From assembly GCA_965116875.1 (NCBI GenBank), contig OZ220733.1, positions 1,344,001 through 1,408,000 of the forward strand: a stretch of DNA of 64,000 nt, written 5' to 3'. A program made the position numbers and the translations under genes. This document shows, piece after piece, positions 1 through 64,000 of the stretch (position 1 is its first letter; every line of letters begins with the position of its first letter). Source of the DNA: Candidatus Latescibacterota bacterium (GTDB taxonomy: Bacteria > Latescibacterota > UBA2968 > GCA-2709665). Under the pieces are notes generated by a model. That model was given only the letters and a program-made list of their open reading frames with translations. It did no database searches and was not told where the DNA came from.

Positions 1-153
1 CAGTGCTCGCCCATCTCCGACACCACCGTACTCAGCTCGATGTGCACCGGCTGCGACCTCATGGACCACGTCAAGACGCAGATACCCCAGGCGTCCATCG
101 CGGCCTTCCTTGCGGCGATCTGCTGGACCGTCGTCGCCTTCTTCACCGCCTGA
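1..153 (+). CDS. C-terminal fragment of a Na+/H+ antiporter NhaC-family protein (runs off the window start)
   Basis: Frame 1 reads [31 protein letters not shown]..., the [10 protein letters not shown]...CD..DHV.TQ motif of NhaC-family transporters; TGA at 151-153. Confidence 0.8.
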
Positions 154-289
154 GAGGACGTGGGCGGGGCAATCCATCAGGCATGGCGCCGGCCGCGTTT
201 TTCGTCGAAACGTGAGCGTCGGATTCACAAAAAAATTCCGCCCAAAGATAGCCAGGGGCGGAACTTGTCTGATTGTTGCTGAAATTCAC

Positions 290-658
290 TCATTCGTCCG
301 GATTCGGGCCCGGAGCGGGTGATTCGGTTCTCTCGGCCGCGTTCGAATCAGCACCTCCCTGATGTTCTCCGTTCTGCTGTTTCAATACGGCTTGCCTTCC
401 TGCCTGATATCCCAGTTCGTAATTCCTCTTCTTGATAGACTCATATATACCGAGTACCATATCGACAATCTCCATGATAATAAACGACACCGAAACGGAA
501 GACAGAACGATATTTCCTGAGCGCGTCACGATATCGAACAAGCCCTCCATTTTTCGTGCGTCGTAGTACCATAGTACGAGTCCTGCGATACAAAAAGCGA
601 TGGATAGACCGGCAAAGATAACTCTATTTGTGACGCTCCAAACCGAAAGCCGGTCCAT
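290..658 (-). CDS. Hypothetical small membrane protein (two hydrophobic segments, polar tail)
   Basis: 122-aa ORF, two TM-like stretches, AT-richer than flanks. Confidence 0.6.
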   Translation of the reverse strand: MDRLSVWSVTNRVIFAGLSIAFCIAGLVLWYYDARKMEGLFDIVTRSGNIVLSSVSVSFIIMEIVDMVLGIYESIKKRNYELGYQAGRQAVLKQQNGEHQGGADSNAAERTESPAPGPNPDE

Positions 659-724
659 TTTGCTCTTTCACAAAGTTACAGCTATCCAAGCCGGATGTCA
701 ACCATGTCATCGGCGTGACGCAGG

Positions 725-3688
725 CTACGTGCGGTTCCGCCCGATTCCTTTGAAAACCGACGAACGTACTGGCCGCTTTTTCAGGTCATTCCGCGTATGT
801 CTGCAGTCCGGCCAGTTCGAACAACCGATAAACCTTCCGTATTTTCCACGCTTCTCCAGCAGCCATCCTGAGCACCTGGGACATCCCTCAACGGCCTTCC
901 GGCAGTCCCGGCAACGGTAGTTTCCGTCGACTTTCGCCTGTACTCCAGTCCCGCAATGGGGACACGCCGGCTGTCGATACTCGCAATACGGCCAGAGAGA
1001 GCAACCGTAGAAGATCCCCCTGTCCTGAGCCCTGCCTCTCCGCTCCAGCCGTCCGTGAATGCATTTGGGGCACGGTACATCCTGTTCCGGTTGCTCGCCA
1101 TGAACCGTTACGTCATAGCCGTCCTTCATCAACTCCTCGACGAAGGTTGAAGGAGTCCGGTTATCGGCAATGAGATAGACGCCGCGCCTCGCGCGAGTGA
1201 CGGCGACGTAGAACAGGCGGCGCTCCTCGGCATATGGAAATGCTTCCGGCGCGGCCAGAACGAGATCCAGCAGCGGGTCGTCAACGATCCCGGCGGGAAA
1301 GCCGTACTTGCCGGCGCACAGGTCGAGCACCACCACATAGTCGGCCTCAAGGCCTTTGGAGCCGTGTACAGTCATGAACGAGAGTCGAAGATTGGAATGT
1401 GCTCGCGACAATGTTTCCATATTCCCGGGCGTGTTGTGCCGGTACCGGCCCAGCAGCAGTACCGTCGCGCGCTCGTCGTCCCCGTCTGCGTGAGCGGCAA
1501 CGGCATTCAACGTCTCCGCCAGAGGATCGGGACTGGTTTCCCGGGCGATCATTACGTGCACGCATGGACCGTCTGCATGAAAGATGGACGAAACCTGCTT
1601 GTGGATCTGCGCGGGGTTGCTGAGTACGAATCGGCTCGCGAGATCGGCGATACGGTCCGCGCATCTGAACGTCGTTTCCAGGTTGACGCGTTCGCTCTCG
1701 CCAAAGCGTTCCGTAAACTCTCGCATGATGGCGATGTCCGAACCCGCAAACCGGAAGATGGCCTGCCAATCGTCGCCCACTGCAAACAGCTGCGCGGTGC
1801 TCGACGTGTCCAGCAATGCCCTCAGCAATCCCGCTCTCCCGGCGGAAATATCCTGAAACTCATCGACGAGTATGTAGCCGAACCGGTTGCGGTAACGCCC
1901 GCTCCGCACGTGCTCCGTCGCGTTCGTAATCATGTCGTGGAAGTCGATTTGCCGCTGCCGCGAAAGCGATTCCTGGTAACGCTCATATACAGGAATGAAA
2001 ACAGTCAGGAAGGCCTCGGCCCGAGGCCGGTTTTCAGCCCCGGCGGCGCGACGGGCCACGTCGTCTGCCGAGAGTTGCGCGCCCTTGTAATGATGGAGGA
2101 AGGTCGCAATCAGACGTGTGAAAGGTTCGATTCGACCCTGCTCTTCAAGGACGGAGAATGTCTCCCCGGACGGGATCGGAGATAGCGTTACCCCATGTTC
2201 GGCCAGTTTTTCCGCCAGGTTCTCGGTCAGTCTGCCCGCATGTTTCTCGTAACTGTAGGTCTCTACGAGAACGGTGCCATGTTTCGCATGCAGGCGCCTT
2301 TTCCAGGCAAGCGACCTGAGATATTTACCGCGATCGATAAACGGAGGGGTTTGGTTCGATTCCGAGAGTGCAAGATGTTCAATGTATATCCCCGCGTCCG
2401 GAAGGTAGAAATCGGGTTGGTACTGTCTCTTGTCCGGCGTGGCGGTTTCGTGTTCGTAGTCGCGTTCGTACTCATAGGGCACACCGTTGAGGTAGAGGAA
2501 GTTGGCAATCTCGCATTCTTCGAAACTCTTGAGCTTCTCTCCCTGGAGGGAACGGACTTCATTGTCCCGGAGATACGCCCAATACGCTCCCTGAGTCCGG
2601 AATTCGAACTCGCTTCGGTACGGAGCAAAATGGCCCGCGAACCATTTGAGCATGACCTCTGAAAATCCGGGGTCGGCGAGGAGATCGCGAACGATCCCCT
2701 TCAGCAGGTCGAACAGGGCCTGATTATCGACCGCGGCCCTGGCCACCGCCGGGCGCCTGCGTTCCGCCTCGCCGATGATGGACATGCCCAGGCTGTGGAA
2801 GGTTCGGACCGTGAGTTTGTCGCACAACTCAACGCCGAGGCGTTTCCGGATCCTGTCCACCATTTCTTCCTGGGCGTCTTTGGCGAATGCCAGGAGAAGC
2901 AGTTCCGATGGGCGCCGGTAACCCTTCCGAATGAGCCAGCCCGCCTTGGCAACGATGACCGACGTCTTGCCGCTTCCGGCGGCTGCAACGACCAGGTTGC
3001 GGTCTTCATCGACGACAACCGCTCTCCGTTGCTCGTCCGTGAGCGGTCTTGCCTCCACGCTGTCGAAGAATTCCCCGGACCGCACCAGTTCATTGGCCAC
3101 AAAGGCGTGGCAGGCTCTCGTCCGGCAACGTTCGGAATCGTCCGTGAATTCCTGAATCGCCTTCAGCATTCGGATTTCCGCGACGTCCGACAGCTGTTCG
3201 GGCCACCGAGCGGGGAACCGGGCGGCCACGTCTCTGGCAGCACGTTCGATCGGGGCAAAGACGGTACGCGACACGTACCGCGGCGGGTCGCCAAGCTGCG
3301 CCAGGCGGTTGGTAACGGATTGAATCGCCCCGGCATGCGCATCCAGGGCGCCTCGCCACCAGTCGACTCTCGCTCGCAAGAGTGCTTTTCCCAGAAACTG
3401 CGCGTCCGGTTTCGAGAGTCCGGATACCGTCGCATTGCCGGAGGCGAAACGTACCTGCAATCCTCCCCAAAACCACCCGTGCGTCACCTCCGAGATCTCG
3501 ATTTCCCGAATGGGGACAGCCATCGACCCGGACGGTCGCTCCAGGTTCAACGATTCGCCGTTCAATGTGACCGCTCCGGCATGTCCCGGACGCAGAAACG
3601 GGAACACGTACGAGGCCAGGCCGGATCGTCCGACGCGCATGGGTCCTCTGGGGGTTGAATTACGTCTGTGGGCGCGGGCCATGGCCAT
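725..3688 (-). CDS. UvrD/helicase IV-like SF1 helicase with inserted PD-(D/E)xK-like domain and C-terminal topoisomerase-type Zn ribbons
   Basis: AAAGSGKT, LVDEFQD, VGDDWQAIFRFAGS, TVHGSKGLE, EERRLFYVAVTRAR; C-terminal CPKC/GCSLWPYC/CPHC/CPRC/GCSNWPDC; start uncertain (3688, 3682 or 3640). Confidence 0.88.
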   Translation of the reverse strand: MAMARAHRRNSTPRGPMRVGRSGLASYVFPFLRPGHAGAVTLNGESLNLERPSGSMAVPIREIEISEVTHGWFWGGLQVRFASGNATVSGLSKPDAQFLGKALLRARVDWWRGALDAHAGAIQSVTNRLAQLGDPPRYVSRTVFAPIERAARDVAARFPARWPEQLSDVAEIRMLKAIQEFTDDSERCRTRACHAFVANELVRSGEFFDSVEARPLTDEQRRAVVVDEDRNLVVAAAGSGKTSVIVAKAGWLIRKGYRRPSELLLLAFAKDAQEEMVDRIRKRLGVELCDKLTVRTFHSLGMSIIGEAERRRPAVARAAVDNQALFDLLKGIVRDLLADPGFSEVMLKWFAGHFAPYRSEFEFRTQGAYWAYLRDNEVRSLQGEKLKSFEECEIANFLYLNGVPYEYERDYEHETATPDKRQYQPDFYLPDAGIYIEHLALSESNQTPPFIDRGKYLRSLAWKRRLHAKHGTVLVETYSYEKHAGRLTENLAEKLAEHGVTLSPIPSGETFSVLEEQGRIEPFTRLIATFLHHYKGAQLSADDVARRAAGAENRPRAEAFLTVFIPVYERYQESLSRQRQIDFHDMITNATEHVRSGRYRNRFGYILVDEFQDISAGRAGLLRALLDTSSTAQLFAVGDDWQAIFRFAGSDIAIMREFTERFGESERVNLETTFRCADRIADLASRFVLSNPAQIHKQVSSIFHADGPCVHVMIARETSPDPLAETLNAVAAHADGDDERATVLLLGRYRHNTPGNMETLSRAHSNLRLSFMTVHGSKGLEADYVVVLDLCAGKYGFPAGIVDDPLLDLVLAAPEAFPYAEERRLFYVAVTRARRGVYLIADNRTPSTFVEELMKDGYDVTVHGEQPEQDVPCPKCIHGRLERRGRAQDRGIFYGCSLWPYCEYRQPACPHCGTGVQAKVDGNYRCRDCRKAVEGCPRCSGWLLEKRGKYGRFIGCSNWPDCRHTRNDLKKRPVRSSVFKGIGRNRT

Positions 3689-3921
3689 GTATGATTTCCG
3701 CACACGCGAAGTACATCGGATGACGCGGCATCCTTTTCTAGAGCGTGGCCTTCTGGCGCACGCGAAATGTCGCCCGGAAGTCTCTCCATTCCGGGTTGGG
3801 CGGGTATTTTCCTGCAAAAAGCACGCCAAGTCGCCGAACCATCCGCAAAACGCGTCGGTGGCTTGTCGGCGAAAGCTGTCATCCTGAAGAGGCCGACACG
3901 CAGGCACCAGGCTGACCGCGC

Positions 3922-4009
3922 AATCATTCCCCCTTTGAGGGGGAGTCGCAAGAGCCGAGCCGATCCCTGAGCTTGTCGAAGGGCCGGCGGCGGCTGATGC
4001 GGTGGGGGA
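3922..4009. repeat. REP-like ~88-bp element, copy 1
   Basis: Near-identical reverse complement of 6752-6841; contains a CCCCCTTTGAGGGGG hairpin and CCTGAGCTTGTCGAAGGG. Confidence 0.85.
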
Positions 4010-4367
4010 CGTCAGCCCCTCGACACGACCGGCACGCTGAGGAAATCTCCAGGCTGAGGATGTGTCCGCACACGCTTCGGTCTCTGCCCCGATCGGGACC
4101 AAAGGCCATCCCGCTTCGAATTCCCCCTTTGTTTTCCGTTGACACGCTTCCGCAAACCCGCTTTCTTTCGCATTCGGCGTCCGCGTCCGCCCTCACGAGT
4201 GATCCACCCTGCTTCCCGAAACCTCGAAACCGATGGCGATCTCAGTCGAGAATCGTATACTCCCTCACAATGCGGTTCTTCCTCGAACAGGCGCAATCCG
4301 GCACGCGTATGACTGTTCACGTGTAAACCGTCCCTTGAGACGTTTTTTTCAGTCGAAAGGCCATTGA

Positions 4368-5168
4368 ATGGAAACCGTACGCGACAGGCTCTGGATCTTC
4401 ACCTGTGTGGCCGGATCGGACAATGACTCGCTGACTTCCGCCGGGTACACGCAGGGCTCCCGGATGACGCCCGCCGAAGGGGCGTTGTTTCTTGACGTTC
4501 CCAACCTCCATATGATCCGGTGGCGCGGCCTGCCCGCGTACCCGTACGATCAGTTCGCCGTTACCCTTTCCTCACTGAAACAGGTCACCTGGTCCATCGT
4601 GGGCAGCGGCGGGCAGGTGGAAGGGGACGAACTGCAACGCGTGCTGGACCTTGCCGGAAGCCATCCCAACGTCACCGGCGTCTATCTGGACGACTTCATG
4701 CGAAAGAACGGCAGGGGAGCCCTCAGCGTGGACGACCTCGCCGGCATTCGTCCCAGACTGGACGTTGCCGGCAGAAGGCTGGACCTCTGGGTCGTCCTTT
4801 ACATCAGGCAACTCGACCTTCCGGTTGCGCCCTACCTTGAATACTGCGACGTGGTCAATCTCTGGACCTGGAACTCCGACGAACTGAAGGACCTTGAACG
4901 GAATCTGGACCGGCTGGAAGCAATCAATCCCGGCGGCAGGGTTTCCCTGGGGTGCTATCTCTGGGACTTCCACAACCGGCGCCCGGTCTCCATTCCGCAG
5001 ATGGAACACCAGTGCGAACTGGGGCTCCGGTGGCTCCGGGACGGCCGCATTGAAAGCATCGTTTTCCTGGCCAATACCACCTGCGACATAGGGATCGAAT
5101 CCGCGCCCTGGGCGCAGGCTTGGATCAGAAGAGTCGGCGATTTACCGCTTGACGCTGTCAAGGAATGA
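4368..5168 (+). CDS. Hypothetical protein, possibly glycoside-hydrolase-like TIM barrel
   Basis: 266-aa ORF with alternating beta/alpha pattern and a GVYLDDF motif; function not assignable. Confidence 0.65.
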   Translation: METVRDRLWIFTCVAGSDNDSLTSAGYTQGSRMTPAEGALFLDVPNLHMIRWRGLPAYPYDQFAVTLSSLKQVTWSIVGSGGQVEGDELQRVLDLAGSHPNVTGVYLDDFMRKNGRGALSVDDLAGIRPRLDVAGRRLDLWVVLYIRQLDLPVAPYLEYCDVVNLWTWNSDELKDLERNLDRLEAINPGGRVSLGCYLWDFHNRRPVSIPQMEHQCELGLRWLRDGRIESIVFLANTTCDIGIESAPWAQAWIRRVGDLPLDAVKE

Positions 5169-5185
5169 ACCGGACGCGCGATACA

Positions 5186-5349
5186 ATGGCCACAAAAAGC
5201 ACAGAACGAACAAAGCAGTACGGAAACGGCCACAATCGCGTCAAGAGTTTCGCGGCCATCAAACGAATGCCTGGGTCGCTGCACTGCAGAACTGAAACTG
5301 AATTTGGTAAGACGTGATCTTTTGTGTTTTTGTGCCTTTTGTGGCAATT
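5186..5349. repeat. Inverted repeat arms (GCCACAAAAAGCACAGAA ... TTTTGTGCCTTTTGTGGC)
   Basis: 5186-5214 is imperfectly complementary to 5319-5349. Confidence 0.7.
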
Positions 5350-5399
5350 GCTTTTACGCCCCAAAACAGTTCACGCCGGAAATCGAGGAGACCACCAGA

Positions 5400-6668
5400 A
5401 TGAAAAACTGCGAGCGAGTTGGCGCCGGTGTTGGCAAAAGCACCCATATACCGAGCGACGGCCTTCACGCGTTCTACGCGGGCGGCCAGACGTACACGGG
5501 CGCGACGGGTGAGAGAATGGTCGAAACCGTGACGTCCGAGCTCCTCCAGTGGGTGAATCACGACGACGGACGTACGACCCTGGACGCCTGCTACGACGGC
5601 ACCTGGGTGAGGGTGTCGGACGACAACGGATCGCAGTGGACGGATCTGGGACCCAGGGTACGTTTCGACGTTGGTATCGCGGAGGAGCAGTTGATGCCGG
5701 CGGGATTCAGCCTGGATACGAAGAACGACATCCTGCTGCGGTTCTACCGGGGGCAAAGGGCCGACAGGCGTTGTTACGGCTACATCGATCAGGGCGCCTA
5801 CCGGGCATTTTACAGCTTATCCGCAGATCAGGGTGCGACGTGGAGCGATCCCGTCCAGATTATCGCCCGGGGGGACGGTTTCAACGCGGACCGCTGGGGG
5901 CCGGGTTTCGAGTACGGCGTTCGCGGTGCGATACTCAACGGGAGCCACTGCATCTGGATGGAAGACGGGTCCGTGCTGGCGCCGTTCACGGAGTACGAAC
6001 GGCTGGACGGTTCCAGACCCTGGTACTTCCGGGTGGTCTGCGCGAGGGGATTCTGGAAGGAAGACCGGAGCGGGTTCGACTGGGAATTCGGGGATTTTAT
6101 CGAGGTACCGGCCGAGAAAGCGAGCGTCGGATGCTGCGAACCCTCCATCACGGCGCTGGAATCAGGCGCATTGTTCGTCACCATGAGATGTCAGGGAAAC
6201 GAGGCCACGGGCCACCATACCATCCCCTATACCGCCGTTTCGGAAGACGGCGGGATGAACTGGTCGCAGCCGGATCCGCTGCTGTACGACGACGGCACGA
6301 ACGTCTGGACGCCCGCCTCCTGTACGGCCTTTTATGATTCGTCCGTTACCGGCAAGACCTACTGGATCGCCAATATCCTGGAGGGCCCGGTGTACGGGCA
6401 GATCCCTCGATATCCGCTGCAGATTGCTGAATTCGACACACGCAATGCGTGTATCGTAAAGGACTCGGTCCGGCTGATTCAGGACAGACCCGACGATGCG
6501 CACGAAAACGTGAGATATACCAACTTCGGGTGGTACGAAGACAGAAGGACCGGTCGGCTGATGATCACGCTTCCCGAGCAGTACCGCCGCATGGGTTGGG
6601 ACGACATGGAAAAGCCGGAGGACTTCGCGGCGGATTGCGTCAAATACACGGTGGATATTGGCGGATAG
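5400..6668 (+). CDS. Sialidase-family (BNR/Asp-box) beta-propeller protein
   Basis: Asp-boxes SDDNGSQW, SADQGATW, SEDGGMNW; CCEPSI motif; GAGGAG upstream of ATG 5400. Confidence 0.8.
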   Translation: MKNCERVGAGVGKSTHIPSDGLHAFYAGGQTYTGATGERMVETVTSELLQWVNHDDGRTTLDACYDGTWVRVSDDNGSQWTDLGPRVRFDVGIAEEQLMPAGFSLDTKNDILLRFYRGQRADRRCYGYIDQGAYRAFYSLSADQGATWSDPVQIIARGDGFNADRWGPGFEYGVRGAILNGSHCIWMEDGSVLAPFTEYERLDGSRPWYFRVVCARGFWKEDRSGFDWEFGDFIEVPAEKASVGCCEPSITALESGALFVTMRCQGNEATGHHTIPYTAVSEDGGMNWSQPDPLLYDDGTNVWTPASCTAFYDSSVTGKTYWIANILEGPVYGQIPRYPLQIAEFDTRNACIVKDSVRLIQDRPDDAHENVRYTNFGWYEDRRTGRLMITLPEQYRRMGWDDMEKPEDFAADCVKYTVDIGG

Positions 6669-6751
6669 GCGGTTGGTACAATGAACGTGCAATTCCTGGG
6701 CGGCGCCTTTCTCTGAGCGGCGGGTAGACAGAAGACAATATGGTGTCAGAA

Positions 6752-6841
6752 TCCCCCCACCGCATCAGCCGTCGCCGGCCCTTCGACAAGCTCAGGGAAC
6801 GGCTCGGCTTCCGCGACTCCCCCTCAAGGGGGGAGTAATTG
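6752..6841. repeat. REP-like ~88-bp element, copy 2 (inverted relative to copy 1)
   Basis: CCCTTCGACAAGCTCAGGG core and CTCCCCCTCAAGGGGGGAG hairpin; reverse complement of 3922-4009. Confidence 0.85.
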
Positions 6842-6927
6842 GTCCATCAAACGGGCGCGCGCGTTTCCTACCGCCTATTTGGTGGCGGCCGAGCAAGACG
6901 AAGCCGCGCACGGCGTCCGTCAGAAAA

Positions 6928-8619
6928 TCATTCAGCGTATCGGGAGATGAGATCCGCAGCGGCCTCATCTCCTTTTTTATTCGCCCAGGCGAGGGGCGTA
7001 GCCCAATCCGCGCCGGCCAGCGTGGGGTCGGCTCCGCGTTCGAGGTACAGTCGGGCCAGTTCGTGCTTGCCCCATCTGACTGCCCAGCCCAGCGGCGTGG
7101 ATTGAAGCAGGTCGTCGATAACGTTCAGATCGGCGCCGTGGTCGAGAAGGATGGTGGCAAACACAGCCCGTTCGCGCTCGGTCATAATGGGTTCGCCCCA
7201 GACGATCCCGCAGGCCGCCAGGTGGTGCGCCAGCCGGTACCCGAAACGCCCGACGAGATTGGGACTCACGCCGTGACTCAGGATCATCCGGAAGATTTCG
7301 GGATAGACCGTCCGGTCAAAGTCGCGGAACTTGCGGTGTGGGTTGGTCCGCCACAGGCGCAACGGCTGCTCCAGCAGGCCGAACCAGCGACCGTCATCGG
7401 GTCCCCAGTCGAGTTGCCGCAGGCACATCCCCACAATATCGGGGTCGCCGCCGCATCCGGCTGCCCAGAGCAGCTTCTCCGCGATCGACGGGTCGTTATG
7501 AAGGGCGACGGCCGCGGCAGCGGTTTCAGCCTCGAGCCCGATGGTGCCGTGATCCAGTACGCCTCCGTATCGAAAAAGCAGTCCCTTCATCTTCTCGTCG
7601 CGGTTGTTGTACGCCGCGCCCACGGGATTGGCGCTGGCATAGATGCTGGCGTTGGGATCGGCGCCGCGCTCGAGCAGGAGTTCAGCGATTTCATATCGGG
7701 AATTGCCCGCCGCATTGGACAGGGGCTGGCCCCATGAATACGGCTTCGATTCGTAGTGGTGCAGCTGATGCCTGTCGTCCGGGTGCAGACCCAGGTCCAG
7801 CAGCAAACGTACCATGTCGACGTCGTCATTCTGAACGGCGATCGTCAGAAGGCCGTTGCGCTCACTGTCGTCGGACTGAAAGCGTTCGGGATGCGCCTTC
7901 GCGAACGTACGAACAAACTCGAAATCCCCCAGGGCGACGGCCGATTCAATGGATTGCTCGCATCCCGCCCGCAGCAGGATGCCCGCGCAGATCAGACACC
8001 CTTCGTTGAGCGGCCTGTTTCGCCCGCGTACGTTAAGGACCGCGCCGTCGAGGGGCGATTGACCTTCCGGCGTGAGATGACCGATATCGGCGCCGCGATC
8101 GAGCAGTTCGCGAACCAGCCGGTAACGGCCGTGCGACGCGGCCGCGTGAATCACGCTGCCCCCATCGCGATGACACGCGTCCAGAAGACCGGGGTGCCGA
8201 TCCAGTATTTCGAGCGCGGCCTCGTCCCGACCCTCCCGGACGGCATCGAAAAGCGCATCGTTTTCCTCGGTAATCGTGATGTTCTTACAGGCGGCCAGCT
8301 TGCGTTTTTCGTCCTCTTCCCTGATTACGTGGACGATGTCGTCCAGGCCGCGTTCCCGCGCCATGGTAAACGCGCCGGTGGCATCGCGGTGGGGATAGAT
8401 GCCCGAGTTGTGGTCCGCCCCCGCTTCCATGAGAACACGTACCGCATCGACGTGGCGGTTCATCACCGCGTAATGAATCGCGCGGTGTTCGTTGTTTTCG
8501 GCCATGTGTACGTTCACCAGATCGGGCTGTTCGTCGAGAATGTGTTGAATCCTCGAGACATCGCCGTTGGCTGCAGCCTCACAGAGATCGGCCACCCTGT
8601 AAACGCCATTTGTCGTCAT
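6928..8619 (-). CDS. Ankyrin-repeat protein
   Basis: Multiple ankyrin units (AIHYAV..VRVLMEAGAD, LLDRGADI, LLERGADPN, TPLGWAV..LERGADP). Confidence 0.9.
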   Translation of the reverse strand: MTTNGVYRVADLCEAAANGDVSRIQHILDEQPDLVNVHMAENNEHRAIHYAVMNRHVDAVRVLMEAGADHNSGIYPHRDATGAFTMARERGLDDIVHVIREEDEKRKLAACKNITITEENDALFDAVREGRDEAALEILDRHPGLLDACHRDGGSVIHAAASHGRYRLVRELLDRGADIGHLTPEGQSPLDGAVLNVRGRNRPLNEGCLICAGILLRAGCEQSIESAVALGDFEFVRTFAKAHPERFQSDDSERNGLLTIAVQNDDVDMVRLLLDLGLHPDDRHQLHHYESKPYSWGQPLSNAAGNSRYEIAELLLERGADPNASIYASANPVGAAYNNRDEKMKGLLFRYGGVLDHGTIGLEAETAAAAVALHNDPSIAEKLLWAAGCGGDPDIVGMCLRQLDWGPDDGRWFGLLEQPLRLWRTNPHRKFRDFDRTVYPEIFRMILSHGVSPNLVGRFGYRLAHHLAACGIVWGEPIMTERERAVFATILLDHGADLNVIDDLLQSTPLGWAVRWGKHELARLYLERGADPTLAGADWATPLAWANKKGDEAAADLISRYAE

Positions 8620-8664
8620 ATCTGTTCCTTTTGGGTTTGCCGTTCATCCAATGCCGCGATCGGA

Positions 8665-9222
8665 TCAAAGTCCGTATTCCAACGTGAGCTCCCTCTTCAC
8701 GTCCGTTCTCCCGACGCTTTCCTTTATATCCTCCATGATTTCCAACCACCTGTGTTCCCTGAATTTGCCGAAGTCGAGGACGAATCCGGGAAGCGCCCTG
8801 CTCTCGACAAGACCGGCCGGCTCCTGACCGAGCACTTCGAACTTCCCGCCTCGAAGCTGGTACCACGTCGCCGGTTTTCCGTTTTCCACGAACAATGCCT
8901 CCTGAACTCCCGAAGCTTCATAGATCTGACGCTTCTTGCCCGGATCGGAGAATCCGTGCTTGGACTCGATCTCCAGTACGAAGTTCGGCGGCCCCTCGTA
9001 GACCTGGTGTTCGTGGTTTTTTCGACAGATCTGCCGGGGACCGTTCCTCCGCACGATCACACCCACGTTCGGATAGACCATACAATCCGACTTCCCGCCG
9101 TATTCGAGCCGCACGGGCGGGAAGAGAACCACGTCCATACCGGTAGCGAGCATTCGATAATAATTGATCACCGTGAGAATATCCGTGTGATGTCTTGACA
9201 CGTTTGCGTCGGGTATCCACAT
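8665..9222 (-). CDS. Uma2-family (DUF820) endonuclease-like protein
   Basis: YEGPPNFVLEIES...KRQIYEASGVQE...ESRALPGFVLD; GGAGG upstream of ATG 9222 (9231 is an alternative). Confidence 0.75.
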   Translation of the reverse strand: MWIPDANVSRHHTDILTVINYYRMLATGMDVVLFPPVRLEYGGKSDCMVYPNVGVIVRRNGPRQICRKNHEHQVYEGPPNFVLEIESKHGFSDPGKKRQIYEASGVQEALFVENGKPATWYQLRGGKFEVLGQEPAGLVESRALPGFVLDFGKFREHRWLEIMEDIKESVGRTDVKRELTLEYGL

Positions 9223-9303
9223 GATTATCATCCTCCCACGTCAATTCCGTTCGTGGTCATCCCGGTTCCATTCTCGATGCGTCGTTCGTCCGGCCGTGCG
9301 TTC

Positions 9304-11697
9304 CTACTCGTGTCGCAGAGCCTCTATGGGATTGGCGCTGCAGGCTCGAAAGCACTGGAATCCGACAACCAGCAACGTGGCGAAAACAGATCCCAATGCC
9401 GTAAAAAGAAAGGGGAACAGGCCCATGTTCGCTCGATAAGCGAAATCTTGCAGCCAGTCTTGCGTGACGAAATAAGCAAACGGCCATGCGATAAGATTGG
9501 CGATAAGCACCAGTTTTGTGAATTCGGCGCCCAACAGGATCGCGATTTTGCCGATGGATGCACCGAAGACCTTGCGGATGCCAATCTCCTTTCGGCGGCG
9601 TTCGCAGGTGTGGGCGGCAAGACCAAGCAAACCCACGGACGCGATGAGGAACGAGACTCCGAATCCAACGGCGAAAATTCGCTGGAACCGCAGGTATTTG
9701 CCGTAGTTGATCTCCAGCCGGTCATCGAGAAACGCATACATGAATGGACGAACCGGGATATAGCTCTTCCAGATTTCTTCGAGGCCCTGCATGGTTTCGC
9801 TTATGTTTCCGGTGGCGAGTTGCAGGTTGACCACGCGAAAGGAACGCGGGCGCAAGACAAAGGCATTGGCGTGGAGTCTCTCAGTCAGCCGGCGCATGTG
9901 AAAGTCCTCCACGACGCCGATGATCCAGCTCTCATTATCGAGCAGTTTGAACGGTTTTCCAACCGGATTTTCAAGTCCGAGTTTCTCCACCGCTGTCTCG
10001 TTCAGAATGGTCGCACGCTCAAAATCACTCCGGATGTCAGCGGAAAAATTGCGCCCCGCAACGAGACTGACGCCGATCATGGGGAACAGATCTTCGTCAA
10101 TGGCGTATTGCCGGATCTCGAAAACAGCGCCCGACGGACCCACGACCATTTCTTTTCTGCTCGTCCAGCCTTCTCCCGGAAGGCTGGCAGATGCGGTTGC
10201 CGCGAGCACGTTGGGGTGATTGAGAAAGCGCTGCTTCACCTCATTGTAGGTTTTTCTCAGCGATCCATCGACGTCAAAGATGCGGAGCGCCAGGATGTTT
10301 TCTTTTTTGAACCCCAGATCTCTGTTGAGGACATATTCGAGTTGGACAAAAGCGACGAGTGCGACAAAAACCAGAAAAGTGGAGACGGCAAACTGAAAGA
10401 TCACAAGGACCTTTCGCGGGAATGACCCGCCGGAACCCGATGCGGATTGGCTGTGCAGCGCGGTAATGGGGGAGCCCCGGCTGAGAAGAAAGGCAGGATA
10501 GATGCCGGAGAAAAGACCGACCAGAACGGTTGCAGCCAGGAGTACAGCCGCCATGTGCGGCTCCAAAAACGCGGAGAGTGTCTCCGTCTGTCCCACGATA
10601 TGTTGCCAGTACGGCGCGGTCACGCCCGTGAGGAGAAGGGACAGGGGCAGTGCGAGAATGGTGAGCAGGACAGACTCGAGGAGGAATTGGCAAGCCAACT
10701 GCCGCTGACCGGCGCCAACGACCTTTCGCATACCCACTTCCCTGGCCCGAAGGGCCGCGCGCGCGGTAGAGAGATTGACGAAGTTGATACATGCGACGAA
10801 TAGGACGAGTACACCAATGGACGCGAGAGACCGAACCGCCTTGAGGTCGCCGGCGCCAATGCCGGTGCCCGGACCACTGATGCCTTCCGGGAAGTCTTCA
10901 CGGCCATAGAGACGCGTACGTAATAGTGATTGCAGACGATGGCTGGTCGTGTTTTCCGGGTTCTCTTCGGGTATGGAAAGCGCACGCAATTTCTCTTCGG
11001 TTCGCTCCGGGTCGGCATCCCTGCGCAGACGGACAAAGGTCTGTACCCACCGAAATGAGGTGCGGAGTTCCCGGTTGGTCCAGGCATCCCGGACGCTTGC
11101 CGGCAGGGTTGCGGTTACAAAGTGGGGATTGAAATGCGTGTTGCGCGGCTGCGCTTCCAGAATTCCGGTGACAACGAAATCGCCCCACTGACCTTTGAGC
11201 ACCTTGCCCATCGGGTCTTCCCCGGCCCGGAAGAATTCGGCAACGGCTTCTTGCGAGATGACCACACCGCCGGGTTGTTTGAGAGCTTTGTGGAGATCGC
11301 CCCGCTTCAATCTGATCCCCCAGAATTCGAGATAGTTGGGATCGGTATACCAGAACGCGCGGCGTTGGGCAAACTGTCGATATTGCACCCACCTGTGGCC
11401 CGGACGGATGCGGTTGGCAGATTCAACTTCGGCAATGGATTCCATCATTTCGGGGGTGAGCGCAGCGTGAGTGTCGACCTGAAAGTCCATTTTGTAGGGG
11501 GTGGTCAGTTCCCGCAATACCCGATAGGTGCGATCGGCTCCCGGGCGAAACGTGTCGAAGCCGGTTTCGTGGGCGACGTAGAGCCACGTCAGGAGCATGC
11601 ACGTGAGACCAACGCTCAAACCGAGGAGATTGGCTGAAGTATACAGACGATGGCGAATGATGTGCCGGACGGCGACTGTGAGGACGTTGCGTAGGAT
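9304..11697 (-). CDS. MacB/FtsX-like ABC transporter permease (probable ATC start)
   Basis: ACINFVNLSTARAALRAREVGMRKVVGA, RRKEIGIRKVFGAS, ANPIEALRHE; family N-terminus (I)LRNVLTVAVRHIIRHR lies upstream of the first TTG (11619). Confidence 0.85.
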   Translation of the reverse strand: MLRNVLTVAVRHIIRHRLYTSANLLGLSVGLTCMLLTWLYVAHETGFDTFRPGADRTYRVLRELTTPYKMDFQVDTHAALTPEMMESIAEVESANRIRPGHRWVQYRQFAQRRAFWYTDPNYLEFWGIRLKRGDLHKALKQPGGVVISQEAVAEFFRAGEDPMGKVLKGQWGDFVVTGILEAQPRNTHFNPHFVTATLPASVRDAWTNRELRTSFRWVQTFVRLRRDADPERTEEKLRALSIPEENPENTTSHRLQSLLRTRLYGREDFPEGISGPGTGIGAGDLKAVRSLASIGVLVLFVACINFVNLSTARAALRAREVGMRKVVGAGQRQLACQFLLESVLLTILALPLSLLLTGVTAPYWQHIVGQTETLSAFLEPHMAAVLLAATVLVGLFSGIYPAFLLSRGSPITALHSQSASGSGGSFPRKVLVIFQFAVSTFLVFVALVAFVQLEYVLNRDLGFKKENILALRIFDVDGSLRKTYNEVKQRFLNHPNVLAATASASLPGEGWTSRKEMVVGPSGAVFEIRQYAIDEDLFPMIGVSLVAGRNFSADIRSDFERATILNETAVEKLGLENPVGKPFKLLDNESWIIGVVEDFHMRRLTERLHANAFVLRPRSFRVVNLQLATGNISETMQGLEEIWKSYIPVRPFMYAFLDDRLEINYGKYLRFQRIFAVGFGVSFLIASVGLLGLAAHTCERRRKEIGIRKVFGASIGKIAILLGAEFTKLVLIANLIAWPFAYFVTQDWLQDFAYRANMGLFPFLFTALGSVFATLLVVGFQCFRACSANPIEALRHE

Positions 11698-11700
11698 GTC

Positions 11701-14073
11701 TTATTCCTGGCTCAAGACGTCGACGGGGTTGGTACGAGCCGCGTTCCGGGAAAGATGAGCCACCGTTCCAACGGCAATGACGAGCGTGACCGCCACACTG
11801 AGAAGGAAAGGCCAGACCGTGAGATCGATCCGGTAGGCAAAGTTGCGCAGCCAGTTCTGTGTCAACAGATAGGCAAACGGACATGCAGCGGCCCCGGCCA
11901 GGAGTGCGAGCATCGGGAATTCCCGGGCAACCCGGAACAGGAGATGGCCTTCGGAAGCGCCCAGCACTTTGCAAATCGCGATCTCCCGCGTGCGTCGCTC
12001 GGCCGCGAATGCCGCGAGTCCGATTGTACCCAGGCAGGCCAGGAGGATGGCGACAATCGCGGAACGGTTGACCAGCGCCCCCTGTCGATACTCATGACCG
12101 TATTTGGATTTCACGTAGTCGTCGATATAGAAGCCGTCGAAAGGAACCGTGGGGACCAGTTGAGCCCAGATCCCCGTTATGTCCGAAAACGCTTCCTGTT
12201 CACGATCCTCCTCGATCTTCAGATGCAGGTATTTCACGTTTGACCCCGCCGCCGACAACACCACCGGGACCATCGGCTCCCTGAGGGAGCGAACGTGAAA
12301 GTCCTGTGTCATCCCCACGACCAATGCGGGTTGCTTGCCCAGCAATAGCGTACGGCCTACCGGCTCGGTCCAGCCGAGTCTTCTCGCGGCCGTCTCGTTT
12401 ATCAGTACCTCGGTCACGTCGTCGCCGATCGACCGTTCGGCGTAGGCACGCGAGAAACTCCGTCCCGCCAGTATCGGAATCCCGTAACAGTCGAGAAAAT
12501 CCTCATTCGCCCGGAATAGCCGAATTTCAATCTCCCGATCCGGTGAATCGACTGGCGATACGAAGCGGCGTTTGGGCCAACTGTGCCCCGGCAGGTCCAG
12601 GCTCGCAGCGACCGCAGTGATATCGGGATGATCCAAAAATCGTTGTTTGACCATGTTATAGCGGCTGTTCAGGGGGAGTCGTTCGGCATCGGGTCCGAAG
12701 ATCTTGACAACCAGGACCCCCTTGCGGACGAATCCCAGGTCGCTCGTCCGCACCAGGTCCATCTGAAGATAGACGACGAGCGTGGACGCAATGAGGACTG
12801 TGGATGCCGCGAACTGCAGAATCACCAGGGCCCGGCGCACCCAGAGGTCCCCCGGGAGCCCCTTGCGCAGACCTCTGAAGACGTCCGCCGGCTGCTGGGC
12901 AGACAGATAGAACCCCGGATAGATTCCGGATACGATGCCGGTGATCAAGGCAATAGCCAGAATCCAGTGCATCTGCTCGACGGGGTTGAATACAAGCGGT
13001 CTGCCCATCAGGGTTGAAAACTGGGGCAGGAGCGCCCGCGTCAATCCGATGGACAACGGCAGCGCGACAAGGGTAAACAGGAGGGACTCGCAAAGGAACT
13101 GACCGACCACGGTACGGCGACGTGCGCCGGCGACCCGGCGCATGCCGGTCTCGCGGGCGCGCAGGGCCGAGCGTGCGGTAGCCAGATTCATGAAATTGAT
13201 ACACGCGATGAACAGGATACCCAGACCCAGAACCGATAACGGATAGAGACCGCGAACGTCGCCGTACAACATCCCCGAGTCTCCCTTGAAACCCTCCAGG
13301 TCGACCCTGGAATACAGGTGGATCCGCGGCATGGGTTGGAGCCGGTACGTCGCACGGCCGGAAGCCGCGGGAAACCGGGCGGCAAGCGCCTTCTCGACCG
13401 CCGCAACGTCCGCGTCCAGTTGTAAACGAACGAAGATCGGCGCAGTTCGAATAGCCCAGTTTCCGGACGCAAATCGCGTGACGCTGTCAAACTCAAAACG
13501 CGTATTGGTGGGGAGGTCCTTCATGACGGCGATGACATTGAATGACTCGACGTGGGTCTCCCGCTGCACCTCCACGGTCCTGCCCAGGGGATCCGCGTCC
13601 CCGAACAACTTTGCCGCGAGGCTCCGCGTCAACACGATCGACGCGTCCTTGCGGGATAGCGCGTCGGCGTCTCCGTGAATGACGTCGAGCCCGAAAAACC
13701 CCAAGGCGTCGCCGTCGACGGGACAGAGCCGCTGGCGAAACAGGCGGCCTTCGGCGCGAAACCAGGAACTGATCTGGCGGTATTGGACGACGTCTTCCAC
13801 CTGGGGATAGTCGTTGCGCAGGCTCACCGCGATCTCTGCCGGCAGCGCACTCTGCCATCGGACCCGGCCGCGCGCGTCCATATCCTTTTGCATGATGCGG
13901 TAAACCCGGTCTGCGTGAGGACGAAATGCGTCGTAGCTCATCTCATAGCGTATATACAGCATAATGAGCATGGCGCAGGTCAATCCGATCACCAGACTGG
14001 CAACGCTGATCGCGGTGTGGGTCCGGTTCCGGATCGCGTTGCGAATTGCGACTTTAAGAAAGTTGTATAGAAT
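11701..14073 (-). CDS. MacB/FtsX-like ABC transporter permease (probable ATT start)
   Basis: ACINFMNLATARSALRARETGMRRVAGA, RRTREIAICKVLGAS; family N-terminus (I)LYNFLKVAIRNAIRNR lies upstream of the first GTG (13992). Confidence 0.85.
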   Translation of the reverse strand: MLYNFLKVAIRNAIRNRTHTAISVASLVIGLTCAMLIMLYIRYEMSYDAFRPHADRVYRIMQKDMDARGRVRWQSALPAEIAVSLRNDYPQVEDVVQYRQISSWFRAEGRLFRQRLCPVDGDALGFFGLDVIHGDADALSRKDASIVLTRSLAAKLFGDADPLGRTVEVQRETHVESFNVIAVMKDLPTNTRFEFDSVTRFASGNWAIRTAPIFVRLQLDADVAAVEKALAARFPAASGRATYRLQPMPRIHLYSRVDLEGFKGDSGMLYGDVRGLYPLSVLGLGILFIACINFMNLATARSALRARETGMRRVAGARRRTVVGQFLCESLLFTLVALPLSIGLTRALLPQFSTLMGRPLVFNPVEQMHWILAIALITGIVSGIYPGFYLSAQQPADVFRGLRKGLPGDLWVRRALVILQFAASTVLIASTLVVYLQMDLVRTSDLGFVRKGVLVVKIFGPDAERLPLNSRYNMVKQRFLDHPDITAVAASLDLPGHSWPKRRFVSPVDSPDREIEIRLFRANEDFLDCYGIPILAGRSFSRAYAERSIGDDVTEVLINETAARRLGWTEPVGRTLLLGKQPALVVGMTQDFHVRSLREPMVPVVLSAAGSNVKYLHLKIEEDREQEAFSDITGIWAQLVPTVPFDGFYIDDYVKSKYGHEYRQGALVNRSAIVAILLACLGTIGLAAFAAERRTREIAICKVLGASEGHLLFRVAREFPMLALLAGAAACPFAYLLTQNWLRNFAYRIDLTVWPFLLSVAVTLVIAVGTVAHLSRNAARTNPVDVLSQE

Positions 14074-14127
14074 CGCTGAACCTGTTGGTGTGCGGTCTGC
14101 GCCCGTTTTCGGACTTCCTCGGGGGTT

Positions 14128-14931
14128 TCAGGACTCCCAAACGTAGACCTTCTTGTAGTAGACCGTCTCAAATCCATTGCGTTCGAGATTGCCCAACGAG
14201 GTCTTCAGCATTGCAAGCGTTTCACTGCAGGCCGCACGGCATCCCAGTTCCGCTGCACGATTCAGGCGGGCTCTGATCAGCGCATTCTGGCCGCCCTTTC
14301 CTCTGTGCGTCTCCGCGGTCCCGGCCCATCCCAGATAGGCGAAATCTCCATGGTGGGCCAGTATCGCGGCGCTGACGGGCGTATCGCCGTCAAATGCCAT
14401 GAAATGGTCGAATCCGTCCCGATCGACGCACTGGAAGAAGAACGAACACGGCCAGGGCTCGTATATGCGGAGAATCGCATCCTTCCGGCTTTCAATCTCG
14501 CGTTCTGACACCCGCCGCACGGCCAGGCGGGTCGGGAACGGGTCCACGCTTTCAACGGGACGAACCAGCGTGGGATACGTGGTTCCCTTAAACGGTTTGA
14601 GACCGCTGTCCCCCAGCCACCCGATCACTTCCTCTTCCTGCGGATTCGGGCTCATCCAGAAGAAAAACCGTTGGACCTTCGATTTGCTGAATTCGCTCAG
14701 GATTTCCAGGAAATCGGTCCTGGAAACCCTCCTACCGCATCCGAAGAAAAAAACGGCATTCTGATTCGCCGATGGATAGGGCGATGAGGCGGAAGAGGGA
14801 TCGAGTGTGACAACGGCGGCATCAGAGGGGACCTGGATCCTCGACTCGCAAGGAACGCAATCGAGTTCCCGCACCCTGATCGCCATTAGTCGCCGTGCAA
14901 TCTCATCCGGTCTGATATAGGCGAGCGTCAC
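14128..14931 (-). CDS. GNAT-family N-acetyltransferase
   Basis: [21 protein letters not shown] acetyl-CoA motif and NLERNGF; GTG start overlaps the uvrA stop. Confidence 0.8.
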
Positions 14932-17801
14932 GACTTCCCTTCGAGGTGCGGTTTCAGGAACTGTCCCGTGTACGACTGCTCAACAGCGGCCACCGCCTCG
15001 GGAGGACCCGTGGCAATCACATCGCCCCCGTTGTGCCCGCCCTCCGGGCCGAGGTCGATCACGTAGTCGGCGGTCTTGATCACGTCGAGGTGATGTTCGA
15101 TGACCACAACGGTATGTCCGGCGTCGACGAGGCCGTTGAGCGCGTCGAGCAGCTTCTGGATGTCGGCCAGGTGCAATCCCGTGGTCGGCTCGTCCAGAAT
15201 ATAGAGATTGTGCCGGCCGCGTTTGATCTTGCCGAGCTCACTGGCGAGTTTGATGCGCTGCGCCTCTCCGCCGGAGAGGATGGTGGCCGGATGGCCGATT
15301 TTAAGATAGCCCAGCCCCAGGTCGTTCAGTACGGCAAGTTTGCGGGCAATGAGGCGATTCCCCGCGAAGAACGCGACGCCCTCTTCAATGGACATGTTCA
15401 GGACGTCGGCAATGGTCTTGTCCCGGTAGGTGACCTCCAGCGTCTCGTCGTTGTAGCGTGCGCCCTTGCAGGTGGGACAGGGGATGGCCACGTCGGGCAT
15501 GAAGGCGAAGCTCGTCTTGATCTCGCCTTCGCCGGCGCATTCCTCGCAGCGGCCGCCCTTGACGTTGAAGCTGAATCGGGAGGCCGTATACCCTCGTTCC
15601 CCGGCTTCTTCGGTGGATGCGAAACATTTGCGGATATTGTCGTAGAATCCGATGTACGTGGCGGGATTGGACCTGGGAGACCGGCCGATGGCGGTCTGAT
15701 CGATGTTGATGACGTCCCCCACGTGTTCATAGCCTGAGAGCTCGTCGTGATCGCCGGAAAAGACCCGGCTGTCGTGAAACAGATTGTACAGTTTTTTGTA
15801 CAGCACTTCGTGTATAAGGGTGCTTTTGCCCGATCCGGACGCGCCGGTGATACATGTAAAGATGCCCAGCGGGATTTCAACGTCCACGTTGTTGAGGTTG
15901 TTCGCCCGCGCGCCCCTGATGCGAATCGTCCTGGCGTTCTTCCCGCGTCGTTGAGCGGGCACGGCGATTGTTCTGGCCCCGTTCAGATACTGCGCCGTTG
16001 GGGATTCCCTGCAGTCCAGGACCTCGTCGAATGGACCTGCCGCGACAACGCGACCCCCGTGTACTCCGGGACCGGGACCCATTTCAATGATGTGATCGGC
16101 CGCACGGATGGTCTCCTCGTCGTGTTCGACGACGATGACCGTGTTGCCGATGTCTCTCAGGCGTCTCATGGTGCCAATCATCTTGACGTTGTCTTTCGGG
16201 TGCAGGCCGATGCTGGGCTCGTCCAGAACATAGAGCATGCCCATCAGCCCCGAGCCGATCTGGGTGGAGAGGCGAATGCGCTGGGACTCGCCGCCGGAGA
16301 GCGTTCCGGTCGGACGGTTGAGGTTGAGATAGTCGAGGCCGATGCCGATCAACAGTTCGAGGCGGGACGAGATTTCGTGGACGATTTGCGAAACCACTTC
16401 CTTCTGTTTCGAGGGGATGGCAAGTTCCGTGAGAAAAGTGCGCAATTCCGGGAGATGCATTTCCCCGAGACTGTGAATGTTGCGGTCGTCAATCGTGACC
16501 AGAAGACGCTGTTTCTTCAACCGTTCTCCGCCGCAGTCCGGACAGGGGTTCTCAATCATGGTCTTGCGCAGATAGTCTTCCATGCCCCCGTGCGCCACAC
16601 CTTTTTGCCGGTATCGGCGGTACTGGCGTTCGATCTGATTGATGACGCCGTCGTAACGAAACTCCCGCCCGATGTACTTCGCGCCAACCTTGGCGTCCGG
16701 AGGCTGTTCGATGACGATTTTTTCGCCACCTGTTCCGTACAGAAGGAGGTCCCTTACGCCATCGGAAAGATCCTTATATGGGGTGTCCAGGTCGAAGCCG
16801 TATTTTCTGGACAGGCTGTAGAGGATACGCCCGCCCCACGTATTGACATCGTATTTCAGCGCTTCCTTCACAAACGCGCCTTCCCGCAGGCTTCGGTCCT
16901 TGTCCGGGGCGACCAGGTCGGGATGCGCTTTCAGATAGGTGCCCAGACCGGAGCACGTCACGCAGGCGCCGGCGGGATCATTGAATGTAAACATCCCGTG
17001 ATGCATACGGCCGGCGACGACGCGCGCGGACGAAGCGCCGAGCTTTCGGTGGAAAGTATCCACTGCCGACTTGCTGGTCTCGGAAAGAATGCGGAAACTC
17101 AGGAACCCTTCGCCAACGACCTCGAGGCCGTGCGTAAGGGACGTCGCGATCTGTTTGTCAAGACCCTCGCGGACGATAAAGCGATCCACGATCACTTCGA
17201 TCCGGTAGTCTTCGTCTTCATCCAGGTCGATTTCCTCGCCCAGGTCGTGAGGCGTATCGTCAATGCGCACCCGTCGGTATCCCTTGGTTCGAACGTCATC
17301 AAAGAGGTAGGCGTACTCTTCGCCGTAGATCTTGAGAACCGGCGCCAGAACTTCAACCTCCGTGCCGTCGGGCAGGGCAAGCAGATGTTCCATCATCTGA
17401 TGCGGGGTCCAGACGCTTACTTTCTCACCGGTGACCGGGCAACGGGGCTGGCCGATATTCGCATAGAGCATGCGCAGATAGTCCGACAGGTCCGTCATCG
17501 TCCCCACGGTCGAGCGGGGATTCTTCATCACGGTCTTCTGTTCGATCGAGACGACCGGAGAGAGACCGTTCACGAAGTCGACGTCCGGTTTCTTGAGTTG
17601 TGAGACGAATCGCCGGGCAAAGGTGGAAAGCGACTCCATGAATCGGCGCTGTCCTTCGGCATACACGGTATCGAAAGCGAGAGAGGATTTCCCGGAGCCG
17701 CTCACGCCCGTGACCACGACCAGCTTGTCGCGCGGGATTTCGAGATGGATGTTCCGAAGGTTGTTCTCGCGGGCGCCCTTGACCTCAATGGTCGATCTCA
17801 T
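14928..17801 (-). CDS. uvrA: Excinuclease ABC subunit A (UvrA, somewhat divergent)
   Basis: [61 protein letters not shown]. Confidence 0.93.
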
Positions 17802-17814
17802 CTATGGCCTCGGA

Positions 17815-17929
17815 ACGAGACTACGAAGGAACGAAACTACGAGATTACGAGACGGCGAGACGACGAAAACATCACTCGTCTATTCGTCTATTCGTCTATT
17901 CGTCTATTCGTATTCTCGCCTATTCGCCA
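17815..17929. repeat. Two opposed arrays of degenerate 8-bp tandem repeats
   Basis: About 7 x ACGAGACT-like units (17815-17870) followed by about 7 x ATTCGTCT-like units (17874-17929). Confidence 0.85.
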
Positions 17930-18843
17930 TCGTAGTAATACGCGGGTTCTTCAACTTCAACCCGGCTCTTCTCGGTCAGGTGGATCGGACTCGACAGCTT
18001 CTGAATGACTTCCTGCTGTACGAGCCATTCACAGGACGCTTCAAGGCCGCCGCCCTGCATCTTCTTGTCGAAATATTCGCTGATCTCCGAGAGTCTGCGA
18101 ATTTCAGACGATTCCTCGAGGTAGTCCAGCAGCGGGCGAAAGAGGACGGGGGTCTGCTGTTCGAGGAAATGATTGACCAGATCGAGTACGCGTTCGACGG
18201 ACTCGCGCGTCTTGGGCTGACTCACGAAATCTGTGTAGACCGCGTTGAATAATCGTGGATTGTATTTCAGCGCCTGATGAACCACTTCCCGGCCTGGCGC
18301 TTCGTTGTGCAGGATCACCTGGATCGATGCCAGGTCGCGCACAACCTGCATGAGCCACCAGAAGCTGTATCCATAGTCCTTCTTCAGGTAGAAGTACTTC
18401 TCCGCCTTGTTGAGCGAAGGGATCAGAAAACTCGCATGTCTCAACAGCTGGTATGCCCGGTCTCGCGTTCCGATCTGATCGATGGCGTCGTACCATCTCG
18501 CCACGGAATCGTCTTTCGTAAAAAGAAGGGTGCTCTTCGAAAACGTAAAGTCCAGCCAGCCGCCGCCGAGATCGCCTTCGATCCGGTGTTTGAAGACGCT
18601 GCGGGGAATGCGTTGCGCATGGATGTTGACATCGTCTTCACAGAGCGTAACATGCCCTTCTTTCACCCCCTCCTGCATGATAATCCACAGATCGATATCC
18701 GAATTCACCCAGACTTCGTCGTAGGACAGACTGCCAAACAGAATCGCAGCGAGTACCGTCCGATCCTTTTCGAGTTTTCCGACCAGAGACGACAGCGCGC
18801 CCTGGTAGCGTTTCCGGATTTTATCCGGCGTGTCAGGAGACAT
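17920..18843 (-). CDS. Nucleotidyltransferase-domain (Pol beta superfamily) protein
   Basis: LFGSLSYDEVWVNSDIDL (GS..DxD motif) followed by a helical C-terminal domain; GGAG upstream of ATG 18843. Confidence 0.75.
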   Translation of the reverse strand: MSPDTPDKIRKRYQGALSSLVGKLEKDRTVLAAILFGSLSYDEVWVNSDIDLWIIMQEGVKEGHVTLCEDDVNIHAQRIPRSVFKHRIEGDLGGGWLDFTFSKSTLLFTKDDSVARWYDAIDQIGTRDRAYQLLRHASFLIPSLNKAEKYFYLKKDYGYSFWWLMQVVRDLASIQVILHNEAPGREVVHQALKYNPRLFNAVYTDFVSQPKTRESVERVLDLVNHFLEQQTPVLFRPLLDYLEESSEIRRLSEISEYFDKKMQGGGLEASCEWLVQQEVIQKLSSPIHLTEKSRVEVEEPAYYYDGE

Positions 18844-18948
18844 CGAAAACTCCATCGTCACTATACTAATGAACGCGCGGGAGTACATGATATACGCAGG
18901 TACGAATCAGGAGTCAAGGTCAATTCCGCGAAAACGCAGGCAGCCGCG

Positions 18949-19091
18949 GAGGTCCTGTTCACGTCCAGCAACCTGGTGTATCCTGCCTGCCTGTCGAACG
19001 TAACCAGACAGGGGTATCCGCAGTTAAATCGCCTTTATTAACTTGCATATATTCCATTTAACGTCCACGAAAACTTACGAATCAAGGTTAA
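18949..19091 (+). repeat. Dispersed ~115-bp intergenic element (family C), copy 1, with a 27-bp insert
   Basis: TTCACGT..CCTGGTGTATCCTG..AATCGCCTTTATT..ACGAAAACTTACGAATCAAGGTTA shared with 41107-41221 and, reversed, 27636-27742. Confidence 0.85.
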
Positions 19092-19178
19092 CCAAATGAA
19101 AAGCGTCGGGCGGTTTTTCGTTCCAGACAACCGGTAGCTGCATCAAGCCGCTTTCCACCATCTCCGACGGAGGAACCA

Positions 19179-21584
19179 ATGTTCTATCGAATCCAGCCAT
19201 GGAGTCCGGCTGTCGCCCTGTTGATCTGTCTGTTTACGGTATCCGGCGCCGTGTCGGCCGGCGAGTTTACACTCACGATTCTGCACAACAACGACGCCGA
19301 GTCCCGGTTGATAAACGCCGGAGAGGGCCTGGAAGACTTCGGCGGCGCGGACCGATTCAAGACCCTGGCGGATCGGCTCAAAGCCGAAGCGCGAATGGAC
19401 GGCGGCGTGATCATGGTATCGTCGGGAGACAATTTCCTCGCAGGCCCGGAGTTTAACGTCAGCCTCCGGCGCCCCGAATCCTCCCCCTTCTACGACGCCC
19501 TCGCGATGGACCTGATCGGGTACGACGCCGTGTGTATCGGCAACCACGACTTCGACTTCGGACCGGACGTCCTGGTCAGGTTCATTTCCGGTTACAGTTT
19601 CACCCACCCGCCGTATCTCAGCGCCAACCTGGACTTCGGGGACGAACCGGGACTGGCGGAACTCGTCGCTTCCGGACGGGTCGCCGGGAGCGCGGTCGTC
19701 CAGGTCGACGGCGAACATATCGGCATCGTGGGCGCCACCACCCCGGACCTGGCGTTCATCTCCAGTCCGCGAAACGTGAGGGTGGACGGCGGGCTGCTGG
19801 AAGCCATCCAGGCCGAAGTGAACGGGCTGGCGCTGCGCGGGGTGCGTATCATTGTTCTGATCAGCCACCTCCAGTCCCTTGACAACGATCTGGAGCTGGC
19901 GCGTGAATTGCGGGGCGTGGACGTGGTGATCGCGGGCGGCGGCGACGACGTCCTGGCCAATCCGGGAACGCGTCTTGTTCCCGGCGACGAAGCCGTGATT
20001 TCCGGACCGTACCCATTAATCGAACAGGGCGCAGACGGAAACGACGTTCACGTTGTCACCACTGCCGGGAACTATCGCTACCTGGGCCGGTTCGTGGCCA
20101 GTTTCAATGCTGCCGGCGTCATTTCATCCGTCGACCGGGACGCCAGCGGCCCGGTGCGGGTGGCCGGGGGCGGCCACCCGGATGCCGTGGTCCCCGACGA
20201 GGACGTCCGGAACCGGGTTGTCGCCCCGGTCATCGATGCCCTCGCTTCCCTTGCTTCCAATCCGGTGGGAACGTCGGAAGTTGCGCTCGACGGCGTGAAG
20301 AGCAGGATCCGGACCCGGGAGACCAACGAAGGCAACCTGGTGGCAGACGCCCTCCGGTGGCAATGCGCGCAACTCGCTTCGTCATTCGGCGTTCCCGTTC
20401 CTCAGGTGGGAATTTTGAACGGAGGGGGCATACGCAACGCCAGCGAGATTCCGGCCGGCGTGATATCCGAACTCACGCCCTTCAACATACTGCCGTTCCC
20501 CAACTTCGTCGCCGTTGTGCCCGAAATACCTGCGGCACGATTCAGGGAAATCATGGAGAACGCGGTTTCGAAGGTGGAACGCACCTCGGGGCGATTCGCC
20601 CAGATTTCGGGCTTCACGATGGTCTGGAATCCGGACGGCGTCGCTCAGGAACTGGATGAGAGTGGAAACGTCACGCAACGCGGCGGCCGCATTGTGGAGA
20701 TCACCCTTGACTCGGGCGCCGGCATCGTCGAAAACGGAAACATCGTATCCGGTGCGCCGGATATTCACGTGGCAACCGTCGACTTCCTCGCCATGGGCGG
20801 TGACCAGTACCCCTATCGGGGCGCCCGCTTCACCCGTCTGGGCGTAACCTACCAGCAGGCGCTTGTCAGCTTCATCAGGGAAGGCCTCATGGGCCGGATC
20901 ACAGCGGCGGCCTATCCGGAAGGTGGACAGGGCCGGATTACCACCGGGCAACCGAAGCCCGCAAACGAGTCGGACGTCGCGAACCGCTCGGTCGTACACG
21001 TGTTCCTGACGCGAGACGGCGTGCCGTTGCCGGACGTGCGGGTCGAATTCTCACGTTCGATTTCCGGTCGCGCGCCGGATTACCGGTGGAGGGAAACAAC
21101 CGACGGCGAAGGCCGCGCCACCATAGAAATCCAACCTGAAAGCCGACGAAGCGTCTCGGGCTACTACGCGGTTCGTGCAGTGGAGATCGCGGGCAATACG
21201 ATCTCCAGATGGGAGAGCGTCCCGATCAACGGCGGACGGGAAATCACACTCCTCCTTCCGGCAGGCGGCGTCGCCCGCGTGGAGGAGGAACGATTGTTGG
21301 CCGCGGACGCCCTGGCGCTCTATCCGAATACGCCAAACCCGTTCAACCCCTCAACCCGGATCGGCTACCGGATTCCTGAAGCGGGGCAGGTCGATCTCAC
21401 GATCTACAATGTACTGGGTCAGCAGGTCCGGACTCTGGTACAGGACCACCAGAGCCGTGGCCCGTATGAGGTCCTTTGGGACGGAAAAGACGGGTTCGGA
21501 CGTACCGTTTCCAGCGGCGTTTATTTCTATCGGCTGGCGCATCCGGGCGGCGCACTCACCAAACGCATGCTCCTGGTCAAATAA
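19179..21584 (+). CDS. Secreted bifunctional metallophosphoesterase/5'-nucleotidase with C-terminal FlgD-Ig/T9SS-like tail
   Basis: Signal peptide; HNNDAES, SGDNF, GNHDFD, ETNEGNLVADA, NGGGIR, GRFAQISG; tail NTPNPFNPSTRIGY..WDGKD..VSSGVYFY..KRMLLVK. Confidence 0.88.
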   Translation: MFYRIQPWSPAVALLICLFTVSGAVSAGEFTLTILHNNDAESRLINAGEGLEDFGGADRFKTLADRLKAEARMDGGVIMVSSGDNFLAGPEFNVSLRRPESSPFYDALAMDLIGYDAVCIGNHDFDFGPDVLVRFISGYSFTHPPYLSANLDFGDEPGLAELVASGRVAGSAVVQVDGEHIGIVGATTPDLAFISSPRNVRVDGGLLEAIQAEVNGLALRGVRIIVLISHLQSLDNDLELARELRGVDVVIAGGGDDVLANPGTRLVPGDEAVISGPYPLIEQGADGNDVHVVTTAGNYRYLGRFVASFNAAGVISSVDRDASGPVRVAGGGHPDAVVPDEDVRNRVVAPVIDALASLASNPVGTSEVALDGVKSRIRTRETNEGNLVADALRWQCAQLASSFGVPVPQVGILNGGGIRNASEIPAGVISELTPFNILPFPNFVAVVPEIPAARFREIMENAVSKVERTSGRFAQISGFTMVWNPDGVAQELDESGNVTQRGGRIVEITLDSGAGIVENGNIVSGAPDIHVATVDFLAMGGDQYPYRGARFTRLGVTYQQALVSFIREGLMGRITAAAYPEGGQGRITTGQPKPANESDVANRSVVHVFLTRDGVPLPDVRVEFSRSISGRAPDYRWRETTDGEGRATIEIQPESRRSVSGYYAVRAVEIAGNTISRWESVPINGGREITLLLPAGGVARVEEERLLAADALALYPNTPNPFNPSTRIGYRIPEAGQVDLTIYNVLGQQVRTLVQDHQSRGPYEVLWDGKDGFGRTVSSGVYFYRLAHPGGALTKRMLLVK

Positions 21585-21638
21585 CCAACGCCCGGCGCAA
21601 ACCGGACTCGCATCGGCTGCTTTCCGCCTTCCGTTCTC

Positions 21639-21667
21639 TTGACGAAGCCGACCGTTTCCGGTATATT
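21639..21667 (+). promoter_or_regulatory. Sigma70-type promoter for the leader peptide/TonB-receptor locus
   Basis: TTGACG-N17-TATATT, 47 nt upstream of ATG 21715. Confidence 0.65.
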
Positions 21668-21714
21668 TCCAAACGGATCACGGAAAGTTCTGTACTCTTC
21701 CGGAGACGGTCGGG

Positions 21715-21990
21715 ATGTTTTATTCCCGCAGACGGATTCATCCTTTCGTCGTTTTCGCTCTGGCGATATTCGCGGCCTACCTTGCGGTTTTTCTGGTTGC
21801 CGCCTTCCCCGGACACGATCACGATCACCAATGTACTGTCTGCGCCTGGTTCAACAACCTGAGCGTAAGTCTGCCGGCAGTGCTGGTGTTGCAACTTTGC
21901 TTTCTGTATTTCGGACAGGGTTTTTCCTCGTTCCGCTCCCCGCGCTCTTCCCTCCTTCTGCCAGACGGACGCGCACCGCCCGTGTCCTGA
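21715..21990 (+). CDS. DUF2946/CruR-like leader peptide (TM helix, HDHDHQCTVC, C-terminal RAPP)
   Basis: 91 aa: hydrophobic N-terminus, His-rich plus CxxC motif, ends GRAPPVS; lies upstream of a TonB-dependent receptor. Confidence 0.78.
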   Translation: MFYSRRRIHPFVVFALAIFAAYLAVFLVAAFPGHDHDHQCTVCAWFNNLSVSLPAVLVLQLCFLYFGQGFSSFRSPRSSLLLPDGRAPPVS

Positions 21991-22304
21991 TCCATCCTCT
22001 CGTGTCTTTATGACGCCCCTCAGTACTTCCGGTGTTTTTCAACTAGATCGTTCCGGGTCGGCCCCGGCTCAAACCCAGGCCTGAAGAAATGTGGCCCGGT
22101 CTTGCCTGCGGGCAGACTCTCGGAACCGCGTATCACGTATTCCCGCCCCTCTTCGGGTCAGGCTGCATCCGCAAAGGCGGATAACCGGCCCCGCAAATCT
22201 GCGTGTCGGCAACCTGCCGGCACAACCGCAGTTCGTCTGCCACACAGGCGGATGTTCATGCGTTTTTCGGGCGAAGTGACATTCTGGTACACAGGAGAAC
22301 ATTA

Positions 22305-23558
22305 ATGTTCAGCATTCTGAAGATGAAAACCTCCCTTCACTGGATTGCAACGGCGGCGTTTGTTGCCGTGTTTCTGTCCGGTTGTGGAAAAGATGACCCC
22401 GTTACGCCACAGGAAGAGCATTACGAAGCCGAGGGCCTCGTCCTCCTGGACTCCGGCCAGCGGTTCTTCAGGTATTTCCAGGGCAGGATCGACTCGGGCG
22501 ACGGCCGGGCGGAAGCCCTGGAAGTCACTCACGGCGAAGTGACCAGCAAGTGGAGCATCCGCTTCCTGGACAAGGACGGAAATGAAATGGCGCCCCCCAC
22601 CGGCGATGGCTTCACCTTCACGTGGGAAATTGCGGACCGGGATATTGTGGAAGTCGTCCAGGACGAGGGGGAAGCGGGCAAATTCGTCTTCGCCCTGCGC
22701 GGCCTCGAAGATGGCGAAACCACCATCAGACTTCAGATTTCGCACGAAGGGCACGTGGACTTCACCACGCTGCCGCTTCCGGTACACGTGGTCGGAGAAT
22801 TCGAGGCGGAAGGGATTGTTATCATCGAATCCGGCGTTCGGTTCTTCCGATATTTCCAGGGCGAGATCGACTCCGGCGAGGGTCGGGTATCGGAACTCAT
22901 GGCCCCGATCGGCCTGACGCCTCACTGGCGCATCATGTTTCTGGATGAACACGGAGACGAAATCGACCCGCCGGACGATCCCGAATTCACGTTCGGCTGG
23001 ACCATTGCCGATCCCGACATACTCGAAGTCCACCAGGACGAGGGCGACGAGGGTTCATTCGACTTCCACCTGCGCGGCCTGCATGAGGGCGAGACCACCA
23101 TTGTATTCGAAGTCAGACACGAAGGCCACGTTGACTACCGCACACAGCCCATTCCCGTACACGTGGAGTCACAGGAGGGTCAGCACGAGGAACCCGTTGG
23201 CGTTCGGCTCAAGGAGGAAGACAGCGGTGAGTTGCTCACACAGGCGCCCCTCGAGGGAGAAGGCACGGCCACCGAGGACCTGACTGTCGCCGTCGGCGAT
23301 ACAACCGACCACATCGCAGCGTTCTTCTTTGACGAACACGACGTTGAATTCCAGCCGGAAGCGCCCGACGAGACGCTGGGGATTGCGGTGGCCGACACGT
23401 CATTGCTGGCCATCGATCCGCCTGTGGCGCCGGAATACTGGGCCTTCAGACTCATCGGCAAGAAGGCCGGCACAACCACCATAACCCTTTCCATTCTCCA
23501 CGACGATGAGGCGGAAGCCGAATTCGCGCCCATTTCGGTGGCGGTCACCGCACCGTAG
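22305..23558 (+). CDS. Acidic lipoprotein with three tandem Ig-like repeats carrying HEGH motifs (putative metal-binding)
   Basis: AGGAG RBS; lipobox LSGC; repeats EAEG..RFFRYFQG..HEGHVD(F/Y)..PVHV. Confidence 0.8.
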   Translation: MFSILKMKTSLHWIATAAFVAVFLSGCGKDDPVTPQEEHYEAEGLVLLDSGQRFFRYFQGRIDSGDGRAEALEVTHGEVTSKWSIRFLDKDGNEMAPPTGDGFTFTWEIADRDIVEVVQDEGEAGKFVFALRGLEDGETTIRLQISHEGHVDFTTLPLPVHVVGEFEAEGIVIIESGVRFFRYFQGEIDSGEGRVSELMAPIGLTPHWRIMFLDEHGDEIDPPDDPEFTFGWTIADPDILEVHQDEGDEGSFDFHLRGLHEGETTIVFEVRHEGHVDYRTQPIPVHVESQEGQHEEPVGVRLKEEDSGELLTQAPLEGEGTATEDLTVAVGDTTDHIAAFFFDEHDVEFQPEAPDETLGIAVADTSLLAIDPPVAPEYWAFRLIGKKAGTTTITLSILHDDEAEAEFAPISVAVTAP

Positions 23559-23623
23559 CAGAAAGCGCGGCGGGAGGGTTGTTCTCGCCCTCCCGCCATC
23601 CGCAACACGGGAGCACATTTCAA

Positions 23624-25899
23624 ATGGCCGGCTTGTTCAGGATATCGGATCTGCAGCCGGGTGACGGCTCCGGCCACCGTTCCGCCATCCGGCTGCACTT
23701 TATCCGGGCGATCCTCGCGGTGCTGTCCGTGGCCTGTCTGGCAGGGTCCGGCTCGGCAACTCAGGCCGTATTGATCGAAGGGTATGTCTTCGACGGCGAG
23801 ACCGGACTCCCCGTCTGGAACGTGAACGTCAAGCCCGCAGATCACTCCCCCGGCGCGTCTACGGACGAAAAAGGCCGGTTCGTGCTCCATCTGTCACCGG
23901 GTGACTATCGGCTTTCACTTTCGCACGTCGGCTATCAGGAAACGAACCACGAACTGAACGTCTCGGGTGCGAAGCATCCCGTTGTCTATCTGGAACTGGC
24001 GCGGCTGGATCACCGGCTGGACCCCATCGACGTTGTTGCCGAACGCGCTGAAACCCGATTTGAGGAACTGCACGAGGCCACCCGGGTGCTTTCGGGCGAC
24101 GAACTCAGGAAGAAATACAGCATCACGTTGGCCGAGACCATGAAGAACGAACTCGGCGTTGCCATCCGGAGCATGGGGCCGGCGCCGGCCCGCCCCGTCA
24201 TCCGCGGGCTCAGCGGCGACCGGGTACAGATCAACGTCGACGGCATTCAGTCTCAGGACCTTTCCGCAACGTCGGCTGACCATGCGGTAACCGTCGAGAC
24301 GTTCAACGCGGAACGCCTGGAAATCATCCGCGGACCCCGCACGCTGCTGCACACCTCCACGGCCGGCGGCGGCGTGATCAACGTCGTCAAGCACAGGATC
24401 CCCGAAACCCGGCCGGAGCGCTTCTTCGGGAGCGTGGGCGCCTACGGGGAAACAGCGAACCGGGGATATTTCTCGTCCGCCGCCCTCACCGCGCCCGTGG
24501 GTCCGTTCGCGATGCGCGCCGAGTCCACCTACCGGGATACCCGGGACATCCAGACCCCGGTCGGCCGGCTTGCCAACACGCCCATCAACACCCGCACATA
24601 TGCCCTCGGCGTGTCCTACGCGGGCGACCGGGGGTACGTCGGCGGATCATTCGATCAATTCGAGACTCAGTACGGCATTCCGGGCGGATTCATCGGCGCC
24701 CATCCCAACGGCGCGGACCTCGATATCATCCGTCGGGTCTTCGATGGAAAGGCTGTCTATCGGTTCGTCCACGGAACGGCAGACAGAATCGAGGCGGGCT
24801 TCACGAAGGCCTATTACTACCACGTCGAATACGAGTCGAGCGGCAGCATCGGATCCGAGTTTCTCTTTCATGACTACAGCGGCGATCTCAAACTCACCTG
24901 AACACGGGAAACAAGGAGCAAAACACCGTACTCACCGCCGGCTTCGAACACCGCAATCTCAAGCTGGGCGCTTTCGTCTTCACCCCGCCCACCCGAAAGC
25001 AGGACGTCAACTTCGGGCTGTATCACGAAACTGCCTGGCGCAATATCGAACTGCAGGCCGCGGCGCGTTACGCCTATGCCACTTTCGACCCGCGCCTACA
25101 GGCGGTCACCAACGCGAACCTGGACATCGACCGCACCTTCCATACATGGTCCGCGGCATTCAGTCCGCTCGTGCCGATTACCGGCCAGCTGACGGCCGGC
25201 TTCAGCCTCAGCCGCTCCCAGCGCGCGCCCACCATCGAGGAACTCTACAACGAAGGACCGCACCTGGCCGCTTACACCTTTGAGAAGGGCAACGTGGAAC
25301 TCAATGCCGAACGCAGTTTCGGCGCGGAGGCGTTCTTCCACTACCTCCAGCCGGGATTCGACCTGGTCTTCACCGGATTCTGGAACGAGTTCGGCAATTA
25401 CATCGCGCCGCGAAATACGGGAGAAATCAACTTTGCTCAGCTTCTTCCCATCTACGCCGCGGAAGGGATAGACGCGAGAATGGCCGGGGTGGAAACCCAC
25501 CTGAAATGGCGTCCGAACGCACGCCTGGAACTCGAGATGAACCTGAGCCACGTGCGCGGCGAAAACCGGGACGACCGTATGCCCCTTCCGGAAATGCCGC
25601 CGCTCAAGTTCGTCGGCAGCGCAGCCTACAGGCACCCCTGGCTAACCGGGGGAGGGACCATGGAGTGGGCCGCGGGGCAGGAGCGTGTGGATACCTATGA
25701 AGACCCCACCGACGGCTATTCCGTCTTGGGCATGTACATTCAGCGCGATTTCGTCGCGAATCGGGCTCGCCACAGCTTTATCCTGTCCCTCGAGAATCTC
25801 TTCGACACGGAATACCGCAACCACCTGTCGCGCATCCGCTCCGTGATGCCCGAAACCGGACGCAGCCTTAAACTGAACTACAAGATGTATTTCTTCTAA
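23624..25899 (+). pseudogene. ZnuD-like TonB-dependent receptor split by a 1-nt frameshift near 24898 (pseudogene or sequencing error)
   Basis: N-terminal carboxypeptidase-regulatory-like domain, plug RPVIRGLSGDRV..SADHAV..EIIRGP; after TGA at 24899-24901 the -1 frame is open to RAPTIEELYNEGPH..ENLFDTEYRNHLS..PETGRSLKLNYKMYFF. Confidence 0.85.
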
Positions 25900-25923
25900 C
25901 GTCCGCTCAGCGTCAACAGAAAA

Positions 25924-25975
25924 CCAAAGAAGTCAACCCCGTGTCACTTGTTGAACACGGGGTTGACTTCTTTGG
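25924..25975. terminator. Long hairpin between convergent genes, probable bidirectional terminator
   Basis: Perfect 21-bp stem CCAAAGAAGTCAACCCCGTGT / ACACGGGGTTGACTTCTTTGG, 10-nt loop. Confidence 0.8.
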
Positions 25976-26020
25976 ACCTGTTTGTCTACTCACAGCTGAC
26001 GCCCGGCCGCAATCCCCTCC

Positions 26021-26767
26021 TTAGTTTTTCCCCAGCATCTCCCTCCGCATCACGCGTTCCACGATGCGCGGACTCCAGGTACCCAGAAGAGCCGCCGTGC
26101 GGTTTCCGAAACCCGGAACGAGCAGGCGTTTTCGCTTCCCGATGCCGCGAAGGATCGCCTCCGCCAGGTCTTCAGGCGGCATGCGTTTTTCCTCTCGCGA
26201 ATTGTCGGGGCTGTACCGGCGGGCATGCGCTGTACGTGTCGGTCCCGGAAAGACCGTCATAACGTGTATATCGCGCGGGGCAAGCCCGACGGAGAGACTT
26301 CGTGCGTATGACGCCAGCCCGCTCTTGGTTGCCGCGTACGCCGCGGCGCCCGGATAGCTCACGTAGTGCGAGAGAGAGGAGACGAAAACGAGGGATCCGC
26401 CGGGCACAATGCGGTTTGCCTCCAGCAGTCTCGCCGTCAACGCCATGGGCGCCTCGAAGTTTACCGCGACCACCTGCTCCAGATCCGTCAAACCCACGCG
26501 GGGAAACCGTCCCACGGCGTTGATCCCCGCGTTGTGAATGAGTACGTCGATCGGGTCCATCGAGCCCAGTTGATCGTGAACGCGCACAACGCCCGATGGG
26601 GTACCCAGATCGGCAATGACAAATCGCGCGCCCAGCTCCGGCTCGAGACCCGCGGCGCCTTTTGCATCCACGTCTACGCCGGTTACGGAATACCCGGCAC
26701 GAACAAGCCTGCGTGCGAGCGACTCGCCAATTCCATTCGCCGCGCCTGTTATGACCGCGTGTTTCAT
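26021..26767 (-). CDS. Short-chain dehydrogenase/reductase
   Basis: ITGAANGIG, HNAG, YAATK; ATG overlaps the upstream stop. Confidence 0.9.
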   Translation of the reverse strand: MKHAVITGAANGIGESLARRLVRAGYSVTGVDVDAKGAAGLEPELGARFVIADLGTPSGVVRVHDQLGSMDPIDVLIHNAGINAVGRFPRVGLTDLEQVVAVNFEAPMALTARLLEANRIVPGGSLVFVSSLSHYVSYPGAAAYAATKSGLASYARSLSVGLAPRDIHVMTVFPGPTRTAHARRYSPDNSREEKRMPPEDLAEAILRGIGKRKRLLVPGFGNRTAALLGTWSPRIVERVMRREMLGKN

Positions 26768-27516
26768 TTCGCCTGCCTTCGCATCAAGGCTTCGATTGCG
26801 CCGTTGCAATAACGCCCGCAGAATCTCAGACATTTGTTTCTCAAGCCGATGGTAACAACGGATCGGCGTCCGTCGATCGCTCGCGCAATCTGCATGGCGA
26901 CCCGTTCCGGCGGCGGGAAGGTTCCGGAATCTCCGTCCCGCCATCCGGACTTTCGATGAATGCCCGTTTGCGTCGCCCCCGGATGTATGACCTGCACGTT
27001 CACGTCGCCCTCGACGCGCAGATTGCGCCCGAAGACGTCGAGCGCTTCTTTGGTTGCCGCATATACGGCGAATTCGGGACACGGGAACGCATGGGCGATG
27101 GAGCCGATGAGTACGTGCTTGCCGCCGGTTTTCTTCACGTGCGGTACCAGCGCGTGCGTCAGGCGCATCGGCGCCAGAAGATTGACGGCGACGATCTCAC
27201 GGATGCCGGCGACGGACTGGTCGGCCACGGAACCATGGTATCCCGTTGCCGCGTTCTGAATCGCCAGGTCCAGTGATCTTATCTTCCGCGAATTCAAGAA
27301 CGAACACACCTGATCCGCGCAATCCTGCTTCGACAGGTCCGCCTCGCAATAGGTCTCTTCGCTGTAGAGTCCTCCCTTGAGCGAATCCAGCGGTCGCCTG
27401 CCCACCAGCACCAGCCGCACGTCGCGCGCGCGGTAGATTTCCGCGAGCACCCGGCCAATGCCGTCCGTGGCGCCCGTAATCAGCACGGTTTTCCTATCCC
27501 CCGTCATGACAGACAT
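26764..27516 (-). CDS. Short-chain dehydrogenase/reductase
   Basis: ITGATDGIG, QNAA, YAATK; AAGGA upstream of ATG 27516. Confidence 0.9.
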   Translation of the reverse strand: MSVMTGDRKTVLITGATDGIGRVLAEIYRARDVRLVLVGRRPLDSLKGGLYSEETYCEADLSKQDCADQVCSFLNSRKIRSLDLAIQNAATGYHGSVADQSVAGIREIVAVNLLAPMRLTHALVPHVKKTGGKHVLIGSIAHAFPCPEFAVYAATKEALDVFGRNLRVEGDVNVQVIHPGATQTGIHRKSGWRDGDSGTFPPPERVAMQIARAIDGRRSVVTIGLRNKCLRFCGRYCNGAIEALMRRQAK

Positions 27517-27635
27517 GCTACATCCTTCGTCGCGTCTGTGCCCGATCCGGTTGATCGCGTACAGCCGGGGTCCTGGCCTGTACAGTATTGACCGTCCCAT
27601 CCAGGGCTTGCCCCGCGACCGTCGAAATCCTATCT

Positions 27636-27742
27636 TTAACCTTGATTCATCATTTTTCGGGGATGTTAATTCGAATATGTGTCAGTTAAAAAGGCGATTC
27701 AACTGCTGATTACCAGGATACACCAGGACACTGTACGTGAAC
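27636..27742 (-). repeat. Dispersed intergenic element (family C), copy 2
   Basis: Reverse complement GTTCACGTACAGTGTCCTGGTGTATCCTGG..AATCGCCTTTT..GAATCAAGGTTAA aligns to the other two copies. Confidence 0.8.
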
Positions 27743-27915
27743 GAAAAAAATGTCCTTCATGACGACCATTTCGGCCCGTTTCGAAAGGTTTCGTCGCGGT
27801 GCCGCGTTGCGGCTTGTGGGGAATTGAGGTTAACAGCCCGTTGAGGTTTTTTCGGATTGAGTCATGTCCCTGTTACGATCGCAAAATGACGGAAAGGAGG
27901 CGTCCGGGCGGCTTA

Positions 27916-28077
27916 GAAGCTGTCTTAAAATTCCCAGCGGTCTTCGCGCGGCTGCAAAAGCGCCGGTCGGCGTTGGTCAAATCCACCCGTATAGACAAAT
28001 ATGGGCGGATTTTCCCGCCTTGACCGCCACTTTTTCGCTCACGCTCGGGAACTCACGGGTTATTTTAAAACAACTTC
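27916..28077 (+). mobile_element. MITE family A, copy 1 (~162 bp)
   Basis: Terminal inverted repeats GAAGCTGTCTTAAAAT / ATTTTAAAACAACTTC, flanked by TA; near-identical reversed copy at 36673-36834. Confidence 0.85.
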
Positions 28078-28115
28078 TATGAGTCATGGTCGACCCGGAG
28101 CAAAAAGACCCGACG

Positions 28116-29075
28116 ATGAATAACCCGCAGATGTTGACCGAGAAAGTGAACGACGAGCGGGCCTGGCGGGCGGATCGCATCGATGATTCCGCATCCTGGA
28201 ACTACCCGTTGTCCGGGGATTATCTCTCCGGCTGTGAGCGCATCGTACGCGAAGTTCGGGGTCGTGACTTGCCGGTTACGGAGATTCCCCGCCAGGGCGT
28301 GTCTTTAACTCACGGCGGAGAGTGCCTCCGGCCCGTACTCGACGCTCTCAGATCGGGGCGTGGATTTGCCATCGTGAATCGCGTGCCGGTCAACGGGTGT
28401 GCACCGGACGAAGCGCAGTCGATGTACTGGATGACCGGCGAGTGTCTTGGCGCCCCCATGGAGCAGAATATAGAGGGAACGGTATTGTACGACGTCCGTG
28501 ATACGGGCAGGAACGTGACACAGGGAGCCAGGTTTTCCGTGACCAATGCGGAGAGTACGTTTCACAACGACAATGCCTTCGGTGCATCGCTGCCCGACAT
28601 CGTGGGGCTGCTCTGCCTGCGTACGGCGAAGTCCGGCGGACAGAGTCAGCTGATCAGCGGTTACGCCCTTCACAATGAACTCCTGGAAAATCACCCGGAC
28701 GTCCTGGAGACCCTCTATCAGCGATTCTATTTCGATCGTCGGGGACAGCACAGTTCCGGAGACTCACCCACGTCTCATTTCCCGGTTTTTCGATGGAACC
28801 GGGGTGAATTGACGATCCGATACCTGTACTATTACATCCAGGTGGGTCACGAGCGCGCCGGCAAACCGCTGACCGTCGAACAGAGTGGCGCACTGGAAGT
28901 TGTAGAAGCGTTGCTTCGCCGCGCGGAATTCAGGGTGGAGTTCAGCCTGCAACCCGGGCAGATGCTTTTTACGAACAACCGCTGGATACTTCACAACCGC
29001 ACCGCATTCGAGGACGATGCCGACCCCGCACGTCGAAGGCACTATGTGCGACTCTGGTTACGGTACCGGAACTGA
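28116..29075 (+). CDS. TauD/TfdA-family Fe(II)/2-oxoglutarate dioxygenase
   Basis: FHND (HxD), LLCLRTAKSGGQS, NNRWILHNRTAF, RHYVRLWL; start 28086 or 28116. Confidence 0.88.
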   Translation: MNNPQMLTEKVNDERAWRADRIDDSASWNYPLSGDYLSGCERIVREVRGRDLPVTEIPRQGVSLTHGGECLRPVLDALRSGRGFAIVNRVPVNGCAPDEAQSMYWMTGECLGAPMEQNIEGTVLYDVRDTGRNVTQGARFSVTNAESTFHNDNAFGASLPDIVGLLCLRTAKSGGQSQLISGYALHNELLENHPDVLETLYQRFYFDRRGQHSSGDSPTSHFPVFRWNRGELTIRYLYYYIQVGHERAGKPLTVEQSGALEVVEALLRRAEFRVEFSLQPGQMLFTNNRWILHNRTAFEDDADPARRRHYVRLWLRYRN

Positions 29076-29105
29076 CGGATCCGGTTTGCAGAAAGCGGTC
29101 GCCTG

Positions 29106-29588
29106 TCACTGCTGTGGGTTCGCGCCCTGTTGCCAGTCGACAATCTCGTAGACCCCTGAATTGTTCATATTCTCCCGCGTCTCCACCCGGTAGACCCAGC
29201 AACGCCCGTCCGTCTTCTCGCGTATCATCCGATCGGCCCAGTCGAACACGAATTTGGAGGAAGCCTCCATTCCGACGTTGGGTATCACGCGCAAGTCTAC
29301 GATCCCCCTGCGGTGCATCTCCTCGAACAGTTCCCGCTCGGGGTCGTTTTCGTTAATCAGCATCGTGTGGTCGAACATGTGTTCCAGCCACGCTTTCAGG
29401 TCCTTGAGCCTCCCGAAATCCACGACAAAGTGATTCTCATCCAGCTCGTCGCAGGTAAAATGGAACGTAATGTCCCGGTTGTAACCGTGGATAAACCGAC
29501 AGTGCCCGTCGTGATGCGCCTGTCGGTGCGAACACGGTAGATTGTGAAATGTCTTGGTGGACGAAAACCGTCCTTTTCCTCTGGTCAT
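29106..29588 (-). CDS. queD: 6-carboxy-5,6,7,8-tetrahydropterin synthase (QueD/PTPS family)
   Basis: CSHRQ..GHCRFIHGY, VVDFG.LK, FDHT. Confidence 0.8.
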   Translation of the reverse strand: MTRGKGRFSSTKTFHNLPCSHRQAHHDGHCRFIHGYNRDITFHFTCDELDENHFVVDFGRLKDLKAWLEHMFDHTMLINENDPERELFEEMHRRGIVDLRVIPNVGMEASSKFVFDWADRMIREKTDGRCWVYRVETRENMNNSGVYEIVDWQQGANPQQ

Positions 29589-29697
29589 AGTGCTCGTCTC
29601 TCTTCACAGTCGATCGCTGACGAATCTCTTAGAAAATACGCAATCCACCTTCTCTGTCAAGGTTTCGGCAATGGAAGGACACACAAGGAGCGCGACG

Positions 29698-30537
29698 ATG
29701 ATCATCGACACCCACACCCATTTCTACGATCCCTACCGTCCGGAAGGGGTACCCTGGCCGCCGCGCGACGACGCCCTGCTATACCGGCGTGTGCTGCCTG
29801 AAGACTACAAAGCCGTGGCCGTTCCCGAGGGCGTAACCGGCACCGTGGTCGTGGAAGCCAGTGAATGGGTAGAAGACAACGGCTGGATCCTCGATCTGGC
29901 CGCAACTGAGCCCTTCATCGTCGGTTTCGTGGGTAATCTCGACCCGGAATCGGACGACTTTGAGAATCGACTTGCAAGTCTGTCAGGGAATCCCCTCTTC
30001 CGCGGCATCCGCCTTCACAGGAACGAAGTTCAAACCGTCAGCGACTCGCTGTTTTCCAGACTCGAGCTGCTTGCACGGGCCGACCTGTCGCTGGACCTTC
30101 TCATCGACGTCGAGCAGCTTCACTCCGCCGTCCGCATTGCCGACGGGCTGCCGGACTTGCGCATCGTGCTCAACCACGTAATCCATGTACCTATTGACGG
30201 CAAGGCGCCGGACCCCGATTGGATCGACGGCCTGCACAATGTCTCACGGTACCCGAACATCTACTGCAAGGTGTCCGCCCTTGTCGAAACCGCCCGGGAC
30301 AGACCCGCGCCGCCCGAATTGATCTACTACGCGCCAACCCTGGACCACCTCTGGGAAATACTCGGCGTGGACCGGCTCATCTACGCCAGCAACTGGCCCG
30401 TGTGCGAACACGGCGCAGACTACGCGACGGTGCAACGCATCCCCATGGAGTACTTCAAAGCCATTGGAGACGAAGCGGTCGAGAAGGTTTTCTGGAGAAA
30501 CGCGAAAGCGGCCTACAAGTGGCCCGACCGGAAGTGA
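29698..30537 (+). CDS. Amidohydrolase_2-family protein
   Basis: IIDTHTHF, VVVEAS, VLNH, YCKVS, YASNWPV; AAGGAG RBS. Confidence 0.88.
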   Translation: MIIDTHTHFYDPYRPEGVPWPPRDDALLYRRVLPEDYKAVAVPEGVTGTVVVEASEWVEDNGWILDLAATEPFIVGFVGNLDPESDDFENRLASLSGNPLFRGIRLHRNEVQTVSDSLFSRLELLARADLSLDLLIDVEQLHSAVRIADGLPDLRIVLNHVIHVPIDGKAPDPDWIDGLHNVSRYPNIYCKVSALVETARDRPAPPELIYYAPTLDHLWEILGVDRLIYASNWPVCEHGADYATVQRIPMEYFKAIGDEAVEKVFWRNAKAAYKWPDRK

Positions 30538-30634
30538 CGGCAATCGGCAGGCGATGGGAGGCCCCCGCCGGGACCGGCCGGATGCAAGGCCGTTGTCCGG
30601 GCGCCATTCCGATTCCGCCGGGCGCGGTCGGCGG

Positions 30635-30991
30635 CTATCCACGCCGGGCAAGCATGGGCCCAAGCGGCCGGCCGCCAAGCAGATGCATATGCAGGTGGTA
30701 CACCTCCTGGCCGCCGTGGTCTCTGCAGTTCACGATCAACCTGTACCCGTCCTCGGAAAGTCCTTCCTCTTCCGCGAGCCGCGCAGCCACGCTGAACAAC
30801 CGGCCGAGCGCGGCCTCGTCCTCGCGTGACACATCACTGACGGTGGGAATCACCTTATTGGGTACGATCAGAATGTGAGTCGGCGCCTGTGGGTTGATAT
30901 CTCGAAACGCGGTGACCCATTCATCCTGGTAGGTGATTTCCGAAGGGATCTCCTTTCGGATTATCTTGCTGAAGATTGTCTCTTCCGCCAT
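30635..30991 (-). CDS. hinT: Histidine triad nucleotide-binding protein
   Basis: [39 protein letters not shown]. Confidence 0.93.
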
Positions 30992-31101
30992 GAATTCTCC
31001 TTTCGGTGATTGCTCCATTTTGCTATCTTTCCTGCCAATTAGACATCCCGTCAATCGCAAATAAAGCAAGTCCCGACTCCCGTTCGAAAGTCAGGCGGAA
31101 C

Positions 31102-31365
31102 ATGCTTTCTGCCATCGACCGCATTCTGGCCGGTTCGGCAATCGTCCTGCTGCGGATCTACCGTGTGATTGTCTCTCCTGTTCTCCAGGTCGTTTTCGGC
31201 CCTGGCAGCGGGTGCCGGTTTCATCCCACGTGCGCCAGGTACGCCCGCGATTGCTTTCGACAGCACCGCTTTCCGTTCGCGCTCTACCTGTCGGTCTCGC
31301 GAATTCTCAGATGCCATCCCTACCATCCCGGCGGGATTGATCCCGTCCCGCCGCAAAGTCGATAG
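31102..31365 (+). CDS. yidD: Membrane protein insertion efficiency factor
   Basis: YRVIVSP, CRFHPTCARY, RILRCHPYHPGGIDPVP. Confidence 0.9.
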   Translation: MLSAIDRILAGSAIVLLRIYRVIVSPVLQVVFGPGSGCRFHPTCARYARDCFRQHRFPFALYLSVSRILRCHPYHPGGIDPVPPQSR

Positions 31366-32186
31366 TGCAGACCTCCATGTTCGGAATCGCCCAGATACTC
31401 TGGAGCGCCGACCCCGAGATCTTCCGCATCGGTCCGGTCGTCCTGCGGTGGTACAGTCTGTGCTTTCTGGTTACTTTCGTCCTCGGCTACTTCATGATGC
31501 GCCGGATGTTCCGGTTCGAGGGAAAATCCGCGAAGGACCTCGACAGCCTGGTCAACCATATGGTTCTCGGGACCCTCATCGGCGCGCGTCTGGGACATTG
31601 TCTGTTCTACGATCCCGCATTCTACCTGTCAAATCCGGTTGAGATCTTCAAAATCTGGCGAGGCGGCCTTGCGAGCCACGGCGCAGCCATCGGCATTTTT
31701 GTCGCGCTCTATCTGTACGCACGAAACCGGACGGATCAGTCCTACCTCTGGATCCTCGACCGCATTGTCATTACGGTTGCCCTTGGCGGATTCTTCATCC
31801 GGATTGGAAACTTCTTCAATTCCGAGATTTACGGCACCCCGACCGGTCTGCCCTGGGCGATCGTCTTTTCGCACGTGGATGCCGTGTCAAGACATCCGGT
31901 GCAACTCTATGAGTCCCTCGCCTACGGACTGATCTTCCTCATCCTCTATACCGCCTGGTCAAGAAAGCGCAACGGGACGCCGTCGGGATTGCTTCTCGGC
32001 ATGTTCCTCGTTTCCGTCTTCTCGTTCCGGGTGGTCGTCGAATTCGTCAAAGTCCGTCAGGCCGCTTACGGCCACGGCTTCCCTCTCAGCGTGGGACAAT
32101 GGCTCAGCATCCCCCTTGTCATCCTGGGCATCGTCCTGCTCGTCAACGCTTCACGAAAAAATCGCTCGTCAGCCTCGACGACGTAA
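31365..32186 (+). CDS. lgt: Prolipoprotein diacylglyceryl transferase
   Basis: RWYSL, GARLGHCLFY, GGLASHG, RIGNFFNSEIYG, RHPVQLYE. Confidence 0.95.
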   Translation: MQTSMFGIAQILWSADPEIFRIGPVVLRWYSLCFLVTFVLGYFMMRRMFRFEGKSAKDLDSLVNHMVLGTLIGARLGHCLFYDPAFYLSNPVEIFKIWRGGLASHGAAIGIFVALYLYARNRTDQSYLWILDRIVITVALGGFFIRIGNFFNSEIYGTPTGLPWAIVFSHVDAVSRHPVQLYESLAYGLIFLILYTAWSRKRNGTPSGLLLGMFLVSVFSFRVVVEFVKVRQAAYGHGFPLSVGQWLSIPLVILGIVLLVNASRKNRSSASTT

Positions 32187-32240
32187 GTACGGAGAGGCAG
32201 ACACGGCTGTTCCCATAAAAACACAGAAAGGCGGGATCCC

Positions 32241-32996
32241 ATGAACTCGTATGCGGCCGTTGCCGGCGCACTGCAGGAATCACTCAACCTCGTACTCCCT
32301 CCCATTGCCGTCTGCATATCGGACGATGTACCCGAGGGTGTGCCCGACTACGACGGTCGGGCGCCCGCCGGCTGCCTGTTCTGGCAGGAAGCGGCGAAGG
32401 GGCCCTTTACCACGCGGACCACGCACCACGAACTGTGCGCCATCGGCGTTCATACACACCATATGGCCAACCCTCCCGATTCGTACGAAGCGGAACTGGG
32501 CAACGTCCTGAAAACAATGGCGGGCATGGATTACGTTCGTGAGCAGGACGTCCTCGAGATCCCGGTGCTGGAGAACGAAACCAGATGTGTAATTTACGCC
32601 CCGCTGGATAAAACGCCACTCGAACCGACCGTGGTTCTGCTCTTCGCGCATTCCGCGCAGAGCCTGATCATTACCGAAGCCGTCCAGCAGGTGGAACCCG
32701 CCGTTCCTCCCGCAATGGGCAGACCGGCGTGCGCCGTGGTTCCCCAGGCCGTAGGAACAGGAAGAGCCGCGCTCAGCCTGGGATGCTGTGGCGCGCGGGC
32801 ATACCTGGATACCCTCACGGATGACGTTGCGATATGGGCGCTTCCCGGCAACAAGTTGAACCAGTACGCAGCACGCATCGACATTCTTGCCAGAGCCAAC
32901 GCCGTTTTGGGCGAATTCCATTCCCTGCGTAGAAAAGACGTCGAAGCAGGTCTTGAACCCACGGTTGCAGAGTCTCTAGCCAGGCTGGAAAACTGA
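32241..32996 (+). CDS. DUF169-domain protein
   Basis: Cys pattern AGCLFW..CAIG..RPACA..SLGCCGAR typical of DUF169. Confidence 0.7.
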   Translation: MNSYAAVAGALQESLNLVLPPIAVCISDDVPEGVPDYDGRAPAGCLFWQEAAKGPFTTRTTHHELCAIGVHTHHMANPPDSYEAELGNVLKTMAGMDYVREQDVLEIPVLENETRCVIYAPLDKTPLEPTVVLLFAHSAQSLIITEAVQQVEPAVPPAMGRPACAVVPQAVGTGRAALSLGCCGARAYLDTLTDDVAIWALPGNKLNQYAARIDILARANAVLGEFHSLRRKDVEAGLEPTVAESLARLEN

Positions 32997-33002
32997 CTCT
33001 TG

Positions 33003-33043
33003 GAAACTGTCTTAAAATTCCCAGCGGTCTTCGCACGGCTGCA
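33003..33043 (+). mobile_element. Truncated left end of MITE family A
   Basis: GAAACTGTCTTAAAATTCCCAGCGGTCTTCGCACGGCTGCA matches the first ~41 nt of 27916-28077. Confidence 0.75.
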
Positions 33044-33117
33044 TCGTATATTAATAAGCTGTCCTAAAGAAAACGCGGCCGTCCGCATACCCATCTTCAC
33101 ATCAGCCGGAATCCTCG

Positions 33118-33840
33118 ATGCGTGCCACTTCAAAAGAACAGACTCTGGACCTGCGTGAAAAAGGCAAACCCATTAACGGACAGATTCAGGCCAGCAACCG
33201 ACGGCTCTTCATGCAGTTGCACGTCTATGAAAACTGCCCGCGCACGGACACGCTTGCGGACGCGCTTTGCGAATCCGGGGTCGACGCCGTCCTTTACGTG
33301 GACCTGAACGACCCGTCCGGCGTTGGCATTCTTACGCTGTCCGAATCTCCCGATGCGTTCACGGGGGAAATCCGCACATTGCTGAACGCCCCCCCGTTCA
33401 CCGGACTTCGACGCATTCCCGACCTCACCATGTTCGGAAGAACCTATGCTCACGGATACGAGCCCGATCTTGAAGAAACATTGTTGCAAAAGCCTCGCCG
33501 TAAGGTCCTTAACCCGGAATGGCCGTGGGCCGTATGGTATCCGTTGCGCCGCAAGCCCGAGTTCGGACAGCTTTCTGGCGAGGATCTGCGCGGGATTCTG
33601 GGTGAACATGCCAGAATCGGGCGGGCCTACGCCGAGGCAGGTTTTGCCCAGGACATCCGCCTGGCCTGTTATGGCCTGGACCGCAACGACAACGACTTCG
33701 TCATCGGACTGCTGGGGCCCGAGTTGCACCCGCTCTCGCACGTTGTGCAGGAAATGCGAAAAACCCGGCAGACCGCGCAATACGTGCAATCTCTCGGGCC
33801 GTTTTTCGTTGGCAAAGCCGTCTGGCAGTCGCCTCTCTAA
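33118..33840 (+). CDS. Chlorite dismutase/coproheme decarboxylase (ChdC/HemQ)-family protein
   Basis: YPLRR, EHARIGRAY, YGLD..DNDFV, EMR, GPFFVG. Confidence 0.8.
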   Translation: MRATSKEQTLDLREKGKPINGQIQASNRRLFMQLHVYENCPRTDTLADALCESGVDAVLYVDLNDPSGVGILTLSESPDAFTGEIRTLLNAPPFTGLRRIPDLTMFGRTYAHGYEPDLEETLLQKPRRKVLNPEWPWAVWYPLRRKPEFGQLSGEDLRGILGEHARIGRAYAEAGFAQDIRLACYGLDRNDNDFVIGLLGPELHPLSHVVQEMRKTRQTAQYVQSLGPFFVGKAVWQSPL

Positions 33841-34000
33841 CAGCCCGTTGAAAAAGTCCATCCGGGCTGCGGCCGGCCCTTGCGGTCGAAATACTGCGTT
33901 GCGCTCCCTCGCCGAATCGAAGGATGGGACTCGGTCGCGCGCCTTGTCTTCGACCACAATGGCTCGGCCTCGCCTGCAGAGCGACTTTATCAACGGACTG
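33841..34000 (+). mobile_element. MITE family B, copy 1 (160 bp)
   Basis: TIRs CAGCCCGTTGAAAAAG / CTTTATCAACGGACTG; 4-bp direct repeat CTAA on both sides; near-identical to 59491-59650. Confidence 0.9.
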
Positions 34001-34052
34001 CTAACGCCTGGGAAGAAGGACAGCCAGGTTACCCGATATACGGGACGCGCCA

Positions 34053-35306
34053 ATGATTCGTAAAGTCGAAGCCCTCCGCTACGGCTGTCTGCGCTTCATC
34101 AGCCGACCGCTGGATGCGTTCCACATTCTGGTTGGACCGAATGCGAGCGGAAAGACGACACTTCTGGACGCCATCGCCTTTCTCGGCGACCTCGTTTCCA
34201 ACGGCCTGGAGGAGGCCGTTGGAAAACGCGCCGCGGATCTGCGGGATCTGGTCTGGCGCCGCACGTTCGACCCCTTCGAAATCGCCATCGAACTGAGCAT
34301 ACCGTCGCAGAAGGCAGACCTCTTCGAAAACCGGCAATACGTTCGATGCCGGTACGAAGTCACCATCGGGACGACACCCGATACCAATGAGACCGCCATT
34401 CTCGCCGAGCGTGTTCTGCTTCTTCCGGACGATTCCCGGAGAGACCCGGTGTGCGAACAGCAGACGCTCTTCCCCATGGACCGCCCCATGCCGGACACGC
34501 TCGCCCTGCCCCGCATCAGGGGCGCCCGGACCATCGTACACAAGGTTCACGGGAGCAACGACAACTTCTATTACGAAACCGGCACCGGATGGGACCACTC
34601 GTTCAGGCTGGGTCCCCGGCGGTCCGCTCTGGCCAATCTGCCCGAAGACGAAACCCGATATCCGGTAGCGACCTGGCTGAAGGGTATACTCAACAACGGA
34701 ATCCAGCGCCTGATACTGAACAGCGCCACCATGCGCCGTCCCAGCCCGCCCGGTCTTCCCGCCGCGTTTCAGCCCGACGGTTCCAATCTGCCCTGGGTCA
34801 TCTCCTCGCTGCAGTCCGGTGCGCCCGATCGATTCGCGGCCTGGGTCAGGTGCCTGGAATCTGTCCTGCCCGACCTGAAATCCATCCGCACGGTGGAACG
34901 ACCTGAAGACCGCCACTGTTATCTGGTTTACCAGGACCGAAACGGACTGGAAGCGCCCTCCTGGAAGATTTCAGACGGAACCCTCCGCCTTATGGCGCTT
35001 ACTCTCCCGGCATACCTGCCTGAGTTCGGAGGCGCTTATCTCGTTGAAGAGCCTGAAAACGGAATCCATCCCCGGGCCGTCGAAACGGTTTTCAGGGCAC
35101 TCTCGTCCATTGAAGGCGCGCAGATCCTCGTAACCACGCACTCGCCCGTCATTGTGAGCCTGGCGGAAGGCAGTCAGGTCATCTGCTTTTCCAGGACCGA
35201 AACCGGCGCCACCGACGTCGTCCTCAGCACCGAAAACCCCGCGTTGCGCGAATGGCAGGGTGAAACCGATCTGGGTTCGCTGTTTGCCGACGGGGTATTG
35301 GGATAG
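34053..35306 (+). CDS. ABC-type AAA ATPase (AAA_21/AbiEii-like)
   Basis: GPNASGKT, SDGTLR, LVEEPENGIHP, TTHSP. Confidence 0.85.
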   Translation: MIRKVEALRYGCLRFISRPLDAFHILVGPNASGKTTLLDAIAFLGDLVSNGLEEAVGKRAADLRDLVWRRTFDPFEIAIELSIPSQKADLFENRQYVRCRYEVTIGTTPDTNETAILAERVLLLPDDSRRDPVCEQQTLFPMDRPMPDTLALPRIRGARTIVHKVHGSNDNFYYETGTGWDHSFRLGPRRSALANLPEDETRYPVATWLKGILNNGIQRLILNSATMRRPSPPGLPAAFQPDGSNLPWVISSLQSGAPDRFAAWVRCLESVLPDLKSIRTVERPEDRHCYLVYQDRNGLEAPSWKISDGTLRLMALTLPAYLPEFGGAYLVEEPENGIHPRAVETVFRALSSIEGAQILVTTHSPVIVSLAEGSQVICFSRTETGATDVVLSTENPALREWQGETDLGSLFADGVLG

Positions 35307-35367
35307 AACCGGGCCGGTCGCAGCGAGGCGTCCGCTCGAAACGCCGCAGAACGTGGGGACGTTCCTC

Positions 35368-36537
35368 ATGATTGAACTCGCTCTGAAATACGGATGCAAC
35401 CCGCACCAGAAACCCGCAAGAATATTCAACCGCCACGGCCCGCTTCCCTTCAGCGTCCTCAACGGAGCGCCCGGCTACATCAATCTGCTCGATGCGCTCA
35501 ACTCCTGGCAGCTCGTGAAGGAACTGAGGGAGACGCTCGACACACCCGCCGCTGCTTCATTCAAACACGTCAGTCCCGCGGGCGCCGCCGTAGGTGTGCC
35601 GCTGAACGACGATCTGAAGAAGGCATATTTTGTCGAGGGCATGGACCTTTCGCCCCTGGCCGTCGCGTACGCCCGCGCCAGGGGCGCCGACCGGCTTTCG
35701 TCGTATGGGGATTGGGCGGCCCTGAGCGACCCGGTTGACGTCCCCACGGCCAGGCTCCTTCGCCGCGAGGTATCCGATGGCGTCATTGCGCCGGGCTATC
35801 ATCCGGAAGCGCTGGATATTCTGAAAAAGAAAAAAGGCGGCGCCTACCCCGTCCTTCAAGTCGATCCCGATTACAAGCCCGTGGAAACGGAGTGTCGGGA
35901 GGTATTCGGACTCACCTTTGAGCAGCAATGCAACGACCTGATCGCCGGCCCCGATTTGCTCGGGAACGTCGTTACCCGGAGAAAGGAAATCCCCCCGGAC
36001 AAAGCCAGGGATCTGCTCGTGGCCACGATAACGCTGAAGTTCACCCAGTCGAACTCCATCTGCTTTGCATTGCAGGGCCAGGCCATCGGCGTGGGCGCCG
36101 GGCAGCAGAATCGCCTTGCGTGTACGGATATTGCCGCTCGCAAAGCCGAAGCCTGGTTTCTGCGCCAGCACCCCGACGTACTGGATCTGGATTTCAGAAA
36201 GGGCGCGAGGCGGCCTGAGAAGATAAACGCCATCGAACTGTATCTCAAAGGAGACATGACTCCCGAAGAAAAACGCGCCTGGCGCGGTTCGTTCCGCAAG
36301 GCGCCGCCGCCCTTCGGCGATGCGCCCAGAAGGGAATGGCTGCGGCGTCTCGGGGGTGTGACACTGGGCTCCGACGCGTATATCCCCTTCCGCGACAACA
36401 TCGACCGCGCGGCCCGTTCCGGCGTGGAATACGTTATCCAGACCGGCGGTTCCGTACAGGACGATGCCGTGACCGCGGCCGCCGATGAATACGGCATGGT
36501 CATGGTCAATACCGGGATCAGGCTCTTTCATCATTAG
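35368..36537 (+). CDS. purH: AICAR transformylase (PurH transformylase domain only)
   Basis: LKYGCNPHQ, GYINLLDA, SFKHVSPAG, LKFTQSNS, SDAYIPFRDNI, RLFHH; no IMP cyclohydrolase domain. Confidence 0.85.
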   Translation: MIELALKYGCNPHQKPARIFNRHGPLPFSVLNGAPGYINLLDALNSWQLVKELRETLDTPAAASFKHVSPAGAAVGVPLNDDLKKAYFVEGMDLSPLAVAYARARGADRLSSYGDWAALSDPVDVPTARLLRREVSDGVIAPGYHPEALDILKKKKGGAYPVLQVDPDYKPVETECREVFGLTFEQQCNDLIAGPDLLGNVVTRRKEIPPDKARDLLVATITLKFTQSNSICFALQGQAIGVGAGQQNRLACTDIAARKAEAWFLRQHPDVLDLDFRKGARRPEKINAIELYLKGDMTPEEKRAWRGSFRKAPPPFGDAPRREWLRRLGGVTLGSDAYIPFRDNIDRAARSGVEYVIQTGGSVQDDAVTAAADEYGMVMVNTGIRLFHH

Positions 36538-36545
36538 ATCGGTGA

Positions 36546-36610
36546 AAAGCAGCAAAAACAGCTATCAGCTTGAATCAAGAACAAAAGACAAACAGCAAAG
36601 AACAGCAGAC
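36546..36610. repeat. Degenerate A-rich ~7-bp tandem repeats
   Basis: Repeated AACAGCA/AACAAAA-like units just after the purH stop. Confidence 0.45.
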
Positions 36611-36672
36611 GGAACTACCGCGAATCCATCGAGTTGATCTACCGGAAATTCCTTTCGCCCGTTCGGTTGTGA

Positions 36673-36834
36673 GAAGCCGTTTTAAAATTACCGGTGAGTT
36701 CCCGAGCGCGAGCGAAAAAGTGGCGGTCAAGGCGGGAAAACCCGCCCATATTTGTCTATACGGGTGGGTTTGACCAACGCTGACCGTCGCTTTTGCAGCC
36801 GCGCGAAGACCGCTGGGAATTTTAAGACGGCTTC
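36673..36834 (-). mobile_element. MITE family A, copy 2
   Basis: Reverse complement of 27916-28077; TIRs GAAGCCGTTTTAAAAT / ATTTTAAGACGGCTTC; TGA on both sides. Confidence 0.85.
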
Positions 36835-36957
36835 TGAGGATGGGGCTGTTGTTCGCGGAGAATTGTATCTATTTCCTGGTGCCTGACGGAAACCAGTCTA
36901 TCCGAAGGCGACTTCATCGTACAACGACAATGTGTCGCAAAATGCGACGATTTTTCA

Positions 36958-36986
36958 TTGACCGCAGCGCGAACCCACGTTATATT
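36958..36986 (+). promoter_or_regulatory. Sigma70-type promoter upstream of the sigma factor gene
   Basis: TTGACC-N17-TATATT. Confidence 0.6.
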
Positions 36987-37129
36987 AACCGCTCGACACG
37001 GTTGTTTCTTCGGTGGTTATAGACGCGGCCCATTCGTGGTCTCCGGGCGTCGAAAACCATCGACAGGCTTCCTGGTGAACAAACGGGTGTACCTGAGGCA
37101 CACACCATCGCATATGGAGATTTGGGGAC

Positions 37130-37957
37130 ATGAAAGCCAGGATTTCGCACAGCGACGCGGACATCTATCTGCGCGATATCCGAAAATTCACGCCGCTGAG
37201 CAAAGAAGACGAAGCGGACGTGATCGCGGACGCTCAGAGGGGTAACCGCAGAGCCCTCGATCGTCTCATCACCGCCAACCTGCGATTCGTGGTCCGAATC
37301 GCCAGGGAATACAGCGGACGGGGACTTCCGCTGTCCGACCTGATTGCGGAGGGCAATCTGGGCCTGATTCGAGCCACGCGGACATTCGATCTGGCACGCG
37401 GGCACAAATTCATCACGTACGCGGTCTGGTGGATCCGTCAGGCCATCCTGTCCGCGCTCAACCGGTGTGTACATCCGGTTGTGTTCCCTGTAAATCAAAT
37501 CGACGACCTTGACGTGATCAACAGGGCCAAAAACGCCCTTTCGCAGTCGCTGGGCCGGATTCCCGACCTGGGCGAACTGGTTGAAAAGACCGGCATGCCC
37601 CTCAGGAGGCTGCGCCGCGCCCTCGAAGCCAACCGAACCACCGTGTCTCTCGACAGTCCCACGCATGACGGTTCCTCGGGAGTATACGCCGATACACTGC
37701 CGGCGCAGGACGCCCGGCCGGACGAGCAGTTTGAGGATGCCCGGATCAAGAAGCTGCTCAGGGAATGCCTGAACCGGCTGCCCCAGCGCGAAGCGAGGAT
37801 ATTGAGTCTGTATTTCGGCCTGGACTCGGATAAACCGGAGCCACTCGAGCGTATCGGGAAACGCCTGCAGATCAGCCGGGAGCGGGTGCGGCAACTCAAA
37901 GACAGGGCGCTTGGCAGACTTCGGCTCAATTTTGCGCAGGAAAAAATGATTTCGTAG
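37130..37957 (+). CDS. RNA polymerase sigma factor, RpoD/RpoS family (short, no region 1.1)
   Basis: [48 protein letters not shown]. Confidence 0.92.
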
Positions 37958-37974
37958 ACATGAGAGAAGCAGCA

Positions 37975-38023
37975 CGTACAGACAAAGCGGGCGGCCTGCA
38001 TGGCCGCCCGCTTTGTCTGTACG
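37975..38023. terminator. Hairpin between convergent genes, probable bidirectional terminator
   Basis: Perfect 22-bp stem CGTACAGACAAAGCGGGCGGCC / GGCCGCCCGCTTTGTCTGTACG. Confidence 0.8.
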
Positions 38024-38055
38024 GAATCCAACCGCTTACTCTCGCTGAATCCGGC

Positions 38056-39222
38056 TCATTTCTTTTGCTGTTTCAACAACTGAATCTCCCGCTGGAGACG
38101 AAGGAACTCCCGATACAGGACCTGGTTGCCTTCCTGCATGGATAGCTGCGACGTGACTGAAAACGCGTCATAGCCGGCCGCTGGAAATTGACCCGGCTCA
38201 ACCGTGAGTTTGCCCACCTCGACGCGCGGGGTGTCCGGTTGTTCACCTCGTTTGATCTTCATCCTGACCTCGGTTCCGGGAGTTGTGGAAAGGACCAGAC
38301 TCTGTAGATGCTCGGCGCTTTGAATCTGCTGCTCCTGGAACGAAATGATCAGATCCCCCCGTACGATCCCGCTGCTCGCCGCGGGGCCGTTCGGCGCAAT
38401 GCTATCGACCCGCACACCATGATAATCGGGATGGTACTCTCCGGTTACGCCCAGCCATCCGTATACCGTCTGTGAACCGTCCAGAAGGCGTTGGGCAACA
38501 CGAATTGCGCGATTGACAGGTACTACGAATACGAAGTTTGTCTCCTGCATCATTCGGGCGTCCGGAGTCCCTTCGGGAAGAATGCCGGACCATGGATCGA
38601 GCAGCGCCCAGACCAGGCCAAGAATCTTACCAGTACTGCAGAATACCGGTGCGCCGCCAAAACTGAGTTGTACAGGCGCCGCAACGTGTATCAGATCCTG
38701 CGCGCGGTCAACCTTGTAAACAACACCAAACGAAGGCGTCAGGTTTCCGAAACTGTTGCCCAGGATAAACGCATAGTGGCCCATGCGGACCCTGTCGGAA
38801 TCGCCGATTGCAATCGGCTCCAGGCCCTCTGCTTCAACGCGGATTACCGCCACCTCGGATACCGGATCCGATGCGACGAAACGGGCAGGGAGACGACGTC
38901 CCGTATCCAGGGTCACCCAGATTTCCTCGGCATCTTTTACGGCACGATGGACGGTTACAATGGTGCCCCTGCTATCCAGGATGAATCCGGTGCCGTGCAT
39001 GAATCCCTTGCCGTACTGAAGCCCCTCCACGGCCCCTGTCTGGGTATGGCTGGCATGAATGCGGACAACGCCTGCCCGGTTCTTTTCCAGAATTTCGGCT
39101 CTTTCTTCTTCAATTCCCTTGAGTACGCTGCCTGGGCGACAATACGCCGCACCCGGAACGGACAACAGTATTCCCACTACTATGGGAAGCGTCCACAGCA
39201 TGTTAAACCGTTTTGCTTTCAT
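38056..39222 (-). CDS. HtrA/DegP-like trypsin-fold plus PDZ protein, catalytic triad apparently degenerate
   Basis: Signal peptide, HGTGFILD, IGDSDRVRMG, PDZ GWLGV..GPAASSGIVRGDLII; GNSGG replaced by SFGGA. Confidence 0.8.
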   Translation of the reverse strand: MKAKRFNMLWTLPIVVGILLSVPGAAYCRPGSVLKGIEEERAEILEKNRAGVVRIHASHTQTGAVEGLQYGKGFMHGTGFILDSRGTIVTVHRAVKDAEEIWVTLDTGRRLPARFVASDPVSEVAVIRVEAEGLEPIAIGDSDRVRMGHYAFILGNSFGNLTPSFGVVYKVDRAQDLIHVAAPVQLSFGGAPVFCSTGKILGLVWALLDPWSGILPEGTPDARMMQETNFVFVVPVNRAIRVAQRLLDGSQTVYGWLGVTGEYHPDYHGVRVDSIAPNGPAASSGIVRGDLIISFQEQQIQSAEHLQSLVLSTTPGTEVRMKIKRGEQPDTPRVEVGKLTVEPGQFPAAGYDAFSVTSQLSMQEGNQVLYREFLRLQREIQLLKQQKK

Positions 39223-39257
39223 TGTTCTCGTAGGCTTTCTCTCTCCCGCAATATTCA

Positions 39258-39860
39258 CTAAAAAGAAACCCGGCGCACGTTGGCCATGCGCCGGCCCGGC
39301 CGCACGCGGACCATCGACGCCGCCTTTGCGGAATCCGCCCGTCCGGCCCGATAGGCCTGGTGCGAAACCGGATAGGACGGTTTCCGGGGCAGCATTTTCA
39401 GCGCCCCGCGCAGGTCCGCGGCAGGAAACGTCGATGAAGCCGGCGCAACCAGCGTCATCTGATGTACACGGTCCGTGTTGACCGGGCGTGTTGTCAACGC
39501 CTCGTCCAGCCCCGAGGTCATGCCCAGCGCGATCAGCACGACTGCCGCGCACGTTGCCAGCGCCCTTGGCAGAGTTGGGACAAACACGTCCGGCAGCCGG
39601 TTCCAGAACGAAGTCTTTTGCGCCGCTTCCATCATCAGGCGGCTGCGAAGCGCAAAATCGAATCCTGCGGACGGCCGTACACGCGACATCCGCGCCAACC
39701 GCCCCGTAAGGTTCCTGACCCCTTCCAGCGAACCGGCGCAGGTGGAGCATTCTACCATGTGGCGATCCATCTGCGCCTTCTTTGCGCCTGCTATCTCGTC
39801 TTCGAGATAGGCCGATAATCGGGCCGCAAACTCGCCGCAAGTGATGTGACCCTTACCCAT
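39258..39860 (-). CDS. Zinc-binding (ZAS) transmembrane anti-sigma factor
   Basis: C..LSAYLE..HMVECSTC (HxxxCxxC), one TM helix, directly downstream of an ECF sigma. Confidence 0.85.
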   Translation of the reverse strand: MGKGHITCGEFAARLSAYLEDEIAGAKKAQMDRHMVECSTCAGSLEGVRNLTGRLARMSRVRPSAGFDFALRSRLMMEAAQKTSFWNRLPDVFVPTLPRALATCAAVVLIALGMTSGLDEALTTRPVNTDRVHQMTLVAPASSTFPAADLRGALKMLPRKPSYPVSHQAYRAGRADSAKAASMVRVRPGRRMANVRRVSF

Positions 39861-39927
39861 GAATCTCCTCCGTTGGTCCCATATCTATTTCGCATTCCCG
39901 TGTGATCGGGAAGACGGCGTAACGCTG

Positions 39928-40533
39928 TCAGATCGCCAGCCCCACGTCTCTTCCCTCATTCTTCAGCTTCTGCTGCAGTTTCAGACGGGCCCTGTTCACC
40001 CGAGACTTGACCGTACCCACCGGACACCGGCTGATCTCTGCAATCTCTTGATAGGACAGCCCTTCAACGTCTCGAAGCAGGATGACCTGCCGGTAGTTTT
40101 CCGACAGCGACATGATCGCCTGATGAATCTGTACATCCGCGATAGAGGATTCCGTAATTTTATCGGGCCGGTAGGACTCGTCCGGCAGTTCCAGCCCCGT
40201 ATCGCTCTCCTCATCCCGGTGAAGCGGAAACAGCCGCCAGCGTTTACGACGCCTTAACTCGCTTTTTGCCAGGTTGCCGGCAATTGTAAACAGCCAGGTG
40301 GAGAAATTCGCGATTGCCCGATATTCATTCCGCTTTCTGTAAGCCCTGAGAAATGCCTCCTGAACGATATCCTCGGCTGTTTCCCTGTCTCCGACAAATC
40401 GGAAGACGAAGTTGTAAAGCCTTCCTCTGTAACGATTTACAATCTTTCCATAAGCTTCGATGTCGCCGTTGGCAACCTCAGTCAGAATATCGACATCCGA
40501 CGCTGCTCCGTTTTCCGTGTTCACCATGAGCAT
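39928..40533 (-). CDS. ECF RNA polymerase sigma factor (RpoE/SigW-like)
   Basis: AEDIVQEAFLRAY, FSTWLFTIAGN, GLSYQEIAE, GTVKSRVNRAR. Confidence 0.93.
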   Translation of the reverse strand: MLMVNTENGAASDVDILTEVANGDIEAYGKIVNRYRGRLYNFVFRFVGDRETAEDIVQEAFLRAYRKRNEYRAIANFSTWLFTIAGNLAKSELRRRKRWRLFPLHRDEESDTGLELPDESYRPDKITESSIADVQIHQAIMSLSENYRQVILLRDVEGLSYQEIAEISRCPVGTVKSRVNRARLKLQQKLKNEGRDVGLAI

Positions 40534-40613
40534 GGTCTTTCCCCCCTTTCACCTGCTACATCCTCGGGAATGGGGCATACAAAACCCGCAATCCGGACAA
40601 CCTCCTTACGCCA

Positions 40614-40641
40614 TTTAACACTCAGGATCAGGAAAAGTTCC
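40614..40641 (-). promoter_or_regulatory. Putative ECF autoregulatory promoter
   Basis: GGAAC-N17-GTT (GGAACTT...GTTAAA), about 80 nt upstream of the ECF sigma start. Confidence 0.6.
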
Positions 40642-40695
40642 CGAAAAGCGAGAAATCAGCTAACCGTAACCACGCTTTCGAACCGGTTTCTCCGC

Positions 40696-40723
40696 TTGAC
40701 ATCCGCTTTGGATGTGGTATAAT
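40696..40723 (+). promoter_or_regulatory. Consensus sigma70 promoter
   Basis: TTGACA-N16-TATAAT with TGn extended -10. Confidence 0.75.
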
Positions 40724-40750
40724 TATAGCCGCTCCATCCGGGAATTGCAA
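40722..40750 (-). promoter_or_regulatory. Sigma70 promoter facing the ECF operon
   Basis: TTGCAA-N17-TATAAT on the minus strand. Confidence 0.65.
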
Positions 40751-41106
40751 GACCTGCTTTTAGATGCCGTCTTAAAATTTATAGCGTCGAGCCTGCCGTT
40801 TCAACCGTTTAACCTCAAGTTCGAAAGAAGACAATAGTCAAATCGGCCATAAAGAGCCTGAATGCGGGTAGAGGGTAGACGAAATGCGGGGAGACGGTAG
40901 AGGTGAGAAAATCGGGTAGACCCAAGACGGGAGAAGATATCTTTGCCCGATACAATATTCCTTCTTGCCTCCGGCAAAAAAGGAATCCTCAAAAGGCAGG
41001 CAATCTCTCCCGTCTAACGTCTTCCTTCTCACCAGGTGGTAGGGTGGGGTGTGGTTCTCTCCCCTCTCCCTTCTCGCGTCTACCCGCTTCTGGGGGGCCG
41101 GGGGGA

Positions 41107-41221
41107 GAGGTCCTATTCACGTACAGCGACCTGGTGTATCCTGGGTATCCGCCGTCCAATCGCCTTTATTCACTTGCACAACTTTGAATTAACGCTCACG
41201 AAAACTTACGAATCAAGGTTA
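41107..41221 (+). repeat. Dispersed intergenic element (family C), copy 3
   Basis: Aligns to 18949-19091 without the 27-bp insert. Confidence 0.85.
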
Positions 41222-41244
41222 CATTCCGAATGAAGGGGTTTTCA

Positions 41245-43245
<2,001 letters not shown>

Positions 43246-43269
43246 CGGCCCGGATCAATTGTGCTAAGT

Positions 43270-43297
43270 CAAGAGGGAGCCTTCCGGCTCCCTCTTG
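43270..43297. terminator. Stem-loop after acs
   Basis: 12-bp stem CAAGAGGGAGCC / GGCTCCCTCTTG; weak U tract. Confidence 0.5.
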
Positions 43298-43324
43298 GCG
43301 TTTATACAGGAAAGGTCCCGCCCG

Positions 43325-44023
43325 ATGACCGCCCTGCCCCGGAAATCCGTGCTCCTGCTCTCCGGAGGGATGGATTCCACCACACTGCTCTGGTGGATGC
43401 GAGACCGTGAACATTCAGAGATCCATACCGTTTCCATCGATTATGGCCAGCGCCACGCGGTTGAACTCGAATCCAGCTCAAGGCTATCCAGGTTGGCGGG
43501 CGCCGACTCCCACCGCTGCATCAAAATCGATCTCCGGCAGATCGGCGGTAATCCGCTCACGGAGATCGGGCGCCCCGTTCCGGCGGCGGAACAGGACCGG
43601 CAGGCACTGACCGTTGTGCCCTTCCGCAACATGCTGTTCGTCACCCTGGCAGCCGCCTGGGCGGAGACGAGGGGTTGCACCGATCTCTTTCTCTCGCCTG
43701 TGCGGGACGACTTTCAGATCTACCGAGACTGTCGCCGAGAGTTTTACGACATGCTGGAGAAAGCCCTGTTCCTTGGCGCCTCACGCCAGACCGACTACCG
43801 TATCCATACCCCGTTTGTGGAGAATTGGAAAGTCGAAATTGTGAGCATGGGCCTGGACCTTGGTGTGCCCTACGCCGAGACCCACACCTGCTATGAAGGC
43901 AAACGCCCCGCCTGCGGCCGTTGCGACGCATGCGTGGAACGTATCAACGCCTTCCGCGCCAATCGCGCCGTGGATCCGCTGGCCTACGAGATCGAAATTG
44001 ACTGGACAACATCGCCTCGCTAG
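43325..44023 (+). CDS. queC: 7-cyano-7-deazaguanine synthase
   Basis: LLSGGMDST, YGQRH, VPFRN, YRDCR, TCYEG..ACGRCDAC. Confidence 0.93.
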   Translation: MTALPRKSVLLLSGGMDSTTLLWWMRDREHSEIHTVSIDYGQRHAVELESSSRLSRLAGADSHRCIKIDLRQIGGNPLTEIGRPVPAAEQDRQALTVVPFRNMLFVTLAAAWAETRGCTDLFLSPVRDDFQIYRDCRREFYDMLEKALFLGASRQTDYRIHTPFVENWKVEIVSMGLDLGVPYAETHTCYEGKRPACGRCDACVERINAFRANRAVDPLAYEIEIDWTTSPR

Positions 44024-45054
44024 GCATTTTTCAATGCGTTCACGGTGTCGATGAGACGCCGGTCCGCATTGTATCGAAGTTCGAGAATCTGACCGAGTTT
44101 CTCAGGACTCGCGCCCTTCGACGTTATCCGATAGACTTCAAGCCTGTCCGCCAGCGCGTTCATTACCATATCGAGCAGGATAAGATCCGATGCATCGTCC
44201 TCCACCATACACTCATCCGCCAGAACACGGCGGACCACCTTCAGGCGTTCCTGCAGCGCCTCCTCGTCTATCTCCTCGACCTTTCCCCGGGTGACCAGTC
44301 GGGTGGATAGCGTTGCAAGGAATCCTTCGCTGAGGTATTTGCGGGCTTTTTCTTCCGTCCAGGAGTCCGATAGAACGTCCGCAACGGAATACGGGACCTT
44401 GTCGGCCCTCCCCCGTTTATCGGCCGAACCCCCGCCGTCGTTCTGGCGGCGGGGCTGCCGGCGCCGCCTCGTTCGGCGATGTTCCTGTGAAGTGCCCCTG
44501 GCGGGAGTTTCCTGCGTCTTTTCAGCCGCGGCTTCCGATGGCGCTCCCGCCGCCGAATCGGGTGGTGAAGCCGTTGCGGCTTCCGTGGTCTCCGCAACGG
44601 GTTCCGCAGTGGATTCACTGGCGTTCGCCGGCTCAGGCGCTGCCGTCGTTGACGGATCCGCGGTTTTTTCAGCCTCTTTCCCGGTTTGATTCTCCTTCTT
44701 GTCTCCTGCTTTAGCGCGTGTTGTGCGCTTCGCGGGCTTTGTAGATGCCCGCGACCGTTTCGCGGGCCGTCGCGAAATCACGCGCTTTTCCGGGACCTCC
44801 GCTGTTTTTTCGGTTGGCTCACCCGCGTCTTCCGTGGCGGCGGCTTCGGGTTTCTCCTTCTTGTCATCCACCGATGCAGCCCGGCTTCGCGTTGTCCCTG
44901 CCGGTTTCCGGGTGGCCGTCCGGGTTCGCCTGGCGGGCCGCCGAGACACCACGCGCCTTTCCGAATCCCGGGCTTCTTCCTTCTTCTCCCCGCCCGAGGC
45001 ATCGGAAACGGGCTGATCGTTCTCCTCGGATGGGGAATCCAGAATAACGTCCAT
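44020..45054 (-). CDS. Hypothetical protein with long charged low-complexity N-terminus and helical C-terminal domain
   Basis: GGAGG upstream of ATG 45054; Arg/Ala/Glu/Pro-rich region followed by about 125 aa of ordered-looking sequence. Confidence 0.7.
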   Translation of the reverse strand: MDVILDSPSEENDQPVSDASGGEKKEEARDSERRVVSRRPARRTRTATRKPAGTTRSRAASVDDKKEKPEAAATEDAGEPTEKTAEVPEKRVISRRPAKRSRASTKPAKRTTRAKAGDKKENQTGKEAEKTADPSTTAAPEPANASESTAEPVAETTEAATASPPDSAAGAPSEAAAEKTQETPARGTSQEHRRTRRRRQPRRQNDGGGSADKRGRADKVPYSVADVLSDSWTEEKARKYLSEGFLATLSTRLVTRGKVEEIDEEALQERLKVVRRVLADECMVEDDASDLILLDMVMNALADRLEVYRITSKGASPEKLGQILELRYNADRRLIDTVNALKNA

Positions 45055-45183
45055 ATACCTCCCTTCGAGCCGCAGACGAAACACGACCGGCCGTTTCGTC
45101 TCCAACCCGCGTCAACATTGATCTGACCGAAAACATCAAAACGACGCACCAATATAAGCAAATATGATGGTGGTTTGCCAGAC

Positions 45184-45213
45184 GAAAAAAGGCCGGCCAG
45201 TAAAGGCCGACCT
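45184..45213 (-). terminator. Intrinsic terminator after groEL
   Basis: AGGTCGGCC-loop-GGCCGGCCT followed by a T run on the minus strand. Confidence 0.65.
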
Positions 45214-45240
45214 CTGTACGCCTGCCCGATGTTTCGGACG

Positions 45241-46872
45241 CTAATAATGGTCGTGACCGTGGCCGTGACCCTGCGGCTCTTTTTCCTCTTCCGGTACTTC
45301 GGTTACCAGCGTCTCCGTTGTCAGCAGAAGCCCGGCAATGCTGGCCGCGTTCTCAACCGCGGAACGCACGACCTTCGTGGGATCCGCCACACCCGCTTCG
45401 ATCAGATCTTCGTAGGTTTCGGTAAGCGCGTTGAAGCCGAATGCGCCGTCTCCCTCTTTCACCCGCTGAACAACCAGGCTGCCTTCGTGACCCGCGTTAT
45501 CGGCAATTTTCCTCAGGGGCGCCTCAAGGGCCTTGTTCAGAAGGTCCACGCCGGTCTTCTGATCTCCGCGAACCCTGCCGCGAACCGTGTCCAGCGACGA
45601 CCTACACCGCACGAGGGCCACGCCTCCGCCGGGAACGATGCCTTCCTCCACGGCCGCGCGGGTCGCGTGCAGGGCATCTTCCACCCTCGCCTTCTTCTCC
45701 TTCATTTCTGTTTCGGTTGCGGCGCCGACGTTCACCACGGCCACGCCGCCGGCCAGCTTTGCAAGCCGTTCCTGGAGTTTCTCCCCGTCGTAATCCGAGG
45801 TCGTTTCCTCGATCTGCATGCGAATCTGGCTGACGCGTCCCTGTATGTCGTGGGTTGCGCCGGCGCCTTCGACGATTGTCGTATTGTCCTTATCGATGAC
45901 GATCCGCTTGGCCTGTCCAAGGTCGCCGAGCTGAATGTTCTCCAGTTTTATGCCCAGATCTTCCGAAATCACCCTGCCCCCGGTGAGAATGGCGATATCC
46001 TCAAGCATCTCTTTCCGACGGTCTCCGTAACCGGGAGCCTTCACCGCCGCCGCTTTTATGGTCCCCCGGACTTTGTTTACCACAAATGTCGCCAGCGCCT
46101 CACCCTCAACGTCTTCAGCGATCACCAGCAGCGCCTTTCCCGTCTGCGCCGTCTTCTCAAGCAACGGGAGTAGATCCTTCATGTTAGCCAGTTTCTTCTC
46201 GTGGATGAGGAGATAGGCATCTTCCAGAACCGCTTCCATGTCGTCCTGGTCGGTCACGAAGTATGGTGAAATATATCCCCGGTCGAACTGCATGCCTTCC
46301 ACAACGTCGAGCGTCGTCTCAATCGACTTGGCCTCCTCGACGGTAATGGTGCCGTCCTTCCCCACCTTCTCCATGGAGTCTGCGATTATGTCGCCAATCC
46401 CGCTGTCGTTGTTGGCCGAGATTGCCGCTACCTGTGCGATCTCCTTGCGACCTGTGACCTCCTGCGACTGTTTCTTCAGAGCCGCGGTCACGGCGGACAC
46501 ACCCTGATCGATGCCCCGCTTGATATCCATGGGATTGGCGCCGGCGGTTACATTCTTCAGGCCTTCGCGGTAAATGGCCTCCGCCAGTACCGTTGCGGTG
46601 GTTGTGCCGTCGCCGGCCACGTCGGAGGTCTTGGAGGCGACCTCCTTCACCATCTGGGCGCCCATATTCTCATATGGATCGGGCAGTTCGATCTCCTTGG
46701 CCACCGTTACCCCGTCCTTGGTTACGGTAGGCGAACCCCATTTCTTGCCCAGAACGACATTTCGCCCGCGCGGCCCAAGTGTCGCCTTGACCGCCTTGCT
46801 CAGAATGTCCACGCCGTCCAGAACCTTTGACCGGGCGTCTATCCCGTAGCTCAATTGCTTGGCTGGCATCAT
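45241..46872 (-). CDS. groL: Chaperonin GroEL
   Basis: [45 protein letters not shown]. Confidence 0.98.
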
Positions 46873-46999
46873 TGTCCTCCTGTAAACCCCAGTGAATGAA
46901 AACCCGTTGGATCCAGATCTCCGGGCGATGCTTCTGATTCGCTATCGCCCATCCCTGCAATGGGACTGAATCGCGACTTCCATCTGTACCGTATGTACT

Positions 47000-47290
47000 T
47001 TATTCAAGAATACCCAGAATGTCGTCTTCAGAAGCAATCACCATTTCGTCTCCATCGACCTCGACCTCGGTGCCCGCGTACTGGCCGATCAGAACGCGGT
47101 CGCCCGCATTTACAGACACCGGTACGGGATCGCCCGTTTTGTCGTTGACCTTCCCGGGGCCCACTGCGACGACTTCGGCTTCGAGCGGTTTTTCTTTGGC
47201 CGTATCGGGGATGATGATGCCGCCATGGACCTGTTCGTTGGCTTCAATCCGCCGGAGAAGCACCCGGTCGGCCAGAGGCTTCACCGTCAT
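47000..47290 (-). CDS. groS: Co-chaperonin GroES
   Basis: KPLADRVL, GGIIIPDTAKEKP, VVAVGPG, DDILGI. Confidence 0.97.
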   Translation of the reverse strand: MTVKPLADRVLLRRIEANEQVHGGIIIPDTAKEKPLEAEVVAVGPGKVNDKTGDPVPVSVNAGDRVLIGQYAGTEVEVDGDEMVIASEDDILGILE

Positions 47291-47356
47291 AAGCCCCTCC
47301 TTCGAAAGAATGGATTGTACGTTAACCCATTAAATAATAAATATTTTTCCCGACAA

Positions 47357-47383
47357 TTAGCACTCGTTGCAATCGAGTGCTAA
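47357..47383. promoter_or_regulatory. CIRCE element (HrcA operator)
   Basis: Exact TTAGCACTC-N9-GAGTGCTAA upstream of groES. Confidence 0.97.
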
Positions 47384-47390
47384 CCGGACA

Positions 47391-47419
47391 AATATAAACG
47401 CTTTGGCCTCCTGGCGCAA
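47391..47419 (-). promoter_or_regulatory. groESL promoter
   Basis: TTGCGC-N17-TATATT immediately upstream of CIRCE. Confidence 0.65.
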
Positions 47420-47440
47420 GGACAAATTCCGGCATTCGAC

Positions 47441-47471
47441 AAAAAAGCGCATTACGAATCGTAATGCGCTT
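47441..47471 (-). terminator. Intrinsic terminator ending the rib-nusB-secA-rhodanese operon
   Basis: AAGCGCATTACG / CGTAATGCGCTT stem followed by a T run on the minus strand. Confidence 0.75.
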
Positions 47472-47506
47472 CCGGCTATATCAGCCGCGTTGGCGAATGC
47501 CTTTCT

Positions 47507-47983
47507 CTATTGCTTCATACGCTTCAACTGTTGTTTCTTCCGCGTGATCCGATTCTCCAGGTGCTCTATCTCCGCTTCCAACAGTTCAGGACGATCCAGG
47601 TCGTCGGCTTCCTCAGGCGGCGGCGGTTGTTCCGAAGGCAGGCTCGCGTCCGCCCAGTCTTCGTACCCGCCGGCCATCGAAATCACCCGCTCATAACCCA
47701 ATTCCTTCAACGAGTCCGCAGCCAGCAGCGAACGTACACCGCCCGCGCAATAGACCACCACTTCCCGGGACTTGTCCGGAACGCGGGATTCAGCCTCGGC
47801 TTCGAGGCGGCCGCGTGGAACGTGAACCGCTCCCCGCAGATGTCCCGACTCCCATTCTTCCTGTTCGCGCACATCCAGAAGGACCGGGCTCGCGCCGCTT
47901 TCCAAATGGTCGTGTACTTCCTGCACGCTCATCTCCGGAATCTCGCTGCGGGCCTCATTCAGCAGGTCATCTCGGGATTTCAT
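47507..47983 (-). CDS. Rhodanese-domain protein
   Basis: LLDVRE..EWESGHLRGA, YCAGGVRS, MAGGY; AAGGAG RBS. Confidence 0.88.
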   Translation of the reverse strand: MKSRDDLLNEARSEIPEMSVQEVHDHLESGASPVLLDVREQEEWESGHLRGAVHVPRGRLEAEAESRVPDKSREVVVYCAGGVRSLLAADSLKELGYERVISMAGGYEDWADASLPSEQPPPPEEADDLDRPELLEAEIEHLENRITRKKQQLKRMKQ

Positions 47984-48049
47984 CAGCGTATCGCTCCTTT
48001 TCGTCGCGTCGCCAGGGTTTCGCAATGGACGGATCGACCCGACCGCTTT

Positions 48050-51000
48050 TCACGCCGGCACCCGGCCCGCAAGGCCATGACATTTCTTGTACTTTTTACC
48101 GCTTCCGCACGGACACGGGTCGTTTCTGCCCACCTTCTGCACCCGAATCGGGCGCTGCCGGGGCGGCCCCCCTTCCGAAGTGGCGGCGACCGGTTCCGAC
48201 GTCGGCGACGCCCCGGCGCCGGTGGCGAACCCCATGCCGGTTGCATCCTGATGCGTGAGCGAGACCCGCTGAGGCTGCCGACCTCGTTGGCTGGACAGGT
48301 CCTCTTCCACCGGAATGCGAAAAAGGGTTTTCAATGTTTCACGGTTGATTTCGTCGAGCAGGTCGACGAACATCTGAAATCCTTCACGCTTGTACTCGAT
48401 CAGCGGATCCTTTTGCCCATATCCCCGCAGGCCGATGCCCTCCTTGAGATCATCCATCTCCCGGAGATGGTCCTTCCACTTCTCGTCGGTTACCCCCAGA
48501 TAGACCATTCGCTCGATCTCCCGCATCCTTCCCGCGCCAATCAGGCTTTCCCGGCGCCTGTAGGCCGATCTGATTCCATCGAACAACTCATCCCGGAATC
48601 CATCCTCCTTCAGTTCGGGCAGCGACTCGGGGGGCACTTCAGGAACCTGGAGGAAGATCTGTCGCAGGTCGCGGTAGAGTCCGTCCAGGTTCCAGTCCTC
48701 CTGGGTGCCTTCTTCGGGAAGGTGGCTCTGGAACGTAGCGTTCACCACTTCCTCCATCTCTTCTTCAATCTGTTCGTAGATATTGTGCTGTTCCAGGGCG
48801 TGGCGTCGCCGGTCGTATACGACTTCCCGCTGCTGGTTCATCACGTCGTCGTATTCAAGCAGGTGTTTCCGCACCTCGAAATTCCGGGCTTCCACGCGTT
48901 TCTGCGCCCGCTCGATCGATCGGGTTACCATCCGGTGTTCAATCACCTCGCCCTCTTCGGCGCCCAGACGATCCATAATCCGGGCAATCCTCTCGGAGCC
49001 GAAGAGCCGCATGAGATCGTCTTCCAGTGAGATGAAAAACCGGGAATTTCCCGGGTCGCCCTGCCGGCCGGCCCGTCCGCGAAGCTGCCGGTCAATCCGC
49101 CTTGCCTCGTGCCGCTCGGTACCAATGATATGCAATCCGCATGGCACCTCTTCCATGCAATGGTATTCCTCCAGGTGCGGGCACTGCGGGCGCCCGCCGT
49201 TGGCGCCGGGTATCAGCGCGCATTGATGGTCCGGCGGCGCCTTGACCACACCGTCCCCCAGCTTGATATCCGTACCTCGACCCGCCATATTGGTGGCAAT
49301 GGTCACGGCGCCCGGTTGTCCGGCCCTGGCAACGATCTGGGCTTCCTGCTGGTTGTGACGCGCGTTGAGCACGGAGTGTTTAATTCCCTTCCGCTTCAGC
49401 ATACGGGACAGCAATTCCGACATTTCCACGCTGATGGTACCGACGAGTACCGGCAGGCTGCTGTCGTTCAACCGTTCGATCTCGTCCACGATGGCGTTAT
49501 ATTTCTCCCGCTTGGTCCTGAAGATCAGGTCCTCCGAATCGATCCGCCGCACCGGTTCGTTCGTAGGCATTACGACGACGTCCAGCTTGTAGATCTGGAA
49601 CAGTTCCGCCGCCTCGGTTTCGGCGGTTCCCGTCATCCCTGCCAGCTTGTGATACAATCGGAAGTAATTCTGCAGCGTAATCGTGGCGATCGTCTGGGTG
49701 TCCCGTTCCACCTTGACGCGTTCTTTCGCTTCCAGAGCCTGGTGCAGCCCGTCCGCAAATCGCCGACCCGGCTGCGGACGCCCCGTGAACTCGTCGACGA
49801 TAATCACCTGGCCGCCGTCCACGATATACCTTACGTCCTTCTCATAGAGCGTGTAGGCAACCAGAAGCTGTTGTACGCTGTGAATCGCCTCGCTCTTGCG
49901 GGCGTAGTCCTGGTACGCGTCATCCTGGGCTCTGGCCTTTTCGTCCGGCGCCAGCGCATCGTCCGCGTCGATTTCGTGCAGGACTTCATCCAGGTCCTGC
50001 AGCACGAAATCGTCCGGCATCCGGCTGATCTCAACCCGCCCTTTGTCGGTCAGATCGATAACATGGCTCTTCTCATCCACGCTGAAGTAGAGGTCTTCGT
50101 CAATCTCGCCCATTCGTTTGTCGCGCAGGTAGTCGGCCTCAACCCGGCCGATCAGACGCTTGGTCCCCTCTTCCTGCAGCAATTTCATGAACCGCCGGTT
50201 CTTGGGCATCCCCCGCTGAACCTGAAGCAGCCGGATGCCCGCCTCGTATTCGTCCTCGTCGAGGAGTTCCTCCGCTTCATTCAAAGTCCCGGTTACCACC
50301 CGGGTCTGCGCCCTGACCAACCGCTCCACCAGCGGCCGCATCTCATCGTACCGCTGATTATCGGCCTCCGCCACCGCGCCGGATATGATCAGGGGCGTCC
50401 TCGCCTCGTCGATCAGTATGCTGTCGGCCTCGTCGATGATCGCAAAATAGTGTTCGCGCTGCATGAGGTCGTCCGGACGGACCGCCATATTGTCGTAGAG
50501 ATAATCGAACCCGAACTGGTCCTTCGTGCCATAGACGACGTCGGCCCTGTATGCCTCATGATGATCGCACTCCCGCAAACGGTACCCGCCCTCCCCATCC
50601 TCCTCCATGCGATACGCCTCCGCCTCCATGGACCGGTCCTGGATGATGCCGACGCTCATCCCGAGAAAGAGATAGACGGGCCCCAGCCACATGGCGTCCC
50701 GCTTTGCGAGATAGGAATTCACGGTGACGAGGTGTACGCCCCGTCCCGTCAGTCCGTTCAGATAAAGGGGCATTCCCGCCACCAGGGTCTTGCCCTCTCC
50801 GGTGGCCATCTCTGCGATTTTTCCCTGGTGAAGCACGATGCCGCCGAGCAGCTGCACGTCGTAGGGCACCATATCCCATACAATGGACTCACCGGCCCGC
50901 TCCCACTGCTTCCCTTCCGCTTTGAACCGGCGGCAGGTCTCCTTGTAGACCGCGTATGCCTCGGGCAGTATCTCCTCCAGTGCCTCCGCCTCGATCTCCC

Positions 51001-51286
51001 TGACCTCACCCTCCAGTTCCGAGATTTCATCCAGCAGCGAAGAGCGGTCCATTTCCTCCTCGCTCTTCAACTCCTCCCGCATCCCGTCGAGCTGTTCCGT
51101 GTACTCCGCCGTCGCGTCCCTCAACCTCTGCCTGAATTCGGCCGTCTTGCCGCGAAGGTCCGCTTCGGAAAGCGGAGCAAGAGACGCGCATAGCCCGTTT
51201 ATTCCCTCGACCGTCGGCCAGAGTTTCTTCAGGTCCCGATCGTATTTGGTCCCGAATACTTTCTTGATCACACCCATCATAAGCAT
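48050..51286 (-). CDS. secA: Preprotein translocase subunit SecA
   Basis: [78 protein letters not shown]; start 51286, 51280 or 51277. Confidence 0.97.
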
Positions 51287-51311
51287 ATATCCACCGGTAA
51301 TCGCCGAAACG

Positions 51312-51743
51312 TTAACAGTCCGCGGCTTCCGCCAGCATTCCCTTCTGTCTGGCCAGCGCATCCAGGATTCCGTTGATGAATGTCGGCGCCTTCTCCACGC
51401 TGTACCGCCTGGCGAGTTCAATCGCTTCGTTCATCGATACCTTGACCGGAATATTGTCGAATGCGAGCATTTCCGTAAGCGCCATCCACAACAGGATCCG
51501 GTCGATCCTGGAGATGCGTTCCAGCGCCCAATTCCTCGAAATCCCTTTTACCAGACCATCCAGTTCTTCTTTTCGCGCCCAGGTCTCCCGACCGAGCGCG
51601 TGGGCGAATTCCGCGGCGTCATCCGTCAACCCCGAGCGAATCGCCACGGCATGGAGCGTCTGCTGTACGGGGTCTCCCGAACTTTCGCTCCAATACAGCG
51701 CCTGCAGCGCAACTTCGCGGGCTTTTCGTCGCGAACCCGTCAT
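51312..51743 (-). CDS. nusB: Transcription antitermination factor NusB
   Basis: [28 protein letters not shown]. Confidence 0.94.
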
Positions 51744-52219
51744 GCCTCTTCCGCGTCCAGGGATGCCACAAGATTCACCATCTCGACAGCGGCAAGGGCG
51801 ACCTCCCATCCTTTGTTTCCGGCCTTGGCTCCCGCCCTTTCGATCGCCTGTTCGATTGTATCGGTTGTCAATACGCCGAACAGGCACGGCACACCCGAGT
51901 CAAGTCCGACCGATGCAATCCCCTTGGAGACTTCGTTGGCCACATAGTCAAAATGGGGCGTACTTCCGCGAATCACCGCGCCCAGGCAGATCACCGCGTC
52001 GTAACGGCCGCTGCGCGCCATTTTCCCGGCCACCAGCGGAATCTCGAACGAACCCGGTACCCAGGCCACGTCGACGTCCTCCGGTTCGCCTCCATGTCGT
52101 TTCAGGCAATCCTCGGCGCCATCAAGCAACTGCTTGCTGACTGAACTGTTGAATCGACTTACCACAATACCGAAGCGTTTGCCTTCCGCGCGCAATCCGC
52201 CTTCAATCACTCTGGCCAT
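51740..52219 (-). CDS. ribH: 6,7-dimethyl-8-ribityllumazine synthase
   Basis: [34 protein letters not shown]. Confidence 0.96.
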
Positions 52220-53477
52220 ACGTTTCCTCCGGGGAGCCATCCACCAGCTTCAGATCTTCCTCGTCGAAAATATGTCCCAACTTCTCCTGTTTGGTACGCA
52301 GATACCGGATGTTCCACGGCGTCGGTACAATCTTGACTGGAACCCGCTCCACAATTTCGATTCCGTACGCCTCAAGCCCCACGCGCTTTGCGGGGTTGTT
52401 GGTGATCAGACGGGCCTTTCTGACGCCGAGGTCCAACAGGATCTGCGCGCCGATACCGTAATCGCGCTCGTCCATCTTGAATCCGAGCTTCAGATTCGCT
52501 TCCACCGTATCGTAGCCTTCTTCCTGAAGCTGGTAGGCGTTGATCTTTGCGCGCAAGCCGATGCCGCGGCCCTCCTGCCGCATGTAGACAACCGCGCCGC
52601 GCCCCTCCCGCTCGATCATCTCGATCGCCGAATGCAGATTCGTGCTGCAGTCGCACCTCAGCGACCCGAATGCATCGCCGGTGAGACATTCGGAGTGCAT
52701 CCGCACCAACACCGGATCGCCGGCCGTGAGGTCTCCCTTGGTCAGCGCCACGTGATCCCGCCTGTCGACTTCGCTCTCGTAGAGATGAAGCTTGAACTCC
52801 CCGAACCGGGTGGGGAGGCGCACCGTCTCCAGACACTCGACCAGCTTTTCCGAACGGCGCCGGTACGCAATCAGATCGCGGATCGTTATGATCCTCAGAC
52901 TGAACTGCCGCGCCATTTCCATGAGTTGCGGCAGCCGCGCCATCGTCCCGTCGGGATTCAATATCTCGCAAAGGACACCTGCCGGATAGAGGCCCGCGAG
53001 CCGCGCGAGATCCACTGTCGCCTCCGTGTGCCCGGCCCGACGCAACACACCTCCCGGACGGGCGGATAGAGGAAAGACGTGGCCGGGCCTGGCAAAATCG
53101 GGGGGACGGGCGTCCGGATCCGCAAATCGCTGAATTGTAACCGCACGGTCCTGCGCCGAGATTCCTGTTGTTGTGCCCTCAACCGCGTCGATGCTGACCG
53201 TGAACGGCGTTCCATGCAACGCGGTGTTCCTGCCCACCATCATGTCCAGCTCCAACTCCTGCAACCGCTCCGGCGTTGCCGGCAGGCAGACCAGCCCGCG
53301 CCCGTGAAGGGCCATGAAATTGATGATCTCAGGCGTGACTTTCTCGGCCGCCGTGATCAGATCCCCCTCGTTCTCCCTGTCCTCATCGTCCACGACAATC
53401 ACAAGCCTGCCGGCCCGGATGTCGTCCAGCGCTTCCTCGATGGACGCAATACGGAATCCGTCGTCGGCTTCAGACAT
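52203..53477 (-). CDS. ribBA: Bifunctional DHBP synthase / GTP cyclohydrolase II
   Basis: [46 protein letters not shown]. Confidence 0.96.
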
Positions 53478-53537
53478 GAAATACCGCTCCCGGGTAAATT
53501 AGGGTTTGAGATGTACAGATCCCGGCTGCCGCGATCC

Positions 53538-54194
53538 TCACGAATCCCCTTCTCTTTCACTTCCAATCCCGACGTTCCGCGACGTTGCCGGATCTCCGTT
53601 TTCCGCGCGGCGGCCCGTCAGCCTTTCCAGGTACCGCGCCACCAGATCGACCTCCAGATTGACCACGTCGCCGACCCGCCGTTCTCCAATCGTCGTGGCT
53701 TCCATCGTATGCGGAATGACCGTTACCGTAAAGTGTCTTGCGCCCGCAGCCACAATCGTAAGGCTGATCCCGTCCACCGCGATCGATCCCTTGTTGGCCA
53801 GATACGCGGCGAGATCTTCCGGCATCCCTATCCGGAACGTCATGTTGTCAGCCCATCGCCTGCGTTCCATCACCGTGCCCATCCCATCCACGTGACCGGC
53901 CACCAGATGGCCGCCCAGCCGGTCGGACAGCTTCAGCGAACGTTCCAGATTCACCCTGTCTCCAGTTTTCAGCCTCCCAAGGGTGGTTCGTTCAAGGGTC
54001 TCCGAGACGGACTCGAAGGAGAACGCATGACGCTTCGCTTCGACAACGGTATGGCAAGCGCCGTCGATCGATATGCTGTCGCCAATTGAGACATCCTCCA
54101 GCACGCGCTTTGCTTCAACCGTCGTTCGCTGATACCCTGTCCGCCTCTGAATCGCGCGCACCAGCCCCACTTCCTCGACAATCCCCGTAAACAT
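53538..54194 (-). CDS. ribE: Riboflavin synthase alpha chain
   Basis: MFTGIVEEVG, VNLERS..RLGGHLVAGHVDG, KGSIAVDGISLT. Confidence 0.95.
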   Translation of the reverse strand: MFTGIVEEVGLVRAIQRRTGYQRTTVEAKRVLEDVSIGDSISIDGACHTVVEAKRHAFSFESVSETLERTTLGRLKTGDRVNLERSLKLSDRLGGHLVAGHVDGMGTVMERRRWADNMTFRIGMPEDLAAYLANKGSIAVDGISLTIVAAGARHFTVTVIPHTMEATTIGERRVGDVVNLEVDLVARYLERLTGRRAENGDPATSRNVGIGSEREGDS

Positions 54195-55275
54195 CAAGAC
54201 CGTCCTTCATCCGTGCCGTGTAGAACAAGTCGGGGCCGGTCCAGTCCACGTCGGCCTGGCTCAGAAGAATCGCATCGGCCATTCTGGTTATTCCGAGGTC
54301 GCCAATCGAGGCAATCCCGTTTCCCAGAATCACCGGCGCGATAAACACCGCCAGCCGGTCGACCAACCGCTCGCGCATCGCGGAAGCAGCCACCGCACCC
54401 CCGCCTTCGATCAACACATGGGTAAACCCTTCGGCGCCCGCCCGGGCAAGCACCTCCCGGAGCATGGGCCTTCCATCTTCAGGCGGACAGACCCACACGC
54501 GCGCGCCGCGCGCCTCCATCGCTTCGACTCTTTTTCTTGAAACGCCTTGCGCCGCGGCGAGAATCAACACCGCCCCGTCGAATACCCTTGCGTCCCTTGA
54601 AATCTCAAGGCGACTGTCCAGCACGATTTTGGCCGGGTCGGGACCGTCCAGATGCCGAACCGTGAGTGCGGGATCGTCCGCGTCCACAGTCCCCCGTCCA
54701 ACCATAACCGCAGAAGCTTCAGCACGCAGCCGGTGCGCCTTGCTTCTGGATGCGCGCGAGGAAATCCATCTCGACTCGCCCGAAGCCGTCGCGATGCGAC
54801 CATCGAGGGTCTGCGCCAGCTTCAGGGTGACAAATGGAAGGCCCGTTGTGCGGTGCTTTACGAAAACTTCGTTCAGTCGACGCGCCTCTTCCTCGAGTAC
54901 GCCAACCTCCACCTGCACACCTGCCTCCCGCAACCGTTGGATGCCTCTACCGGAAACCCGTCTGTCCGGGTCCATCATACCGCATACGACCCGGGCAACT
55001 CCTTTTTTAATCAATAAATCCACACACGGCGGCGTACGGCCGGTGTGGGCGCACGGTTCGAGGGTCACGTACAACGTTACGCCGGGGGTTCCGTCGGCCA
55101 TTCCTTCAAGCGCGTAAACCTCCGCGTGCGGCATTCCGGATTCAGGGTAGTATCCCTTTCCGATCACCTGCCCTTCCCGAACCGCCACCGCACCCACCAG
55201 CGCACCGTCCCGTACCCGACCGCGTCCTTTCTCGGCCAGCGACAACGCCAGCCGCATATAGTCCACATCCGTCAT
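54115..55275 (-). CDS. ribD: Riboflavin biosynthesis deaminase/reductase
   Basis: HAEV, TLEPCAHTGRTPPC, AQTLDGRIA, IEGGG. Confidence 0.94.
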   Translation of the reverse strand: MTDVDYMRLALSLAEKGRGRVRDGALVGAVAVREGQVIGKGYYPESGMPHAEVYALEGMADGTPGVTLYVTLEPCAHTGRTPPCVDLLIKKGVARVVCGMMDPDRRVSGRGIQRLREAGVQVEVGVLEEEARRLNEVFVKHRTTGLPFVTLKLAQTLDGRIATASGESRWISSRASRSKAHRLRAEASAVMVGRGTVDADDPALTVRHLDGPDPAKIVLDSRLEISRDARVFDGAVLILAAAQGVSRKRVEAMEARGARVWVCPPEDGRPMLREVLARAGAEGFTHVLIEGGGAVAASAMRERLVDRLAVFIAPVILGNGIASIGDLGITRMADAILLSQADVDWTGPDLFYTARMKDGLDVYGDCRGSGAGARDSEADRVSANDG

Positions 55276-55324
55276 AAACCACCCTGTGTCGCCGGGAAGA
55301 TGAATGGCCAGGCGTGGACGAGAC

Positions 55325-57397
55325 TTACTTGAGGTTGACCGTCGCCGTGCCTACCCCCACGTTGCCCAGCGCATCGGACGCACGGACGACGACCGTATAT
55401 TCTCCCGCCGCCAGATCCTGAATTTCGAAACGCAACGATTCCGTTCTGGAGTCGAAAATACGATCGACAGGAAAGACCACCCTCCACTCTCCTGAATTCA
55501 CCGCATAGGCCGCCTTCCAGAGCGGGCTCGCGGCGTCGTTCAGCGATCCCTCAACCTGTACCCCGCCCGCAATCTGCCGTATTTGCAGCGCGACGGCGGG
55601 TGGTGTGTGGTCAAGATCGAATGGCTGGCTGACCATCTCGCCTGCCAGCGCGATTTCCTTCGGATTGGTCAATCTGTCCGACGCCACCACCCGGACAAGC
55701 ATCGTACCCTCGGGCGCGGACTCCGTATGCCAATCGTAGGAATTCGAACGGAGGTTTTCTTCGAGGAGTTTCCATCTTTTCTCGGACAGACCCCGGTAGT
55801 ACAATGCATACACCAGCCCGTCGTTATTCGCGTCTTCGGCTTTCCATGAGATCCGCCAGACGCCTCTCGGGTTTCCCTGCGCCTTTCGGCCCTTTCCGGA
55901 GTCCTTCGGCGCAGCGCCGTTGCCCTGCGCCTCGACGGGCGTGACGACGAGCGCGAGGACCCGCGGGCCCAGATTTTCCTGGAGTCCCACCAGACTCACT
56001 TCGCGAATCGTCTGTGTGGTCGTACCCGCCACGGATCTCAACTCGGCCCGATACTGAAGGAATCGCGCCGGCGGACTGGAAATCTGTCCTCCCTGAGACA
56101 CTGAAGACCATTCACTCCAGGTGTTGTCCGGTTTCTCGCTGTTTCCCGAACGGGTCTGGAATTGAACGGACGCGCCCGGGGCAGGTTGGGCATTCCACCT
56201 GATTCTACCCCAACTGGAAACGAGGCGGAAATCTGTCACCCTGGATTCCAGCCTGCCTTTGCGCGCGTACGCCTTGCCCAACCGATACACTTTTCCGGAT
56301 CCCGCGGTTCCCAGCCAGAAGTCTCCGGAGCTCGATCTGCAGAACGCCCATGGTTGCAGGTCTTTCAGACGGGTCAGCAGCGTCGACCGGCCGGACAGAT
56401 CCACGCGATAGATGCTCCCCTCGTCTCCAGTCAGCACCGTAATCTCCCGATCGTCCGCATGCAATGCCAGAAGCATCGGCTCGTTCACCGCCCATAGACG
56501 AACCGCCGCACCCGAAGGGCGTACCGCATACAGCACGGACGCCTGCCGGGAGGAAGCGGATCCCTGGCCCTTGGCGGATTGTTGAGATGCACCTTTTCCG
56601 CCTCCCTTGGATTGTTTGGACATTGCACCCGCGAACAGGATACCGTCCGGTCCCATCGCCAGGGCGTGGATTTCATCTTCCGCGGCGTCGTACAGTACTT
56701 CGACTTCTCCCGTTGCGTTGACACGGTAGACCAGTCCGCTCTGGTCCGTGCCGGCATACACCCTGCCGTCAGCGTCCCGGATCAGCGACACCACGTTGTG
56801 GTCTTCGCTCTGATACACCTCGGCGACCTCTCCGTCCGCGGAGACGCGCAGGATTCGTCCGTTTCTGCCGCCGGTAGCCGCGTACAGGCCTCCCTTTCCA
56901 TCCACAACCATCGCCCAGACGTGTTCGTCTCCGGTTCGACAAAACGTTTCGGGTTCTTTACCCTGAACGATCCGGTATACAATACCGTCCGGGGAGGAGC
57001 CGGCATAGAGTGTCCCGTCCGTTCCCACGGCGAGACTGAAAATGGCCACTTCGGGAGAATCGAAGAGGAGCGTCGGCTCTCCCGCGCCATCCAGGGCAAA
57101 AACCTTCCCGCCGTTGCCCGTAGCAATATACAATCGACCGCCTCGCCCCTCAGCGAGCGCCCAGACGAATTCCTCTCCCGTATTCGCCACGGCCTGCAAC
57201 TCGGGCGCCAGCAACACGGCGCCGTCTCTGGTGATTGAGACACCGTCGGCCTCGCCTCTAGCGAAGGCCTTCTGCGTGTGGTCGCGCCATACGACAGGCT
57301 CAACGCCGTCCGCTGGAATCGGAAGGCAGTTGAGCAGAAAGCAAAGGCCCATCAGCAAGACACGACAGACGGCATGCCGGTTTTCTCGATTCAACAC
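55325..57397 (-). CDS. Secreted beta-propeller protein with C-terminal Ig-like domains
   Basis: Signal peptide; repeated (L)A..DG.LYAGT/S..G.VYR blades; TRSGNSEKPDNTWSEWS; ASDALGN. Confidence 0.8.
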   Translation of the reverse strand: MLNRENRHAVCRVLLMGLCFLLNCLPIPADGVEPVVWRDHTQKAFARGEADGVSITRDGAVLLAPELQAVANTGEEFVWALAEGRGGRLYIATGNGGKVFALDGAGEPTLLFDSPEVAIFSLAVGTDGTLYAGSSPDGIVYRIVQGKEPETFCRTGDEHVWAMVVDGKGGLYAATGGRNGRILRVSADGEVAEVYQSEDHNVVSLIRDADGRVYAGTDQSGLVYRVNATGEVEVLYDAAEDEIHALAMGPDGILFAGAMSKQSKGGGKGASQQSAKGQGSASSRQASVLYAVRPSGAAVRLWAVNEPMLLALHADDREITVLTGDEGSIYRVDLSGRSTLLTRLKDLQPWAFCRSSSGDFWLGTAGSGKVYRLGKAYARKGRLESRVTDFRLVSSWGRIRWNAQPAPGASVQFQTRSGNSEKPDNTWSEWSSVSQGGQISSPPARFLQYRAELRSVAGTTTQTIREVSLVGLQENLGPRVLALVVTPVEAQGNGAAPKDSGKGRKAQGNPRGVWRISWKAEDANNDGLVYALYYRGLSEKRWKLLEENLRSNSYDWHTESAPEGTMLVRVVASDRLTNPKEIALAGEMVSQPFDLDHTPPAVALQIRQIAGGVQVEGSLNDAASPLWKAAYAVNSGEWRVVFPVDRIFDSRTESLRFEIQDLAAGEYTVVVRASDALGNVGVGTATVNLK

Positions 57398-57486
57398 CCC
57401 GATCTCCTATCAGTCCGGAACGTCCGCCGTTTCCACGACGTGTTCCCATGGCCCGAGAGGCCGAAGACGGCGTTGCCGGTGGCGAC

Positions 57487-59295
57487 TTATTTCCCTTTTC
57501 CGCTTGCGCTCCCACCCTCGGCGAAAATAACGCCGTTCCGTTTCCGGTTTACATTCAGTACAACGATCTGACTTCCCGACAGCACAAAGTCCGTGGGAAT
57601 ACGCGCCCTCTGCACGACTGTCTGCCGAACCTGTTTTACCGCATCCGACGAGCGTGAATACCGAAGCGCCGAAAGCACCGACGACGGCAGTCTTGACACC
57701 TCCCGTCCCTCAATCGTCACGCCCTGGGCGCCGGACAGCAGTTCAACAACCATTTCGTTGTTCCGGCCGGAGCGCCCCAACAGGCGAATGAGATGATCCA
57801 GATCTCTGGCGTTGTATTCGCCGGGCGCCCGCTTGGCCTCCTGTTTCACGTGGTCGGATGCGCTGGATACCCTGAGAATCAGCCGGCCGCCCGGCGTTTG
57901 ATTTGGTATGACCATGGCTTCTTCCACCTGCCGCAGTCCCCCCCGGTAGGTCCGTAATGAAACCGTGACGCGCACCGTATCGCCCGGCTGGAACGATGTC
58001 TTCTGCAAACCGACGGACTTGATGTGGGCGGTGTGCGCCCGCTCGGCTTCCACGTCCAGGTCGAAGGTGACCTTCTCGATCCTGATCGGCTGGAACGGAT
58101 TCCGGATCAGGCTCGCAAACGGCGTGGTGACACCCAGTACCGCACTACCCAGCCCAAGCGCGCCGGCATAGACGTTTTCCGCCTCCACCGATGGACGTCC
58201 GTTCAGGTCGATTCTCACACGGGACTTCACCGTTACCTCTCCCGTCAGTTTCTCGGACGAGACCATCGCGTTGAAAACCGCGATCCGCAGGAGCGTGGGG
58301 CTGAGGTCGCGGTCTCGCAGGACCTCCATACCGAAGTGCGCCTCCTTCCCCGGAGAACGCAAGTTGATCCGCACCGGAATCATGTCAACGTCCATACCGA
58401 TCGTGCCGGCAATGCCGGGGGCACGGTCCTGAACGATGGCGCCCACGGTCTGCCCGGCGACACCCAGCTTGAACGACGCAAATTGACTTGGCAGGACTTC
58501 GTGAATGTAGGCTCCCGTCATCGGCAGCACGGTAGCACCGCCAAAAATCATGGAATGCCCGAACCCGACCACCCGATCCCCATCGCGATGGGTCAGCGTT
58601 CCGATACCCGTAACGCTGAGGTCGCCGCGGACCAGTTGCACGCCAAGCGCGGCGCCCGGTTCGAACGCGCCGACAGGCAGGCCCGGGGCCTCGCCACCAC
58701 CGCCCTGGACCGGCGTCCATCCTGTATTGGAAAACGCCTGTCGGAAATCAGCGACCGCCTGCGGCGCAAAACCGGAAATCACGATCGGCAGGCTGATCGG
58801 CGTCAGCTCAGCCGCATCCATCCCCGTGAGATCGATCAGACGGCGTGCGCCGGTTTGCGTCAGACGGACCGCCGAACCGACCCCTTCCGGCGCCGACGGC
58901 CGGTTGAAGAGATCAACCATTGCCGCAATTGGCGTAATCCCGGCGATGGGTTCCTTGGCAAAAGCGCCAATGCGATACGATACGGCGCCGATCAGCTTGC
59001 CATCGACATAGACCGGACTTCCGCTCATCCCCGAAATCACGCCAGTGCTGGACAGGGGACCTCCGGACAGCCTGGCCAGAATCAGGTCGCTCCCCGGACC
59101 GATCGCGTTGTGCAGTACACCCAGGATTTCGACGTGAAACGTATCGATTCGCGTACCCTGGAAGACCGTCCTGCCGATGCCCCGCATCCCTCTCCGGACT
59201 TCCTCGACAGGCATTGTCTCCACGGTTGCCCGGGCATTGCCGGCAACAGCGCAGCACAACAAAGTGGTCAGTGAGATTTCCAGCAGACGAATCAC
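57487..59295 (-). CDS. SpoIVB-type peptidase S55-domain protein
   Basis: Signal peptide; GRTVFQG, GVISGMSGSPVYVDGKLIGAV, GTLT..GFGH. Confidence 0.88.
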   Translation of the reverse strand: MIRLLEISLTTLLCCAVAGNARATVETMPVEEVRRGMRGIGRTVFQGTRIDTFHVEILGVLHNAIGPGSDLILARLSGGPLSSTGVISGMSGSPVYVDGKLIGAVSYRIGAFAKEPIAGITPIAAMVDLFNRPSAPEGVGSAVRLTQTGARRLIDLTGMDAAELTPISLPIVISGFAPQAVADFRQAFSNTGWTPVQGGGGEAPGLPVGAFEPGAALGVQLVRGDLSVTGIGTLTHRDGDRVVGFGHSMIFGGATVLPMTGAYIHEVLPSQFASFKLGVAGQTVGAIVQDRAPGIAGTIGMDVDMIPVRINLRSPGKEAHFGMEVLRDRDLSPTLLRIAVFNAMVSSEKLTGEVTVKSRVRIDLNGRPSVEAENVYAGALGLGSAVLGVTTPFASLIRNPFQPIRIEKVTFDLDVEAERAHTAHIKSVGLQKTSFQPGDTVRVTVSLRTYRGGLRQVEEAMVIPNQTPGGRLILRVSSASDHVKQEAKRAPGEYNARDLDHLIRLLGRSGRNNEMVVELLSGAQGVTIEGREVSRLPSSVLSALRYSRSSDAVKQVRQTVVQRARIPTDFVLSGSQIVVLNVNRKRNGVIFAEGGSASGKGK

Positions 59296-59335
59296 AACGC
59301 TGGCCCTTTCTCGTCAATCGGCACGGGAGCCACGA

Positions 59336-59364
59336 AATCTACTGCGCGACCTCGGAAAAGTCAA
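59336..59364 (-). promoter_or_regulatory. Sigma70-type promoter of the S55-rib-secA operon
   Basis: TTGACT-N17-TAGATT, about 40 nt upstream of the S55 start. Confidence 0.6.
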
Positions 59365-59490
59365 GCTCTGCAACGTTCTAAGTACTTGCAAATCAACATC
59401 AGACCTTGTTTCATTTACCCAACGTATTATACCCGTTTTCGCAGGTTGGAACAAGCCCCTTGTGCAAATCCGATCTTGTCCTTATCATAA

Positions 59491-59650
59491 CAGCCCGTTG
59501 AAAAAGCCCATCCGGGCTGCGGCCGGCCCTTGCGGTCGAAAACCTGCGTTGCGCTTCCTCGCCGAATCGCAGGATGGGACTCGGTCGCGCGCCTTGTCTT
59601 CGACCACAATCACTCGGCCTCGCCTGCAGAGCGACTTTATCAACGGACTG
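59491..59650 (+). mobile_element. MITE family B, copy 2 (160 bp)
   Basis: Same TIRs as 33841-34000; 4-bp direct repeat ATAA on both sides. Confidence 0.9.
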
Positions 59651-59658
59651 ATAACCCA

Positions 59659-59830
59659 ATGCAAATCACGCGGCCGGCGGTTGGCAAATGCCGAAAGCCG
59701 TACCTGAGGGAAGGGGTGGCGGACTACATCGGTCGCATCCGGAGATACGCCAGACTGGAGCATATCGAAGTCAGAGAGGAACCCGCGCCACGCAACACCC
59801 GGGCCGCCTTTGAAAGCGCCCTTGTCCGGC
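59659..59830 (+). pseudogene. rlmH: N-terminal remnant of 23S rRNA pseudouridine-1915 methyltransferase RlmH
   Basis: MQITRPAVGKCRKPYLREGVADYIGRIRRYARLEHIEVREE resembles the RlmH N-terminus; no SPOUT C-terminal motifs follow in this frame; end approximate. Confidence 0.65.
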
Positions 59831-60269
59831 GGCCCGGCGGAAGAAAAAGCCCGGAAAACAGGTTCACGCGACAGCCGTGGAGAGATGATTCCGCCACTGG
59901 AATCCGGCTGCCGGGCACGTCTCCTGTTTCCGGGCTTTTAAAATGCGGACCGAAATGTCAGGATATACAGTTTCGGGGGAACGGAGGATATCCGAATCCG
60001 GCGGCCCCGGAGAACGGCCGGAGGGGTATCGGCCACGGGGTTCCGGAAGAAGGGATGTCTCAATCGCATGTGTGTTGAGAGCAATTGAAAGATAAGCCAA
60101 TGTTTTTTTTTAGTCAAGGGGAAGTTTGCTCTAATATACTGTTTTACATTATCTTGTGGTCCATCGTTCAGGTTATACCTTATATAGATTTGCGTGATGC
60201 GACCCATCGGAAACGACGTCTCCTGCCATCCGCCGCGCGCCGTTTTGCCATCTCCGACGGTATCGACCC

Positions 60270-61622
60270 ATGCCGCATACCCTTACCATAACGCAGGCGG
60301 CGGAACAGATCCGGTCCGGCCGTCTCTCTCCCGTGGAACTTCTGCACGCCTGTTTTTCGCAGATCGAAGCCCTCGACGGCGGCCTTCACGCCTGGGTTCA
60401 CGTAGACAGGGAAGGCGCCGAGCGATCCGCTCGGAGTCTCCAGGAGGAACTCGCCCGCGGACGGTACCGCGGCCCCCTGCACGGAATCCCGGTGGGGATA
60501 AAGGACATCATCGACGTGAAGGGCCTGCCCACCGCCGCCGGAGCAAGAATTCTCTACAGCCGGATGCCGGATGAAGATGCAGCGGTGGTCGCGCGGCTTC
60601 GGAGGTCCGGAGCGGTCATCCCCGGCAAAACGGTTACAACACCGTTTGCGTGTTTCGATCCGGCGGAAACCAGGAACCCCTGGAACCCCGACCATACGCC
60701 CGGCGGCTCCAGCAGCGGTTCGGCGGCCGCCGTCGCGGCGCGGATGTGTCCCGCGGCCCTGGGATCCCAGACAGGCGGGTCCATCAGCAGGCCCGCGGCG
60801 TATTGCGGCCTGGTGGGTCTCAAACCCACGTTCGGCCGGATCAGCCTGCGCGGGATCCTGCCCGTCAGCTACGAACTGGATCATCCGGGTCCGTTCACCC
60901 GTTCAGTCGCCGATGCAGCCGTCATTCTCCGGTGCCTGGCGGGTCACGACCCGCTGGACCCGCTAAGCGCGGACGTTCCTGAAGATACCTACCGGATCGA
61001 ACCGCCGGCACATGCCCCCCGCGTCGGCGTCATTCGCACGTACTTTCCTGACAACGCCGACGAAACCATGCGTGAGGCAACCGACGACGCCATCGAGCGC
61101 CTTGGCTCAGCGGGCGCTGAATTCACCGATGTGCGCCTGCCCGGATCCTTTGCGGAACTTCACGAAAATCACGCGTTGCTGCTCGCCGTCGGTGCGGCAA
61201 ACGTCCACGGGGAACGATATAGCGCCCGCCGTGACGCCTTCCCTCCGGGCCTTCGCGAAATCCTGAAAAGGGGGCTTGCCGCAAGCGCGGTCGACTACGC
61301 CAGGGCGCGACGCCACCAGATTGCGTTCAAGGCGGAGGTCCTGGCCGCATTCGAGGGTGTGGATCTGCTCCTCACCCCTGCGACGCCAACTCCGGCGCCT
61401 TCGGGTCTGACCTCCACCGGCAATCCCGCCTTCAACAGCCCCTGGAGCTACGCCGGCCTTCCCACGTCCGTCCTGCCGGCCGCCAGTAGCGTCGACGGAC
61501 TGCCCGCCGGCATCCAGCTCGTTGCTCGCCCTTTCGCCGAAAACCAGCTGCTCTCCATCTCCGCATGGTGCGAATCCCGTCTTGAGTGGGACCGCATCCC
61601 GTCGATCCTTTCCGGCGGTTAG
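60270..61622 (+). CDS. Amidase signature-family protein
   Basis: GPLHGIPVGIKD, TPGGSSSGSAAAVAA, GSQTGGSISRPAAYCG. Confidence 0.93.
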   Translation: MPHTLTITQAAEQIRSGRLSPVELLHACFSQIEALDGGLHAWVHVDREGAERSARSLQEELARGRYRGPLHGIPVGIKDIIDVKGLPTAAGARILYSRMPDEDAAVVARLRRSGAVIPGKTVTTPFACFDPAETRNPWNPDHTPGGSSSGSAAAVAARMCPAALGSQTGGSISRPAAYCGLVGLKPTFGRISLRGILPVSYELDHPGPFTRSVADAAVILRCLAGHDPLDPLSADVPEDTYRIEPPAHAPRVGVIRTYFPDNADETMREATDDAIERLGSAGAEFTDVRLPGSFAELHENHALLLAVGAANVHGERYSARRDAFPPGLREILKRGLAASAVDYARARRHQIAFKAEVLAAFEGVDLLLTPATPTPAPSGLTSTGNPAFNSPWSYAGLPTSVLPAASSVDGLPAGIQLVARPFAENQLLSISAWCESRLEWDRIPSILSGG

Positions 61623-61626
61623 AGCC

Positions 61627-62844
61627 ATGTATCCGCACCGGTTCCTGAAGCAACTCACGTGGTTGATACTCGTTTTCCACTTTTCCGGTGTCGTCCACGC
61701 TTCCCGCGGGCATACCCCCAGGCAGCACGCCGTCCGGCAGGGTATCGACTACATGCTCGACGAACGCTATGCCCGCTCCCACGCCGTATTCGATTCGCTG
61801 ATCGCCGCCGAGCCGGAACGACCCGAAGGCTATCTGGGAAAGGCACTTTCGTACTGGAACGAAAGCATGCTTCTGGCGGACGGCGAACGCTTTGTCGACC
61901 CGGTCGACCACCTGACCGGACGCGCCATCAAACTCTCCGAACGTGCTCTCAAGATCGACAACAACGACGCAGAGATGGTCTTCCTTCTCGGAAAAGCCTA
62001 TGGCCTTCGCGCGGGCCTGGCGCTCATCCACGGCAGTCCCATAGACGGCGTACTCCACGGCCTGAAATGCCGGGACTTCCTCGAGGAAACCATCCGATTG
62101 AATCCGGACCTCGCCGACGCCCAGTTCGGACTGGGCCTCGCAGAGTACGTGGCCGCCCGCCAGCCCCGTTTCCTCAGGATGGTGAGCCGGCTTCTTTCGC
62201 TCCCCGACGGCGACCGGAAAAGCGGTCTCGAACGCCTGGAGCGTGTTGCCCGTGAGGGCATCTATACCCAACGGCATGCCGTCTCCAGCCGTGCCTACAT
62301 CGCCCTCTATTACGAGAAGGACTATGAAGACGCGCGGCGTCGTTTTACAGATCTGCACCTGCGCTACCCCCACAGCCTGGACTACCGCATCCGTTACCTG
62401 GACGCGCTCTTCGGGCTCACCATCCAGGGCAGGAAGGATCACCGCCAGGCCCTGATCGACTCCGCGCGGTCGATCCGTTTCCTGGCAGAGGAACGAAACT
62501 GGAACCTGAACCGCTGGTCCCACACCAAGCTGGACTTTATCGAGGGCTATGGCCACTATCTCACCGGCAACGCGGACGCCGCGGTCGAACGTCTGGAAAT
62601 CTACACCGCGGAAGCGGAAAAAAAGAGCTGGCTGCTTGGCCCCGCACATCTCATTCTGGGCAAACTGGCCGACCTGCGCAACGACCGCGAGGGCGCAGTC
62701 CGCCATTACCGCCGCGTGCGAAGATATGAAAACGTATGGGGCGTCCACGAAGAGGCAGACGCCTATCTCGGCCAACCGTTCACCGGTGAGGAGCCCGTCC
62801 GGCGCCCTCCGGACACGGTGCGGCGTTATCCGGAGAAACCTTGA
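61627..62844 (+). CDS. Exported TPR-like helical repeat protein
   Basis: Signal-like N-terminus; TPR-like units (ALKIDNNDAEMVFLLG, IRLNPDLADAQFGLG). Confidence 0.75.
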   Translation: MYPHRFLKQLTWLILVFHFSGVVHASRGHTPRQHAVRQGIDYMLDERYARSHAVFDSLIAAEPERPEGYLGKALSYWNESMLLADGERFVDPVDHLTGRAIKLSERALKIDNNDAEMVFLLGKAYGLRAGLALIHGSPIDGVLHGLKCRDFLEETIRLNPDLADAQFGLGLAEYVAARQPRFLRMVSRLLSLPDGDRKSGLERLERVAREGIYTQRHAVSSRAYIALYYEKDYEDARRRFTDLHLRYPHSLDYRIRYLDALFGLTIQGRKDHRQALIDSARSIRFLAEERNWNLNRWSHTKLDFIEGYGHYLTGNADAAVERLEIYTAEAEKKSWLLGPAHLILGKLADLRNDREGAVRHYRRVRRYENVWGVHEEADAYLGQPFTGEEPVRRPPDTVRRYPEKP

Positions 62845-62992
62845 CGCCCCTCAGGAAATGCGCGTTATTTTATCGGATGGAACGTCGCAATACGTCTCAG
62901 GCGGGACGGCCCGTGGAAGCACGACCAACAGGAAAATCCCGGCCGCATTCCGTTCACGAAGATGCCGGGATTCATTCTCTTGAGAAATCGGA

Positions 62993-63799
62993 ATGGCGAC
63001 TGCGTCCTCAATATCCGTGGGCCGCTCGAGACTCGGTCATCTCCTGGAGCGTATCCGTTATCCGGCCCCGTCCGCGCCGCCATGGATCGTCCCCACCGTG
63101 GTCCGTTTCAAAAACCCGGACGCAGACCTGAAACACGACTATCCGAAGATACTCGGCGTTTCGGTTGTGCTCTCCTCAATACTCCTCACCCTGATCTGCG
63201 TTCTCTTCCCGGGATTCGAGTCTCGCAGGTATCCATCCTACACCACGCCGGTGATTATTTCGCTGGAAGACATTCCCGAAACCCGGCAGGCGCCTGTGCC
63301 TGAAACCGAAGAAGTGATCCTGGGCGCAGGCGAGCCGGACGGCGTAGCAGTTATCGACACCGTGGAAGACGAGGAGTCCGACATTGACTTTCTCGCCAAT
63401 CTTCAAATCGATGACACGCTTGGCAATATGGACAGGAAGCTTGACGAGGAAGCCGTAGATTTCTGGGCCGTCTCGAAGGAACCCGTACTGGTGCGCGAGA
63501 TCCTGCCCATCTATCCCCGTGACGCACACGAATCAGGCCTGGAAGGGGTTGTGTTCGTCAAATTCGCGGTCGGTACGGACGGACGGGTCAAGGAGGCCTC
63601 CGTTCAGAAAGGCCCCCGGATCTTTCACGCGTCCGCACTGGGAGCCGTCTACCAGTTCGTCTTCAAGCCCGCACTCCAGAACGACAAGCCCGTCGCGGTC
63701 TGGATGACCCTTCCCATACGCTTTCGCATTGTGGACAATCTGCTCGAAGCACGACCCGTACCGCACATTGAGAACCTGCCTTCGCGGAAATCACCCTGA
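62993..63799 (+). CDS. Energy transducer TonB-family protein
   Basis: TM anchor, acidic linker, YPRDAHESGLEGVVFVKFAVGTDGRV..FKPALQNDKPV..PIRF; start uncertain. Confidence 0.85.
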   Translation: MATASSISVGRSRLGHLLERIRYPAPSAPPWIVPTVVRFKNPDADLKHDYPKILGVSVVLSSILLTLICVLFPGFESRRYPSYTTPVIISLEDIPETRQAPVPETEEVILGAGEPDGVAVIDTVEDEESDIDFLANLQIDDTLGNMDRKLDEEAVDFWAVSKEPVLVREILPIYPRDAHESGLEGVVFVKFAVGTDGRVKEASVQKGPRIFHASALGAVYQFVFKPALQNDKPVAVWMTLPIRFRIVDNLLEARPVPHIENLPSRKSP

Positions 63800-64000
63800 A
63801 CGATCCCGTTCCTCAATCCCTCCGTTCGCGATTGACCGCCCCGCCCGAATAGATCACTTCCTTCAATCGATGCTGCTCGTCAAATTGAACCCGAAGGGTA
63901 AACGAACGCCTGTTCAGAAATTGCGGATTGTGATCGAGCGCCGTTTGCAGGGCCAGCGAACCCAGCCATCCCAGCGCGTCGGCCCGAATCCCGAACCGCA
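63791..64000 (-). CDS. C-terminal fragment of a hypothetical protein (runs off the window end)
   Basis: Open frame RFGIRADALGWLGSLALQ..RVQFDEQHRLKEVIYSGG..RSG* ending at 63791. Confidence 0.45.

Follow-up and report, generated by a model that had tools for sequence, protein, structure and literature searches.

A candidate metal-sensing leader with a C-terminal RAPP motif ahead of a lipoprotein and a ZnuD-like receptor

The locus considered here, part of a 64,000-nt stretch of DNA analysed as a whole (the window), raises the question of what is done by a 91-codon open reading frame that ends in RAPP and precedes the genes of a lipoprotein and a TonB-dependent receptor. The answer that we favour, with moderate confidence, is that it encodes a RAPP-stalling, metal-sensing leader of the CruR/CutF class which heads a three-gene operon, with a Rho-dependent read-out and with zinc a likelier effector than copper. 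The leader would most likely act as an on/off switch of an operon for metal uptake, the metal probably being zinc.

The leader gene, its operon and its family

The features of the locus are the following, with the basis of each assignment in brackets.
21639..21667, + strand: sigma-70-type promoter, TTGACG-17-TATATT (the sole promoter-like site in 21300-26300)
21715..21990, + strand: leader (uORF) gene, 91 aa (ORF call, homologues, selection)
21814..21843, + strand: codons of a putative metal-binding loop, H34-D-H-D-H-Q-C40-T-V-C43 (invariant residues in homologues)
21970..21981, + strand: predicted ribosome-arrest site, codons R86-A87-P88-P89 (invariance, analogy with CruR)
21991..22304, + strand: spacer of 314 nt, candidate Rho-loading/termination region (C-richness, skew, fold)
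22305..23558, + strand: lipoprotein gene, 417 aa (lipobox, homologues, model)
23624..25899, + strand: gene of a ZnuD-like TonB-dependent receptor (Pfam CarboxypepD_reg, Plug and barrel)
25926..25973, no strand assigned: 20-bp hairpin (lies past the receptor gene and before the convergent genes downstream)

The preliminary description had all these elements in the right place, but it missed a frameshift in the receptor gene at about 24894/24895, and likewise two more leader copies outside this locus.

The promoter scored 10/12 matches and was the one sigma-70-like hit of its region, where shuffled sequence gave 1.1 hits on average. It is near-invariant across 17 aligned orthologous loci, and more distant copies of the leader show equivalent hexamers about 45 nt ahead of the start codon. 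In a family survey that yielded 41 leader copies from Gemmatimonadota genomes, 40 had the gene of the lipoprotein (34 copies) or of the receptor (6 copies) behind them in the same orientation, which bears out the gene order proposed earlier. A three-gene operon (leader, Ig-repeat lipoprotein, receptor) transcribed from the promoter at 21639 is the best explanation of the locus. The lipoprotein has a lipobox, LSGC, with an invariant Cys27, HEGHVD motifs, and three tandem Ig-like domains with conserved H39, H207, H255, H272, H275 and D277. Its AlphaFold2 model is all-beta (mean pLDDT 86.2) and retrieved in Foldseek generic Ig-domain arrays only; many of its 56 homologues carry PF26181. The terminal hairpin is likely a bidirectional terminator: its T-run was scored for the - strand, whereas on the + strand the tail has only a moderate T content.

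Concerning the leader peptide, a hydrophobic stretch at residues 11-31 (transmembrane helix or signal anchor) is followed by the His/Cys loop, a second uncharged hydrophobic stretch at residues 49-67, and RAPP at 86-89, two residues (V-S) short of the stop. In the 27 homologues found (identity 67-100%), H34, H36, C40, C43, W45, R86, A87, P88 and P89 are invariant without exception, and in a wider alignment of 14 sequences H36, C40 and C43 remain so. Two more copies of the leader lie elsewhere in the same genome, and paralogues have HDHDQ-C units inserted at the His/Cys loop. The median dN/dS is 0.33, with values below 1 in all 404 pairs, and the invariant RAPP residues are written with synonymous codons (CGC/CGT/CGG for Arg, GCA/GCC/GCG/GCT for Ala, CCT/CCG/CCA and CCC/CCT/CCG/CCA for the two Pro). 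Since selection acts on the peptide, the leader frame is, as judged from sequence, a real and translated gene, and the conservation claimed for the peptide is confirmed.

These data also bear on the reading of the frame as a chance opening in GC-rich DNA, within an ordinary 5' UTR. The motif by itself is common enough for this: translated in six frames, the genome contains RAPP 566 times, RGPP 561 times and RSPP 987 times, and R[AGS]PP falls inside the last 9 residues of 49 ORFs that are 45-200 aa long. However, the combination of an N-terminal hydrophobic helix, CxxC and a terminal RxPP was found in this genome only in the family's own copies. The existence of homologues, their invariant residues, varied in codon but not in amino acid, and the dN/dS contradict a chance frame, to which we give almost no credence.

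All 41 leader copies keep the His cluster, CxxC and R[A/S]PP near the stop (RAPP in 32, RSPP in 9), with 2-3 residues between this motif and the stop codon in 40 of them, as would be expected from the preliminary description, which had stressed these motifs. The distance from CxxC to RxPP is 42 residues in 31 copies and 43 in 10, and it stays fixed although the intervening sequence drifts. The distance reported for DUF2946 proteins is 45 +/- 1-2, a difference that counts against kinship with CruR. Related leaders of another family end in RGPP; both RSPP and RGPP are reported as arrest-competent variants (PMC12992588).

A different function for the 91-aa product would be that of a stable two-helix inner-membrane protein that handles metal, for instance passing it on after the receptor, with RAPP causing no regulatory stall. 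Its two uncharged hydrophobic stretches, with a conserved loop of His and Cys facing the periplasm between them, fit such a protein, as does the conservation of the whole peptide beyond the motifs alone. It is hard to explain in this way, though, why R[A/S/G]PP, a type of motif reported to be avoided by proteomes (PMC12992588), keeps its place 2-3 residues short of the stop in families that are otherwise about 25% identical. The fixed CxxC spacing amid drifting sequence, and the last leader codons of a sister genus (g11), which double as an anti-Shine-Dalgarno (SD) sequence, also speak against it. We consider this function very improbable.

The link to DUF2946, the family of CruR, had been proposed earlier and stands for the relatives, weakly, but not for the window peptide, which gave no Pfam match at E<=1, DUF2946 included. 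DUF2946 was nevertheless the most frequent Pfam match of the relatives (18/27, all below threshold; the next family, 3/27). One bridging distant relative, P0030, is reached by the family profile (E 9.8e-6) and passes the DUF2946 cut-off (25.5 bits against 23.7), which no member of the phylum reached in 168 genomes. We read the leader as a divergent, unannotated arrest peptide of the CruR/CutF (DUF2946-like) class, on homology signals that are weak and transitive.

Proposed arrest and read-out

We infer the stalling, the direction of the switch and the involvement of Rho, like the identity of the metal, along the following lines. By analogy with CruR, whose toeprint is described in PMC12992588, the ribosome would stall at the invariant RAPP with Pro88 in the P site and the Pro89 codon in the A site. 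During the stall, 45-54 residues would separate the His-x-His...CxxC loop from the peptidyl-transferase centre, which would place the loop right beyond the exit tunnel, and the first hydrophobic helix would anchor the stalled nascent loop to the membrane. Again as in CruR, the stall would persist without metal and keep downstream expression on, while metal bound to the nascent loop would relieve it, so that the ribosome proceeds to termination and the lipoprotein and receptor genes are expressed less. While stalled, the ribosome would keep Rho off the C-rich RNA of the leader 3' end and the spacer start, and its release would permit Rho-dependent termination inside the spacer.

The composition of 21900-22080 is C 38%, T 29%, G 22% and A 12%. 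The spacer (21991-22304) starts C-rich and with little structure, and its distal part is structured (fold z-score of the spacer, -3.2). The GC skew of -0.41 at 21920-21997 falls in the lowest 0.5% of 78-nt windows genome-wide, although the 380-nt average of -0.15 is unremarkable (7th percentile). The excess of C over G was found in 41/41 copies; at the leader 3' end it is partly a by-product of Ser, Pro, Leu and Arg codons. No intrinsic terminator was detected on the + strand of the spacer and no Rfam family matched it. Rho is present in the genome (699 bits, cut-off 509).

The same sensor and stall could instead be read out at translation, in the manner of CutF, if RNA masked the SD of the lipoprotein gene and a stalled or queued ribosome opened the mask. 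Such a design is suggested by sister genus g11, where the last three codons and the stop codon of the leader pair with the lipoprotein SD in a 14-bp stem. There the duplex z-scores are between -2.6 and -4.1 in 8/10 copies, and among 9 sequences one pair is compensatory, a stop-codon change UGA->UAA being matched by C->U in the arm of the SD. For the window, the alignment fold allows the AGGAG of the SD to pair over 5 bp with CUCCU in leader codons 80-81 (21952-21956). This pairing, however, bridges about 340 nt and, at 20-24 nt ahead of the P-site codon, falls outside the footprint of the stalled ribosome; moreover, complementarity between the leader end and the SD is no better in the window than in shuffles (z = -0.69), the 17 loci whose spacer measures about 300 nt give z from -2.3 to +1.5, and the folds around the SD are weak (-4 to -15 kcal/mol) and differ between orthologues. 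A translational read-out is thus unlikely at this locus. Because the spacer is long (314 nt) and C-rich, Rho is present, and neither an intrinsic terminator nor SD masking was found, a transcriptional, CruR-like read-out is the most likely one in the genus of the window.

The receptor and the effector metal

The receptor gene of the window is split over two frames (23624..24901, then about 24883..25899). Relative to 13/13 aligned orthologues/paralogue, one base is missing at about 24894/24895, which brings a TGA in frame at 24899-24901. Contigs of two runs have an additional C behind 24894, and the missing base is probably an assembly error. The intact orthologue (L036 2432..4708, 758 aa) has as its best solved match ZnuD of Neisseria meningitidis (4rdr, E 1.1e-34), in line with the ZnuD-like character first proposed, and scores 191.9 bits, far below the cut-off of 950, with the NCBIfam ZnuD model (NF038289). 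The plug motif SADHAV aligns with SPDHAI of ZnuD, and the GPH segment ELYNEGPHLAAYTFEKGN with ELYAHGKHVATNTFEVGN. On the other hand, the window receptor has an extra N-terminal CarboxypepD_reg domain, and just these two stretches align. Besides ZnuD and OprC, no solved chain matched at E<=1e-8; the CrtA structure, reported in PMC12914433, was not among the matches.

Zinc is more likely than copper as the effector, judging from sequence relationships, because the closest solved relative of the receptor is ZnuD and because a related leader in another genus (g28) heads an ABC importer of the ZnuA type. The genes behind the latter leader encode an outer-membrane protein, a binding protein of the ZnuA family (161 bits; AztC with 84 bits and MntC with 83.7 bits fell short of their cut-offs) and an ABC-3 permease. 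Binding proteins of this family have Mn or Fe as cargo too, which counts against the zinc reading. The preliminary description had suggested Zn/Ni/Co rather than Cu, and this importer operon lends support to a zinc-type reading of a putative metal response.

It is somewhat unlikely that the leader senses copper and that the operon imports a copper chelate. CxxC is a classic Cu(I) site and the Cu-binding motif that matters in CruR (PMC9426467), and both characterised DUF2946 leaders, CruR and CutF, are reported to respond to Cu. The C-terminal half of the receptor matches OprC (E 1e-9) and, below cut-off, the TonB-copper model TIGR01778 (E 3e-16). OprC is, however, a far more distant match to the receptor than ZnuD (E 1e-34), the leader family adds invariant His ligands, and its homologue in g28 heads the ZnuA-type importer. 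Importers of that type are not a class known for copper. In addition, the window holds downstream no PepSY_TM, PCuAC or ScoI gene, the companions reported for crtA/cruR operons (PMC12914433).

As for zinc, the zinc finger ADR1a has His2Cys2 as its ligand set, and its folding, which depends on Zn, relieves a SecM stall in vitro; the force was gone once the distance to the arrest point exceeded about 30 residues (PMC4571824). The putative site of the leader is 45-54 residues away, so a different mechanism of release would be needed.

Comparison with known systems

The principle of RAPP-type leaders ahead of TonB receptors is already published: RAPP/RGPP uORFs in this position were surveyed across Gram-negative phyla in 2025 (PMC12992588), so that an occurrence outside Proteobacteria, as proposed earlier, is not new. 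In its accessible part, the main text of that survey contains neither 'Gemmatimonadota' nor 'zinc' (0 occurrences each) and describes neither a zinc link nor a His2Cys2 loop. The surveyed uORFs, like ApdA and ApdP, share with the window leader the C-terminal RAPP-like core and the character of small secretory or membrane proteins encoded upstream of TonB-receptor genes.

The nearest parallel is with CruR of Bordetella pertussis (Bp2923, DUF2946/PF11162; cruR-bfrG(crtA)-bp2921). In both cases a small first gene of a TonB-receptor operon encodes an N-terminal export signal, CxxC and RAPP 2-3 residues ahead of the stop; a long spacer follows, with a C>G excess that begins inside the leader, and metal-uptake genes lie downstream. 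CruR is described (PMC9426467) with a CxxC-RAPP spacing of 45, RAPP three residues from the end, a spacer of 162 bp and a C>G bubble. The window leader differs in its lack of a PF11162 match, its length (91 aa against 145 aa), its spacing (42-43 against 45), its extra invariant His ligands, its second hydrophobic helix between CxxC and RAPP and its longer spacer (314 nt against 162 nt). An Ig-repeat lipoprotein and a ZnuD-like receptor stand here in place of a CrtA-type receptor and PepSY_TM, the phylum is Gemmatimonadota, and a metal other than copper is probable.

CutF, a DUF2946 protein of Rhodobacter capsulatus that leads cutFOG (bioRxiv 10.1101/2025.02.05.636593), resembles the window leader in its membrane-targeted nascent chain, its Cys motif, its C-terminal proline stall and the notion that the chain, once stalled, senses across the membrane. 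The SD-masking stem that the stalled ribosome opens in CutF has a counterpart in g11, but none is detectable in the window locus. The motifs of CutF are CxxxC and PPP, it depends on EF-P, and there it is metal that causes the stall and so switches on a detoxifying oxidase, whereas the operon of the window is one of uptake.

Zinc-handling genes beside a DUF2946-type first gene have a precedent in CC2720 of Caulobacter, which heads the Zur-activated zinc-efflux operon czrCBA-zntA (PMC4176598). That operon serves efflux, in a proteobacterium, and CC2720 is there, as far as the accessible text goes, listed as a hypothetical protein only and not read as a leader.

Finally, in the ADR1a-SecM fusion a His2Cys2 site on a nascent chain releases a C-terminal arrest in the presence of Zn(II) (PMC4571824). 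The fusion is synthetic and acts 24-26 residues from the arrest, inside the tunnel, whereas the loop proposed here is natural, 45-54 residues away and predicted to be membrane-anchored. As a laboratory construct, it shows that a switch of the proposed kind can work in principle.

Layout of the locus and the break in the receptor gene

The window lies in a genome of 5.45 Mb assembled as one contig, and all the elements read at this locus in the preliminary description (promoter, leader, spacer, lipoprotein, receptor and hairpin) were found, arranged as follows:

21639-21667, + strand: sigma-70-type promoter, TTGACG-17-TATATT
21715..21990, + strand: leader ORF, 91 codons
21991-22304, + strand: spacer, 314 nt
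22305..23558, + strand: lipoprotein gene, 417 aa, lipobox LSGC
23624..25899, + strand: TonB-dependent receptor gene, ATG at 23624; CarboxypepD_reg, Plug and barrel (Pfam)
25926-25973: 20-bp hairpin, followed by convergent genes

The zinc uptake systems known from bacteria are under the control of the repressor Zur; when the promoter regions were compared by eye, no common palindrome of the Zur-operator type was seen. The gene upstream of the promoter (19179-21584) encodes an 801-aa 5′-nucleotidase/metallophosphatase with a C-terminal FlgD_ig/Por_Secre_tail-like sorting domain, and as far as can be seen it has no apparent relation to the operon.

The receptor had been taken earlier as one gene, overlooking that it is split over two frames in the window. 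Compared to the aligned relatives (orthologues plus a paralogue), the window is short of one base at about 24894/24895, giving an in-frame TGA (window 24890-24901). A programmed frameshift was considered and rejected because 13 of the 13 relatives carry the extra base and keep a single frame throughout. Contigs of two public runs, X2 and X3, which may be the source of the window itself, contain 0.97 and 0.95 of the words sampled between 21600 and 24600. Both runs have an extra C behind 24894 (17.2 of 17.2 depth in X2, 6.48 of 11.9 in X3). A C stands at this position in the paralogue of 90% identity too, but no other difference near 24894 appears among the 40 of 67 entries listed. With moderate confidence, the break is most likely an assembly consensus error and not the mark of a pseudogene. 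In addition, contigs of two runs have 22014 joined directly to 23520 and lack the 1505 nt between, which make up the greater part of the spacer and lipoprotein gene. Origin of this join in the paralogous locus was rejected, as the paralogue junction is at about 22252/23509; it may be a strain variant.

The description of the receptor as ZnuD-like was borne out with an intact orthologue, about 92% identical to the two receptor fragments of the window. Its best solved relative was ZnuD (4rdr, E 1.1e-34, versus 1e-9 for OprC), and the SADHAV and EGPH segments pointed out earlier align to ZnuD. The NCBIfam ZnuD model NF038289 gave 191.9 bits with the intact orthologue and 126 and 67 bits with the window fragments, none of them reaching the cut-off of 950.

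Concerning expression, a metatranscriptome run labelled as sponge metagenome gave contigs on 6 of the 30 bins of the stretch. One RNA contig covers 22194-22424 with one other letter and so runs from the final 111 nt of the spacer into the lipoprotein gene, and another covers 24219-24674 with seven other letters; bins free of contigs are uninformative. As the contigs give no information on strand, ends or level and might stem from DNA carry-over, they hint weakly at best at transcription of the spacer-lipoprotein junction.

The leader gene, its operon partners and its relation to DUF2946

A word-indexed search of 5.8 billion proteins returned 27 homologues of the leader with 67-100% identity. 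The residues invariant in their alignment are M1, H9, P10, H34, H36, C40, C43, W45, F46, L81, P83, R86, A87, P88 and P89, so that both motifs stressed in the preliminary description, CxxC and RAPP (residues 86-89 of 91), are conserved in the orthologues; C40 and C43 are also invariant in a wider alignment of 14 sequences. The sole length variation among the 27 consists of extra HDHDQ-C units immediately N-terminal of the CxxC. At the DNA level, 29 copies from the genus gave medians of 0.17 for dN, 0.51 for dS and 0.33 for dN/dS, with all 404 of 404 pairs below 1, and the four RAPP codons vary synonymously, leaving the residues unchanged. The N-terminus is positively charged (MFYSRRRIHP) and followed by a hydrophobic helix; genome-wide, the combination of such a helix with CxxC and a terminal RxPP in one ORF was found in the family's own copies only. 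A RAPP-like core near the C-terminus of a small membrane or secretory-type protein located upstream of an operon, as in the arrest peptides of the ApdA/ApdP/SecM class, is thus present in the leader. Judged from this pattern of sequence conservation, the small ORF is a real gene. As a separate observation, a 7-bp hairpin (GGACGCG/CGUGUCC, window 21966-21987), present in both the alignment fold and the centroid fold, pairs codons G85-R86 with V90-S91 and encloses the two stall-site Pro codons.

The source records of the homologues of the window proteins are those of a Gemmatimonadota bacterium. With a profile built from the 27 sequences, the leader gene was found in 28 of 168 Gemmatimonadota genomes: 14/14 further genomes of the genus, 17/21 of the family, 8/31 of a second family and 2/76 of a third one, it being understood that absence from incomplete genomes is no proof of true absence. 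With 34 further stretches taken in, 41 leader copies were found by a pattern requiring CxxC, a spacer of 38-50 residues and a terminal RxPP, so the CxxC occurs in all of them by construction. Their CxxC-to-RxPP spacing is 42 (31/41) or 43 (10/41), their arrest motif RAPP (32) or RSPP (9), and 2-3 residues follow RxPP in 40 of the 41. The next same-strand gene codes for the lipoprotein in 34 copies, directly for the receptor in six and for neither in one; the proposed three-gene order is thus conserved, with 40 of 41 copies preceding lipoprotein and/or receptor.

Three leader copies occur in the genome of the window, the two others in tandem at 5322140-5323136 of its contig C1. This second locus (L034, G000:C1:5322041-5325868) has leaders of 100 and about 98 aa with additional HDHDQ-C units, an intact receptor paralogue, and a lipoprotein gene reduced to its first ~95 nt plus a 66-nt 3′ remnant. 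Decayed leaders were also met: at L042:474-1019 a frame change destroys RAPP (RASR...) and reading continues to 181 aa, and at L055:450-629 the leader ends straight after CxxC, with the receptor gene behind it also frameshifted. With P0031 and P0034 as single protein queries, searches of the genome contigs gave no matches.

Homologues of the lipoprotein number 56, PF26181 being precomputed on homologues. Its residues C27, H39, H272, H275 and D277 are invariant; H207 and H255 come close to this. An AlphaFold2 model (mean pLDDT 86.2) has three beta-sandwich domains, and a fold search with it found generic Ig-domain arrays only (S-layer, invasin, filamin, cadherin), with no functional lead. The Ig-like repeats of ~125 aa vary in number among close relatives: the window has three, the stretches L038 and L050 have about one, L053 has two and L042 has at least six. 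Perhaps the lipoprotein captures metal or a metallophore beside the receptor.

The HMM check against DUF2946 (PF11162) proposed earlier failed for the window peptide itself, which matched no Pfam family at E<=1. Its relatives matched weakly: PF11162 was hit in 18 of the 27, always sub-threshold (best E 0.0072, none at or above the 23.7-bit gathering score), versus 3 of 27 for the next family, and it was the top match in 7 of 12 further family members, P0030 (see below) being one of the 7. The alignments always cover the part from CxxC to the end, i.e. about positions 45-117 of the 117 of the profile. When 1.84 billion representatives were searched exhaustively with the leader-family profile (HMMER), only nine proteins came out at E<=0.001, one of which, the 401-aa repeat protein P0029, looks spurious. 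Another distant relative, P0030, matches both the leader-family profile (E 9.8e-6) and DUF2946 (25.5 bits, above the 23.7 cut-off) and therefore bridges the two; a search with P0030 for true DUF2946 sequences returned P0030 itself only. Within the phylum, DUF2946 was above the cut-off in 0 of 168 genomes and sub-threshold in 13, several of these cases being leaders with a C-terminal RGPP and a spacing, counted by eye, of 46, located upstream of a small His-tailed lipoprotein and a receptor. Such leaders, found in genus g25 (L072, L073, L077, L080, L081), are nearer to DUF2946 (about 22 bits); in L078 a RAPP leader lies upstream of a 400-aa porin-like protein ending in GSHPAH. The g25 leaders contain CPAC and RGPP, the latter two residues before the stop, are often in tandem, and each copy is followed by a ~175-aa lipoprotein with a His/Asp/Glu tail and then by the receptor. 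A language-model look-up, taken as a lead only, gave a cluster that was 54% DUF2946 at rank 29.

According to PMC9426467, CruR is marked by CxxC and, 45 residues on (+/-1-2), by RAPP, which lies three residues before its C-terminus; its spacer measures 162 bp and contains a C>G bubble, and its control depends on Rho. The leader shares with CruR the CxxC, the C-terminal RAPP, the position as first gene of an operon with a TonB-dependent transporter, and a long spacer in which a C>G bubble occurs. Its CxxC-RxPP spacing is fixed within the family at 42-43, that of CruR being 2-3 longer. The portion of PMC12992588 at hand places the two Pro codons of CruR in the P and A sites at arrest, considers RGPP and RSPP arrest-competent or arrest-permissive, and reports RAPP/RGPP uORFs before TonB receptors across Gram-negative phyla. 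Our reading of the sequences is that the leader forms a divergent branch of the CruR/CutF class and not a Pfam-level member.

Predicted stall geometry and two candidate read-outs

The spacer of the window begins within a C-rich, G-poor stretch formed by the 3′ end of the leader and the first ~100 nt of the spacer. GC skew is -0.41 at 21920-21997, in the lowest 0.5% of the 78-nt windows of the genome, and the C>G excess is found in 41 of 41 copies, part of it because of Ser, Pro, Leu and Arg codons. Directly 3′ of the leader stop codon the sequence shows good conservation, the distal part of the spacer has structure (fold z -3.2), and the spacer length is 287-316 nt in 17 loci. No intrinsic terminator was found on the + strand of the spacer, and no Rfam family matched leader or spacer at E<=1. 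The Rho gene is present in the genome. Together, these features fit a candidate Rho-loading site with a termination zone behind it.

The other read-out considered was masking of the lipoprotein Shine-Dalgarno sequence (SD) by the stall codons. For the window it was rejected, as the duplex of the leader end with this SD was no better than shuffles (z -0.69); the duplex z ranged from -2.3 to +1.5 over the 17 loci whose spacer measures about 300 nt. Local SD hairpins were not conserved between orthologues, and a 5-bp CUCCU:AGGAG pairing in the alignment fold was discarded for being too short and outside the footprint of the stalled ribosome.

The sister genus g11 gave another picture (loci L060-L068, e.g. 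L062:809-1000). Its leaders end in RSPP, the leader-lipoprotein-receptor modules are tandemly repeated and the spacers measure 103-147 nt. A 14-bp stem pairs the last three leader codons, the stop and two further bases (GUAGUCUCCUGAAU) with the lipoprotein SD (AUUCAGGAGAC..UAU); it is predicted in 9 of 9 sequences, the loop interior being unconserved, and a change at the stop codon (UGA to UAA) is compensated by C to U in the SD arm. Putative SD masking was accepted for the g11 leaders. With a masking stem in g11 and none in the class of the window, one family of sensors seems to be coupled to two read-outs, a stop-codon/anti-SD stem in the former and a long, C-rich and probably Rho-dependent spacer in the latter.

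In a ribosome stalled with Pro88 in the P site, the peptidyl-transferase centre would be 45-54 residues away from residues 34-43 and, the ribosomal exit tunnel holding about 30-40 residues, this loop would be placed just outside the tunnel. The stalled chain would be tethered by its first helix (11-31), with the second hydrophobic stretch (49-67) still within the tunnel, a geometry that parallels that of CruR. The RAPP stall would hold downstream expression on, and metal binding to the nascent loop would free the ribosome and turn expression off. This CruR logic (stall for on, metal for release) seems the natural choice because the operon is for uptake.

The presumed effector metal and comparison with known systems

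Zinc is the candidate effector metal favoured by several points, among them the position of ZnuD as best solved relative of the receptor. The leader family has invariant His residues beside the CxxC, giving a His2Cys2 set, and the paralogues expand HDHD-C units in the sensor loop. A laboratory precedent is the His2Cys2 finger of ADR1a, whose Zn-dependent folding releases a SecM stall, according to the accessible text of PMC4571824, only at 24-26 residues from the arrest point. The homologous leader of genus g28 (H-x-H, CAVCAWF, spacing 42, RAPP) heads an operon devoid of a TonB receptor:

L064:1148-4363, - strand (also L069): porin-like outer-membrane protein (C-terminal GSHPAH), ZnuA-family binding protein and ABC-3 permease

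The g28 binding protein scored 161 bits with the ZnuA-family Pfam model and, below the NCBIfam cut-offs, 84 bits with AztC and 83.7 with MntC. In g25 the lipoproteins have EEHEEHDDHDDEG-like tails at their ends. Three points weigh against zinc: CxxC is a motif for Cu(I), the cargo of ZnuA-family proteins also includes Mn and Fe, and both studied relatives (CruR and CutF) sense copper.

It is possible, though on balance rather doubtful, that the leader is a natural Zn-sensing chain, in which a membrane-anchored His2Cys2 loop outside the tunnel would have its RAPP stall released by Zn(II). It would then be the first non-copper member of CruR/CutF, with one sensor on two platforms in sister genera and with two kinds of zinc importer, a ZnuD-like receptor plus lipoprotein and a ZnuA-type ABC system. 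Should the family respond to zinc, arrest peptides that sense metals would amount to a general device tunable to the metal. Transcription attenuation and SD unmasking could also be compared in this family as two read-outs of one sensor, and it is because of the zinc link and of these two alternative read-outs that the leader merits experiment. Furthermore, an unnamed small gene in 28 of 168 Gemmatimonadota genomes gains an annotation, and the His-motif Ig-repeat lipoprotein is flagged as a likely partner of ZnuD-like receptors.

To our knowledge, post-transcriptional sensing by a nascent peptide has been demonstrated for copper only (CruR, CutF). The literature search found no zinc-responsive arrest peptide, and the supplements of PMC12992588 may list Gemmatimonadota cases. 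The nearest case is a table row in PMC4176598, in which a DUF2946 protein comes first in the czrCBA-zntA operon of Caulobacter. The crtA/cruR operons have PepSY_TM, PCuAC and Sco genes, as the available sections of PMC12914433 describe, whereas none of these was found at the window operon, which also favours zinc. The locus is not categorically new, as the principle is already known for copper from CruR and CutF, and the association of RAPP/RGPP uORFs with TonB receptors from the accessible part of a 2025 survey (PMC12992588).
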